Shown here: positions 1 through 64,000 of the stretch, piece after piece
Layout: each line of letters starts with the position of its first letter
Position numbering within the stretch: the stretch's first letter is position 1
Source of the DNA: Escherichia coli
Lineage (GTDB): Bacteria > Pseudomonadota > Gammaproteobacteria > Enterobacterales > Enterobacteriaceae
Assembly (NCBI RefSeq): GCF_016026235.1
Contig: NZ_CP065613.1
Reading direction: 5' to 3' (one strand)
Length of the DNA: 64,000 bases
The notes under the pieces: model-generated
Database searches by the model: none
Told to the model about the DNA's origin: nothing
The model's input: only the letters and a program-made list of their open reading frames with translations
Position numbers and translations under genes: made by a program

Positions 1-828
1 CACTGTTCGTACCTGAATTAATTTATCGACCGGGATCCGTGATGGGCAATTTTTTGCGCATTTGCCACAATCGATACAACTTTCGGCATTGCGACGAATC
101 TTAAACGGCGATAATAGCGAAACCACGCCCATCAGCGCGCCATATGGGCAAAGATAACGACACCAGGCATGGCGAATAAACAGGCTGGCAATCAGCAAAA
201 CGGTCACGCTGATTAATGTCGCGGTCCCCATATGACGAAAGAAATCGAGCATTTTAACGTCCATCACCACGCTGTAGGGCGACAACATAAAATAGTGAAT
301 CGCCTGAGCAGGCATCAATAACGCGATATAGAGAAAAAAACTCAACAGCAAATACTTTACACCGCGCAGAGGAATATCCAGCCAGCGGGGAAGGACACAT
401 TGCCGACCAAACAGTTTGTTACCGAGAGCGCCGATTAATTCAGAAAGCGTACCAACCGGGCATAACCATGAACAAAAGGCCTTTTTGAGTAATAGACTGA
501 TGACGATAAAAGCGACCAATAACAGCATTGCGGCGGCGTGGACGGACGGTAACTGACCTGTTGCAAGGCTATATTTCAGATTCATCAGACCGGCAATCGG
601 TAGCCAGCCTTCGATACCTCCCGGTCTGGCGACAAATGTCGTGCTACTTGCCGTTTCGTAATAGCGCACCCAATACCAGAACGTGATGGCAATATAAATA
701 TTCATTGCCAACAGTAATAATTGCGTCGCTTTACGCCAGGTCGTGGCATTGCGCCAGTCATTCCACGGTAATTTGCCGCCCGTCGTGCCTGGCCGCCGCT
801 GCCAGCGGGTTCTTTTTTTCTCTGCCAT
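1..828 (-). CDS. yccM: YccM polyferredoxin-like membrane protein (3' end lies beyond the left edge of the window)
   Basis: Reverse-strand ATG at 826-828 (MAEKKRTRWQRRPGTT...), open through position 1 in frame. The ferredoxin-type Cys cluster ESCIDCGKCAKNCP is encoded near the left edge. It sits next to torS as in K-12. Confidence 0.85.
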   Translation of the reverse strand, partial: MAEKKRTRWQRRPGTTGGKLPWNDWRNATTWRKATQLLLLAMNIYIAITFWYWVRYYETASSTTFVARPGGIEGWLPIAGLMNLKYSLATGQLPSVHAAAMLLLVAFIVISLLLKKAFCSWLCPVGTLSELIGALGNKLFGRQCVLPRWLDIPLRGVKYLLLSFFLYIALLMPAQAIHYFMLSPYSVVMDVKMLDFFRHMGTATLISVTVLLIASLFIRHAWCRYLCPYGALMGVVSLLSPFKIRRNAESCIDCGKCAKNCPSRIPVDKLIQVRTV

Positions 829-899
829 GATTTTGCCAGTCCGTTAAGTTGCATACCAAATGCCACTATTCTAGTTATTCTTAACTGGCTGATATTGAT

Positions 900-3644
900 T
901 CAAATCGCGTTCAGGTCTTTCTTATTCAACCATGCTTCCAGAGCGGCAACACTGCGTGTAATTTCTTCGTGTGGAAGGGGGGCAGATAATGGCTGCTGCT
1001 CCAGTTGTGCGCATAGCTGACTGGCGCTACGCATTCCCAGACTCGAGCAACTGCTTTTTAGCTGATGCGCGGCACGCTTTATTTTCTCGCTGTCTTGGCT
1101 GGCGCGGGCAATGTCGATTTCATCGAGAAGCGGCAGGGCATGTTGTTTAAATAATGCCAGCCATTCGTGGATCTTCTCCGTCCCCATTAACTGAGCGTCT
1201 TCATTGAGTTGCGAGACATCCAGTGGTAGATCGTTATTGGCTTGCAGTTGGAGATAGTGCGCCAGTAACTGACCGAGCACTTCACGCGGCACCGGTTTAG
1301 GGATAATCCCGCGAAATAGTGAACTGGTACGCTGGCGCAGCGTTTCGTCAATGACATGGGCGCTAAAGCCAATCAAAACCAGCGACGGATATTGCTGTGC
1401 CAGTTGCCGGGCAAGCGTAATGCCGTCGACATCCGGCAGATCAAAATCCACCAGTGCGGCAGCAAACGGTTCGCTATTTTGCAGTGTCTCTAAAGCCTGC
1501 GCGGCATTGCCAATAGCAACAACCTGCGCACCACTGGTGTTCAGCATCTCAACGGTAATTCGCTGGGTTAGCGGGTTATCTTCAATTAACAGCAAACGTA
1601 AACCGTCAAGACGCACCGCCTGATTGGCTGTTTTTGGCACGGGTGCAGTGGCAACACGTAACGGCAAGCGTAAACAAAAACAGCTTCCAACCTCCGGCGT
1701 GCTGGTGGCGCTCAGTTCGCCGCCCATCGCCTGGGCCAGACGGCTACTGATAGTCAGCCCCAGCCCGGTGCCGCCGCGTTTGCCGCTTACCTGCACAAAT
1801 GGCTGGAAGATTTCTGCCAGTTTCGCGGGATCAATACCGCAGCCGCTGTCTTCCACTTCGACCAGCCATTGCTCGCCATCAGTGCGACTACGCAGGATAA
1901 TGTGCCCTTCGTCAGTAAAACGCAGGGCATTGCTCAACAGGTTGGTAATGACCTGACGAATACGTCGCGGATCGCCCATTAACGCGCTCGGTACATCATC
2001 GGCAATTGCCGTTGCCAGGCGAATCGGGCGACCTTTCACCCGTCCGCTCATTAATTGCAGGGTACTTTCCAGCAGCGGGCGCGGTTCAAAGGGCTCATCG
2101 CTGACCGAAACATTTTTGCCACCTGCTTCGATAGCCGAATAATCGAGAATATCGTTGAGGATGGTCAGCAACGATTCGCCAGAGTCGGTAATCGCCCGCA
2201 AATCATCACGCTGGGCGTTAAGTGCGGGGTTATCTGCCAGCAGTTGAGCAGTGCCGAGAATACCGTACAGCGGTGTGCGGATCTCATGGCTCATCGCCGC
2301 CAGAAACGCCGATTTTGCCTGGTTGGCTTTTTCTGCTTCCGCCCGTGCCTGTCGGTGTTCTATCACCAGTTCCTGCAATTCAGCTGTACGCGCTTTGACC
2401 TGCGCCGCCAGCTGTTCACGGTGGCGATTCAGTGCATGAACAGTGCTGCGAAACGCATCCATCAGCCGCCCGATGGTATCCAGCTCCCGTACGCCAGCGG
2501 TTTCCGGGAAAGGGGAGTCAATATCACCGTCCAGCAGCCGTTGCAGCGCCTGCGTTTGTTCGGCAAGTGGACGCGTGACTGAGCGATAAACCACGCGCCA
2601 AAGGATCAGAATCAGTGCGCAAAGTGAAACCATCCCCAGCAATAACAGGCTGTATTGCCCGCGTGCACTGGCTTTTTCCAGATGCGCCAGTCCGTGCTGA
2701 TTACGCAGCTCAATGGTGTCGACCAGCTGACTGACTTCGCTACTAAACTGCGCGAACTGGGCGATGTTATTTTGTGCGAGAGTTTGTAGGTGATTGCTGA
2801 TTTCACTGTCCTGCTGATACAGCGCCAGCAAATCGCTATATTGGCTAACGGTAGTTAACGTTGTTGCGACCTGCGCACGAACACCCGGATCTTCAATGCG
2901 TATTTGCCGACGTTGCAGAATTTTCACCGCATTATTGAGCTGCTTTTCCAGCGTTGGTGCATTTTTCTGGATCTGCTCCAGCCCCAGATTCATCACCATT
3001 TGCTGCACCCGCAGAGCGCTAAGGCGCAGTTCATTCATCTGGTTAACATACTCAAGATCGATATCAATCAGCCGATCGAGTGCACTTTCAGCAGCCTGAC
3101 GCTGATCTTGTTCGATCAAATCGTAAATCCCGGCCTGGGTCGCTCCAGCGGAAGTTGTCGCATTATTCGCCTGACCTTGCGCCAGGCGTGCGATCTCATC
3201 GGCGGCAGCGACTATCTGCTGACTGAGTTGCCGTTGTTGCTGGCGTAGTTGCAGACGCCGCCCCACCAGTTCCCCTTGCTGACGTAATGAACGGGAGATC
3301 TCCTGCTCCTGTTGTTCAATAGCGGTGGTATCAAAACCTTGTTCCCGTAACGCTTGCAGCAACGCATTAATCTTCAGGCTTTGTGCGGTGAGCATTCGCC
3401 CCTGCGCCTGCCACATCTTTTCGTTATCGGCACTGGTCAGGTTCTGCGCGGCGAAAAGTTCCCAGGCGCTGGCTTCGCTCAACTGGCGCGCCATATTCAT
3501 GGTAGGAATCAATGCCTGAGTGTTGTCTTTTTCCACCTGGCTGATAAAGCGCAGGTTGTACCATCCCACCAGGGTACTGGTCAGGGTTAACAGCGCCATC
3601 AGGGCAAAGCCCATCCAGAGTCTTCGGGTCAGGGTTAAATTCAC
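900..3644 (-). CDS. torS: TMAO sensor hybrid histidine kinase TorS
   Basis: The 983-aa track ORF was trimmed to GTG 3642-3644 ([10 protein letters not shown]...), giving 914 aa. H-box SHEIRTPL, an ATPase domain, a receiver and a C-terminal HPt region are recognisable. Confidence 0.95.
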
Positions 3645-3726
3645 GGTCGGTGCACTTAAGGTGAAAAAGGTTGAGTCGCAAAGCGGAATGCATCTAGCAT
3701 AAAGCCTTATTATTGATGAGGCTATC

Positions 3727-4755
3727 ATGCGCGTACTGCTATTTTTACTTCTTTCCCTTTTCATGTTGCCGGCATTTTCGGCTGATAACCTGTTGCGCTG
3801 GCATGATGCGCAGCATTTCATGGTGCAAGCCTCTATGCCGCTTAAAGCCAAACGCGCATGGAAACTGTGCGCGCTTTATCCCAGCCTGAAAGATTCATAC
3901 TGGTTATCGTTGAACTATGGTATGCAGGAGGCAGCTCGCCGTTATGGTGTGGATTTAAAAGTGCTGGAGGCAGGCGGCTACAGCCAGTTGGCTACCCAGC
4001 AAGCACAAATCGACCAGTGTAAACAGTGGGGCGCAGAGGCCATTTTACTCGGTAGTAGCACGACCTCATTTCCCGATCTGCAAAAGCAGGTAGCAAGTCT
4101 GCCGGTGATCGAACTGGTAAATGCTATTGATGCTCCCCAGGTGAAAAGCCGCGTTGGTGTACCTTGGTTTCAGATGGGCTATCAACCTGGGCGATATTTG
4201 GTGCAATGGGCGCACGGTAAACCACTGAACGTGCTGTTGATGCCCGGACCCGATAATGCCGGGGGCAGTAAAGAGATGGTCGAGGGTTTTCGCGCAGCCA
4301 TTGCCGGAAGCCCGGTGCGTATTGTTGATATTGCGCTTGGTGATAACGATATTGAAATCCAGCGTAACCTGTTGCAGGAGATGCTGGAACGCCACCCAGA
4401 AATCGACGTCGTTGCCGGAACGGCCATTGCGGCAGAGGCGGCAATGGGTGAAGGGCGTAACCTGAAAACGCCGCTTACCGTGGTGTCGTTTTATCTTTCA
4501 CATCAGGTGTATCGCGGGCTGAAGCGGGGAAGAGTGATTATGGCTGCCAGCGATCAAATGGTCTGGCAGGGGGAACTGGCGGTTGAGCAGGCCATCAGGC
4601 AATTACAGGGGCAATCGGTGTCTGATAATGTCAGCCCACCGATTTTAGTTCTGACGCCGAAAAATGCCGACCGTGAACATATTCGCCGCTCGCTGTCACC
4701 AGGGGGATTTCGTCCGGTCTATTTTTATCAGCACACATCAGCGGCTAAGAAATAA
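3727..4755 (+). CDS. torT: Periplasmic TMAO-binding protein TorT
   Basis: 342-aa ORF with signal peptide [19 protein letters not shown]. Divergent from torS and convergent with (overlapping) torR. Confidence 0.95.
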
Positions 4756-5420
4756 CCTTCACCATGTTGCGTCACCAGTAAATCCGCGCTGAGTTTATGA
4801 CGTAAACGACGAATTAACACATCGACGGTGCGCAGGTCAGGGTTTTCCACCCGACGCGCAGAAAGCATACGTAGCAGACGTTCACGGCTGAGAATTTCGC
4901 CCGGATTCGTCACAAATGCCACCAACATTTCATACTCTGCGCGGGTCAGTTTAATCGGCTCGCCATCCCGCTCCAGCGTATGGCGCGACACATTCAGGCA
5001 ATAACCGGCAAAGCGATAGCAGTTGTCCTGAGTGTGCGGTTGAGCTTGTCGCGCGAGGTCGATTCGCCAGAGCAGATTTTTCACCCGTACTACCAGTTCG
5101 CGCAGTTCCAGCGGTTTGGTGACGTAATCGTCTGCGCCCATTTCCAGCCCAACAATACGGTCAATCCGATCGCTGCGTCCGGTAACCAGAATAATCCCCA
5201 CCGTTGAGCGTTCTCGCAGGGCGCGGGTTAACATCAGGCCATTTTCATCGGGTAAGTTGATATCCAGCAGAATTAAATCTACCGGCTGATTCTGCATAAT
5301 TTCCCGCAGCCCGGCACCGCTCGCTGTAACGGAAACGGTATACCCCTCCTGAGTGAAGTAAGATTGTAATCGCGCCTGGGTAACCGGCTCATCTTCAACA
5401 ATAACAATGTGATGTGGCAT
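4728..5420 (-). CDS. torR: OmpR-family response regulator TorR
   Basis: 230-aa ORF with an N-terminal receiver and a C-terminal winged helix. Divergent from torC. Confidence 0.96.
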   Translation of the reverse strand: MPHHIVIVEDEPVTQARLQSYFTQEGYTVSVTASGAGLREIMQNQPVDLILLDINLPDENGLMLTRALRERSTVGIILVTGRSDRIDRIVGLEMGADDYVTKPLELRELVVRVKNLLWRIDLARQAQPHTQDNCYRFAGYCLNVSRHTLERDGEPIKLTRAEYEMLVAFVTNPGEILSRERLLRMLSARRVENPDLRTVDVLIRRLRHKLSADLLVTQHGEGYFLAADVC

Positions 5421-5438
5421 CAGAGGGTTTTACTCATT

Positions 5439-5501
5439 CTGTTCATATCTGTTCATATTCTGCCGTAAGCCGTTCATCCTGACCAGTGCCGCTGTTCATA
5501 T
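5439..5501 (+). promoter_or_regulatory. torC promoter tor boxes (TorR binding decamers)
   Basis: CTGTTCATAT occurs at 5439-5448, 5449-5458 and 5492-5501, and CCGTTCATCC at 5470-5479, between the torR and torC starts. This matches the four described tor boxes. Confidence 0.9.
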
Positions 5502-5549
5502 TTGCTCATTAAGATCGCTTCACTAAACCATAATTTTACAGGGGCTATT

Positions 5550-6722
5550 ATGCGGAAACTCTGGAACGCGCTACGCCGACCCAGTGCTCGTTGGTCGGTA
5601 CTGGCGCTGGTCGCAATTGGGATTGTGATTGGCATTGCGCTGATTGTATTGCCACACGTTGGGATCAAAGTCACCAGCACAACCGAATTTTGTGTCAGTT
5701 GCCACAGTATGCAACCGGTATATGAAGAATATAAACAGTCGGTGCATTTCCAGAACGCCTCCGGCGTGCGAGCTGAATGCCATGACTGTCATATCCCGCC
5801 GGATATTCCAGGCATGGTGAAGCGCAAACTGGAAGCGAGCAATGATATCTACCAGACCTTTATTGCTCACTCCATTGATACACCTGAAAAATTCGAAGCC
5901 AAACGCGCGGAACTTGCCGAGCGTGAATGGGCGCGAATGAAAGAAAACAACTCGGCAACCTGCCGCTCCTGCCATAACTACGATGCGATGGATCATGCGA
6001 AGCAGCATCCTGAAGCGGCACGTCAGATGAAGGTGGCAGCGAAAGATAATCAATCCTGCATCGACTGTCATAAAGGTATTGCCCACCAGTTACCGGATAT
6101 GAGTAGCGGCTTCCGTAAGCAGTTCGATGAGCTGCGCGCCAGTGCTAATGACAGTGGTGACACGCTGTACTCTATTGATATTAAGCCAATTTATGCGGCG
6201 AAAGGCGATAAAGAAGCCTCTGGTTCTCTGCTGCCTGCTTCGGAAGTGAAAGTCCTTAAACGTGACGGCGACTGGCTGCAAATTGAAATTACCGGCTGGA
6301 CGGAAAGCGCCGGACGTCAGCGTGTACTCACCCAATTCCCAGGTAAACGCATCTTTGTTGCCTCGATTCGTGGTGATGTGCAGCAGCAGGTAAAAACGCT
6401 GGAGAAAACCACCGTTGCCGACACCAATACCGAGTGGAGCAAGTTGCAGGCCACTGCGTGGATGAAGAAAGGTGACATGGTGAACGATATCAAACCGATC
6501 TGGGCTTATGCGGATTCGTTGTACAACGGCACCTGTAACCAGTGCCACGGCGCACCGGAAATCTCTCACTTTGATGCTAACGGCTGGATTGGCACGCTCA
6601 ACGGCATGATTGGCTTTACCAGCCTCGATAAACGTGAAGAACGCACCTTGTTGAAATATCTGCAAATGAATGCGTCTGACATCGCAGGTAAGGCTCACGG
6701 CGATAAGAAGGAAGAAAAATAA
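5550..6722 (+). CDS. torC: Pentahaem c-type cytochrome TorC
   Basis: 390 aa from internal ATG 5550 (MRKLWNALRR...). Five CxxCH motifs: CVSCH, CHDCH, CRSCH, CIDCH, CNQCH. Confidence 0.95.
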   Translation: MRKLWNALRRPSARWSVLALVAIGIVIGIALIVLPHVGIKVTSTTEFCVSCHSMQPVYEEYKQSVHFQNASGVRAECHDCHIPPDIPGMVKRKLEASNDIYQTFIAHSIDTPEKFEAKRAELAEREWARMKENNSATCRSCHNYDAMDHAKQHPEAARQMKVAAKDNQSCIDCHKGIAHQLPDMSSGFRKQFDELRASANDSGDTLYSIDIKPIYAAKGDKEASGSLLPASEVKVLKRDGDWLQIEITGWTESAGRQRVLTQFPGKRIFVASIRGDVQQQVKTLEKTTVADTNTEWSKLQATAWMKKGDMVNDIKPIWAYADSLYNGTCNQCHGAPEISHFDANGWIGTLNGMIGFTSLDKREERTLLKYLQMNASDIAGKAHGDKKEEK

Positions 6723-9262
6723 TGAACAATAACGATCTCTTTCAGGCATCACGTCGGCGTTTTCTGGCACAACTCGGCGGCTTAACAGTCGCCGGGATGC
6801 TGGGGCCGTCATTGTTAACGCCGCGCAGTGCGACTGCGGCGCAAGCGGCGGCTGTCATCTCGAAAGAGGGCATTCTTACCGGGTCGCACTGGGGGGCTAT
6901 CCGCGCGACGGTGAAGGATGGTCGCTTTGTGGCGGCAAAACCGTTCGAACTGGATAAATATCCGTCGAAAATGATTGCCGGATTGCCGGATCACGTACAC
7001 AACGCGGCGCGTATTCGTTATCCGATGGTACGCGTGGACTGGCTGCGTAAGCGCCATCTCAGCGATACCTCCCAGCGCGGTGATAACCGTTTTGTGCGCG
7101 TGAGCTGGGATGAAGCCCTCGACATGTTCTATGAAGAACTGGAACGCGTGCAGAAAACTCACGGGCCGAGTGCCTTGCTGACCGCCAGTGGTTGGCAATC
7201 GACGGGGATGTTCCATAACGCTTCGGGGATGCTGGCGAAAGCTATTGCCTTGCATGGTAATAGCGTTGGTACGGGCGGAGATTACTCTACCGGTGCTGCG
7301 CAGGTGATCCTGCCGCGCGTAGTCGGTTCGATGGAAGTGTATGAACAGCAAACCTCCTGGCCGCTGGTATTGCAGAACAGCAAAACCATTATGCTGTGGG
7401 GCTCCGATTTGCTGAAAAACCAGCAAGCGAACTGGTGGTGCCCGGATCACGATGTTTATGAATATTACGAGCAACTAAAAGCGAAAGTCGCCGCCGGTGA
7501 AATTGAGGTCATCAGCATCGATCCGGTTGTCACATCCACCCATGAGTATCTGGGGCGCGAGCATGTGAAGCACATTGCGGTTAACCCGCAAACTGACGTG
7601 CCGCTGCAACTGGCGCTGGCGTATACGCTGTACAGTGAAAACCTGTACGACAAAAACTTCCTCGCTAACTACTGTGTAGGTTTTGAGCAGTTCCTGCCGT
7701 ATCTGCTGGGTGAGAAAGACGGTCAGCCGAAAGATGCCGCATGGGCTGAAAAACTGACCGGCATTGATGCCGAAACCATTCGTGGGCTGGCGCGGCAGAT
7801 GGCGGCGAACAGAACGCAAATTATTGCTGGCTGGTGCGTGCAGCGTATGCAGCACGGTGAACAGTGGGCGTGGATGATTGTGGTTCTGGCGGCGATGCTG
7901 GGGCAAATTGGCCTGCCAGGTGGTGGTTTTGGTTTTGGCTGGCACTACAACGGCGCAGGCACGCCGGGGCGTAAAGGCGTTATTCTGAGTGGTTTCTCCG
8001 GCTCTACGTCGATTCCGCCTGTTCACGACAACAGTGACTACAAAGGCTACAGCAGCACCATTCCGATTGCCCGTTTTATCGATGCGATCCTCGAACCGGG
8101 GAAAGTGATCAACTGGAACGGTAAATCGGTAAAATTGCCGCCACTGAAAATGTGTATTTTTGCCGGAACTAACCCATTCCATCGCCATCAGCAGATCAAC
8201 CGCATTATTGAAGGCTGGCGCAAGCTGGAAACGGTTATCGCCATAGATAACCAGTGGACCTCAACCTGCCGCTTTGCCGATATCGTACTGCCTGCGACCA
8301 CGCAGTTTGAGCGTAACGATCTCGACCAGTACGGCAACCACTCCAACCGTGGCATTATCGCCATGAAACAGGTGGTGCCGCCGCAGTTCGAGGCGCGCAA
8401 CGACTTTGATATTTTCCGCGAGCTGTGCCGTCGCTTTAATCGCGAAGAAGCCTTTACCGAAGGGCTGGACGAAATGGGCTGGCTGAAACGCATCTGGCAG
8501 GAAGGTGTACAACAAGGCAAAGGACGCGGCGTTCATCTGCCAGCGTTTGATGACTTCTGGAATAACAAAGAGTACGTCGAGTTTGACCATCCGCAGATGT
8601 TTGTTCGCCACCAGGCATTCCGCGAAGATCCGGATCTCGAACCGCTGGGCACGCCGAGTGGCCTGATTGAGATCTACTCGAAAACCATCGCCGATATGAA
8701 CTACGACGATTGTCAGGGGCATCCGATGTGGTTTGAGAAAATCGAACGCTCCCGCGGTGGGCCCGGCTCGCAGAAGTATCCGTTGCATCTGCAATCTGTG
8801 CATCCGGATTTCCGACTTCACTCGCAGTTATGTGAGTCGGAAACTCTGCGTCAGCAATATACGGTAGCGGGTAAAGAGCCAGTATTCATTAACCCGCAGG
8901 ATGCCAGCGCGCGCGGTATTCGTAACGGTGATGTGGTACGCGTCTTTAACGCTCGCGGTCAGGTGTTGGCAGGGGCAGTAGTTTCTGACCGCTATGCACC
9001 CGGCGTGGCACGAATTCACGAAGGGGCATGGTACGATCCAGATAAAGGCGGCGAGCCTGGTGCGCTGTGCAAATACGGTAACCCCAACGTGTTGACAATC
9101 GACATCGGTACTTCGCAGCTGGCGCAGGCGACCAGTGCGCACACTACGCTGGTGGAAATTGAGAAGTACAACGGAACAGTGGAGCAGGTAACGGCGTTTA
9201 ACGGCCCCGTGGAGATGGTGGCGCAGTGCGAATATGTTCCCGCGTCGCAGGTGAAATCATGA
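6722..9262 (+). CDS. torA: Trimethylamine-N-oxide reductase TorA (molybdoenzyme)
   Basis: 846-aa ORF with twin-arginine signal [11 protein letters not shown]. The ATG overlaps the torC stop. Confidence 0.96.
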
Positions 9263-9858
9263 CCACGCTGACAGCACAACAGATTGCCTGTGTTTACGCC
9301 TGGCTGGCGCAGTTGTTCTCCCGTGAACTGGACGATGAACAACTGACGCAAATCGCCAGTGCGCAGATGGCTGAATGGTTTTCGTTGCTGAAAAGCGAAC
9401 CGCCGCTCACTGCGGCGGTGAATGAACTGGAGAAACGTATTGCCGCTGTGACCGTACGTGACGATGCTCGCCTGGAACTGGCCGCTGACTTTTGCGGCCT
9501 GTTTCTGATGACTGACAAACAAGCGGCGCTGCCGTATGCATCGGCCTACAAACAGGACGAGCAAGAGATTAAACGCTTGTTAGTTGAGGCAGGGATGGAA
9601 ACCAGCGGCAATTTCAACGAACCGGCAGATCATCTGGCGATCTATCTCGAGTTGTTGAGTCATCTGCATTTTTCGCTGGGAGAGGGGACGGTTCCTGCGC
9701 GAAGAATCGACAGTTTACGGCAAAAAACACTCACGGCGCTGTGGCAATGGTTACCAGAGTTTGCTTCGCGTTGTCGTCAGTATGACAGCTTTGGTTTTTA
9801 CGCGGCACTAAGCCAGTTATTGCTGGTGTTAGTTGAGGGCGACCACCAAAACAGATAA
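9259..9858 (+). CDS. torD: TorA-specific chaperone TorD
   Basis: 199 aa from ATG 9259 ([15 protein letters not shown]...). ATGA overlap with the torA stop. Confidence 0.95.
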
Positions 9859-9870
9859 CGTCGTTTGTGC

Positions 9871-9941
9871 GCCTGAAAAGATGCGTTTAGCGTCGCATCA
9901 GGCATTATGGCGCAGTTGCCGGATGCGTCATCACATCCGGC
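9871..9941. repeat. REP (palindromic unit) pair
   Basis: GCCTGA...GATGCG...CGCATCAGGC (9871-9903) and GCCGGATGCG...CATCCGGC (9918-9941), between convergent torD and cbpM. Confidence 0.8.
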
Positions 9942-9950
9942 AAACACACA

Positions 9951-10256
9951 TCACGGATGAGCTACAAACCGGGAAAGCCGCTGGCGCAGCAGGCGGTTTT
10001 CCTGCTTCAGGTGCGCAATATCATCCATTAACGTCAGCGCCACCGCGATCCCCGGCCAGTCCAGAGCGAGTTCATGACGCAGGCGTACCGCACGTTGCAC
10101 CACAATGGCGGCATGGTCGTCAAATACCCAGGTTGTTTCCTGGATCTCACGCGGTTCAACCACCCCCAAACCGACAATTTCATTCAACTCCTCTTCAGAG
10201 ATGCCGGTATGCAGGCAAAATTCGGTAATAGTAAAAGTCACCGTAACATTAGCCAT
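9951..10256 (-). CDS. cbpM: CbpA modulator CbpM
   Basis: 101 aa from internal ATG ([13 protein letters not shown]...). Its start overlaps the cbpA stop by 1 nt (TAATG). Confidence 0.93.
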
Positions 10257-11176
10257 TATGCTTTCCCCCAATCTTTACGTGGATCAAAAGACGACTGGGC
10301 GTCTGCCAGTTGCTGCCACAGCGCGGCAGTGTTTTCATCCGGTTTCGGCGGCATCACGATTTTCAGTACCGCATACAGATCGCCGGTCTGTTTTTTGCTC
10401 ACCAGACCTTTGCCTTTAACGCGCAATCGTTGCCCGGCCTGGCTGCCTGGCGGGATAGTCAGCAAAATGCTTTCTTTCAGTGTTGGAACGGTGACTTTAG
10501 CACCCAGCGCCGCTTCCCACGGGCTAACCGGCACCACAATTTCCAGATCCTGGCCGACAATATCAAACAGCGGATGTGGCGCAATATGAATCACCAGCCA
10601 CAGGTCGCCATTTGGACCGCCGTTTTCGCCCGGCGTCCCCTGGCCTTTCAGACGGATGCGTTGACCATTGCCGACGCCCGCCGGGATCTTCACATTCAGC
10701 GTTTTCGGAATTTCCTGTTCGATCATGCCAAAGGCGTTATAAACCGGCAGGTTATAGCTGATGGTACGCTTATGCTCAGTAAGCGTTTCTTCGAGGAATA
10801 CCGCCACTTCGATTTCAATATCGTGGCCGCGTGTGGCGGGGCGTTGACGGCTCTGGCGGGCATGCTGACCGAAAATTGACGAGAAGATATCGTCAAAATC
10901 TTCGGCGTTAAAACTCTGACCGTCGCCATGATGGAACTGACGGTTAAATTGCGGATCGTTGCGATGTTGCCACATCTGATCATACTCAGCGCGACGTTGT
11001 TCATCACTTAACACTTCCCAGGCTTCAGCGACCTCTTTGAAGCGGGCTTCGGCATCCGGTTCTTTGCTGACATCAGGATGGTATTTACGGGCCAGTCGAC
11101 GATAGGCGGTCTTGATTGTCTTGAGATCGTCCGTCGGTTTCACGCCCATGATGGCGTAATAATCCTTTAATTCCAT
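10256..11176 (-). CDS. cbpA: Curved-DNA-binding DnaJ-like co-chaperone CbpA
   Basis: 306-aa ORF with a J-domain containing HPD (KYHPDVS). Confidence 0.96.
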
Positions 11177-11435
11177 AGCGTTATCTCGCGTAAATCAACA
11201 CAAATTGAAGGAACCCCTGTAAGGTAACTCCTATAAGTGTAGGGTAATCCTCAAAATTTCATATGCCAACACAGAATATGTTATTGAAATCATCGCGGAG
11301 AGGAGGTCGCCTCAAGGTGGGGTGCTGAACATATTTTAAACAGGTGAAAAAGGGTGAGCGATTTTTGATAGTTGAACCAGGCACTTTAAGTTTAACTAGG
11401 GCGTCATTATTTATTAAATTTTATAGGCGCTATAT

Positions 11436-25100: not shown

Positions 25101-26104
25101 GGATGCAGCGCCGACAGCTTGATTGAAATGCCCGGACCTTCATAGATGCCACGACCGTTAGACGCTTTACCAATGGCGTGAATCGCCTGCTGATAGGAAA
25201 CCATATACGCCTGTGCGTCTGCGGCAGTCAGAGCAGCTTCGCCCAGCATATCGTAAGAGTAACGGAAACCTTTCTCTTCCAGCTTGCGGGCATTGGCTAA
25301 CGCTTCCGCGATGGTTTCACCCGTGACGAACTGCTCGCCCATCAGGCGCATCGCCATATCCACACCTTTGCGGATCAGCGGTTCACCGCTTTTACCGATA
25401 ATGCGGTTCAGCGAGCGGGAGAGGCTGGCTTCGTTATGGGTGGAAACCAGTTTGCCAGTAAACAACAGCCCCCAGGTAGCGGCATTAACAAACAGTGACG
25501 GGCTACGACCAATGTGTGACTGCCAGTTACCGTTGCTGATTTTGTCGCGAATTAACGCGTCGCGGGTGGCTTTGTCGGGAATACGCAACAACGCTTCCGC
25601 CAGACACATCAGCGCCACGCCTTCCTGCGATGACAGCGAAAACTCCTGCAATAACCCCTGGACCATACCTGCGCGACCACTGGCATTTTTTTGATTACGC
25701 AGTTTATCGGCCAGTTGATATGCCAGTTTATGCGCCTGTTCAGCAACTGGCTGCGGCAGGCGGGCTTGTTCCAGCAGCATAGAAACCGCTTCGGTTTCCG
25801 GGCGACGATAGGCCGCGGTGATCGCGGCGCGGGAAACCGACTGGGGCAAAATTTGCTCGGCAAAGTCGAGGAATGGCTGGTGTGGTTCCTCTGCCGGAGT
25901 CGGTGCTTCATCGCTCTCATTGGCAGCACCAGAAAGCAGCGCAGGTAGCTCTGGCAGAGTATCGCTGTTTTCCAGTTGTTCGAGATAAGAAAAAATCGCC
26001 TGCTTAATTAACCAGTGTGGCGTGCGATCGATACGTGTCGCGGCAGACTTAATACGCTCACGCGTCGCGTCGTCCAGCTTAACCCCCATGGTGGTGGTTC
26101 CCAT
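22142..26104 (-). CDS. putA: Bifunctional proline dehydrogenase / P5C dehydrogenase and transcriptional repressor PutA
   Basis: 1320 aa from internal ATG 26102-26104 (MGTTTMGVKLDDATRERIK...), with an N-terminal RHH and an aldehyde dehydrogenase C-terminal half. Confidence 0.96.
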   Translation of the reverse strand: MGTTTMGVKLDDATRERIKSAATRIDRTPHWLIKQAIFSYLEQLENSDTLPELPALLSGAANESDEAPTPAEEPHQPFLDFAEQILPQSVSRAAITAAYRRPETEAVSMLLEQARLPQPVAEQAHKLAYQLADKLRNQKNASGRAGMVQGLLQEFSLSSQEGVALMCLAEALLRIPDKATRDALIRDKISNGNWQSHIGRSPSLFVNAATWGLLFTGKLVSTHNEASLSRSLNRIIGKSGEPLIRKGVDMAMRLMGEQFVTGETIAEALANARKLEEKGFRYSYDMLGEAALTAADAQAYMVSYQQAIHAIGKASNGRGIYEGPGISIKLSALHPRYSRAQYDRVMEELYPRLKSLTLLARQYDIGINIDAEEADRLEISLDLLENLCFEPELAGWNGIGFVIQAYQKRCPLVIDYLVDLATRSRRRLMIRLVKGAYWDSEIKRAQMDGLEGYPVYTRKVYTDVSYLACAKKLLAVPNLIYPQFATHNAHTLAAIYQLAGQNYYPGQYEFQCLHGMGEPLYEQVTGKVADGKLNRPCRIYAPVGTHETLLAYLVRRLLENGANTSFVNRIADTSLPLDELVADPVTAVEKLAQQEGQTGLPHPKIPLPRDLYGHGRDNSAGLDLANEHRLASLSSALLNSALQKWQALPMLEQPVAAGEMSPVINPAEPKDIVGFVREATPREVEQALESAVNNAPIWFATPPAERAAILHRAAVLMESQMQQLIGILVREAGKTFSNAIAEVREAVDFLHYYAGQVRDDFANETHRPLGPVVCISPWNFPLAIFTGQIAAALAAGNSVLAKPAEQTPLIAAQGIAILLEAGVPPGVVQLLPGQGETVGAQLTGDDRVRGVMFTGSTEVATLLQRNIASRLDAQGRPIPLIAETGGMNAMIVDSSALTEQVVVDVLASAFDSAGQRCSALRVLCLQDEIADHTLKMLRGAMAECRMGNPGRLTTDIGPVIDSEAKANIERHIQTMRSKGRPVFQAVRENSEDAREWQSGTFVAPTLIELDDFAELHKEVFGPVLHVVRYNRNQLPELIEQINASGYGLTLGVHTRIDETIAQVTGSAHVGNLYVNRNMVGAVVGVQPFGGEGLSGTGPKAGGPLYLYRLLANRPESALAVTLARQDAEYPVDAQLKAALTQPLNALREWAANRPELQALCTQYGELAQAGTQRLLPGPTGERNTWTLLPRERVLCIADDEQDALTQLAAVLAVGSQVLWPDDALHRQLVKALPSAVSERIQLAKAENITAQPFDAVIFHGDSDQLRALCEAVAARDGAIVSVQGFARGESNILLERLYIERSLSVNTAAAGGNASLMTIG

Positions 26105-26130
26105 GCCATTACTCCTGTTGTTCTGAAAGG

Positions 26131-26338
26131 TGCAACTTAACGTTATCGTGAAATATCCATGATGTTGCAACTTTGTGCAACCATGTTAAATGTGACCTGC
26201 ATAGCAAGCTTAAAAATGAATGAAATGTTAATAAAAGAAATCGATATGACAGGGATTAAAAAAATAACTCAGACTTTTTCTCTGCGGCAGTTAACATTTT
26301 TGAAAGGTGCAACCTCAAAAAATGTGAGAGAGTGCAAC
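26131..26338. promoter_or_regulatory. put control region with five PutA operator hexamers (GTTGCA)
   Basis: GTTGCA or its complement TGCAAC occurs at 26131-26136, 26164-26169, 26176-26181, 26308-26313 and 26333-26338, between divergent putA and putP. Confidence 0.85.
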
Positions 26339-26526
26339 CTGATGAAAAATAGTGTCGCTGAGCACTAAAATTTAATGTAAATGGTGTGTTAAATCGATTG
26401 TGAATAACCAGCGCTTCCGGCAGGATACGGTCGCCCTGGTAAAAAATAAACTCTGTTACCCCGTTCCGGTGGCAGATATAACGGCAAGTTTCGACATTGC
26501 CGATAATAATTTTTTGGAGACTTTAG

Positions 26527-28035
<1,509 letters not shown>

Positions 28036-28039
28036 GGGA

Positions 28040-28330
28040 CTTAGCCTGCGGCGGTTTTGTTTGGCTTCAGCAGCGGGTTGCGCTCCCTTAATGTGCCTCG
28101 CCATATAAATTGAATGGTGCAGGGAGCGCGCAGGGGGCGGCCAATCGCCGCGGCCCCCTGCACCCCGGGCTCTGGCGAACAAAATCGCCGCTGCGCGGTA
28201 CCTTCAGCTTATCCCCTTCGGCTACCGGGTCGGGCGCGAGGTAACGTCCTGTAAGACGCGCCCTCAGCCCACATCCATGTGGGCTGCCCCGGCCTTCGGG
28301 GAACGCTTCAGCGATTTTGACGCCACCAAC
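28040..28330. other. GC-rich, hairpin-dense intergenic element of unassigned family
   Basis: Nested inverted repeats: GCGCTCCC/GGGAGCGC (28080/28122), GCAGGGGGC/GCCCCCTGC (28130/28153), CAGCCCACAT/ATGTGGGCTG (28265/28277), CCCCG/CGGGG (28287/28297), and long-range GGCGAACAAAATCGC/GCGATTTTGACGCC (28174/28311). Confidence 0.5.
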
Positions 28331-28623
28331 ACCCGCGCTGTTCTTATGTTCCGGGCAAAAAGTTAGATTTGATAATCGAGGATGGACGAAATTGCTTGAT
28401 ACACCCGCTTATCAGTTTTACATGGAAGTTTTGATGTATTGAGTCAGGACGGTTTTGTCGGCTGGATACGGCGTTTACGCGGCATCCGGCAAGAACACAT
28501 GGCTCGTTGTAAACAATCCCATCTTTGTACCTGGAATAATCGTTTATATCCCCTGGCATTACCTCTCTTTGTTTACATTTCAACATCATTTTATAAACAT
28601 TCCGCTTGTATTTTTCTTTACCG

Positions 28624-28640
28624 TAATGATAATCGCTATC
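28624..28640 (+). promoter_or_regulatory. Fur box upstream of efeU
   Basis: TAATGATAATCGCTATC closely matches the Fur consensus core (GATAATGATAATCATTATC), about 60 nt upstream of the efeU ATG. Confidence 0.7.
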
Positions 28641-28699
28641 ACTGCGATTTACTTTTCTTTGCATAGATTGACTCAGAAAAACGTTTAAGGGTGGGTGGC

Positions 28700-29530
28700 A
28701 TGTTTGTTCCGTTTCTCATTATGTTGCGCGAAGGACTTGAAGCCGCGCTGATTGTCAGTTTGATTGCCAGCTATCTTAAGCGTACCCAGCGAGGCCGATG
28801 GATTGGTGTGATGTGGATTGGCGTGTTGCTTGCCGCTGCGTTGTGCCTGGGCTTGGGGATCTTCATTAACGAAACCACCGGCGAATTTCCGCAAAAAGAG
28901 CAGGAACTGTTTGAAGGTATCGTGGCGGTGATCGCCGTGGTGATCCTTACCTGGATGGTTTTCTGGATGCGCAAAGTGTCGCGCAACGTCAAAGTACAAC
29001 TGGAGCAGGCAGTCGATAGCGCATTGCAGCGTGGAAATCATCATGGCTGGGCGCTGGTGATGATGGTCTTTTTTGCCGTTGCAAGGGAAGGGCTGGAGTC
29101 GGTCTTTTTCCTGCTGGCGGCATTTCAACAAGATGTCGGGATCTGGCCGCCGCTGGGTGCAATGCTCGGTCTTGCTACTGCCGTGGTGCTAGGCTTCCTG
29201 CTCTACTGGGGCGGTATTCGCCTCAATCTTGGTGCATTTTTTAAATGGACCAGCCTGTTTATTCTCTTCGTCGCCGCAGGGCTGGCGGCTGGTGCCATTC
29301 GCGCATTTCATGAAGCCGGATTGTGGAACCACTTTCAGGAAATCGCCTTCGATATGAGCGCAGTGCTCTCAACTCACTCGCTGTTTGGCACGCTGATGGA
29401 AGGGATTTTTGGCTATCAGGACGCACCGAGCGTCAGCGAAGTCGCCGTCTGGTTTATTTATCTCATCCCGGCGCTGGTGGCATTTGCTCTGCCACCACGC
29501 GCAGGGGCGACAGCGTCTCGCTCCGCGTAA
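28700..29530 (+). CDS. efeU: Ferrous iron permease EfeU (FTR1 family), intact
   Basis: 276 aa from ATG 28700 (MFVPFLIMLREGLEA...) with two REGLE motifs. The frame is uninterrupted. Confidence 0.93.
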   Translation: MFVPFLIMLREGLEAALIVSLIASYLKRTQRGRWIGVMWIGVLLAAALCLGLGIFINETTGEFPQKEQELFEGIVAVIAVVILTWMVFWMRKVSRNVKVQLEQAVDSALQRGNHHGWALVMMVFFAVAREGLESVFFLLAAFQQDVGIWPPLGAMLGLATAVVLGFLLYWGGIRLNLGAFFKWTSLFILFVAAGLAAGAIRAFHEAGLWNHFQEIAFDMSAVLSTHSLFGTLMEGIFGYQDAPSVSEVAVWFIYLIPALVAFALPPRAGATASRSA

Positions 29531-29587
29531 CAAATACGACGCAAACTCTTGCTTAGTTACAACATACTTTAAAGGGATAGTCTCGTC

Positions 29588-30715
29588 ATGACCATTAACT
29601 TCCGCCGTAACGCATTGCAGTTGAGCGTGGCTGCGCTGTTTTCTTCTGCTTTTATGGCTAACGCCGCTGATGTGCCGCAGGTCAAAGTGACCGTGACGGA
29701 TAAGCAGTGCGAACCGATGACCATTACGGTTAACGCCGGGAAAACACAGTTCATTATTCAGAACCATAGCCAGAAGGCGCTGGAGTGGGAGATCCTCAAA
29801 GGCGTGATGGTGGTGGAAGAGCGGGAAAATATCGCCCCTGGTTTTAGCCAGAAAATGACGGCGAATTTACAGCCTGGCGAATACGATATGACCTGCGGTC
29901 TGCTGACTAACCCGAAAGGGAAGTTGATCGTCAAAGGTGAGGCAACGGCGGATGCGGCGCAAAGTGATGCGCTGTTAAGTCTTGGTGGTGCAATTACTGC
30001 ATATAAAGCGTATGTCATGGCGGAAACCACGCAGCTGGTGACCGACACCAAAGCCTTTACCGACGCGATTAAAGCTGGCGATATCGAAAAAGCGAAAGCA
30101 CTGTATGCGCCGACGCGCCAGCACTATGAGCGCATTGAACCGATTGCTGAACTGTTCTCCGATCTGGATGGCAGCATTGACGCCCGTGAAGATGATTATG
30201 AGCAAAAAGCCGCCGACCCAAAATTCACTGGTTTCCACCGTCTGGAAAAAGCATTGTTTGGCGACAACACCACCAAAGGGATGGATCAGTACGCTGAGCA
30301 GCTTTATACAGATGTGGTCGATTTGCAAAAACGCATCAGTGAACTGGCTTTCCCACCTTCAAAAGTGGTCGGCGGCGCAGCCGGACTGATTGAGGAAGTG
30401 GCAGCCAGCAAAATTAGCGGTGAAGAAGATCGCTACAGCCACACCGATCTGTGGGATTTCCAGGCTAACGTTGAAGGCTCGCAGAAAATTGTCGATTTGC
30501 TGCGTCCACAACTGCAAAAAGCCAACCCGGAACTGCTGGCAAAAGTCGATGCCAACTTTAAAAAGGTCGATACCATTCTGGCGAAATACCGTACTAAAGA
30601 CGGTTTTGAAACCTACGACAAATTGACCGATGCCGACCGGAATGCACTGAAAGGACCGATTACTGCGCTGGCGGAAGATCTGGCGCAACTTCGCGGTGTG
30701 CTGGGACTGGATTAA
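29588..30715 (+). CDS. efeO: Periplasmic iron-uptake component EfeO
   Basis: 375-aa ORF with a signal peptide, in efeUOB order. Confidence 0.95.
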
Positions 30716-30720
30716 GCGTT

Positions 30721-31992
30721 ATGCAGTATAAAGATGAAAACGGCGTGAATGAACCGTCACGCCGACGTTTACTGAAAGTGATAGGTGCACTGGCGCTGGC
30801 GGGAAGTTGTCCGGTCGCTCATGCACAAAAAACGCAAAGTGCGCCGGGTACGCTTTCACCGGATGCACGCAATGAGAAACAGCCGTTTTATGGTGAGCAT
30901 CAGGCAGGGATCCTGACGCCACAACAGGCCGCAATGATGCTGGTGGCGTTTGATGTGCTTGCCAGCGATAAAGCCGATCTTGAGCGGTTGTTTCGCTTGT
31001 TGACTCAGCGTTTTGCTTTTCTGACTCAGGGCGGAGCAGCACCAGAAACGCCAAATCCGCGCCTGCCACCACTCGATTCCGGCATTCTTGGCGGCTACAT
31101 TGCGCCCGATAATCTCACCATCACGTTATCGGTGGGTCACTCATTGTTTGATGAGCGCTTTGACCTTGCGCCACAGATGCCAAAAAAGCTGCAGAAGATG
31201 ACGCGTTTCCCCAACGACTCGCTGGATGCGGCGTTATGTCATGGTGATGTGTTGCTACAGATTTGCGCCAACACCCAGGACACGGTGATCCATGCGCTGC
31301 GCGATATCATCAAACACACGCCGGATTTGCTCAGTGTGCGCTGGAAGCGGGAAGGGTTTATTTCCGATCACGCGGCGCGTAGTAAAGGCAAAGAGACGCC
31401 GATTAATTTGCTGGGTTTCAAAGACGGCACTGCCAATCCCGATAGCCAGAATGATAAGTTGATGCAAAAAGTGGTGTGGGTAACGGCAGATCAGCAGGAG
31501 CCTGCGTGGACAATCGGTGGCAGCTATCAGGCAGTACGCTTGATTCAGTTTCGAGTGGAATTTTGGGACAGAACGCCGCTGAAAGAACAGCAGACGATTT
31601 TTGGCCGTGATAAGCAAACCGGTGCGCCGCTGGGAATGCAGCATGAGCATGATGTGCCTGATTACGCCAGCGACCCGGAAGGGAAGGTGATCGCGCTGGA
31701 CAGCCATATCCGGCTGGCGAATCCCCGCACGGCGGAGAGTGAGTCCAGCCTGATGCTGCGTCGTGGCTACAGTTATTCACTGGGCGTCACCAACTCCGGG
31801 CAACTGGATATGGGGCTACTGTTTGTCTGTTACCAACACGATCTGGAAAAAGGCTTCCTGACAGTACAAAAAAGGCTCAATGGCGAAGCGCTGGAGGAAT
31901 ACGTTAAACCTATCGGCGGCGGTTATTTTTTTGCGCTGCCGGGAGTGAAGGACGCGAACGATTATCTCGGAAGCGCGTTATTGCGGGTTTAA
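30721..31992 (+). CDS. efeB: DyP-type haem peroxidase EfeB (Tat substrate)
   Basis: 423-aa ORF with twin-arginine signal [13 protein letters not shown]. Confidence 0.95.
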
Positions 31993-32000
31993 TGTTTTTA

Positions 32001-32140
32001 GACGGATAAGGCGTTCTTGCGCAGATGCCTGATGCGATGCTTGCGCGTCTTCTTATGCCTACAATCGGCGCGGGTTCGGTAGGCGGATAAGGCGTTCACG
32101 CCGCATACGGCGTTCGTGCGCAGATGCCTGATGCGAATCC
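32001..32140. repeat. REP/BIME cluster
   Basis: Repeated GACGGATAAGGCGTT, GCAGATGCCTGATGCG and GGCGGATAAGGCGTTCACGCCGCAT units downstream of efeB. Confidence 0.8.
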
Positions 32141-32168
32141 TGCTGAAAGCACACAGCTTTTTTCATAT

Positions 32169-32186
32169 CTGTCATCACTCTGTCAT
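32169..32186 (+). promoter_or_regulatory. Pho box (PhoB site) upstream of phoH
   Basis: CTGTCATCACTCTGTCAT is a pair of direct CTGTCAT repeats at 11-bp spacing. Confidence 0.8.
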
Positions 32187-32335
32187 CTTTCCAGTAGAAA
32201 CTAATGTCACTGAAATGGTGTTTTATAGTTAAATATAAGTAAATATATTGTTGCAATAAATGCGAGATCTGTTGTACTTATTAAGTAGCAGCGTAAGTTC
32301 CCGGCAGTGATAGTCAGTCACTATGGAGATCGCGG

Positions 32336-33400
32336 ATGGTAACGTCCTGTACTGGACATGTTTTAGATAATCAACGCGCCACCACTCGCGGAGTTTTCTC
32401 CTCCGGTAGTCATCTCGTCACTTTGCATTTTCAACCTCATCCTTTCTTTTCATGTGTTACCGACGCCGTAAACGGTGCGCGTAGCCGTTTTTCGGCATTT
32501 TATCCAAAAGCAAACTATGGCTTACAAGGAAGCCAACCCTCTGATGTTCGTGCGCATAATCGCGCTGCCAACGGCGCGTGTGATGAATACAAACAACTCA
32601 AGGTGCTCTCCATGGGAAGACAAAAAGCAGTGATCAAAGCTCGTCGCGAGGCAAAACGTGTGCTGAGACGGGATTCGCGCAGCCATAAGCAGCGTGAAGA
32701 AGAATCGGTCACCTCGCTTGTGCAGATGGGCGGCGTAGAAGCCATTGGTATGGCCCGCGACAGTCACGATACTTCGCCCATCCTCGCGCGAAATGAAGCG
32801 CAATTGCACTATCTGAAGGCTATTGAGAGTAAGCAGCTGATATTCGCCACGGGCGAAGCCGGGTGCGGAAAAACCTGGATCAGCGCAGCAAAAGCGGCAG
32901 AGGCCCTGATACATAAGGATGTCGACAGGATTATCGTCACCCGTCCAGTTCTGCAAGCCGATGAAGATCTTGGCTTCTTACCTGGAGATATCGCAGAAAA
33001 GTTTGCTCCCTATTTTCGCCCGGTCTACGACGTGCTGGTCCGGCGCTTAGGGGCTTCCTTTATGCAGTACTGCCTGCGACCGGAAATAGGGAAGGTGGAA
33101 ATCGCGCCGTTCGCCTATATGCGTGGACGTACCTTTGAAAATGCAGTCGTCATTCTTGACGAGGCGCAGAATGTGACTGCCGCGCAAATGAAAATGTTTT
33201 TAACCCGCCTCGGGGAGAACGTGACGGTTATCGTCAACGGTGATATCACGCAATGCGATTTGCCTCGCGGCGTCTGCTCCGGATTAAGTGACGCGCTGGA
33301 ACGTTTCGAAGAAGATGAAATGGTTGGGATCGTCCGGTTCGGAAAAGAGGATTGCGTACGTTCGGCACTTTGCCAACGTACGCTGCATGCATACAGTTAA
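32336..33400 (+). CDS. phoH: Phosphate-starvation-inducible ATPase PhoH
   Basis: 354-aa ORF with Walker A GEAGCGKT. A shorter product from MGRQKAVIKA is also plausible. Confidence 0.94.
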   Translation: MVTSCTGHVLDNQRATTRGVFSSGSHLVTLHFQPHPFFSCVTDAVNGARSRFSAFYPKANYGLQGSQPSDVRAHNRAANGACDEYKQLKVLSMGRQKAVIKARREAKRVLRRDSRSHKQREEESVTSLVQMGGVEAIGMARDSHDTSPILARNEAQLHYLKAIESKQLIFATGEAGCGKTWISAAKAAEALIHKDVDRIIVTRPVLQADEDLGFLPGDIAEKFAPYFRPVYDVLVRRLGASFMQYCLRPEIGKVEIAPFAYMRGRTFENAVVILDEAQNVTAAQMKMFLTRLGENVTVIVNGDITQCDLPRGVCSGLSDALERFEEDEMVGIVRFGKEDCVRSALCQRTLHAYS

Positions 33401-33417
33401 GTGTATTATCGGTGCAG

Positions 33418-33444
33418 AGCCCGGGCGAACCGGGCTTTGTTTTG
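33418..33444. terminator. Hairpin terminator between phoH and pgaD
   Basis: AGCCCGG-GCGAA-CCGGGCT followed by TTGTTTT, between convergent genes. Confidence 0.8.
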
Positions 33445-33449
33445 GGTGT

Positions 33450-33863
33450 TTATGCCCGGACTAGCGCTTTTTCTGAAACAACCATTTTTATTTGCCCCTG
33501 GCTGGTGAAGTGTACGCTCATCCTGTGGCTTTTTTGTAGTTGCTGATAGAGCTCATCAGGTATTGCTAAGCTCTCTGCATATTCTTGCGGCGTATATTGG
33601 TAGGCTGCATGATGCTGCTGTTTTTGAAAACGCAGCTTATTGTACAGCGCCCAGACAATTAACACGACGGCATTCGCCACTGCCAGCAAAAAATAGAACT
33701 GAAGTCGGCTTCTGGCCTCGCTTTGCCAGTAATAACCCGTCAGCAGATCCATGGCGAATAAGAATATGAACAAAGCAAATAATGTCCACAAGATGGTTGT
33801 GGCAACATAATCAACCAGTAAACGTACTGGTGATTGTCGGGTCGTAATAATTAAATTGTTCAT
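33450..33863 (-). CDS. pgaD: PGA synthesis accessory membrane protein PgaD
   Basis: 137-aa ORF with two TM segments, downstream of pgaC. Confidence 0.93.
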
Positions 33864-33864
33864 A

Positions 33865-35190
33865 TTAACCTCTCAGAATCCCGCGATCAGGACTTACCCA
33901 ACGGGCGCGTTGCTTTTTAGGCATCAACATGACTCGTGTAAATGATACCAATGTCGTTGCCAGGCTCAGCATCCAGAAAATAACCGGGAACCAAATAATC
34001 CAGAAAAGCGATGAAGTCAGATTATGCTCATAGCGATTCTCGATCATCAGGCTGACAATAAATTGCAGTAAACATAACGTACACAATAATATTCCGGCAG
34101 TATGTGTCGCAGCGATATGTGTCAATTCAATATTTAACGGTACACCGGCAAGTTGGACTGCGTAAATAATGAAACCGACCAGGCAGGTGAAGGCCCATAT
34201 TGTCGTCAGGCAGTATTCAAAAAACAGCGGCCACATTCGAAAGTTTTCTTTGCGCCACAACCTTGTCATATTTTTGAGGAATACTTCTGCACCGCCCTGA
34301 GCCCAGCGCAGGCGCTGTTTCCACAGCCCTTTTAACGTTTCAGGCATTAATATCCAGCACAGCGCCCGTGGCTCGTAAAAAATCGTCCACTGATTCAACT
34401 GCAGCTTCCAGCTAATATCAATATCTTCGGTGATCATATCGTCACTCCAGTAACCCACTTCTGCCAGGGCGCTGCGACGAAATGCGGCAATAACACCGGA
34501 AACGGTAAATACGTTTCCATAGATACGCTGGGTTCGCTTGATCAAACCAATAATTGAGGAATACTCGCCAACCTGAATTTTACCCACCAGGGTAGAACGT
34601 GTTCGAATACGAGGATTACCGGTTACGGCACCCACACGCGGGTTGTACAACATCGGTTCCACAATATATGCCGCCGCATCGCGGTCTAATAACGCATCGC
34701 CATCAATGCACACCAGATATTCACTTTTCGCCGCGGCAGCTCCGGTTTTAAGCGCAATGGCTTTCCCCTGGTTTTGCGCCAGATGAATGACCCGCAAATG
34801 GGGAATTTGTGCAGCCATGCGATCCAGGATGGCACGGGTTTTATCTGTTGAACCGTCATTTACGGCAATAACTTCAATGTTCTCATAACGCTGTGCTAAA
34901 GCGGCGTGTATGGTTTCCTCAACGTTTTTCTCCTCATTAAAACAGGGAATGATAATGGAGATAGACGGATTATCTTTCAACTGGGGAGCTGGTGCGTTTT
35001 CTCCCCACGGCCAGTGGCGTTCACGATAGACCCAGAAATAGACGCCGCCAACAATCCACATAATGGACATAAAAAACGGCCAGAAGAAAACGAACCTCAT
35101 CATCAGTTCACCAGAGTGAAAGTACGCTACGCATAGGGGTATGCATAACACCAGACATAATATAAAAAACGATACGATGCGATTAATCAT
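33865..35190 (-). CDS. pgaC: Poly-beta-1,6-GlcNAc synthase PgaC (GT2)
   Basis: 441-aa ORF with the processive GT2 motif QRLRWAQG. Confidence 0.95.
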
Positions 35191-36685
35191 TTTTCGGATA
35201 CCAGGCTGTTGAAAACTCAGGACGAATAACGTCTATTTCAGGTTGGTTATGCAGAAAATTGTCGGGATAATAACCATAGTTTTTCACTCCATTCAGTTGT
35301 AATAGGCTCATCCAGTGAGCGAGTTGTTGCGAAGAAATAGCCTGATGCTGACCATTTTTCTGCCAGTTTTGTGCCTGTAATTCTAAAATAGATTTGTCTT
35401 TAGCCTGAGGGATGCTTTTAATCTGATTGGTCAGTTGTATTAACCATTGATCAGCCGATTTTTCTGCGACACCTTCCATATAAGGCATAGCCATAATAGC
35501 GGTCCAGTCATAGCTTTTTAGGAAATCAGCATAATTCTGTGCAAACCAGGCTTCACTTTCAGGTTGTGTTACCGGAAGTGCAAAAATATTTCGTGCAGTT
35601 TTAACATGTGGACCACGAATGGCTTTTACGCGCGCACTAAGTTCTAAAGTGAAGTCAGTTAACGCACGACTTTTAAAGCGGGTCCACTGTTTAAATTGCT
35701 CCGGGTTTTGTCGAATTTCGCTCAGACTCCCGCTAAAGCCTGCTTGCTGATAAGCCGCGATAGCCGGTGCACTGGCATCTTCATAATCTGAAAGCAAAGC
35801 ATCATCGTGGAACAATAGGCCATCAAAAGCAGCATGTCCGGCAAGATCTTCATATAACATGCCAACTTGTGCTCTGACCCTGTCATCAAAAGGCGAGAGA
35901 CGGCGATATTGTTCAGGATGAATTTGTGCTTTTTTCTCCCCAGTTGGTAAGTATTTTACTCGCGTTAATGTGGGATCTAAATCCCAGCTTAATACCGGCA
36001 TCCACGCATAGATGTTTACACCTGAGCGGGTACGTAATTGCCAGGCAACCCGACTAAAAATATCTGCTTTCATTGGTAGCAAACGATTTGGAAACCAGAC
36101 TTCTTTGACCAGCCCATCACCATCGGGATCAGCAAATGCCTGCAAATACACGGTTGATATTTGCATATCTTTCACCCGCTGAATTAGCACATCAATATTG
36201 CGATCCATTTGCTGGCGGTTTTCGTCATAAACGTAATCAAGATCGATATGCATTATCCGTTGTGGTGATTTTTCCTGTACGGTAATAATTTTCTGGGCAA
36301 ACTCTTTTAATGAGGGATTATTGGCGATTAATACTCGCGGAATGGAATCCAATTGCGACGCATTTGCCAAACCTGATTCAAGGGTGAAGAACATGTCATA
36401 ACCGAGTTTTTTTAATTCCTCTATCGCTATGCCATTCGCTTCGCCATAAGGCCAAACAAAAACGTGTGGATTTACCTTAGCCTTTGTACGCAGGTATTCC
36501 GTCATTTTTACAGCATCCAGACGAATTCTTTCCCGGTATTCTGCTGCGGTTTCATACCGTGCGTGGTCAGTAAAATATGCACGATTTACATATACAGGCA
36601 ATAAGCTGCCGGTGGCATTAGCCTGAATACCGTAGTGAGAATTCCATGTATGAGAAGAGACCTCAACGAGCGGGGAACGCGCAAC
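35183..36685 (-). pseudogene. pgaB: pgaB, 5'-truncated by the IS3 junction (500 of ~672 codons remain)
   Basis: The frame is open from the stop at 35183 up to the IS3 terminus at 36686 (...VARSPLVEVSSHTWNSHYGIQANATGSLLPVYVNRAY...). No lipoprotein signal or N-terminus is present. Confidence 0.9.
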
Positions 36686-36715
36686 TGATCCTACCCACGT
36701 AATATGGACACAGGC

Positions 36716-37582
36716 CTAAGCGAGGTTCTGGTTTTCAAATTGTTCCGGACTGAGGCCGCCACACCAACTGTGCCGCCGCCACCGATTGTAATCACATTCG
36801 ATATAATTAAACACCGTTGCCCGCATTATTTCCCGGCTGATAAAGTGTTCTCCATGGATACATTCCACTTTCAGCGAATGAAAGAAGCTTTCCACGCAGG
36901 CATTATCGTAGCAGCAACCTTTTGCGCTCATACTTCCACGCAGATTATGCCGCTTCAGTTGCGCCTGATAATCTGCTGAACAGTACTGGCCTCCACGGTC
37001 CGTGTGAACGATAACGTTCCGGGGCCTCTTACGCCGCCACAGCGCCATCTGCAGGGCATCGCAGGCCAGTTGCGCCGTCATGCGTGGCGACATTGACCAG
37101 CCAATAACGGCACGTGACCACAGGTCAATGACCACTGCCAGATACAGCCAGCCTTCATCTGTACGTAAGTACGTGATGTCTCCTGCCCACTTCTGGTTCG
37201 GGCCACTGGCGTAAAAATCCTGCTCCAACAGATTTTCTGACACAGGCAGGCCGTGTGCGCGGTAGCTGACCGGGCTGAACTTCCGGGAGGCCTTTGCCCT
37301 CAGTCCCTGACGGCGCAGGCTTGCCGCCACGGTTTTTACGTTAAAGGGGTAACCCTGAGCACGCAGTTCATCCGTCAGGCGTGGGGCACCGTAACGCTGT
37401 TTTGACCGGGTAAAAGCCGCGAGGACAACGCTGTCGCAGTGTTGGCGGAACTGCTGACGCGTGCTTATCCTTGTCCGCCGCTGACACCACGTATACCAGC
37501 CGCTGCGGGCCACCCGGAGCACGCGGCACATTGCTTTGATGCTGAACTCAGCCTGATGTTTTTCAATAAAGACATACTTCAT
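36716..37582 (-). CDS. insF: IS3 transposase OrfB (DDE domain)
   Basis: 288-aa [25 protein letters not shown]... Confidence 0.95.
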
Positions 37583-37878
37583 TTCAGGCGCTTCGCGAAG
37601 TATGTCGCGGCCTTTTGGAGGATAGCCAGCTCTTCATCCCGTTCTGCCAGCTGGCGTTTGAGACGTGCAATCTCGGTAGACATCTCCAGTTCACGTTCAG
37701 AAGACGTCTGCTGATTTTGCTGTTTACTGCGCCAGTTGTAGAGCTGTGATTCATACAGGCTGAGTTCACGGGCTGCGGCAGTAACACCGATGCGTTCAGC
37801 AAGCTTCAGGGCTTCACTGCGAAATTCAGGCGAATGCTGTTTACGGGGTTTTTTACTGGTTGATACTGTTTTTGTCAT
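37579..37878 (-). CDS. insE: IS3 OrfA (HTH)
   Basis: 99 aa from ATG 37876-37878 ([19 protein letters not shown]...). Confidence 0.93.
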
Positions 37879-37943
37879 GTGAGTCACCTCTGACTGAGAG
37901 TTTACTCACTTAGCCGCGTGTCCACTATTGCTGGGTAAGATCA

Positions 37944-38054
37944 ATAAGTAATAAGCCCTATTTGGGGAATATGTTAAATGATTTTGCTGGCGTGGATCAG
38001 CAACGAGTTATGCATTGTCGTAAAGCATTTAGTGATGCAAAGGTATTCAAATGA
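37944..38054 (+). pseudogene. ymdE: Short gene remnant abutting IS3 (remembered as the ymdE fragment in K-12)
   Basis: 27-codon ORF tail ([27 protein letters not shown], 37971-38054) ending in an overlap with the ycdU ATG. The assignment is from memory only. Confidence 0.35.
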
Positions 38055-39037
38055 TTCCTGATTATTTAACTTTTATTCGCTTTCAGGATAAACGAAATCT
38101 GATATACATTTATGCTATTGGACTTATTCTGATAGGCTTTTATTGGAAGAATGCAGGGTTTACTTTTCCATCAGAGGATATTGGTGTAGTTAGTGGGATT
38201 CTGGCCCTGGTGCTGTATAATTTTATTTTTGATCTCAAGGCGTACTGGGCTTATAAATGCGTCACGAAGAATATCGATTTTTCGTGGTTTAAGAAAAAGC
38301 AGAACCACAAAATAGAATTATTTCTTACACAACCTCTGGTGGCAGGATTTCTGTCGTTAATCATGTTGAGTGCAATGAGTTGGGGGCTATACCAGCTTCT
38401 ACCCTCGTTATATGCGCTGTTCCTGATTTCGTTACTTGGGCCGTTGGTCATCTTTCTGCTGTTTCGGATGATCCGCACCAGTTATGTCAAGCAGGTCGCT
38501 ATTTCAGTAGCGAAAAAAGTAAAATATAAAAGTCTGACTCGCTATGTGCTGCTTTCGGTGTGCATCTCAACGGTTGTTAACCTGCTTACTATCAGCCCGT
38601 TGCGTAACAGTGATTCTTTTGTGACAGAGGGGCAGTGGTTAACGTTTAAATCGATAATTGCATTGCTCATTCTTTGTGGCGTAGTGTTGGCGATTAATCT
38701 GTTTTTTCTGCGCTTCTCCAAGCGGTACGCTTTTCTGGGCAGGCTTTTTTTGCAGGAAATCGATCTGTTTTTCTCCAGTGAAAATGCGTTGTCGACCTTT
38801 TTTGCCAAGCCGCTTTGGCTTCGGTTATTCATATTGCTGGTTATTGAAATGATGTGGATTACGCTGGTGTCGGTATTGGCAACGCTTGTGGAATGGCGGA
38901 TTTGGTTTGAAGCCTATTTTTTACTCTGCTATGTACCGTGCTTAATTTACTATTTTTTCCATTGTCGATTCCTCTGGCATAACGATTTTATGATGGCATG
39001 TGACATGTATTTCCGTTGGGGGCATTTTAATAAGTGA
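38051..39037 (+). CDS. ycdU: Polytopic inner-membrane protein YcdU
   Basis: 328-aa ORF, AT-rich, with multiple TM segments. Confidence 0.9.
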
Positions 39038-39172
39038 GGAAGTTACAGGAAGTGACCAGATAACGCATATATGTTCTCTACTATCTTGCGCATTTTGATT
39101 GTTGACTGAGTAACCAGACAGTTGATGTGCACAATTTCCCCTCGCCCTAACAGACGTGGGCGGGGGCACCCG

Positions 39173-39244
39173 GTGTGTGCAATATACGAAAAAAAAGCCC
39201 GTACTTTCGTACGGGCTCTTCTTTAAATATGGCGGTGAGGGGGG
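39173..39244. repeat. 72-bp direct repeat, copy 1 (serX terminator plus the last 15 nt of the tRNA, detached from the tRNA body)
   Basis: 71/72 identical to 40806-40877, with one mismatch (39214 G vs 40847 A). Contains the hairpin AGCCCGTAC-TTTC-GTACGGGCT. Confidence 0.9.
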
Positions 39245-39269
39245 TGCCCCTATTAAGTTGTCAAGCATG

Positions 39270-40466
39270 TTATGACCCCTGCGGGGTATAAAAAGTCCCG
39301 TCGCGCATCATGGCGAACAGAACGTCGCAGCGTCGTCTCGCCAGGGCGATAAGCGCCTGATTGTGTCGTTTTCCCTGACTCATTTTGCGGGTGTAGTAAG
39401 CCCTGGAGAGCGGATCCCTGAGCGCGGCGAAGGCCGACAGGAACAACGCCCGTTTGAGAGCTTTATTACCCCGTCGCGAGGGATGCTCACCGCGTATTGA
39501 CGAGCCGGATCGCCGAGTTACCGGCGCAAGGCCAGCATAAGCAGCGAGATGTGCGGCAGAGGCGAAGGCGCGGCAGGCGACCTCGGTGAGGAGTCTGGCT
39601 GCGGTCCTGACACCGACTCCGGGCATACTGGTCAGGACCGGGTAAAGAGGGTGAGCAAGAACTCGCTGTTCTACCTCAAGCGCCACCTCGTCTCTTTGCT
39701 TACGCAGCGTGATGAGCTGGAGTGCCAGACGTGGCAGTACTACGGCAGCGGCATTCGTGCCGGGAACGACGACGGTTTGTTCGGCCAGTGCCTGAGCTAT
39801 GTCTGCTGCAAGGCGTTTACCCAGACGAGGCGCAAGTTTGCAGAGCTGGGCTGCCAGCTTCTTCTCACCCAGCGAAGCGAGTTTTTCTGGTGAGGGATAT
39901 CGCTGGAGAAGATCGAGTACCGCCGGGTGCTCAAGTCTCGGACCGAGAACGCGCTCCAGTGCCGGATGTATCTGGGTCAGAAGGCCGCGGATACGGTTGC
40001 TGGCCTGCGTTGTCTGTGCGGCAAGATCATCATCGAAGCCGCAGAGCATGGAGAGTTCGGCGATTTGCTCGTCAGCCAGTTTCAGCGTGCGTAGCGCGTG
40101 AGGCAGGGTACGGGCAGCTTCGGCAATGATGGCAGCGTCACGAGCATCAGTTTTAGCTTCACCGGCGTGTAAGTCGGCTATGCGGCGCATGGCCAGTCCA
40201 GGGAGGTATCCGACAAGGACTCCTTCTGAGCGGGCAACGGCGACAGGTAACGCACCGATGGTAGCTGGCTGATCAACAACCAGCAGTATCTGACCATGTT
40301 GTTTCAGGTCAGATATTAGCGACCTGAGTTTGTTTTCGTCGTTGGGTAATGCTTTATCGAACAGGCGTTTACCTGAACGATTAATGGCAACAGCGTGATG
40401 CGTATCTTTACCGACATCAACGCCGATAAAGACCTGGACGGATTCGTAATCGCTGGATTCGGTCAT
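39270..40466 (-). CDS. IS110-family (DEDD / Piv-like) transposase-recombinase
   Basis: 398 aa. N-terminal FIGVDVGKDTHH and AKTDARDAAIIAE motifs. C-terminal LTSMPGVGVRTAARLL...YAGLAPVTRRSGSS...RRGNKALKRAL (Transposase_20-like). Confidence 0.9.
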   Translation of the reverse strand: MTESSDYESVQVFIGVDVGKDTHHAVAINRSGKRLFDKALPNDENKLRSLISDLKQHGQILLVVDQPATIGALPVAVARSEGVLVGYLPGLAMRRIADLHAGEAKTDARDAAIIAEAARTLPHALRTLKLADEQIAELSMLCGFDDDLAAQTTQASNRIRGLLTQIHPALERVLGPRLEHPAVLDLLQRYPSPEKLASLGEKKLAAQLCKLAPRLGKRLAADIAQALAEQTVVVPGTNAAAVVLPRLALQLITLRKQRDEVALEVEQRVLAHPLYPVLTSMPGVGVRTAARLLTEVACRAFASAAHLAAYAGLAPVTRRSGSSIRGEHPSRRGNKALKRALFLSAFAALRDPLSRAYYTRKMSQGKRHNQALIALARRRCDVLFAMMRDGTFYTPQGS

Positions 40467-40805
40467 TCTGTCTCCCTTGTATATGGGTTAACCAGATAAC
40501 CACGGGGAGCAGGTACCGGCATCCACGTTACAGACGGTCCCGGCAAAAGTGCCTGACCTGACCCCTATTAGCGGTTACCAGCGCCCCACCAGACCCGGTG
40601 ACATCACCCCCCGGATCATGGACGACTGGGGGCAGTAATCATGCCGGGTCTGGCTGGCTAACACCCCATTATAAGGGGTACGAATAAAGTAACGGGGATT
40701 GACTCGCTTCGCTCGCCCTGCGGGCAGCCCGCTCACTGCGTTCACGGTCTGTCCAACTGGCTGTCGCCAGTTGTCGAACCCCGGTCGGGGCTTCTCATCC
40801 CCCCA
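40467..40805 (-). ncRNA. Candidate bridge-RNA-encoding 5' non-coding region of the IS110-family element
   Basis: 339 bp with no ORF directly upstream of the recombinase. Perfect 10-bp stem CCAGACCCGG/CCGGGTCTGG (40589/40644). Further hairpins at 40663-40677, 40754-40773 and 40779-40790. Motifs matching both element termini. No expression data are available. Confidence 0.4.
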
Positions 40806-40877
40806 GTGTGTGCAATATACGAAAAAAAAGCCCGTACTTTCGTACGAGCTCTTCTTTAAATATGGCGGTGAGGGGGG
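40806..40877. repeat. 72-bp direct repeat, copy 2 (contiguous with intact serX)
   Basis: See copy 1. This copy continues into the full tRNA body. Confidence 0.9.
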
Positions 40878-40950
40878 GATTCGAACCCCCGATACGTTGC
40901 CGTATACACACTTTCCAGGCGTGCTCCTTCAGCCACTCGGACACCTCACC
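40863..40950 (-). tRNA. serX: tRNA-Ser (anticodon GGA)
   Basis: The reverse strand reads GGTGAGGTGTCCGAGTGGCTGAAGGAGCACGCCTGGAAAGTGTGTATACGGCAACGTATCGGGGGTTCGAATCCCCCCCTCACCGCCA. 88 nt, long variable arm, encoded CCA. Confidence 0.97.
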
Positions 40951-41144
40951 AAATTGTCGTTCCTGTCTTGCTGGAACGAGCGCTAATTTAGGGAAATCAT
41001 GACCTGAGGTCAACAAACTTTTTGAAAAAATCGCGCGTTTATTCAAACTTCAATCAATGTGTGGTTTTAATAAGCGAAATCTGCTTTTTTTGCCACCGAC
41101 CACGGATTTGTTATGCTGGTGGCCTTTGTAGATCATAACGATAA

Positions 41145-42122
<978 letters not shown>

Positions 42123-42176
42123 TAAAGCATCAGGATTCCTGCTATCCTTGGCGGGAATTGAATACAGGAGAGAGTT

Positions 42177-42914
42177 ATGTATCCCGTCGACCTTCATATG
42201 CATACCGTTGCCAGCACACATGCATATAGCACATTGAGTGATTACATTGCCCAGGCCAAACAAAAGGGCATTAAACTTTTTGCGATTACCGATCATGGCC
42301 CGGACATGGAAGATGCGCCGCATCACTGGCACTTCATTAACATGCGTATCTGGCCGCGAGTGGTTGATGGGGTAGGGATCCTGCGCGGCATCGAAGCTAA
42401 CATTAAAAATGTTGATGGTGAAATTGATTGCAGCGGTAAAATGTTTGACTCGCTGGATCTGATTATTGCCGGTTTTCATGAGCCGGTTTTTGCACCACAT
42501 GACAAAGCGACCAATACACAAGCGATGATCGCCACTATCGCCAGCGGCAATGTGCATATAATAAGCCATCCCGGAAATCCGAAATATGAAATAGATGTTA
42601 AAGCCGTTGCTGAAGCAGCCGCGAAACATCAGGTGGCGCTGGAAATCAATAATTCCTCATTTTTACACTCACGTAAGGGCAGTGAAGACAACTGTCGTGC
42701 GGTAGCCGCAGCGGTACGTGATGCTGGAGGTTGGGTGGCATTAGGCTCGGATTCTCACACCGCGTTTACCCTGGGGGAATTTGAAGAGTGTCTTAAAATC
42801 CTCGACGCGGTAGATTTTCCGCCAGAGCGCATTTTGAATGTTTCTCCGCGCCGCTTACTGAACTTCCTTGAATCTCGCGGTATGGCACCGATTGCGGAAT
42901 TTGCAGACCTTTAA
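42177..42914 (+). CDS. ycdX: PHP-family zinc phosphoesterase YcdX
   Basis: 245-aa ORF starting [18 protein letters not shown] (PHP motif). Confidence 0.94.
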
Positions 42915-42937
42915 TTACTAGTAATGGAAATATATTA

Positions 42938-43492
42938 ATGAACGAGTTTTCTATCCTCTGTCGTGTGCTGGGTTCGCTCTATTACCGCCAACCACAAGAT
43001 CCTTTACTGGTGCCGCTGTTTACCCTGATTCGTGAGGGGAAACTGGCTGCGAACTGGCCACTGGAGCAGGATGAGTTACTGACGCGTTTACAGAAAAGCT
43101 GTGATATGGCGCAAGTCTCTGCCGATTACAATGCGTTGTTTATCGGCGATGAATGCGCTGTGCCGCCATATCGTAGCGCATGGGTTGAGGACGCAACGGA
43201 AGCGGAAGTGCGCGCTTTTCTTTCTGAACGAGGGATGCCATTAGCGGATACGCCTGCCGATCACATCGGCACATTGCTGCTTGCGGCTTCCTGGCTGGAA
43301 GATCAGTCAACGGAAGATGAGAGCGAAGCACTGGAAACACTGTTCAGTGAGTATCTGTTACCCTGGTGTGGCGCGTTCCTTGGCAAAGTGGAGTCCCATG
43401 CAACCACGCCTTTCTGGCGCACCATGGCACCGCTAACCCGCGATGCCATTAGTGCAATGTGGGACGAGCTGGAAGAAGATTCTGAAGAGTAA
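42938..43492 (+). CDS. ycdY: TorD-family redox-enzyme maturation chaperone YcdY
   Basis: 184-aa ORF downstream of ycdX. Confidence 0.93.
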   Translation: MNEFSILCRVLGSLYYRQPQDPLLVPLFTLIREGKLAANWPLEQDELLTRLQKSCDMAQVSADYNALFIGDECAVPPYRSAWVEDATEAEVRAFLSERGMPLADTPADHIGTLLLAASWLEDQSTEDESEALETLFSEYLLPWCGAFLGKVESHATTPFWRTMAPLTRDAISAMWDELEEDSEE

Positions 43493-43593
43493 ATGTGATC
43501 TACGTCACTCATAACTGCAACTGATAATTTGTTGTTGCATAAAATGTGTGCTCGATCTCATTCATGGCCGCGTTTTCTGCTATCATGCGCGGC

Positions 43594-44085
43594 ATGAACA
43601 TACTTCTCTCTATTGCAATCACAACAGGCATTCTCTCCGGTATCTGGGGATGGGTGGCTGTTTCCCTGGGCTTACTAAGCTGGGCGGGCTTCCTGGGCTG
43701 TACGGCCTACTTTGCTTGCCCGCAAGGTGGGGTGAAAGGGCTGGCGATCTCCGCTGCAACCCTGCTTAGTGGCGTGGTGTGGGCGATGGTCATTATTTAC
43801 GGTAGTGCACTGGCACCACATCTGGAAATTCTCGGTTATGTCATAACCGGTATTGTCGCGTTTCTGATGTGTATTCAGGCCAAACAGCTGCTGCTTTCAT
43901 TTGTTCCGGGGACGTTTATAGGCGCATGCGCGACGTTTGCCGGGCAGGGGGACTGGAAACTGGTGTTACCTTCGCTGGCGCTTGGGCTGGTATTTGGTTA
44001 CGCAATGAAAAACAGCGGCCTGTGGCTGGCGGCGCGTAGTGCAAAGACGGCTCACCGTGAGCAGGAAATCAAAAATAAAGCGTGA
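43594..44085 (+). CDS. ycdZ: Inner-membrane protein YcdZ (DUF1097)
   Basis: 163 aa from internal ATG (MNILLSIAITTGILSG...). Confidence 0.9.
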   Translation: MNILLSIAITTGILSGIWGWVAVSLGLLSWAGFLGCTAYFACPQGGVKGLAISAATLLSGVVWAMVIIYGSALAPHLEILGYVITGIVAFLMCIQAKQLLLSFVPGTFIGACATFAGQGDWKLVLPSLALGLVFGYAMKNSGLWLAARSAKTAHREQEIKNKA

Positions 44086-44148
44086 GGGGCACTCACGCTT
44101 TCGCTTAAACAGTAAATGCCGGATTATTAATTCTGGCATTTTTATCTG

Positions 44149-44645
44149 TCAGGATTCCGGTGGAACCGACATATGGCGGTATTTCACCAGAATGTCATTC
44201 TGCCGTTCTGCTTTGTTCTGCAAATCCCACAGACCACGGTCAATACCATCATTAATCAGGAAAATGACCCCTGTTTCGATAGCCGACATCAGGCACAGCA
44301 TAACGGGTTCGTTCGAGGTGTAACCCACTTCCCCTTCCAGCAAGCGCTGGTAGTCAATAAAGCGGAAAACCCCGGCCTGAACTTCATAGGAAAGTATCGT
44401 CTTACTGGTGTTCACCGAGGAGAGGATCTCACCGGTACTCACATTGACGACGCGCAGGTTCACGGCAATCTCATCGAGCTGGTATTGCGTGTCGGCACCG
44501 ATCCCAAAATATCTTGCCCCAACCCCGCCCGATTTGACGTTGCTTTCATAACCGATAATCGAACCTTCAACCATGATATTTGCCGCCGTTAAAGATTGCA
44601 GCGGGATTCGGTTATTAATGGCAACCGTGCCGTTTTCTTGTGCAG
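44149..44645 (-). pseudogene. csgG: csgG 3' fragment (about 165 C-terminal codons); 5' part replaced by IS1
   Basis: The reverse frame gives ...AQENGTVAINNRIPLQSLTAANIMVEGSIIGYESNV...KYRHMSVPPES. The frame runs directly into the IS1 terminal repeat at 44646. Confidence 0.9.
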
Positions 44646-44700
44646 GGTAATGCTGCCAACTTACTGATTTAGTGTATGATGGTGATTTTAAGGTGCTTGC

Positions 44701-44976
44701 GTGGCTTCCATTTCCATCAGATGTCCTTCCTGCTCCGCTACTGAAGGCGTGGTGCGTAACGGCAAAAGCACTGCCGGACATCAGCGCTATATCTGCTCTC
44801 ATTGCCGTAAAACATGGCAACTACAGTTCACTTACACCGCCTCTCAGCCCGGTACGCACCAGAAAATCATTGATATGGCCATGAATGGCGTCGGATGTCG
44901 CGCCAGTGCACGCATTATGGGCGTTGGCCTCAACACGGTTTTACGTCACTTAAAAAACTCAGGCCGCAGTCGGTAA
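44701..44976 (+). CDS. insA: IS1 InsA
   Basis: 91 aa with a GTG start and zinc-finger CPSC...CSHC. The A6C frameshift motif TTAAAAAAC lies near its end. Confidence 0.93.
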
Positions 44977-45398
44977 CCTCGCGCATACAACCGGGCAGTG
45001 ATGTGATTGTCTGCGCTGAAATGGACGAACAGTGGGGCTACGTCGGTGCTAAATCACGTCAGCGCTGGCTGTTTTACGCGTATGACAGGATACGGAGGAC
45101 GGTTGTGGCGCACGTCTTCGGTGAACGCACTCTGGCCACACTGGAGCGTCTTCTGAGCCTGCTGTCGGCCTTTGAGGTCGTGGTATGGATGACGGATGGC
45201 TGGCCGCTGTATGAATCACGCCTGAAGGGAAAGCTGCACGTTATCAGCAAGCGTTACACTCAGCGCATTGAGCGACATAATCTGAATCTGAGACAACATC
45301 TGGCAAGGCTGGGACGGAAGTCACTGTCGTTCTCAAAATCGGTGGAGCTGCATGACAAGGTCATCGGGCATTATCTGAACATAAAACACTATCAGTAA
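44895..45398 (+). CDS. insB: IS1 InsB' frame (expressed as the InsAB' transposase by -1 frameshift)
   Basis: 167-aa ORF overlapping insA in the -1 frame. Confidence 0.9.
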
Positions 45399-45574
45399 GT
45401 TGGAGTCATTACCGAACAAAAAAAGAAAAATACAACGCGCGGGTGAGTTATTAAAAATATTTCCGCAGACATACTTTCCATCGTAACGCAGCGTTAACAA
45501 AATACAGGTTGCGTTAACAACCAAGTTGAAATGATTTAATTTCTTAAATGTACGACCAGGTCCAGGGTGACAAC

Positions 45575-46030
45575 ATGAAAAACAAATTGTTATTTATGAT
45601 GTTAACAATACTGGGTGCGCCTGGGATTGCAGCCGCAGCAGGTTATGATTTAGCTAATTCAGAATATAACTTCGCGGTAAATGAATTGAGTAAGTCTTCA
45701 TTTAATCAGGCAGCCATAATTGGTCAAGCTGGGACTAATAATAGTGCTCAGTTACGGCAGGGAGGCTCAAAACTTTTGGCGGTTGTTGCGCAAGAAGGTA
45801 GTAGCAACCGGGCAAAGATTGACCAGACAGGAGATTATAACCTTGCATATATTGATCAGGCGGGCAGTGCCAACGATGCCAGTATTTCGCAAGGTGCTTA
45901 TGGTAATACTGCGATGATTATCCAGAAAGGTTCTGGTAATAAAGCAAATATTACACAGTATGGTACTCAAAAAACGGCAATTGTAGTGCAGAGACAGTCG
46001 CAAATGGCTATTCGCGTGACACAACGTTAA
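45575..46030 (+). CDS. csgB: Minor curlin / nucleator CsgB
   Basis: 151 aa from internal ATG (MKNKLLFMMLTILGAPGIAAA...). Confidence 0.94.
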   Translation: MKNKLLFMMLTILGAPGIAAAAGYDLANSEYNFAVNELSKSSFNQAAIIGQAGTNNSAQLRQGGSKLLAVVAQEGSSNRAKIDQTGDYNLAYIDQAGSANDASISQGAYGNTAMIIQKGSGNKANITQYGTQKTAIVVQRQSQMAIRVTQR

Positions 46031-46070
46031 TTTCCATTCGACTTTTAAATCAATCCGATGGGGGTTTTAC

Positions 46071-46529
46071 ATGAAACTTTTAAAAGTAGCAGCAATTGCA
46101 GCAATCGTATTCTCCGGTAGCGCTCTGGCAGGTGTTGTTCCTCAGTACGGCGGCGGTGGCGGTAACCACGGTGGTGGCGGTAATAACAGCGGCCCGAATT
46201 CAGAGCTGAATATTTATCAGTACGGTGGTGGTAACTCTGCACTTGCTCTGCAAGCTGATGCTCGTAACTCTGATCTTACTATTACCCAGCATGGTGGTGG
46301 TAACGGTGCAGATGTTGGTCAGGGCTCAGATGACAGCTCAATCGATCTGACCCAACGTGGCTTTGGTAACAGCGCCACTCTTGATCAGTGGAACGGTAAA
46401 GACTCTCATATGACAGTTAAACAATTCGGTGGCGGCAACGGTGCAGCGGTTGACCAGACTGCATCTAATTCCACCGTCAACGTAACTCAGGTTGGCTTTG
46501 GTAACAACGCGACCGCTCATCAGTACTAA
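46071..46529 (+). CDS. csgA: Major curlin CsgA
   Basis: 152-aa ORF with a signal peptide, a Gly-rich N22 region and five S-X5-Q-X-G-X-G-N-X-A-X3-Q repeats. Confidence 0.95.
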   Translation: MKLLKVAAIAAIVFSGSALAGVVPQYGGGGGNHGGGGNNSGPNSELNIYQYGGGNSALALQADARNSDLTITQHGGGNGADVGQGSDDSSIDLTQRGFGNSATLDQWNGKDSHMTVKQFGGGNGAAVDQTASNSTVNVTQVGFGNNATAHQY

Positions 46530-46550
46530 TACATCATCTGTATTAAAGAA

Positions 46551-46575
46551 ACAGGGCGCAAGCCCTGTTTTTTTT
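46551..46575 (+). terminator. Rho-independent terminator after csgA
   Basis: ACAGGGC-GCAA-GCCCTGT followed by a T-run. Confidence 0.85.
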
Positions 46576-46587
46576 CGGGAGAAGAAT

Positions 46588-47352
<765 letters not shown>

Positions 47353-47446
47353 GTTTCTGAACAACTCACGTTGCTGAGCAGAAAAATGCGATTTAACCAA
47401 AAAGCCTGCTGTACACTTAAGAAACAAGAAGGTGTAAGGAGGCGTT

Positions 47447-47980
47447 ATGAAAACGCGTATTCATGTTGTGCAGGGTGATATTACCAAACTGGCCGTTGAT
47501 GTGATTGTGAATGCGGCTAATCCTTCATTAATGGGAGGTGGCGGCGTCGATGGGGCCATTCATCGCGCAGCGGGTCCGGCCCTGCTTGATGCCTGTTTAA
47601 AAGTCAGGCAACAGCAGGGCGATTGCCCTACGGGGCATGCCGTTATTACGCTTGCAGGCGATCTTCCCGCTAAAGCCGTAGTGCACACCGTCGGGCCAGT
47701 CTGGCGTGGTGGTGAACAAAACGAAGACCAGCTTTTGCAGGATGCCTATCTCAATAGCCTACGACTGGTGGCGGCAAACAGCTATACGTCAGTGGCTTTT
47801 CCTGCAATCAGTACTGGGGTTTATGGTTACCCTCGTGCGGCAGCGGCTGAAATCGCAGTAAAAACCGTTTCAGAATTTATTACCCGTCACGCTTTACCCG
47901 AACAGGTATACTTTGTCTGTTATGATGAAGAAAACGCCCACCTCTACGAAAGACTCCTTACCCAACAAGGAGATGAATGA
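47447..47980 (+). CDS. ymdB: Macrodomain O-acetyl-ADP-ribose deacetylase YmdB
   Basis: 177-aa ORF containing the macro motif [18 protein letters not shown]. Confidence 0.95.
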
Positions 47981-49403
47981 TTTGCCTCGGCTGGCGAGCG
48001 CGGTGCTGCCACTGTGTTCGCAACATCCCGGTCAGTGTGGTCTTTTCCCTCTGGAGAAAAGTCTGGATGCGTTTGCCGCCCGGTATCGTCTGGCCGAAAT
48101 GGCAGAGCATACGCTGGATGTTCAGTATTACATCTGGCAGGACGATATGTCGGGTCGGTTACTGTTTTCCGCCCTGTTAGCCGCAGCAAAGCGTGGCGTT
48201 CGCGTCCGTTTGTTGCTGGACGACAACAATACGCCCGGACTTGACGATATTTTACGCTTGCTTGACAGCCATCCCCGCATTGAAGTCCGGCTTTTTAATC
48301 CTTTCTCGTTTCGCTTGCTGCGTCCGCTTGGTTATATCACCGACTTTTCCCGTCTCAATCGCCGTATGCACAATAAAAGTTTCACTGTCGATGGCGTGGT
48401 TACCCTGGTGGGAGGACGAAATATTGGTGATGCCTATTTTGGGGCAGGGGAAGAGCCACTTTTTTCGGATTTAGATGTTATGGCAATAGGACCCGTGGTA
48501 GAGGACGTTGCCGATGATTTCGCCCGCTACTGGTATTGCAAATCGGTTTCACCCTTACAGCAGGTGCTGGATGTCCCGGAAGGTGAAATGGCGGATCGCA
48601 TCGAGTTACCCGCCTCCTGGCATAACGATGCCATGACGCATCGTTACTTACGCCAAATGGAATCCAGTCCGTTTATAAATCATCTGGTTGATGGAACGTT
48701 GCCGCTTATCTGGGCGAAAACACGTTTATTAAGTGATGATCCGGCGAAAGGGGAGGGCAAGGCAAAACGGCATTCACTGTTACCGCAGCGCCTGTTCGAT
48801 ATCATGGGCTCACCCAGTGAACGCATCGATATTATCTCTTCCTATTTTGTACCGACACGCGCAGGTGTGGCGCAACTCTTACGGATGGTGAGAAAAGGGG
48901 TAAAGATTGCGATCCTAACCAATTCTCTTGCCGCTAACGATGTTGCTGTCGTCCATGCCGGATACGCGCGCTGGCGCAAAAAATTGCTCCGCTATGGCGT
49001 GGAATTATATGAACTCAAGCCGACGCGTGAACAAAGTAGTACGTTACACGATCGCGGCATAACCGGTAATTCCGGAGCCAGCCTGCATGCTAAAACTTTT
49101 AGCATCGATGGTAAAACGGTGTTTATCGGCTCTTTCAATTTCGATCCGCGTTCAACATTGCTCAATACTGAAATGGGCTTCGTGATAGAGAGCGAAACGC
49201 TGGCACAGTTAATTGATAAACGCTTTATTCAGAGCCAGTATGATGCGGCCTGGCAGCTCCGTCTGGACAGGTGGGGACGGATCAACTGGGTTGATCGTCA
49301 TGCAAAGAAAGAGATTATTCTCAAAAAAGAACCCGCCACCAGTTTCTGGAAGCGGGTTATGGTCAGACTGGCGTCGATATTGCCCGTGGAATGGTTATTG
49401 TAA
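47973..49403 (+). CDS. clsC: Cardiolipin synthase C (PLD family)
   Basis: Two HKD motifs ([18 protein letters not shown]). The start is placed at ATG 47973, overlapping the ymdB stop. A TTG at 47982 would give the 473-aa K-12 annotation. Confidence 0.88.
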
Positions 49404-49410
49404 ATGTGGC

Positions 49411-50568
49411 TTAACGGGCTGGTGCTTTATCGTTCTCACGCTTAACAACCGGTTTACCAGAAAACAAAAACTTCAGTAACGGGATGCGTAAATGAATTTC
49501 ATACAGAATTATCGCAATCCCTACTACGAATATCAGGCCACAGAGAAAACCAAGCCAGTTGGAGGTGATGTGCGGTGTAATGTATGCGCCGAAAAACAGC
49601 GTTAACGGGTGGTGAACCAGATAGATAAATAGCGATGCGTTAACAAAGTAAGTCACCCGCGCTGACTGGAAGTTAAGCAAACGGTGGCCAAAGGAGAAGA
49701 CCACATTCACCATCCACAGACCGAGGACCATGGTGATCACCGACTCGGTTTCGTACATCCAGGCATCGCCACTGCCATAGCGCTGGTTGAGTAAATAAGC
49801 GACAAATGCCAATGCTGCTGCAAGGGTACAGCCACGAGACGGCGTGGTAAACAAGGCTTTAAGATGAGGGAAAATGAAAGCCAGTGCACCGAGGATAAAG
49901 AACGGCAAATAAAATAGCGTTTGCATGACAATAAAATTGAACATGCCATTACTCAGAATGGGCGGATACACAATAAAAATCGTTCTTCTTATTACCGCAT
50001 AGCCGATGCCGAGGCATAAAAAAATCACCGATAGTTTTACCATCGAGAATTTTTTATTCGTTTTATCAGAATTTTCTAAATTATTTCTGATGCGTTTAAA
50101 TATCCATACGCACAGCGTCGTCATGACTACTAACACCAGTAAAAACCACAGGTGTGATATTAATTCCCAGGCCAACGTATTATATTTGTCATACAATGAC
50201 AGCCCAGGCCAACTTTCCGCTTTCCCTTTGACGTATTGCAGCATAATAAATTGCGGCAATGTCAGTAAGGGGATGGCTGTTAACATCGGGATACCTACAC
50301 GTTCGACACGTACTTTCCACCATTTTTTCAAGGGATAGCGTAAAAAAAGCATGTAGGAAAAGTAGCCGGATATAACGAAAAATACCTGCATGCGGAACGA
50401 GTGGATGAAGTCATTAAAAAGGGTCAGCCACAATGACGGTTCGGCGCTATTCACATGCCATGTATGGCTCGAATAGATTAAAGAAATATGAAAAGGGATC
50501 CCTAACAACATCAGCCAGGCGCGGATGGAGTCGAGGAAATATTCACGTTGCGCGGGTACTGGATTCAT
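49411..50568 (-). CDS. opgC: OPG succinyltransferase OpgC (MdoC), acyltransferase-3 family
   Basis: 385-aa polytopic membrane ORF. Confidence 0.94.
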
Positions 50569-50850
50569 ATATGGTTAACTAATCTCGGATTTTTCGTCTT
50601 ATCCCTGTCGGGTTATGCCTTTAGGCTTGTTGCCATAGCGACACCGACCTGACCGCGCCAGGCGCAGGCTTCAAGGTTTTTATGCATAGCATCATCGCTA
50701 CCACTAACCAGAATGGAAGCGTCTGTAAGACGGTTGATAAATAAAATTGCTGGCAAACCCTACACGAAGTCGATGCTTCTGTCTTTAGGAGAAGCACGGA
50801 AAGTGAAAACGGTTGCAATCAGGTGCTTAATCCATGAGCCAGCGTGCTGA

Positions 50851-55033
<4,183 letters not shown>

Positions 55034-55043
55034 AAACGTAGTT

Positions 55044-55142
55044 GCCTGATGCGCTACGCTTATCAGGCCTACATCGTTCCTGCAATTTATTGATTTTGCA
55101 AGATTTTGTGGGTCAGATAAGGCGTTCACGCCGCATCCGGCA
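55044..55142. repeat. REP pair
   Basis: GCCTGATGCGCTACGCTTATCAGGCCTAC and GTCAGATAAGGCGTTCACGCCGCATCCGGCA downstream of opgH. Confidence 0.8.
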
Positions 55143-55162
55143 AAAACAACGAGCCAATAAAA

Positions 55163-55189
55163 ATACCGGCGTTATGCCGGTATTTTTTT
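55163..55189 (+). terminator. Rho-independent terminator
   Basis: ATACCGGC-GTTAT-GCCGGTAT followed by a T-run. Confidence 0.85.
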
Positions 55190-55205
55190 ACGAAAGAGGT
55201 ATCAA

Positions 55206-55433
55206 ATGCGTTTAATTGTGGTGAGCATCATGGTGACCTTGCTGAGTGGCTGTGGCAGCATTATTAGTCGCACTATACCGGGGCAGGGGCATGGCAACCA
55301 ATATTATCCCGGTGTGCAATGGGATGTGCGTGACTCCGCCTGGCGTTATGTCACGATCCTTGATCTGCCATTCTCTCTGGTTTTTGATACTTTACTGCTG
55401 CCGATCGACATTCATCATGGCCCGTATGAGTGA
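55206..55433 (+). CDS. yceK: Lipoprotein YceK
   Basis: 75-aa ORF with lipobox LLSGC. Confidence 0.92.
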   Translation: MRLIVVSIMVTLLSGCGSIISRTIPGQGHGNQYYPGVQWDVRDSAWRYVTILDLPFSLVFDTLLLPIDIHHGPYE

Positions 55434-55808
55434 TTAACGTTCATCCCACTCATCAGCTGCTGCGCGTCCTTCCTCGGTATCCAGCGGTGGCTCAAGCTGA
55501 AATTCCCCCTCGTCCCATTCATGTAATGTATTCTCTTCCTGCCACTCCTGGCGTATCTCTATCTCATCATAGTCGCCATCAAAAACACTTTGCGCGGCTT
55601 CACCGCTAAGCATAGGTAAACATTCACCTTCTTCCCCTTCGTCGGCAAAAAACTCAACTTGCCACATGATGTCGCCGTCCTGCAAAACGTATTTTTGGGC
55701 ATTGAACTGTTGCACATTCGCATCTTCGGCGTCGATGCCGGGGTTGTCTGCAAGAAATTCTTCGCGTGCAGCGTCAATGGCTTCTTCAAGCGTTGCGTAC
55801 ATGGTCAT
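55434..55808 (-). CDS. msyB: Acidic protein MsyB
   Basis: 124 aa from the second Met (MTMYATLEEAIDAAR...), highly acidic. Confidence 0.93.
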   Translation of the reverse strand: MTMYATLEEAIDAAREEFLADNPGIDAEDANVQQFNAQKYVLQDGDIMWQVEFFADEGEEGECLPMLSGEAAQSVFDGDYDEIEIRQEWQEENTLHEWDEGEFQLEPPLDTEEGRAAADEWDER

Positions 55809-55890
55809 CACGATTCTCCCTTTGAGTTGATGAGGTTTCAGGGAAAAGGATAGCTGATTCTCCGCTTTTGCAAGTATGAAAGGCGAAAAA

Positions 55891-56939
55891 TCAGTTCGAT
55901 ACCTGGGGTATTCGACGACGACGTAGACTGTTCCATGAATAGACTGCGTTGAATAACACTACGCCAGCGGTGACGAGAAATACCGCTCTGAAACCGTAGT
56001 TCGCTGAAATCGCTGCTCCCATCAATGGTCCGGTAACGTTGCCAATATCACGAAACGATTGGTTATAGCTGAAGATACGCCCGGCGATCTGGTTGCTCGA
56101 GTTGTAAACCAACAGTGTCTGTACGGCGGGGAGTAGTGCACCATCGGCGGCACCGAGCAAAAAACGTAAAATCCCAAGTTGCAATGGCGTCTGAACGTAA
56201 GACATTGGGATCAACAGCAGTACAGAAAAGATCAGCGCTGTAATCAGGATCTTTTCGGGTCCGATTCGATCGCCAAGTTTGCCGAGTCGTGGTGCGCTTA
56301 GCAGAGCCGCCACGCCTGGCACCGAGGCGATCATGCCACTGATAAAGGCGACGTTACTGACGTTACCCGCCAGTTCGCGGACATACAGCGTCAGAATGGG
56401 GGCAATTGAGCCTGTCGCCACCTGGATGATTAACGTGGTGACAAACAGGCTGAGTACCAGTTTCGGGTTTTTAAGTGATGTCACCACTTCCCGCATGTGC
56501 AGCATCTCTTTTTTGCTGACCGGCTGGAATTTTTCTCTGATGCAGAACAGGGTGACGAAAAAGCAGAGTATGAGCACACTGGCGGTAATAAAGAATACCG
56601 GACGTAAGCCGTAGCTATCGGCGAGCAGGCCGCCAGCCATTGGGCCGAGCAACGCACCACTAACGCCGCCTGTGGAGAGCGTACCCAGCGCCCAGCCGCT
56701 TTTATTACGCGGTACTTGTGTGGCGATAAGAGCATTAGCGTTGGGGACAAATCCGCCAAGTAACCCAAGAAGCGCCCGTAGGATCAAAAACTGCCAGATA
56801 TTTTGTGCCAGTCCCATCAACACCATCACGATGCCCATGCCGAGAGCAGAGCGTAATAGCATGAGTTTTCGGCCTTTACGGTCGGCGAGTCCACCCCAAA
56901 ACGGTGAGGCGATGGCCGAAAATAAAAATGTAATGCTGA
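55891..56939 (-). pseudogene. mdtG: mdtG (MFS efflux pump), missing about the first 60 codons through insertion of a mobile element
   Basis: The reverse frame reads ...[35 protein letters not shown]... through to the stop at 55891. Recognisable MdtG sequence ends at about 56938-56940, where the composition switches to AT-rich. Confidence 0.88.
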
Positions 56940-57400
56940 TATTTGTTCCCTAAATACACTATGAGAACATACCTGTTAATTACAGGACAATATCAGGTGA
57001 ATGACCATGCAATTTAATAGTAGATTTCCAAGTATCTAAGCAGTTTTACACAGATTCTATGCAGTATCTTACAATCCCCTACACCACCTCTAAATAACAT
57101 AACTTATTGAAATATATAGAGAATCTGTAAAGCCTCTTTTCAGGGAACTATGCAGGGTGTTAGTCGTCCCTCTCCAGACACTACATATAGTGCTATATAC
57201 AGGGCCATATAACGATATATAGATGCTTGGTCACGTGGTGTAACTATCAAGAAACTTAACGATTTCCTGCGTGAAAGTTAGAAGTGATGGCTATAGTTAC
57301 CCTCCTGAATCTTCATAGTTGATTCGGTTAGTTGGGCTTGTTATGAAGATGCTTCATCCGAATCATCTACCAACCCCTAATCAACCTCATGCGCTCTATT

Positions 57401-57513
57401 AACCAGTCTCATAAGGAAGTCCTTTTGAGACACTTTCAACGTAACGGTAGAATGCACCCTCAAGTAGTCTCAAAAGGTTGTTTTTGGATTATGAGACTAA
57501 CTTTTGAGACTTC
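57401..57513. promoter_or_regulatory. res-like / operator array: five copies of CTTWTGAGAC around the recombinase promoter
   Basis: Motif positions: 57406-57415 (-), 57422-57431 (+), 57467-57476 (-), 57488-57497 (+) and 57501-57510 (+). They are arranged as two inverted pairs plus one half-site. Confidence 0.6.
57425..57453 (+). promoter_or_regulatory. Sigma-70 promoter upstream of the recombinase gene
   Basis: TTGAGA (57425-57430), 17 nt spacer, TAGAAT (57448-57453). Confidence 0.6.
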
Positions 57514-57526
57514 TAAGGGGAACATT

Positions 57527-58078
57527 ATGGCGATACTTGGATATTGCAGGGTGAGTACAGATGACCAATCCATCACTAACCAGCAAATGCAAATTGAAGA
57601 GGCAGGGTACAACATTGCTAAATGGTTCACTGATGAAGCTGTCAGTGGTTCTGTCAAAGCTTCTTTAAGAAACGGTTTCAGTAGTTTGTTAGCTTATGCA
57701 CGAGAAGGTGACACCGTAGTTGTGGTAGCTGTAGACCGTCTTGGACGTGACACAATTGATGTGTTATCAACGGTTAAAGCGCTACAGGCTAAAGGTGTGA
57801 CAGTTATCAGCCTTAGAGAAGGGTTTGACTTATCAAGCGCTATGGGTGAAGCAATGTTAGGCATTATGTCAACGTTGGCACAGCTTGAAAGAAGCTTGAT
57901 AGCAGAGCGTAGAAAGGCTGGTATTGAACGTGCTAAAGCTGAAGGGGTACATATGGGAAGACCTGTAAAAGCTTCTTCAGAGGCTGTACAGATGCTTATT
58001 TCACAAGGTAAAACGAGGTTGCAGATTCAGGAAGAGCTAGGAATCTCTAGAGCAACTTATTACAGACTTGCTAAATAA
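57527..58078 (+). CDS. Small serine recombinase (resolvase/invertase family)
   Basis: 183 aa from ATG 57527 with SD AAGGGG. Starts MAILGYCRVSTDDQ, containing the catalytic Ser. Also has VDRLGRD and a C-terminal GRP...ISRATYYRL HTH. Confidence 0.88.
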   Translation: MAILGYCRVSTDDQSITNQQMQIEEAGYNIAKWFTDEAVSGSVKASLRNGFSSLLAYAREGDTVVVVAVDRLGRDTIDVLSTVKALQAKGVTVISLREGFDLSSAMGEAMLGIMSTLAQLERSLIAERRKAGIERAKAEGVHMGRPVKASSEAVQMLISQGKTRLQIQEELGISRATYYRLAK

Positions 58079-58422
58079 GTTATTAAACAGTTACATGGAT
58101 GTGACTGATATTTGGCTTTTTTGCAAAGGGGGTGCTATATCGAGAATGTACCGTACCAAGCAGCTACAGACATCTGTTAGATATTTTCGAAGATTTTTAG
58201 AAGGGGAATTTGAAGAGGGGCTACTACGATTTTATAAAAATTTTCAGATTCTGAAAAGTTACTGTACAGAATACATACAGACATCTTTAAAGTATCTATA
58301 AAGACTTTTAAGATAAAAGATAGATATCCCAGAAAGGATATCCGTTTAGAAAGCCTGTTAAGTATCTCTTAAAAGAGAGTAAACCTTGTCAATAGTGATT
58401 GCAATAAAAATTTTTATTTCTT

Positions 58423-59085
58423 ATGTCAATTGAGCATATTTTAATCGGGAAACATCATGGGGGTTCTGATTACTGGAGAACTCCATTTCTTATATTCCGC
58501 AATTTGCACCGTGAATTTATTTTCAGTCTGGATGGTGCTGCAACTGAGCATGACACGCTGTTACCACGATTCACCGATGATATTCACAATCAGTCATGGG
58601 ATGGTGAAAGGGTCTTCGTTAACCCACCATACAGCGACACTAAAACATTCCTCGTAAAAGCGTCTGAAGCAGATTTAGCGGTATTCCTGATACCGTACCG
58701 ACCCCAAACCATATACTGGCTTAAGCACATCTTCACAAACCCGCTTTGCCATGAAATCCGTATTCTTCATCGTGCAGTTAAATACCTTCCACCAGCAGGG
58801 CATAACAGGCTTACTATTAGGTCACCGTTTCCAAGTGCAGTCGTTGTTTTTAAAAAAGAACCACGTAAGCATGAAATTACACAGATGATTTGCTGTGGTG
58901 ACACATTGCTACCGTTAACCATCATTAACCGTGGTGGACTAAGAGGAAGACCCACCATTTACCCACCTGAGACGCTCGACAGCTTCATAAAACTATACAG
59001 GCAAGGCAAACCCATTAAGTGCATTGCAGATGCTCTCAGAATGCCCCTGAGCACGTCATACAGGATTGCTCAAAGGTTGAGCTAA
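58423..59085 (+). CDS. Phage-type DNA N6-adenine methyltransferase (Dam-like) fused to a C-terminal Hin/resolvase-type HTH
   Basis: 220 aa with DYWRTP...FSLDGAA...VFVNPPYS (NPPY catalytic motif). The C-terminus reads GRPTIYPPETLDSFIKLYRQGKPIKCIADALRMPLSTSYRIAQRL. Confidence 0.75.
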   Translation: MSIEHILIGKHHGGSDYWRTPFLIFRNLHREFIFSLDGAATEHDTLLPRFTDDIHNQSWDGERVFVNPPYSDTKTFLVKASEADLAVFLIPYRPQTIYWLKHIFTNPLCHEIRILHRAVKYLPPAGHNRLTIRSPFPSAVVVFKKEPRKHEITQMICCGDTLLPLTIINRGGLRGRPTIYPPETLDSFIKLYRQGKPIKCIADALRMPLSTSYRIAQRLS

Positions 59086-59189
59086 AATTCTCATAAATAT
59101 GGTCATTTACAAGACAGGTGTTTTAGATATTAAGAAGTATCCCTGTGAACAATAAATGACCAATCAGTAATTATTCTGTGAAATAATTG

Positions 59190-59218
59190 TTGCAATTTAT
59201 AATCACATCTGTTATAGT
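59190..59218 (+). promoter_or_regulatory. Candidate sigma-70 promoter upstream of the rep gene
   Basis: TTGCAA (59190-59195), 17 nt spacer, TATAGT (59213-59218). A ~240-nt leader precedes the ATG at 59466. Confidence 0.45.
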
Positions 59219-59465
59219 TTCTATGGGCTGATAAAAGAACTCAGAACATTAAGAGGTTACAACGTTGGGAGGCGTCAGAGTATTGACGGATTTTCACAGC
59301 CTCTTATTCATTCAAGGCTTTTCCTTTTGCTGTTAATGCTCGCGTAATCGCTCAGGCTTCTGAGTTCCTTTATCAGTCCATCTTCTAATTAATTCACTCC
59401 CTCTGGGGTTGGTCACTATACGTGGTCAGCCCTTTCTTTGTTTTATTTTTAAAAAGGAAAACGTA

Positions 59466-60401
59466 ATGGAAAAATTTCACATGTTTGATGACCGTATTTA
59501 TCAGATGACTAATGGCGTTAAAGCTGCCGACCGTATTATTTACACTGTCATGTTGAATGAACAAAAGTTTTATCACGATAAGGGGCAATATTATACCCCT
59601 TCATATGCTCATCTTGGTCAGTATGCTGGAATCACAAGAACATCCGTGATTGCATGTATGAAACGACTTGAGGCACATGGTTTAATCAAGAAAACTAACG
59701 TTGCAAGCAATCAGTGTGTTATTAAAGTTTATTCACTTGATGAAGTACCGGAAGTTTTAACAGAGCTTACAGCTAAGGAAGCCAGAAAGGCAAAGCTGGA
59801 GTCTAAAGTTACTCAGTCAGTCAAGAAAGATGACCCACTGAGTCAAAATTCTTTACCCACTGAGTCAAAATTTTTTACTCAGTCAGTCAAAATCTTTGAC
59901 ACGTATAATAACAGTAATAACAAGAAAGAACTTATTAATAACAATAAAGAAGATGACTTTGAAGAAGAATCTCTTAAGAAGGGAGCTTCGCTCTGTGATT
60001 CACATGAATGTGATTCTCTTGGTATTGAAGAGGCTATTAAACAATCTGACTTGGATGACCTTGATAAAGAGGCTATTAAACAAGATGAAGTAAACTCTGA
60101 TGTGAATGAAGTTAGTGACCAGCAAGATACACCTTGCCGCCTCGAATCAACTGATGATGAATTACCGGATGTTGACCTTGATGATGAAGAAGACCCTGAA
60201 GAGGAATTGAAACGTGAACAGCGTAAAGCAGAAATTAAAGAAAGATTCAGAAAGGCGAAGCTAAAGAGCAGGATTGATGAACTTGATGACTTTGATGATA
60301 GTGACGATGATTTTACTTTTACACCAAAAAAGAAAACTCACACCGAGCCAAAGAAAGAAAAAGTTAAAGTCAGACGTGTTTATGGTGGAGGAATGTTTTA
60401 A
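59466..60401 (+). CDS. Replication-initiator-like protein (N-terminal winged HTH, acidic low-complexity C-terminal half)
   Basis: 311 aa from ATG 59466 with SD AAGGA. Contains GITRTSVIACMKRLEAHGLIKK (wHTH). The iteron array lies inside the coding region, as for lambda O. Confidence 0.6.
   Translation: MEKFHMFDDRIYQMTNGVKAADRIIYTVMLNEQKFYHDKGQYYTPSYAHLGQYAGITRTSVIACMKRLEAHGLIKKTNVASNQCVIKVYSLDEVPEVLTELTAKEARKAKLESKVTQSVKKDDPLSQNSLPTESKFFTQSVKIFDTYNNSNNKKELINNNKEDDFEEESLKKGASLCDSHECDSLGIEEAIKQSDLDDLDKEAIKQDEVNSDVNEVSDQQDTPCRLESTDDELPDVDLDDEEDPEEELKREQRKAEIKERFRKAKLKSRIDELDDFDDSDDDFTFTPKKKTHTEPKKEKVKVRRVYGGGMF
59811..59960 (+). repeat. Putative origin: four 22-bp-phased iterons followed by an AT-rich tract
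   Basis: ACTCAGTCAGTCAA (59811), ACCCACTGAGTCAAAATT (59833 and 59855) and ACTCAGTCAGTCAAAAT (59877). The AGTCAA cores sit at 59819, 59841, 59863 and 59885. An AT-rich run follows at 59899-59960. Confidence 0.65.
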
Positions 60402-60691
60402 TGAAAACTTATAATGGCGAGAGAAAATACCGTGACTATTTACTCAGACGTTACAGCATTTCTCGTGAAGGTTACTTGATGAAAGATACTCACGGGGAAG
60501 TTTACCGGATTCGACCGAAGAAAGAAGGGAGGGATTATTATTTCGTCGATGGTGTGACAGATTTAAAGATTGACGCTTTGAGGTTTGCAGTGATGTATCA
60601 TTTTGATATCTGGGATTCAGTCCACCAGCTACGATTAAAAGACGGTGACCCCAATAACTTAAAGGCCACCAATATTATCACAAAACGTTAG
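60401..60691 (+). CDS. Small NUMOD4 / HNH_3-like (homing-endonuclease-like) protein, probably degenerate
   Basis: 96 aa with a TAATG overlap with the rep stop. Has YSISREGYLM (NUMOD4-like) and VHQLRLKDGDPNNLKATNI (HNH_3-like). The call rests on motifs only. Confidence 0.45.
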   Translation: MKTYNGERKYRDYLLRRYSISREGYLMKDTHGEVYRIRPKKEGRDYYFVDGVTDLKIDALRFAVMYHFDIWDSVHQLRLKDGDPNNLKATNIITKR

Positions 60692-60873
60692 TTTGTTTTA
60701 CCATCATCAATCGTAATTGTGATTTCATATTTGAAAAGCTTAATGCTGAAATTGAATCGTGTACTTTTGGCGATAATCATTTTTAAAAGCTGATACACCA
60801 GAAGCACCAGAAACACAAAGCAACCTAAGCTTGCGAATCTGTGAGATTCAGCAATTGTTTCAAGAAAGCCCAT
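60688..60873 (-). CDS. Small single-pass membrane protein (hypothetical)
   Basis: 61 aa with an ATG start and SD AAGGGG. TM segment LGCFVFLVLLVYQLLKMIIA. It has its own promoter, TTGTCA-17-TATTAT (60953-60925). Confidence 0.5.
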   Translation of the reverse strand: MGFLETIAESHRFASLGCFVFLVLLVYQLLKMIIAKSTRFNFSIKLFKYEITITIDDGKTN

Positions 60874-60924
60874 TAATTCCCCTTATTTATCAAAGGGAAT
60901 GACCTGTATCAGCCCCCTATAAAC

Positions 60925-60975
60925 ATAATATCATGTAAATGAGATGTTGACAATATGTTAAATAAATGTTAAGAT
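60925..60975. promoter_or_regulatory. Divergent promoter pair with overlapping -35 hexamers
   Basis: Plus strand: TTGACA (60947-60952), 17 nt, TGT-TAAGAT (60970-60975). Minus strand: TTGTCA (60953-60948), 17 nt, TATTAT (60930-60925). Confidence 0.55.
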
Positions 60976-61011
60976 TGTAGTATGAGCAAGAGATTTAAGG
61001 AGATTTTTGCA

Positions 61012-61302
61012 ATGACTCACACAGTTACGCGCCTTTTGCCAGAGGCATTTGAACGACTGGCAGCAATCAAAGCCAAATACCCTGATATGAAGCACACAGC
61101 GCTTGTTGGAGAGCTTTTAAAAGAGTCGGTAGCCCTGACCCCTTTCGATAACGTTAAGGGCGTTGCAGAGGGTTCTAAGGCCATCAGAATCACAACAGGC
61201 CAACTGGAACTACTCAAAGCACAGTCCGCAGTAGCAGGTTGCTCAATGATTCAGGTGTTAAGCGCGAAGGTTCATCAACTGGCGGATAGATTGGAGGTTT
61301 GA
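61012..61302 (+). CDS. Putative tandem ribbon-helix-helix regulator
   Basis: 96 aa from ATG 61012 with a strong SD AAGGAG. Two RHH-like segments (HTVTRLLPEAFERLAAIKAKY... and KAIRITTGQLELLKAQSAVAG...). The fold is inferred by eye only. Confidence 0.5.
   Translation: MTHTVTRLLPEAFERLAAIKAKYPDMKHTALVGELLKESVALTPFDNVKGVAEGSKAIRITTGQLELLKAQSAVAGCSMIQVLSAKVHQLADRLEV

Positions 61303-64000: not shown

What the first reader, a model, noticed from the sequence alone, without database searches (positions are those of the whole stretch)
40467..40805. Long structured 5' non-coding region of the IS110-family element, a bridge-RNA candidate with motifs matching both element termini
The recombinase gene has 339 bp of ORF-free sequence upstream and only 25 bp downstream. 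This is the layout of the IS110 subgroup, whose members (for example IS621) encode a bridge RNA in this end. The region contains a perfect 10-bp stem, CCAGACCCGG/CCGGGTCTGG (40589-40598 / 40644-40653), enclosing a 45-nt internal region. Further hairpins lie at 40663-40677 (ACCCC/GGGGT), 40754-40773 (CAACTGG/CCAGTTG) and 40779-40790. The 9-mer CCCCTATTA occurs both at the distal terminus of the element (39247-39255) and inside this region (40562-40570). CATCACCCCCC (40602-40612, inside the 10-bp stem's loop) resembles the proximal terminus CATCCCCCCA (40796-40805). Terminus-matching guide-like segments inside loops are what a donor-binding loop of a bridge RNA would look like.
Basis: inference. 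Interest (0 to 1): 0.65.

Follow-up and report, generated by a model that had tools for sequence, protein, structure and literature searches.

The report
Bridge RNA gene of ISEc20
The non-coding stretch upstream of the recombinase gene of the known E. coli insertion sequence ISEc20 encodes the guide ("bridge") RNA typical of its family; this was already predicted in print, and the outer third of the flagged region is host DNA, not part of the element.

Summary
The flagged region lies upstream of the recombinase gene of ISEc20, a catalogued IS110-group element. It sits between ycdU and tRNA-Ser (serX) in an E. coli genome.

- **Boundary.** The element ends at 40693, not 40805.
- **Structure.** The true 227-nt left end folds into a 5' hairpin and two stem-loops with internal loops. 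Stems keep pairing through compensatory changes in 59 distinct left-end sequences.
- **First loop.** Its two guides match the poly-C insertion sites and change together with the flanks in orthologs that use other targets.
- **Second loop.** It also holds GUAACGUGG, complementary to the left-end terminus.
- **Novelty.** Durrant et al. 2024 (Suppl. Table 5) already list a left-end bridge RNA for the ISSfl4/ISEc20 cluster, so the finding is correct in essence, mis-bounded, and not new.
- **Possibly new by-product.** The donor core (AC) differs from the target core (CC or TC). Natural junctions always look like top-strand products.

The parts
39244..40693 (-). ISEc20 element, 1450 bp, read on the minus strand as GTTAC...AATAGGGGCAC. 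The ends are uncertain by 1-3 nt because both flanks are C-runs.
   Evidence: megablast to other ISEc20 copies; empty site L001; 15 distinct insertion sites share these ends
39270..40466 (-). Recombinase gene, 398 aa (DEDD/RuvC-like domain plus Tnp domain with the catalytic Ser in the SGSS motif)
   Evidence: Pfam PF01548 6.9e-49 and PF02371 7.1e-22; aligns to IS621 transposase 8wt6, E 1.2e-14, with SGSS aligned; RefSeq name 'IS110-like element ISEc20 family transposase'
40508..40680 (-). Predicted bridge RNA, about 173 nt. Both ends are inferred, not mapped.
   Evidence: MFE -83 kcal/mol, z -3.0; three-hairpin architecture conserved in 59 distinct left-end sequences; the 5' end is placed from the junction promoter
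40662..40680 (-). 5' stem-loop (UACCCC UUAUAAU GGGGUG)
   Evidence: 5 of 6 pairs show changes on both sides in orthologs (helix 1)
40583..40658 (-). Target-binding stem-loop.
   Evidence: helix 3: 98% of cells paired, 7 of 15 pairs with compensatory changes
40628..40636 (-). Left target guide ACUGCCCCC. [quoted passage not shown]
   Evidence: Left flanks end in CCCC at 15 of 15 ISEc20 sites. Orthologs L076 (CGUUCCUC, flank CGTTCCTC), L070 and L088 covary. Permutation: 75 of 20000 shuffles reach the observed match.
40604..40614 (-). Right target guide CCGGGGG (40608-40614), then GU (40606-40607) complementary to the donor core AC, then GA (40604-40605) in the handshake position
   Evidence: Right flanks begin CCCCC. 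Variant guides UGAGA, AGGGC and CACCUU have flanks TCTCA, GCCCT and AAGGTG; GGGGU (L041) has flank ACCCC. Permutation: 0 of 20000. Layout taken from IS621.
40516..40582 (-). Donor-binding stem-loop
   Evidence: upper stem (helix 8) 85% paired with compensatory changes; basal stem weaker at 72%
40561..40569 (-). Left donor guide AAUAGGGGU.
   Evidence: Identical to right-end terminus AATAGGGGC with a U-G wobble. Variants GGGAC, AGAGGC and GGAGC occur in guide and terminus together. Permutation: 0 of 20000.
40523..40531 (-). Right donor guide GUAAC (40527-40531), GU (40525-40526, donor core AC), GG (40523-40524, handshake to the target's ..CC)
   Evidence: 8 of the 9 positions invariant in the 59 left ends and the ninth nearly so. 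Reverse complement CCACGTTAC equals right end CAC joined to left end GTTAC. A natural deletion junction lies at the pseudo-site CCGC|GTTACC in mdtA.
39244..39254 (-). Left donor arm AATAGGGGC (39246-39254) plus donor core AC (39244-39245) at the right end
40689..40693 (-). Right donor arm GTTAC, the first bases of the left end
39259..39264 (-). -35 box TTGACA in the right end; half of a promoter completed only when the two ends are joined
   Evidence: TTGAC[A/G/T] sits 17-18 nt from TAC[T/C]NN at the reconstructed end-to-end junction in 49 of 49 distinct orthologs; principle from Durrant 2024
40686..40691 (-). -10 box TACTTT in the left end
40694..40697 (-). Host target, left half (..AATCCCC on the minus strand), inside the RtT-type repeat
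39239..39243 (-). Host target, right half (CCCCC TCACCGCCA on the minus strand), the tRNA-3'-end-like tail of the RtT-type repeat

Best explanation
The 227-nt left end of ISEc20 (minus strand, 40467-40693) encodes a bridge RNA of about 175 nt. It has the IS621 architecture: a 5' hairpin, a target-binding stem-loop and a donor-binding stem-loop.

**Proposed guide assignments** (each is the sequence shown in the window; its pairing role is inferred by analogy with IS621)
- In the same loop, CCGGGGG would pair with the top strand to the right. The element is therefore aimed at runs of about 9-11 C.
- In the second loop, AAUAGGGGU would pair with the right-end terminus AATAGGGGC.
- In the same loop, GUAAC-GU-GG would pair with the left-end terminus GTTAC, the donor core AC, and the last CC of the target arm after exchange.

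**Proposed cycle**
- Joining of the two ends (..GGGGCAC|GTTAC..) would rebuild a sigma-70 promoter that drives the RNA and the recombinase.
- The recombinase-RNA complex would then insert the element after the second core base of the target.

**Shown versus inferred**
- Shown here: the true boundaries, the conserved structure, and guide/flank and guide/terminus covariation.
- Inferred by analogy with IS621: transcription, binding of the RNA by the recombinase, and strand-level chemistry.
For: **Family membership and boundaries**
- The element is ISEc20, with IS110-family recombinase domains and homology to IS621 and ISCro4 structures.
- Boundaries come from other copies and from an empty site.

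**Published prediction**
- Durrant 2024 Suppl. Table 5 lists 'ISSfl4 | LE | IS110 | ISEc20;ISSfl4', meaning a bridge RNA was detected in the left end.

**Structure**
- 84% of cells are paired, against 38-50% for slid controls.
- 203 cells carry double-sided changes, against 82 in shuffles (0 of 500 reach the observed value).
- The target-loop stem is 98% paired, with 7 of 15 pairs compensatory.

**Guide covariation (permutation tests)**

| Guide vs. partner | Matches observed | Shuffle mean | Shuffles reaching observed |
|---|---|---|---|
| Right target guide vs. right flank | 222 of 235 | 192 | 0 of 20000 |
| Left donor guide vs. right-end terminus | 234 of 248 | 217 | 0 of 20000 |
| Left target guide vs. 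left flank | 352 of 567 | 334 | 75 of 20000 |

- Three reprogrammed guide variants match their flanks exactly in the test: UGAGA with TCTCA (three distinct loci), AGGGC with GCCCT, CACCUU with AAGGTG.
- GGGGU (L041) also matches its short flank ACCCC; that flank was too short to enter the test.

**Target**
- The 15 distinct ISEc20 sites read CCCC|IS|CCCCC.

**Promoter**
- The junction promoter is present in 49 of 49 distinct orthologs.

**Guide layout**
- It fits the IS621 scheme: guide, then core complement, then handshake positions.
Against: - No expression or binding data are available.
- Rfam 15 has no matching family, so no independent covariance-model hit was obtained.
- The published bridge-RNA models were not available to me.
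- The right donor guide and its DNA partner are essentially invariant, so that pairing has no covariation support.
- The basal stem of the donor loop is only 72% paired in my alignment.
- The left donor guide does not cover the core, unlike in IS621.
- Donor and target cores differ.
- The net change in C-run length between occupied and empty sites is inconsistent between sites.
Confidence: 0.9

Rival explanations
1. The whole 339 bp (40467-40805) is the element's left end. On this view the RtT-like hairpins and the C-run at 40796-40805 are part of the RNA and of the terminus.
For: There is no ORF across the region. A 73-bp direct repeat (39173-39245 / 40806-40878) brackets it and looks like an insertion duplication.
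Against: - Other ISEc20 copies stop matching at about 40697.
- The empty site L001 contains 40698-40805 and both 73-bp repeats without the element.
- Fifteen distinct insertion sites (L002-L016 and the window) share GTTAC as the first bases.
- RefSeq annotates the segment as RtT sRNA.
Confidence: 0.01
2. The internal copies of terminal sequence (CCCCTATTA, GTAAC) are DNA-level sub-terminal binding sites for the recombinase. The left end would then be only a 5' UTR and promoter, with no guide RNA.
For: - Two copies of a protein-binding site would also evolve in concert, which could mimic the covariation between the left donor guide and the terminus.
- The right donor guide is invariant.
Against: - This view does not explain why internal segments covary with host flanks, which are not part of the element. 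One does so in the same sense and the other in antisense, exactly as the two IS621 target guides do.
- It does not explain the compensatory changes in the stems.
- IS621 and ISCro4 relatives are shown experimentally to use such an RNA.
Confidence: 0.04
3. The mechanism is strictly IS621-like at the core. Donor and target share a CC dinucleotide that ends up at both junctions. The element is then GTTAC...GGGGCAC plus one CC, giving a net gain of 3 C at every insertion.
For: The window site has 4+6 = 10 C, against 7 C in most empty sites. That is exactly +3.
Against: - The yecD site gains only 1 C: CCCCC|T CCCCC becomes CCCCC[IS]C T CCCCC.
- The focB, yfdF and hemW sites gain none.
- Empty alleles with 8 and 9 C exist at the window's site.
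- The core-complement positions of both right-hand guides read GU (= AC), not GG.
- Two extra bases would stretch the promoter spacer to 19-20 nt.
- The mdtA deletion junction is CAC|GTTACC, with no CC between.
Confidence: 0.15

Closest known systems
IS621 bridge RNA and recombinase (Durrant et al. 2024, PMC11208160; Hiraizumi et al. 2024, PMC11208158)
   Same: - Same IS110 subgroup layout: long left end, short right end.
- Recombinase with DEDD and Tnp/Ser domains.
- RNA with a 5' hairpin followed by target-binding and donor-binding internal loops.
[quoted passage not shown]
- Handshake positions lie 3' of the right-hand guides.
- The promoter is split between the right and left ends.
   Different: - The recombinase is 398 aa against 326, and only the Tnp domain aligns significantly (E 1e-14).
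- The target is a poly-C run, not a REP sequence.
- The two target guides are complementary to each other.
- The left donor guide stops at the core instead of covering it.
- The donor core AC differs from the target core CC or TC, whereas IS621 uses CT in both.
ISSfl4 / ISBma3 / IS110 clade (ISfinder names; Durrant 2024 Suppl. Tables 1 and 5)
   Same: - ISEc20 is clustered with ISSfl4 and is about 80% identical in protein to ISBma3-type elements.
- All share the same left-end RNA, the same GTTAC...GGGGCAC ends and the same poly-C targets.
   Different: Nothing essential differs. This is the element's own clade. The published record gives only 'LE' for the location of the RNA, with no guides.
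IS1111-group seekRNA / bridge RNA
   Same: Same recombinase family and the same principle of an RNA that pairs with both target and donor.
   Different: In IS1111 elements the RNA lies in the right end, downstream of the gene, and the ends carry 7-17 bp sub-terminal inverted repeats. ISEc20 has the RNA upstream; no search for sub-terminal inverted repeats was run on it.
RtT RNA repeats downstream of tRNA genes (Rfam RF00391)
   Same: Positions 40698-40805, plus the tRNA-3'-end-like tail at 39230-39243, are a copy of this host repeat.
   Different: It is the insertion target, not part of the mobile element or of its RNA.

Membership tests
IS110 family (IS110 subgroup) | Recombinase with an N-terminal DEDD (RuvC-like) domain and a C-terminal Tnp domain carrying the catalytic serine | tested here: met
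   PF01548 and PF02371. Alignment to IS621 8wt6 puts RRSGSS on ESGSS and KTDARDA on KTDTVDA. The second acidic residue aligns as Asp instead of Glu, in a weak N-terminal alignment.
IS110 family (IS110 subgroup) | Long non-coding left end upstream of the gene and a very short right end | tested here: met
   Left end 227 bp (40467-40693), right end 26 bp (39244-39269), after correcting the boundary
Bridge RNA (IS621 type) | [quoted passage not shown] | tested here: met
   fold; covariation; slid controls 38-50% paired against 84%
Bridge RNA (IS621 type) | The first internal loop pairs with the target. The 5' side has the sense of the left flank and the 3' side is antisense to the right flank. 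Both covary with the flanks. | tested here: met
Bridge RNA (IS621 type) | The second internal loop pairs with the element's joined ends | tested here: met
   The left donor guide covaries with the right-end terminus. The right donor guide is complementary to the left-end terminus but essentially invariant. The natural pseudo-site junction in mdtA supports it.
Bridge RNA (IS621 type) | One core dinucleotide shared by donor and target and covered by all four guides | tested here: not met
   The guides read CC (left target guide) but GU, i.e. AC (right target and right donor guides). The left donor guide stops before the core. Junctions are CC or TC on the left and AC on the right in 57 of 61 distinct sites.
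Bridge RNA (IS621 type) | Promoter rebuilt across the joined ends | tested here: met
   Sequence level only: TTGAC[A/G/T], 17-18 nt, then TAC[T/C]NN in 49 of 49 distinct orthologs. No promoter-like site was found inside the integrated left end.
Bridge RNA (IS621 type) | The RNA is expressed, is bound by the recombinase and is required for recombination | not testable with these tools
   No expression or biochemical data are available here.
Bridge RNA (IS621 type) | Hit to a curated or published covariance model | tested here: inconclusive
   Rfam 15 gives no hit in 40505-40693 on the minus strand, but it appears to hold no bridge-RNA family. Durrant's own models did score the ISSfl4/ISEc20 cluster as 'LE'.

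The most novel reading that the evidence does not exclude
In this clade the donor core (AC, carried at the right end) differs at its first base from the target core (CC or TC, specified by the left target guide).

- Among 61 distinct natural insertion sites from many genera, 57 carry the target core at the left junction and the donor core at the right junction. None shows the reverse pattern.
- At the one site whose empty allele is not a length-variable uninterrupted C-run and whose right flank is intact (yecD), no target base is duplicated.
- This is what transfer of the top strand alone, followed by replication, would give. Exchange of both strands across a 2-nt core would give something else.
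- If this reading is right, the clade carries a built-in natural strand marker. That marker bears on the current dispute between double-strand exchange and top-strand copy-and-paste transposition of IS110 elements.
Probability: 0.35. Interest if true: 0.55.

Novelty: already known. Interest (0 to 1): 0.3.

Why it matters
The element is catalogued, and a left-end bridge RNA for its cluster is already listed in the supplement of the founding paper.

What the follow-up adds:
- An explicit guide map for a large, cross-phylum clade (ISEc20, ISSfl4, ISBma3, IS110 proper).
- The clade's poly-C target rule, which explains insertions into C-runs inside genes such as focB, yecD and hemW.
- A natural donor/target core mismatch that could be used to test whether integration transfers one strand or two.

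Tried and rejected
- **Rfam 15 scan at E <= 10.** It found only tRNA-Ser and sub-threshold hits such as RtT, sX4, MicC and leader families. None covers the 5' hairpin or the two guide loops.
- **The 73-bp direct repeat as a target duplication or an att site.** I rejected this because both copies are in the empty site.
- **A 3-nt overlap, a 1-nt overlap, and a shared CC core with duplication.** None fits all the occupied/empty pairs.
- **Pairing between the two target guides (GCCCCC with GGGGGU in the MFE fold) as a real stem.** I rejected this because it is lost in L056 and follows the target in the L070 type.
- **RNAalifold's pairing of the RNA 5' GUUAC with GUAAC.** I read it as a by-product of guide/donor complementarity, since the predicted transcript starts downstream of GUUAC.
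- **Literature searches for ISEc20, ISSfl4 and ISBma3.** They gave no description of guides or target rule.
- **A covariance model of my own.** I did not build one, because it would match the window by construction.

Full report
**1. Where we are**

The window is an E. coli chromosome segment carrying IS3, ycdU, tRNA-Ser (serX) and ghrA. The ORF 39270-40466 on the minus strand (398 aa) has both IS110-family domains: PF01548 at 6.9e-49 and PF02371 at 7.1e-22. RefSeq names identical copies 'IS110-like element ISEc20 family transposase'. Its C-terminal domain aligns to the solved IS621 and ISCro4 recombinases at E 1e-14 and 3e-12. The serine motif (RRSGSS against ESGSS) and the KTDxxDA acidic motif line up.

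**2. Check of the observation**

These features are as described:
- The 10-bp perfect stem (40589-40598 / 40644-40653) and the hairpin around 40663-40678 are present.
- The two copies of CCCCTATTA are real. About 0.18 copies are expected per window, and 0 of 100 shuffles gave two.

The extent is not as described:
- Other ISEc20 copies match the window only from about 39239 to 40697.
- An E. coli genome without the element (L001) reads ...GGCGGTGA GGGGGGG ATTGACTCGC... straight through.
- Positions 40698-40805 are therefore a host RtT-type repeat, annotated as 'RtT sRNA' with a sub-threshold Rfam RtT match.
- The hairpins at 40754-40773 and 40779-40790 and the supposed terminus CATCCCCCCA belong to that repeat.
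- The 73-bp direct repeat flanking the element (39173-39245 / 40806-40878) is also native. It is the tRNA-Ser 3' end plus terminator, duplicated as part of the repeat unit.
- The real left end is 40467-40693 (227 nt) and the right end is 26 bp.

**3. Structure**

On the minus strand the left end folds into three parts:
- a 5' hairpin at 40662-40680;
- a second long stem-loop at 40516-40582.

The fold has z = -3.0 for 40508-40680. I collected 80 loci with orthologs of 68-100% protein identity from Enterobacteria, Burkholderiales and many Actinobacteria, and aligned 59 distinct left ends.

On that alignment the structure is 84% paired, against 38-50% when partners are slid by 1-3 columns. It carries 203 cells with changes on both sides, against 82 in shuffles (0 of 500). 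The first long stem is 98% paired, and 7 of its 15 pairs change on both sides. The basal stem of the second loop is weaker, at 72%.

This is the architecture that Durrant et al. describe for IS110-group bridge RNAs: a 5' stem-loop, then two stem-loops with internal loops, the first variable and the second conserved.

**4. Guides**

Fifteen distinct ISEc20 insertion sites show, in recombinase orientation...CCCC | GTTAC...AATAGGGGCAC | CCCCC.... I mapped the loops using the IS621 rules. The 5' side of a loop pairs with the bottom strand. The 3' side pairs with the top strand and is followed by the core complement and by two 'handshake' bases that pair with the other DNA after exchange.

| Loop | Guide (window coordinates) | Pairs with |
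|---|---|---|
| Target | ACUGCCC-CC (40628-40636) | left target arm plus core CC |
| Target | CCGGGGG-GU-GA (40604-40614) | right target arm CCCCCGG, donor core AC, last bases of the donor arm |
| Donor | GUAAC-GU-GG (40523-40531) | left-end terminus GTTAC, donor core AC, target ..CC |

**5.

Most orthologs share the poly-C guides and poly-C flanks, but several are reprogrammed:

| Locus | Guide | Matching flank |
|---|---|---|
| L070, L076, L077, L088 | right target guide UGAGA | right flank TCTCA |
| L076 | left target guide ..CGUUCCUC | left flank CGTTCCTC |
| L092 | right target guide AGGGC | right flank GCCCT |
| L041 | right target guide GGGGU | right flank ACCCC |
| L056 | right target guide CACCUU | right flank AAGGTG |

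The left donor guide variants GGGAC, AGAGGC and GGAGC occur together with the same variant in the right-end terminus.

Permutation of partners among loci gives these results:
- Right target guide against right flank: 222 of 235 matches, 192 expected, 0 of 20000 shuffles as high.
- Left donor guide against terminus: 234 of 248 matches, 217 expected, 0 of 20000.
- Left target guide against left flank: 352 of 567 matches, 334 expected, 75 of 20000.

The right donor guide and its partner are essentially invariant, so they give no covariation. One natural event supports that pairing, however. In E. coli ECMA0423 (L015) the right end of ISEc20 is joined to an internal site of mdtA..CCGC|GTTACCTCATCGG. 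This matches the reverse complement of the guide (CCACGTTAC) at 8 of 9 positions. About 1.2 kb (the ibs toxin genes and the 5' end of mdtA) is deleted relative to strain E2865, where the original target reads GGTTT CCCCC T CCCCC TGG.

**6. Promoter**

Joining the right end (..CAC) directly to the left end (GTTAC..) gives TTGAC[A/G/T], a 17-18 nt spacer, then TAC[T/C]NN in 49 of 49 distinct orthologs. This matches the junction promoter known for the family, and it places the RNA 5' end at about 40680, at the foot of the 5' hairpin. In the integrated copy no promoter-like site lies in the left end. The only one found nearby is the serX promoter, which is separated from the element by the serX terminator.

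**7. What does not fit the IS621 template**

In IS621 one dinucleotide (CT) is shared by donor and target and is covered by all four guides. Here three things differ:
- The left target guide ends in CC (UC in the L070 type).
- Both right-hand guides read GU at the core position, which corresponds to AC.
- The left donor guide stops just before AC.

Junctions carry CC or TC on the left and AC on the right at 57 of 61 distinct sites. The remaining combinations (left/right) are CC/CC at 2 sites, CC/AA at 1 and AC/AC at 1. The reverse pattern never occurs.

Occupied and empty sites compare as follows.

| Site | Empty | Occupied | Net change |
|---|---|---|---|
| yecD | TG CCCCC T CCCCC G | TG CCCCC [GTTAC...GGGGCAC] T CCCCC G | no duplication |
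| Window (serX RtT) | 7, 8 or 9 C depending on the allele | 9 C plus the element | +2, +1 or 0 |
| focB | CGCCCC T CCCCCC TTC | CGCCCC [IS] CCCCC TTC | 'TC' lost |

The long runs at yfdF and hemW vary in length between strains and are uninformative.

The simplest reading is that AC travels with the element and the insertion adds no target duplication. That is the outcome expected if only top-strand information is transmitted, as recent preprints propose for other IS110 elements. Three alternatives remain open:
- a 1-nt crossover at the shared C;
- biased mismatch repair;
- homopolymer slippage after insertion.

I could not separate these, and the focB junction stays unexplained.

**8. Comparison with what is known**

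Durrant et al. 2024 ran their covariance models over all ISfinder IS110 elements. Their Supplementary Table 5 lists 'ISSfl4 | LE | IS110 | ISEc20;ISSfl4'. The existence and location of this RNA are therefore already on record. I found no paper giving its guides, its poly-C target rule or the core mismatch. Rfam 15 has no family that matches it.

**9. Verdict**

This is a real bridge-RNA gene of a known element. It is already known at the level of the claim made. Interest is modest and rests on the side observation about the cores.

Noticed in passing
window 39173-39245 and 40806-40878; 40698-40805: The serX downstream region is a tandem RtT-type repeat. Each unit holds the last 15 nt of tRNA-Ser, the terminator and an RtT body of about 108 nt. 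ISEc20 sits in the G/C-run at the tRNA-like tail of one unit. Empty alleles of that run have 7, 8 or 9 G in different E. coli strains.
   Followed up: partly
L015 (E. coli ECMA0423) against L100 and L101: The ISEc20 right end is joined to an internal mdtA site, CCGC|GTTACC, that mimics the element's own left end. About 1.2 kb (ibs toxin genes plus the mdtA 5' end) is missing. This looks like a natural deletion guided by the donor-binding loop.
   Followed up: yes
L007 and L010 (focB) against L093: At the focB insertion the bases 'TC' of the empty site (CGCCCC T CCCCCC) are missing from the right junction. No simple conservative recombination model explains this.
   Followed up: partly
L056, L041, L092, L070, L076, L077, L088: These orthologs have reprogrammed target guides for non-poly-C targets such as CGTTCCTC|TCTCA and ..ATCCC|AAGGTG. 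They show that the clade's target loop is naturally reprogrammable.
   Followed up: partly
L032 and L058 (Burkholderia): In these copies the 5' half of the left end, including the left target guide, is replaced by unrelated sequence. The right target guide and the donor loop remain. They may be truncated or rearranged elements.
   Followed up: no
L078 (Arthrobacter sp. 260), L066: The G-run of the right target guide is expanded to about 13 G in L078. In L066 the C-run at the right flank is at least 31 C long. The homopolymer guide and the homopolymer target are both prone to slippage.
   Followed up: no
window 36716-37887: An IS3-family element (two overlapping minus-strand ORFs of 102 and 288 aa) lies just upstream of ycdU, as I recall for E. 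coli K-12 (not checked here).
   Followed up: no
window 40575-40745 (minus strand): A 56-aa GTG ORF spans the bridge-RNA region and the host repeat. It crosses the element boundary and is almost certainly spurious.
   Followed up: no

Follow-up and report, generated by a model that had tools for sequence, protein, structure and literature searches.

The question raised by this locus is what purpose is served by a cluster of short repeats that immediately precedes a gene encoding a small serine recombinase. [quoted passage not shown] As far as can be judged from sequence, the array is probably a res-type recombination and regulatory site of the adjacent recombinase. The evidence comes from the protein, from the array and its counterparts in related loci, from comparison with known recombination systems, and from the island that carries it.

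The recombinase and its upstream array

The recombinase is a protein of 183 amino acids encoded at 57527..58078 on the plus strand. It consists of an N-terminal Resolvase domain (PF00239, 6e-42) and a C-terminal HTH_7 domain (PF02796), and a Shine-Dalgarno-like AAGGGG is found at 57515..57520 on the same strand, 6 nt before the ATG. Its PDB matches include gamma-delta resolvase (6e-31), Tn3 resolvase (5e-28), and Gin invertase (8e-22). The best match is 2GM4, which we take to be a gamma-delta/Hin chimaera, and the residues around 96-105 resemble Hin. The protein is 37% identical to gamma-delta resolvase and 32% identical to Sin. A Y57-x-R59 motif conserved across its family aligns with F52 and R54 of Sin, regulatory-interface residues that mediate contacts between the regulatory and the catalytic tetramers (PMC2428073).

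The catalytic set (R8, S10, D70-R71, R74, E121, and R128) is kept in the window protein. These residues and Y6 are invariant in relatives down to 32% identity, and correspond to Y6, R8, S10, D67, R68, R71, E118, and R125 of gamma-delta resolvase. This invariance indicates that catalysis is under selection, which argues against a protein that acts only as a repressor. Both the closeness to the gamma-delta and Tn3 resolvases and the retained catalytic residues support the res-like reading.

The array occupies 57406-57510, a stretch of 105 bp. When 57400-57530 was read, all five motif copies reported earlier were found, at the same coordinates and on the same strands. Copy 1 (CTTATGAGAC) is located at 57406-57415 on the minus strand, copy 2 at 57422-57431 on the plus strand, and copy 3 at 57467-57476 on the minus strand, the latter two both reading CTTTTGAGAC. 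Copies 4 (ATTATGAGAC, 57488-57497) and 5 (CTTTTGAGAC, 57501-57510) are both found on the plus strand. At a length of 12 bp the copies read (A)GTCTCAWAAGGN. The motif had been described as a 10-mer occurring five times. This holds for the 9-mer TTWTGAGAC, whereas the full CTTWTGAGAC is present only four times because copy 4 starts with an A. The 9-mer has five exact matches in the 64-kb window, all of them inside the 105-bp stretch. For the 10-mer the four occurrences compare with 0.16 expected, and none of 100 shuffled sequences reached four. Under a uniform base model, a Poisson estimate puts the probability of five or more copies falling within some 105-bp stretch of the window at about 6e-12.

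The two spacings previously given, GTCTC-N16-GAGAC and GTCTC-N21-GAGAC, are correct and correspond to inverted pairs of 26 and 31 bp. The first of these, called site A here (57406..57431, copies 1 and 2), is the putative crossover site ('site I'). It has a 12-2-12 layout with GTCTCATAAGGA as the left arm (57406-57417), AG as the centre (57418-57419), and TCCTTTTGAGAC as the right arm (57420-57431), and the arms match each other at 11 of 12 positions. Site B (57467..57497, copies 3 and 4), a putative accessory site, is a 31-bp inverted pair, GTCTCAAAAGG-N11-TTATGAGAC. The centres of the two sites are 63.5 bp apart, which is about six helical turns. Copy 5, with its 9-mer at 57502-57510, lies on the same strand as copy 4 at a spacing of 13 bp, and the two form a head-to-tail half-site pair at 57489..57510 on the plus strand (TTATGAGAC-TAAC-TTTTGAGAC). 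The head-to-tail pair next to the gene is referred to as site C.

A second copy of the array elsewhere in the element was looked for, as the initial annotation had proposed. Scanning with a 12-bp weight matrix revealed neither a second array nor a paired site in the 64-kb window or in two complete related islands, L001 and L002. The strong array members score at least 14, while scores elsewhere in these three sequences do not exceed 13.3. No Rfam family matched in 56800-64000.

A predicted sigma-70 promoter of the recombinase gene, TTGAGA-17-TAGAAT at 57425..57453 on the plus strand, is located inside the array, as had been noted before. It agrees with the consensus at 10 of 12 positions and is the top-scoring promoter-like site in 56900-58500, a region in which the total number of such matches is not above that of shuffled sequence. 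The -35 hexamer TTGAGA sits within the right arm of site A. The -10 hexamer, as (T/A/C)AGAAT, and its position are kept in the related loci L003, L017, L019, and L020, whereas their conservation is not clear in L014-16, L021, and L022. Autoregulation by the resolvase at res is established for Tn3 (PMC7157771). Since the -35 is inside site A, and since the predicted transcript would contain sites B and C in its first ~50 nt, a recombinase bound to the array would be expected to repress its own gene, as in Tn3.

The same arrangement could mean that the array is an operator only, and that this recombinase homologue mainly represses its own promoter and perhaps, by read-through, the genes downstream. 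Not only is the -35 within site A and are sites B and C downstream of the predicted start, but the recombinase is also the first gene of a co-oriented gene string, and resolvases are known as repressors at res (PMC7157771). A pure repressor would however not need the catalytic residues that are invariant down to 32% identity, nor does this reading account for the rigid multi-site geometry, with a 12-2-12 site whose non-palindromic centre is typical of a crossover site, or for the breakpoints of homology and linkage found at site A (both described below). Furthermore, the weight-matrix scan found no additional operators upstream of other island genes. A purely regulatory array is considered unlikely.

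Geometry and co-variation across 14 loci

The array was compared between 14 loci, that is the window and 13 others, with recombinases that are 54-99% identical. The hosts are E. coli, E. albertii, Klebsiella, Enterobacter, Cronobacter/Serratia, Raoultella, Citrobacter, Yersinia, and Aeromonas. Homologues of 54-75% identity were traced to their contigs, and the broad sampling came from the protein database combined with contig look-ups; scans with the single protein gave three loci in the genome collection and two in IMG/VR.

In the 13 other loci the array is found within the ~140 bp upstream of the recombinase gene, and all 13 share the same six-half-site geometry, as expected if unequally spaced recombinase subsites surround the gene's own promoter. 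Site A is 26 bp in all 14 loci, and the distance between the centres of A and B is 62.5-63.5 bp, or 5.9-6.1 helical turns, also in 14 of 14. Site B is 31 bp long except in L021, where it is 32 bp. It is followed by two further half-sites on the same strand, the first at +17 (16-18) and the second at another +13, in each of the 13 loci with six half-sites. The end of the last half-site is 12-20 bp from the ATG in all 14 loci. The geometry has stayed fixed while the spacer sequences have been free to diverge. The centre of site A is never palindromic; it is AG in the window, L014-16, and L022, CT in the L001-type islands, L003, and L017, and TC in L019-21. A blastn search found site A in 183 of 5,426 complete E. 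coli genomes, with one or two copies per genome and one per island, which amounts to ~200 E. coli arrays; homologues of the recombinase in the protein database number several hundred.

Two plasmid cases add nothing to this comparison. The 'Res' of a Neisseria plasmid (50% identity) is preceded by a MarR gene that ends ~50 bp upstream, leaving no room for an array. In plasmid pEC224_4, which was searched for the missing distal part of the array, the region across a TnAs1 insertion is rearranged.

The sequence of the half-sites follows that of the recognition helix. The helix is ISRATYYRL in the window recombinase, and proteins with IS[RK]AT[YF]YRL are paired with GAGAC half-sites. The Aeromonas protein, in which the helix reads CSVATVKRL, has GAGCC half-sites, while more distant relatives from plasmids and Pseudomonas, with SPA[ST]VKRA, have GAGCT or GAGCC. 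The alleles of L006 and L009 are 70-73% identical overall to the window protein, with a ~30% difference in the catalytic domain. Over the last 58 residues, by contrast, the L006 protein is identical and the L009 protein nearly identical to that of the window, and the arrays of both loci match the six-half-site form of L001 and L002. The co-variation speaks for the res-like reading, and together with the conserved geometry it makes it very likely that this recombinase binds the array.

The inverted repeats might also be conserved for a hairpin in RNA or DNA, but in L003, L019, L020, and L021 the two arms of site B have changed independently of each other, with no compensating substitutions, as for instance in L003 where GTCTTAAAA is combined with TTTTGATAC. 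Base-pairing is therefore not what is conserved, and the same-strand copies cannot pair in any case.

Another candidate is that the repeats serve a different island protein, either as iterons of the replication initiator or as an operator for a Dam-like methyltransferase. The latter protein bears a C-terminal resolvase-type HTH that is 33% identical to that of the recombinase, which speaks for the proposal. Both proteins are however absent from most of the islands that have the array. The array always accompanies the small recombinase, whichever replication gene is present and even in islands that have no Dam-HTH protein, and its motif co-varies with the recombinase's own recognition helix. 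As with the attachment site treated below, the probability of this alternative is very small.

The fifth motif copy of the window had been regarded as a lone half-site. In the relatives it is instead the second member of the head-to-tail pair, and the window is short of one unit. Alignments show that where the relatives read ...GGATTATGAGACAGCTAAACTTATGAGACTAACTTTTGAGAC the window reads ...GGATTATGAGACTAACTTTTGAGAC. The missing unit is 17 bp long (TTATGAGACAGCTAAAC in the relatives), and was located between two identical TTATGAGAC 9-mers; the deletion junction lies somewhere within 57489-57497. The window array consequently has five of the six half-sites. An identical 183-residue protein is encoded in eight other loci, all of which have six half-sites and none of which has the window junction. 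Two of the loci with the identical protein and six half-sites, L025 and L026, share the left arm and the AG centre of the window. A 49-nt probe across the junction gave no full-length match in the 5,426 complete E. coli genomes, while its undeleted right part was matched in 78 of them.

Going by these alignments, the window copy is a private deletion allele of a site that is real and ordinary in kind. Since the unit is deleted, one half-site has to take two roles, completing site B on its right and opening the head-to-tail pair, and at most five protomers can bind. With one half-site missing, the accessory complex of the window copy is probably impaired, and this copy may be non-functional as a res site.

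Relationship to known recombination systems

[quoted passage not shown] In both cases a homologous serine recombinase has a multi-subsite array directly upstream of its gene, with the presumed crossover site farthest away. Sites I and II are inverted pairs that differ in length and have their centres a whole number of helical turns apart, a promoter-like site is embedded in the array, and module boundaries are found at site I. Sites I and II of res are phased within a range of 4-7 helical turns (PMC12217951), and the 5.9-6.1 turns between A and B fall within it. When it comes to the details there are clear differences. The subsites of Tn3 and gamma-delta are 28 and 34 bp, compared with 26 and 31 bp here, their I-II distance is five turns rather than about six, and the centre is AT instead of the non-palindromic AG, CT, or TC (PMC12217951). 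Their third subsite is a 25-bp inverted pair, while the one described here is head-to-tail with a 13-bp spacing (PMC12217951). Finally, the present array is carried by an integrative island rather than by a replicative transposon. It does not conform to a strict Tn3 definition, which requires inverted pairs at all three subsites, with lengths of 28, 34, and 25 bp. Of the Tn3/gamma-delta architecture originally proposed, the multi-subsite layout stands, while the third subsite is arranged as in Sin site II and is not inverted.

Sin resH and the six site of the beta recombinase, both from plasmids of Gram-positive bacteria, provide the closest parallel to this third subsite, as they have an accessory site made up of head-to-tail half-sites. 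The aromatic-x-Arg motif of Sin is likewise shared, as Y57 and R59 of the recombinase are aligned with F52/R54. The res site of Sin is 86 bp and contains two dimer sites separated by a spacer that has a site for HU/IHF, and the head-to-tail placement of the half-sites is the hallmark of its site II (PMC2428073). The array differs in having the extra 31-bp inverted site B between the crossover site and the head-to-tail pair, and it therefore falls outside a strict Sin definition with only two dimer sites and HU/IHF. Its layout is best described as that of a hybrid res, in which a putative Tn3-like site I and inverted site II are combined with a head-to-tail site of the Sin kind that adjoins the gene, and it would work like either parent type.

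In transposons and plasmids, systems of resolvase and res are textbook matter; for integrative islands, to our knowledge, such a system has been demonstrated only recently, in SGI1. For this island it was shown experimentally that Res/S027 acting with a 107-bp res removes island multimers (PMC12217951). SGI1 is an Enterobacteriaceae island that is integrative, replicates, and depends on a helper, as is presumed for the islands described below. It has a Tn3-like resolvase and a res in which site III adjoins the gene, the promoter is internal, and the core is non-palindromic (PMC12217951). The SGI1 res nevertheless consists of three inverted boxes, of 28, 30, and 25 bp and with the core AC, and the helper is a conjugative plasmid (PMC12217951), as opposed to a presumed phage for the present islands.

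The protein is named 'DNA invertase' in PHROGs and in the source annotations, and this raises the possibility that it belongs to an inversion system. The hix and gix sites of Hin, Gin, and Pin are 26 bp with 12-bp arms and a 2-bp non-palindromic core. Site A has the same 12-2-12 layout, length, and type of core, and could be imagined as a hix/gix-like site with an inverted partner at the other end of an invertible segment. No such partner or segment was found, as site A is present once per island and there is no second site in L001, L002, or the 64-kb window. Unlike the hix and gix sites, site A is accompanied by five other half-sites. The protein also matches the resolvase structures better than Gin, and scores only 93 bits with the NCBIfam Mpi-invertase model, for which the cutoff is 272. 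An invertase system is accordingly highly improbable.

The island, site A, and the proposed role

The chromosome in the window is of the Escherichia/Shigella type, with opgGH, yceK, msyB, and mdtG. At about 56950 mdtG is interrupted by an island that extends beyond the end of the window. The left junction between the two is placed approximately at 56950..56986, with the junction itself at ~56950-56971 followed by a conserved terminal palindrome, CCTGTTAATTACAGG, at 56972-56986, just inside the island. From this junction it is ~450 bp to the array, and the ~450 bp are made up of conserved non-coding DNA without cargo.

Complete relatives of the island are ~11.5 kb, while L001 is ~14 kb and has an IS21-family element inserted in its integrase gene. 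In the complete islands the genes for the small recombinase and the Dam-like methyltransferase come first. They are followed by that for an O-like replication initiator, by several of unknown function, and then by those for a tape-measure protein and a tail protein of the Dit-like kind. The opposite strand encodes, at the other end of the island, a large serine recombinase of ~506 amino acids; this protein, and not the small recombinase, is likely to be the island integrase. More distantly related islands all have a separate integrase, which is either a large serine or a tyrosine recombinase. Their replication genes differ (HTH_36, DUF5906 primase, or BT4734-like), and so does the cargo, which may be a capsid protein, AbiTii, CBASS, TIR, DarTG, or an AAA_15 ATPase. 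The AbiTii, CBASS, TIR, DarTG, and AAA_15 ATPase cargo directly adjoins the module of recombinase and array. An island with its own initiator, an integrase, and phage tail genes, and with relatives that have capsid and primase genes, looks helper-dependent, excising, and replicating; judging by gene content, these islands look like satellites of phages. Literature searches yielded nothing specific on this island type, or on small serine recombinases of PICI or satellite elements.

The location of the array near the left end of the island would fit the proposal that it is the attachment or crossover site used for integration. L001 is inserted in mdtG, L002 and L023-L028 at the start of tonB, and L029 at a third site, near yecN. 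The array is nevertheless unbroken in every integrated copy examined, at all three chromosomal sites, and is found whole ~450 bp inside the junction. Moreover, the separate integrase in every island, and the large serine recombinase at the far end in particular, indicate that the array is not the integration site. The integration alternative of the initial annotation is therefore contradicted, and there is little to be said for an array that belongs either to the attachment reaction or to another island protein. At the level of sequence, the comparisons made here show an array that is under selection with a fixed geometry, that belongs to the small recombinase, and that is neither an attachment nor an inversion site.

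Possible traces of exchange are found at site A. Rightward from the centre of site A, 72 bp were compared between L015 and L016 and proved 100% identical, whereas the two sequences are unrelated immediately to the left of its outer edge. Between L019 and L020 homology is likewise lost leftward at the outer edge of site A. The E. coli copies have a dense polymorphic patch of 30 bp that ends exactly at the central dinucleotide and exists in two types, GCGCTCTATTAACCAGTCTCATAAGGA-AG (type X) and AGCTCCTTCATAACCAGTCTTAAAAGGA-CT (type Y). The 16 bp that follow the central dinucleotide are identical in all ten sequences. The two types are found in all combinations with two right-hand markers; the markers are T...A in the window (X) and in L001 and L002 (Y), and G...G in L025 (X) and L028 (Y). 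That all combinations exist points to exchange within 18 bp starting at the centre of site A. In Tn3-family transposons the exchange of modules at res site I leaves the same signature (PMC7157771). The breakpoints are taken as a sign of crossover at site A that supports this position without proving it, as homologous recombination could have produced them too, and so could selection for retaining the site beside a variable region. Altogether there is a good probability that site A is the crossover site.

From these observations and the parallels above we infer the crossover position, the type of reaction, its substrate, and the autorepression. Dimers of the recombinase would bind to the 26-bp site A, to the 31-bp site B, and to the head-to-tail pair of site C. 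Strand exchange would take place at the 2-bp non-palindromic centre of site A, with B and C as accessory sites that allow synapsis only when two arrays are directly repeated within the same supercoiled molecule. If synapsis is restricted in this way, the reaction is resolution, that is deletion. The reaction would probably act on the ~11.5-kb island after it has excised and is replicating, wherever it is present as dimers, multimers, or tandem copies, and the resolvase and res would then turn these into monomers. Binding to the sites would at the same time cover the -35 and the early transcript and thereby repress the gene. That multimer resolution is the main role is somewhat favoured. It should be kept in mind that resolving multimers would not obviously be useful to the island if it is a phage satellite that is packaged from concatemers.

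The traces at site A might instead reflect the main role of the system, with exchange between islands or replicons residing in the same cell as a means of swapping the adjacent cargo, and with multimer resolution as secondary. The variable cargo that directly adjoins the module in relatives, the loss of homology exactly at site A in L015/L016 and L019/L020, the occurrence of left X and Y types in all combinations with right-hand haplotypes, and the published pattern for Tn3-family res sites (PMC7157771) can all be read in this way. Accessory sites, however, normally restrict the reaction to resolution within one molecule, so that intermolecular events are a rare by-product, and hot-spot boundaries can arise without site-specific recombination. 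In addition, islands of the window type have only the conserved non-coding DNA, and thus nothing to be swapped as cargo, from the array to their end. Exchange as the principal function is improbable on this evidence, and resolution is preferred.

A broader and rather speculative proposal, to which only a low probability is given, is that the recombinase and its six half-sites make up a portable docking and exchange site shared by satellite-like and defence islands of Enterobacterales. Recombination at site A would then shuffle defence and structural cargo, and the recombinase might set the balance between a monomer state for maintenance and a concatemer state for packaging by a helper phage. 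If this were true, the system would be a device for cargo exchange or a switch in the life cycle of the island, and not one for housekeeping resolution.

Three aspects of the system appear to be new: the recombinase subfamily, the strictly conserved hybrid layout with six half-sites, and its occurrence on satellite-like and defence islands. None of the three was found described in the searchable literature, a scope that did not extend to older papers classifying res architectures. If the function is confirmed, the array would represent a natural test of an accessory-site architecture that has been rearranged with its topological selectivity kept, it would have a bearing on how islands control their copy state and exchange cargo, and it would add to the available tools a new recombinase of small size that acts on a defined site of ~130 bp. 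The subfamily is spread over many small satellite-like and defence islands of Enterobacterales and Aeromonas.

Polarity and copies of the putative crossover site

The array upstream of the 183-aa small serine recombinase gene contains a 26-bp putative crossover site, site A (57406-57431, 12-2-12), which exists in two forms. In the window, with its central dinucleotide at 57418-57419, and in the related loci L025 and L026 the central 8 bp are GGAAGTCC, while most E. coli copies instead carry GGACTTCC, the exact reverse complement (e.g., L001:20681-20682). Between alleles, the presumed crossover site is thus flipped in polarity. Everything to the right of this site is identical in alleles of both polarities.

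Site A is found at 207 places in 183 E. coli genomes, and some chromosomes bear two islands containing it. E. coli 90-3040 (NZ_CP027459.1) has matches at about 1822677 and at 2065164-2066819, on the same strand and approximately 243 kb apart. Such chromosomes would be natural substrates for the question of long-range deletion.

The island and its left end

The island interrupts mdtG in the window, where it occupies 56950-64000 and runs past the window end; in relatives it is inserted at the tonB start and at a third site. Its size is about 11.5 kb, and complete copies are found at L002:17965-29575 and L001:20250-34230. Its genes include those for a replication initiator, a large serine integrase, a tape-measure protein of about 707 aa and a Dit-like distal tail protein; capsid, terminase and further tail genes are absent. 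Judged by its gene content, the island looks like a phage-satellite-like element contributing two tail components only. We found no description in the literature of a satellite-like element that contributes just two tail components.

Sequence common to islands at different integration sites starts with the perfect palindrome CCTGTTAATTACAGG (56972-56986), and the approximately 35 bp outside it vary with the integration site. This palindrome probably lies in or beside the attP arm that the large serine integrase uses. A 13-bp sequence, CAATGACCCTTGA, is present at both island junctions in L002.

Left of the array, the non-coding sequence (57329-57379) displays nested insertions and deletions. 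In the window and in L002 a unit bounded by TAGTTGGGCTTG and TACCAACCCCTA carries an insert of 27 bp; the unit is insert-free in L023, L025, and L026, and missing from L001. A short form of this unit is found elsewhere, near the island end, in L001 (20310-20333) and in L009 (9509-9532). Possibly the unit is a small insert of a mobile or palindromic kind.

Divergent arrays and neighbouring resolvase-type domains

The arrays of relatives at 52% identity in L007, a Pseudomonas MAG, and in L004, the E. coli plasmid pEC224_4, are built from other half-sites. A head-to-tail pair directly ahead of the ribosome-binding site is retained in each, with a spacing of 13 bp in the former (L007:9960-9992) and 14 bp in the latter (L004:3895-3975). 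About 25 bp upstream of the part of the array that is left in pEC224_4 there is a TnAs1 end.

Downstream of the recombinase gene lies that of a Dam-like N6-adenine methyltransferase (58423-59085), which ends in an HTH_7 domain of the resolvase type (residues 175-217). This domain shares 33% identity with the recombinase's HTH and might direct methylation to specific sequences. A fusion of recombinase and methyltransferase, 233 aa long, is on record from Shigella sonnei (P0020). In L025, a single metagenome contig, the island adjoins a prophage tail-fibre region that encodes another small serine recombinase, distinct from the island's and 182 aa long (L025:8241-8789), presumably a classical tail-fibre invertase. 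A stretch of 2 kb may thus hold two functionally different small serine recombinases.

Follow-up and report, generated by a model that had tools for sequence, protein, structure and literature searches.

A probable replication origin inside the initiator gene of a small Escherichia coli island resembling the Vibrio phage parasite PLE

Placing a replication origin inside the gene for its own initiator is a textbook design, known from phage lambda and from staphylococcal plasmids. In lambda the iterons and the A-rich tract after them lie within gene O, and among lambdoid phages modules of N-terminal part plus iterons assort independently of the C-terminal part. The plasmid pSK41 encodes a Rep of 319 aa that binds four Rep boxes placed centrally in rep, with an origin-encoded linker that is dispensable and a distinct C-terminal part believed to make contact with the replisome (Kwong et al. 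2017, review, PMC5703833). In Gram-negative bacteria, initiators of the RepA_N type are uncommon. The earliest functional characterisation of one in this group was that of RepA from PLE, a parasite of Vibrio cholerae phage; this protein binds semi-palindromic iterons, is needed for replication and cannot drive replication without the helper phage (Barth et al. 2020, PMC7145576). Across PLEs the RepA_N domain and the origin covary, the C-terminal domain is common, and origin swaps have confirmed the specificity (Barth et al. 2021, PMC8263062). More recently, PLEs were shown to carry genes for tape-measure and baseplate-hub proteins of their own, which have relatives in a virulent myovirus (PMC12987554).

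The locus described here lies in a stretch of E. coli DNA of 64,000 nucleotides (hereafter the window), on an 11-12 kb island in mdtG (Table 1). Its 311-aa protein, Rep, is probably the replication initiator of this small integrative island, with the origin located within the initiator's own gene, a reading to which we give a probability of roughly 85%. In its support, iteron type covaries one-to-one with the type of the N-terminal domain. Moreover, that domain is homologous to the one in PLE RepA, an experimentally proven iteron-binding initiator. An origin inside its own initiator's gene had been proposed in an earlier note on this DNA, and the comparative evidence now behind the proposal is strong (six specificity types, 28 loci).

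Table 1. Positions of rep, its parts and neighbouring island features in the window
Feature	Positions	Strand	Description
Small serine recombinase, 183 aa as annotated in relatives	57527..58078	+	Island left end; Pfam Resolvase 1.1e-41
Dam-family N6-adenine methyltransferase with C-terminal HTH_7 (Dam-HTH)	58423..59085	+	Pfam Dam 7.3e-14; HTH_7 2.7e-4, below gathering score
Candidate leader or small RNA controlling rep	59190..59446	+	Promoter-like 59190-59218; 160-nt hairpin 59223-59381; terminator-like hairpin with T-run 59405-59443
rep gene, 311-aa putative initiator	59466..60401	+	ATG at 59466, stop 60399-60401; N-terminal winged helix, iteron-encoded linker, acidic mostly disordered C-terminal half
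N-terminal DNA-binding domain coding region	59466..59810	+	Residues 1-115, confident fold to ~120; RepA_N/DnaD_N-like winged helix
Iteron array	59809..59896	.	Four 22-bp units; dyad cores 59809-59824, 59831-59846, 59853-59868, 59875-59890; A/T tract after each
AT-rich, A-strand-biased tract	59899..59963	.	Putative DNA unwinding element; 20% GC
C-terminal half of Rep	59964..60401	+	Acidic, predicted disordered; helix residues 244-273 (nt 60195-60284); conserved DDDFTF motif
96-aa gene	60401..60691	+	ATG overlaps rep stop (ATGA); position kept in nearly all relatives
Tape-measure protein gene start	63776..64000	+	Runs off window; first 24 residues identical to the tape-measure protein (TMP) of relative L002

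Read in register, the four units of the array are TTACTCAGTCAGTCAAGAAAGA (from 59809), TGACCCACTGAGTCAAAATTCT (59831), TTACCCACTGAGTCAAAATTTT (59853) and TTACTCAGTCAGTCAAAATCTT (59875), each of them (4/4) holding the dyad T(T/G)AC-N7-GTCAA, and a left half-site, TGAC, stands at 59897, exactly +22 from the start of the fourth unit. Tandem Repeats Finder describes the array with a period of 22, 3.0 copies, 86% matches and a score of 95. The earlier placement of the repeats at 59811, 59833, 59855 and 59877, with AGTCAA cores at 59819, 59841, 59863 and 59885, 22 bp apart, and in the order A-B-B-A, agrees with the sequence at every point. The pattern TKAC-N7-GTCAA matches five times in the 64-kb window, compared with 0.92 expected from shuffles; four of the five lie in the rep array at exact 22-bp spacing and the fifth at 33222, off the island. 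DnaA boxes, the IHF consensus and GATC clusters were absent from 59100-60700.

Together the iterons and the AT-rich tract make up codons 115-166 of rep, with the array starting at gene nt 344, and the region codes for a linker predicted to be disordered. This property, and a copy number that differs among strains, would suit a slippage-prone, low-complexity coding region devoid of any function at the DNA level. We consider such an origin of the repeats highly improbable, as their period of 22-23 bp is no multiple of three and the units occur in three codon phases (1, 2, 0 and 1 for units 1-4), such that the same DNA yields different peptides. Units 2 and 3 have a 13-nt core in common, CCCACTGAGTCAA, and encode DPLSQ and LPTES, respectively, so that the array is a DNA-level feature and not a peptide repeat. 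Furthermore, six unrelated repeats agree in period, number and position as well as in dyad symmetry, and each of them goes with a single type of DNA-binding domain.

This last point emerged from a comparison of 28 related loci, comprising 25 assigned to types A, B or C and three more distant ones, which together represent six specificity types. Type A, that of the window, has iterons of the form T(T/G)AC-N7-GTCAA at 22 bp spacing; type B has AACCA-N5-TGGTT, spaced 22/23/23 bp; and type C has TGACA-AAA-TGTCA, spaced 23/23/22 bp. The correspondence between N-terminal type and iteron type is one-to-one in the 25 loci, with no motif ever crossing types, and the array starts at gene nt 325-353 in all of them, the AT-rich tract then following. 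The three distant relatives (~30% identity; found in E. coli, an Enterobacter and a metagenome) each have three to four other units, different again, of 22-23 bp in mid-gene, together with an A-rich tract. Across the six types, position, copy number, spacing and A-rich tract are kept while the iteron sequence varies.

The same comparison bears on whether the repeats are instead a site for some other process, be it a pac signal for a helper's terminase or a target of the island recombinases or the Dam-HTH protein. Satellites do require a packaging signal, and three more island proteins have HTH or recombinase DNA-binding parts. Nevertheless, the HTH of Dam-HTH is essentially invariant across Rep and iteron types and does not covary with the latter, which means that it is not the iteron binder. 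The leader upstream of rep likewise varies regardless of Rep type (loci L017 and L013 are both of type C and their leaders differ), so that the block that covaries begins, at its 5' side, close to the start of rep. With the Rep N-terminal domain alone changing in step with the iterons, a role in another process is very unlikely.

Within a type, nucleotide diversity is 0-0.11 over the first ~530 nt (domain, iterons and AT tract) and mostly up to 0.13-0.36 in the 3' half. Since the 5' module hardly varies anywhere along its length, the iterons are no more conserved within a type than the flanking domain-coding DNA, and conservation alone cannot single them out. Recombination breakpoints located by blastn cluster just 3' of the AT tract, at gene nt 485-491, 549, 563-569 and 618. 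The C-terminal half is common to genes with unrelated N-terminal types, at up to ~90% nucleotide identity, and assorts independently of N-terminal and iteron type. Iteron copy number, for its part, is locked to the reading frame: an array of 4, 7 or 10 units preserves the frame, those of seven (L030) and ten (L031) occurring as in-frame natural variants, and L001 and L012, with 3 units each, are pseudogenes with an annotated frameshift. Because the iterons also encode the linker, units must be gained or lost three at a time (66 bp) if the protein is to stay intact.

The AT-rich run after the iterons, which the earlier note had placed at 59899-59960, is real: the top strand of 59899-59965 (67 nt) has 36 A and 15 T, and GC content is 20% over 59903-59963. 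It contains the least stable 40- or 60-mer within rep and ranks third least stable in the ~7 kb of island inside the window, behind 58268-58327 and 60917-60976, both of which lie between ORFs or annotated genes. That these two segments are slightly less stable than the tract in rep fits a reading in which the repeats are Rep sites for control only, acting through autorepression by transcriptional roadblock, handcuffing or incompatibility, and the origin lies elsewhere, such as in an AT-rich inter-ORF gap. Extra iterons are commonly bound by initiators for control, as in iteron plasmids. The PLE origin, moreover, is intergenic (PMC7145576). We nonetheless judge control as the sole role to be unlikely, though less so than the other two alternatives. 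A low-stability A-rich tract lies directly 3' of the iterons in 6/6 Rep types and moves with them as one recombination module, the window has no further cluster of iterons of this type, and in both pSK41 and lambda the identical layout is the origin.

The origin reading also draws on the protein. AlphaFold2 models Rep with a pLDDT of 85-95 across approximately residues 10-110, below 50 for residues 125-234, and with a confident helix at 244-273. The best Foldseek matches of the N-terminal domain are to RepA of pSK41/pTZ2162 (4pql, 4pt7, 4pta and 5kbj; E 8e-5 to 8e-4), and the N-terminal domain of PLE RepA (4ro3) is matched at E 1.4e-4; TM is 0.67-0.70 for the top matches, staphylococcal RepA and 4ro3 included, and the similarity to the staphylococcal initiators is moderate when normalised to the target (TM 0.53-0.55). 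A profile of nine Rep family members matches the PLE domain (PDB 4RO3) with E 1.5e-7 over 72 residues, and on this evidence, which covers the N-terminal domain of Rep alone, the two domains are homologous. PHROG replication-initiator families match the 311-aa protein at E 7.7e-11 to 6e-4, and RefSeq labels Rep homologues solely as 'helix-turn-helix domain-containing protein'. In Pfam, RepA_N (PF06970) gave no match to the window protein at E up to 0.1 and did not figure among the 25 families listed when nine members were scanned at E up to 1. Rep_3, the signature of iteron-plasmid initiators such as RepE, Pi and pPS10 RepA, matched neither the window protein nor the nine members, among which a DnaD_N match (E 8.6e-4) is below threshold and one to HTH_36 is also weak. 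The linker and the very acidic C-terminal half described in the earlier note are both borne out, the former as an iteron-encoded stretch predicted to be disordered, the latter by 46 D+E against 26 K+R and a pI of 4.4 over residues 167-311.

In architecture, the closest match is Rep of pSK41: both proteins have ~310-320 aa, an N-terminal ~120 aa of the same fold, four central boxes and an origin-encoded linker. They differ in that the Pfam RepA_N signature is missing in Rep, in that pSK41 Rep has a folded DnaG-binding C-terminal domain where Rep has an acidic half predicted to be mostly disordered, and in their setting, a Gram-positive plasmid as opposed to a Gram-negative chromosomal island. 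Lambda O is a less close match. The likeness to lambda ori in gene O put forward in the earlier note stands as far as architecture is concerned, with four dyad iterons (starting at gene nt 349 in lambda and 344 here) spaced 20-24 bp apart, an A-rich tract of 40-60 bp after them, and a linker, encoded by the iterons, that joins a DNA-binding N-terminal part to a C-terminal part; it fails for homology, none being detectable. Lambda O was rejected as a homologue of Rep (BLASTP E above 2, hhalign probability 0.1, no match to Pfam PF04492, Phage_rep_O), and the PHROG 'O-like' families that match Rep at 4.5e-8 to 6e-4 are remote-homology clusters. Lambda also has an adjacent gene for the helicase loader P, whereas the 96-aa neighbour of rep is without similarity to P. 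The true relatives of Rep are PLE RepA and RepA_N-type initiators, not lambda O.

With PLE the parallels extend beyond the initiator. Both systems have semi-palindromic iterons, bound by RepA in PLE and predicted to be bound by Rep here; in both, the DNA-binding domain and the origin covary as a swappable module and the C-terminal part is common across types; and, like PLEs, the island's relatives L002 and L003 use a large serine recombinase and encode a tape-measure and a hub protein akin to those of a virulent myovirus. Differences lie in the origin, which is non-coding and away from repA in PLE and inside rep in the island, in host and size (Vibrio and 17-18 kb in PLE, E. coli and about 11-12 kb here), and in the tail genes, which resemble those of ICP1 in PLE and of Felix-O1-like phage in the island.

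From these parts a mechanism may be proposed. Dimers of the N-terminal winged helix would bind the four dyad-symmetric iterons, which a spacing of 22 bp, about two helical turns, would place on one face of the helix, with the A/T tract after each iteron bending the DNA. The resulting nucleoprotein complex would melt the adjacent A-rich, 20%-GC tract, and the acidic, largely disordered C-terminal half would be the replisome-recruiting part, drawing on the helicase and primase of the host or a helper phage, such that the excised circle would replicate in theta mode. The iterons double as code for the flexible linker. Binding, melting, replisome recruitment and the timing of replication are inferred in this scheme.

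The earlier note went further, in suggesting that the excised island replicates autonomously. That conclusion is not warranted: scans of the nine island ORFs of the window, and in L002 of the tape-measure and hub-like proteins, the large recombinase and the small ORFs, recognised no domain of a helicase, primase or loader; Rep is found on chromosomes only; and PLE RepA needs a helper phage. All 148 of 148 Rep placements in complete E. coli genomes are chromosomal, and tblastn returned no match to Rep in 72,556 plasmids, an absence that in itself says nothing about the ability to replicate.

The rep family occurs in 143 of 5,426 complete E. coli genomes and a metagenome scan yielded six loci; GTDB species representatives and IMG/VR yielded nothing. 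Strains with an intact island include MRE162 and 67-1, the latter having it next to wrbA. Intact relatives (L002 and L003) have a large serine recombinase with Recombinase, Resolvase and Zn_ribbon domains, a TMP_3 protein and a hub-like (Dit-like) tail protein 74% identical to bas63_0018. The match of the L002 TMP to Pfam TMP_3 has a value of 3.4e-20, and its identity to the TMP of Felixounavirus Bas63 is 30%. Of the tail genes, the window itself shows only the start of the TMP gene. Draft contigs carrying an identical Rep end inside the tape-measure gene, the RM9088 copy at the same site has IS elements, and the window copy may thus be part of a decayed island. The small serine recombinase at the left end is annotated as 'recombinase family protein' in relatives.

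Taken as a whole, the island looks like an undescribed relative of PLE; a literature search found no published description of this E. coli island family, which is not proof that none exists. Tentatively, and at somewhat less than even odds, the observations can be joined into a single reading, namely an undescribed satellite family of E. coli and other Enterobacteriaceae, the counterpart of Vibrio PLEs, 11-12 kb in size and excised by the large serine recombinase, whose in-gene origin would fire only upon infection by a virulent Felix-O1-like myovirus and whose own tape-measure and hub proteins would form chimeric tails. The three or more swappable modules of Rep domain and iterons, and the frame-locked iteron number, would then be the footprint of an arms race with Odn-type, origin-directed phage counter-defences. 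A search of 50,697 phage records with the N-terminal domains of three types for an Odn-like phage homologue produced a single match, a weak one to a Parageobacillus phage.

Should the island prove to be a PLE-like satellite with Felix-O1-like helpers, it would give a genetically tractable model in E. coli of how satellites replicate, how they depend on a helper and how origin specificity evolves, with candidate helpers obtainable from public collections (e.g. BASEL phage Bas63). The six matched domain/iteron pairs would constitute a ready set of orthogonal protein-DNA recognition modules, and iteron number, quantised in steps of 66 bp, neatly illustrates a double constraint on one stretch of DNA.

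Two neighbours of rep deserve mention. The 96-aa protein encoded immediately downstream, for which Pfam at gathering threshold and PHROG gave no match, is possibly a partner of Rep. Upstream, the candidate leader had no match in Rfam; its promoter scores 9/12 with a TG, and its intrinsic-terminator-like hairpin has 12 pairs. Single-sequence folds were used for this region, as the two leader variants align badly and the RNAalifold consensus was poor, and they gave a z-score of -5.5 for the window sequence as well as for a divergent variant of the same architecture.

The best-supported reading of this region, and the one put forward in the earlier note, is an iteron origin embedded within its own initiator gene, for which the case is carried by covariation between the iterons and the Rep DNA-binding domain and by homology of the Rep N-terminal domain. 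Sequence 59100-60700 contains four tandem 22-bp units, all within the rep ORF, each made up of the imperfect dyad T(T/G)AC-N7-GTCAA and an A/T tract 3' of it, with a left half-site (TGAC at 59897) exactly one further period past unit 4. Tandem Repeats Finder scored the array at 95 with a period of 22, and the dyad pattern had five matches across the 64-kb window, where 0.92 would be expected, four of these matches being the rep array at exact 22-bp spacing. Codon phase differs between successive units (1, 2, 0 and 1), so the same DNA is read as different peptides, identifying the repeat as one at the level of DNA. The iteron coordinates, AGTCAA cores and A-B-B-A order first described from the sequence alone were all correct when checked, and the AT-rich run reported 3' of them is real (59903-59963; 20% GC, A-rich on the top strand). 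Within the gene, no 40- or 60-mer is less stable than this tract; over the portion of the island that the window covers it ranks third, behind two stretches between ORFs. DnaA boxes, IHF consensus sites and GATC sites were all absent from 59100-60700; thus 1.6 kb lacks GATC although the island encodes a Dam-family methyltransferase.

Coordinates of the rep region and neighbouring island genes in the window
Feature	Position	Detail
Small serine recombinase	57527-58078	first of the island genes in order
Dam-family methyltransferase fused to HTH	58423-59085	
Sigma-70-like promoter	59190-59218	directly 5' of rep
Irregular hairpin	59223-59381	160 nt
Terminator-like hairpin	59405-59443	with T-run
rep	59466-60401 (+)	ATG 59466, stop 60399-60401; 311 aa; after Dam-HTH gene
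Iteron unit 1	start 59809	22 bp; TTACTCAGTCAGTCAAGAAAGA
Iteron unit 2	start 59831	22 bp; TGACCCACTGAGTCAAAATTCT
Iteron unit 3	start 59853	22 bp; TTACCCACTGAGTCAAAATTTT
Iteron unit 4	start 59875	22 bp; TTACTCAGTCAGTCAAAATCTT
96-aa gene	60401-60691	start overlaps rep stop (ATGA)
Several small ORFs	between 96-aa and tape-measure genes	no family match
Tape-measure protein gene	start 63776	runs off window

Clustering at 50% leaves just 25 representatives of the Rep family, which is thus narrow; its members come mostly from E. coli, occurring in 143 of 5,426 complete genomes and chromosomal every time. Across a comparison set of 25 loci, Rep N-terminal domains fall into three types, A, B and C, with 35-44% identity between types, and each type corresponds one-to-one with an iteron: T(T/G)AC-N7-GTCAA at 22-bp spacing (A), AACCA-N5-TGGTT at 22/23/23 bp (B) and TGACA-AAA-TGTCA at 23/23/22 bp (C). 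None of the 25 genes carries a motif of another type. Arrays begin at gene nt 325-353 at every locus, are followed by an AT-rich tract and comprise four units, with natural variants of 3, 7 and 10. Three remoter relatives (~30% identity; from E. coli, an Enterobacter and a metagenome), likewise within islands carrying a tape-measure gene, each have 3-4 units of another sequence at 22-23 bp spacing in mid-gene, again with an A-rich tract 3' of them. Across types, the arrays therefore keep their unit number, spacing, dyad character and position, as well as the A-rich tract beside them, whilst iteron sequence changes jointly with the DNA-binding domain, as expected for a protein and the sites to which it binds. 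The neighbouring Dam-HTH gene is invariant across types and the leader variant 5' of rep does not follow them, restricting the covarying block to the N-terminal domain, iterons and AT tract.

Pfam returned just sub-threshold winged-helix and DnaD_N matches to Rep, and none to RepA_N or Phage_rep_O; PHROGs placed it amongst replication-initiator families (E 7.7e-11 to 6e-4). In an AlphaFold2 model, the confident N-terminal domain (pLDDT 85-95 over ~residues 10-110) is a winged helix with a long helix at 103-120, residues 125-234 are disordered and the C-terminal half has a single confident helix (244-273). Foldseek searches against the PDB returned two top groups: RepA_N initiators of staphylococcal multiresistance plasmids (4pql, 4pt7, 4pta, 5kbj), and 4RO3, identified by Barth et al. 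as the N-terminal domain of RepA from PLE, a Vibrio cholerae phage satellite (PMC7145576). The latter was also matched by sequence, with a convincing alignment, using a family profile built from nine members (E 1.5e-7). Staphylococcal pSK41 Rep has a layout that agrees with that of the window Rep in nearly every respect: in this 319-aa protein, the N-terminal domain (120 aa) binds four Rep boxes in the centre of rep, the origin encodes the linker and the C-terminal domain is separate (PMC5703833). Comparison to the lambda origin inside gene O holds for layout, with iterons from gene nt 349 and then an A-rich tract, but lambda O was rejected as a homologue of Rep, homology being undetectable. 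Residues 280-285 of the acidic tail (window 60303-60320) form a DDDFTF motif that is kept across types A, B and C; it resembles the SSB C-terminal tip DDDIPF, though at an internal rather than C-terminal position, and may serve in replisome contact.

Under the proposed mechanism, Rep dimers would bend the DNA on binding to the four phased iterons, the adjoining A-rich tract would melt, and the C-terminal half would recruit the replisome. The further suggestion of autonomous replication once excised was not supported: the island proteins scanned contain no helicase, primase or loader domains, and searches for this Rep found none in 72,556 plasmids or, save one weak Gram-positive match, in 50,697 phage records. 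RepA_N plasmids replicate with Rep alone, so autonomy of the island origin is still conceivable. PLE RepA alone is insufficient for replication without its helper phage (PMC7145576). The island resembles PLEs in having a large serine recombinase, a PLE-type RepA domain and a pair of genes, for tape-measure and hub proteins, with relatives in a virulent myovirus. Recent work showed that PLEs build chimeric tails and code for tape-measure, chaperone and hub proteins of their own (PMC12987554). LeGault et al. state that reports of PLE-like elements are to date limited to vibrios (PMC9410903), and literature searches found no published description of the E. coli island family. The origin design itself is already known from other systems; greater novelty may lie in the surrounding island.

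Within types, the first ~530 nt of rep are nearly identical (diversity 0-0.11), the 3' half diverges (mostly 0.13-0.36) and blastn breakpoints cluster just 3' of the AT tract, so the specificity module and C-terminal half assort independently, as shown by experiment for PLE RepA and its origin (PMC8263062). Since 22 is not divisible by 3, iteron copy number, which is polymorphic, is quantised: alongside four units, variants with 7 (L030 501-1526) and 10 (L031 501-1595) are in frame, and 3-unit copies (L001 22527-23473; L012 1006-1979) are both annotated as frameshifted pseudogenes.

Immediately upstream of rep, a promoter-like site and two hairpins span 59190-59446. Two divergent leader variants among relatives share the same folded architecture (z = -5.5 each); Rfam gave no match for this element, possibly a leader or a small RNA gating rep expression. 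Downstream, the 96-aa gene is translationally coupled to rep and keeps its position in nearly all relatives; its product, with no Pfam match above gathering threshold and no PHROG match, is a possible partner of Rep.

Chromosomal E. coli DNA (mdoGH, yceK, msyB, truncated mdtG) makes up the left 57 kb of the window, with the island inserted in mdtG from ~56950 to 64000 and continuing beyond. Intact relatives occupy other chromosomal sites (yciI/tonB in MRE162, ymdF/wrbA in strain 67-1), span ~11-12 kb (L002 14491-25463; L003 14518-25912) and end in a tape-measure protein, a Dit-like 'baseplate' protein and a large serine recombinase. Their Dit/hub-like protein has 74% identity to the product of the gene 3' of the tape-measure gene in Felix-O1-like phages (Bas63; Felixounavirus), and the island tape-measure protein has 30% identity to that of Bas63, with conserved ends. 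Draft contigs with an identical Rep (L032, L033) all stop within the tape-measure gene, ~5.1 kb past the start of rep. In RM9088, whose copy shares this mdtG site (L001 26820-31577), IS elements are present and ISEc12 interrupts that gene; downstream decay, with IS disruption beyond 64000, is thus possible for the island of the window. An AT-rich gap at 60917-60976, between a 61-aa minus-strand ORF and a 106-aa ORF at 60982, carries two divergent promoter-like sites, each having TG and 10/12 matches, and may act as a switch region in island regulation. Elsewhere in the family, AbiTii and HNH proteins lie beside the replicon (L028 15521-17154) and an HNH endonuclease replaces Dam (L022 1-27), likely as defence or nuclease cargo.
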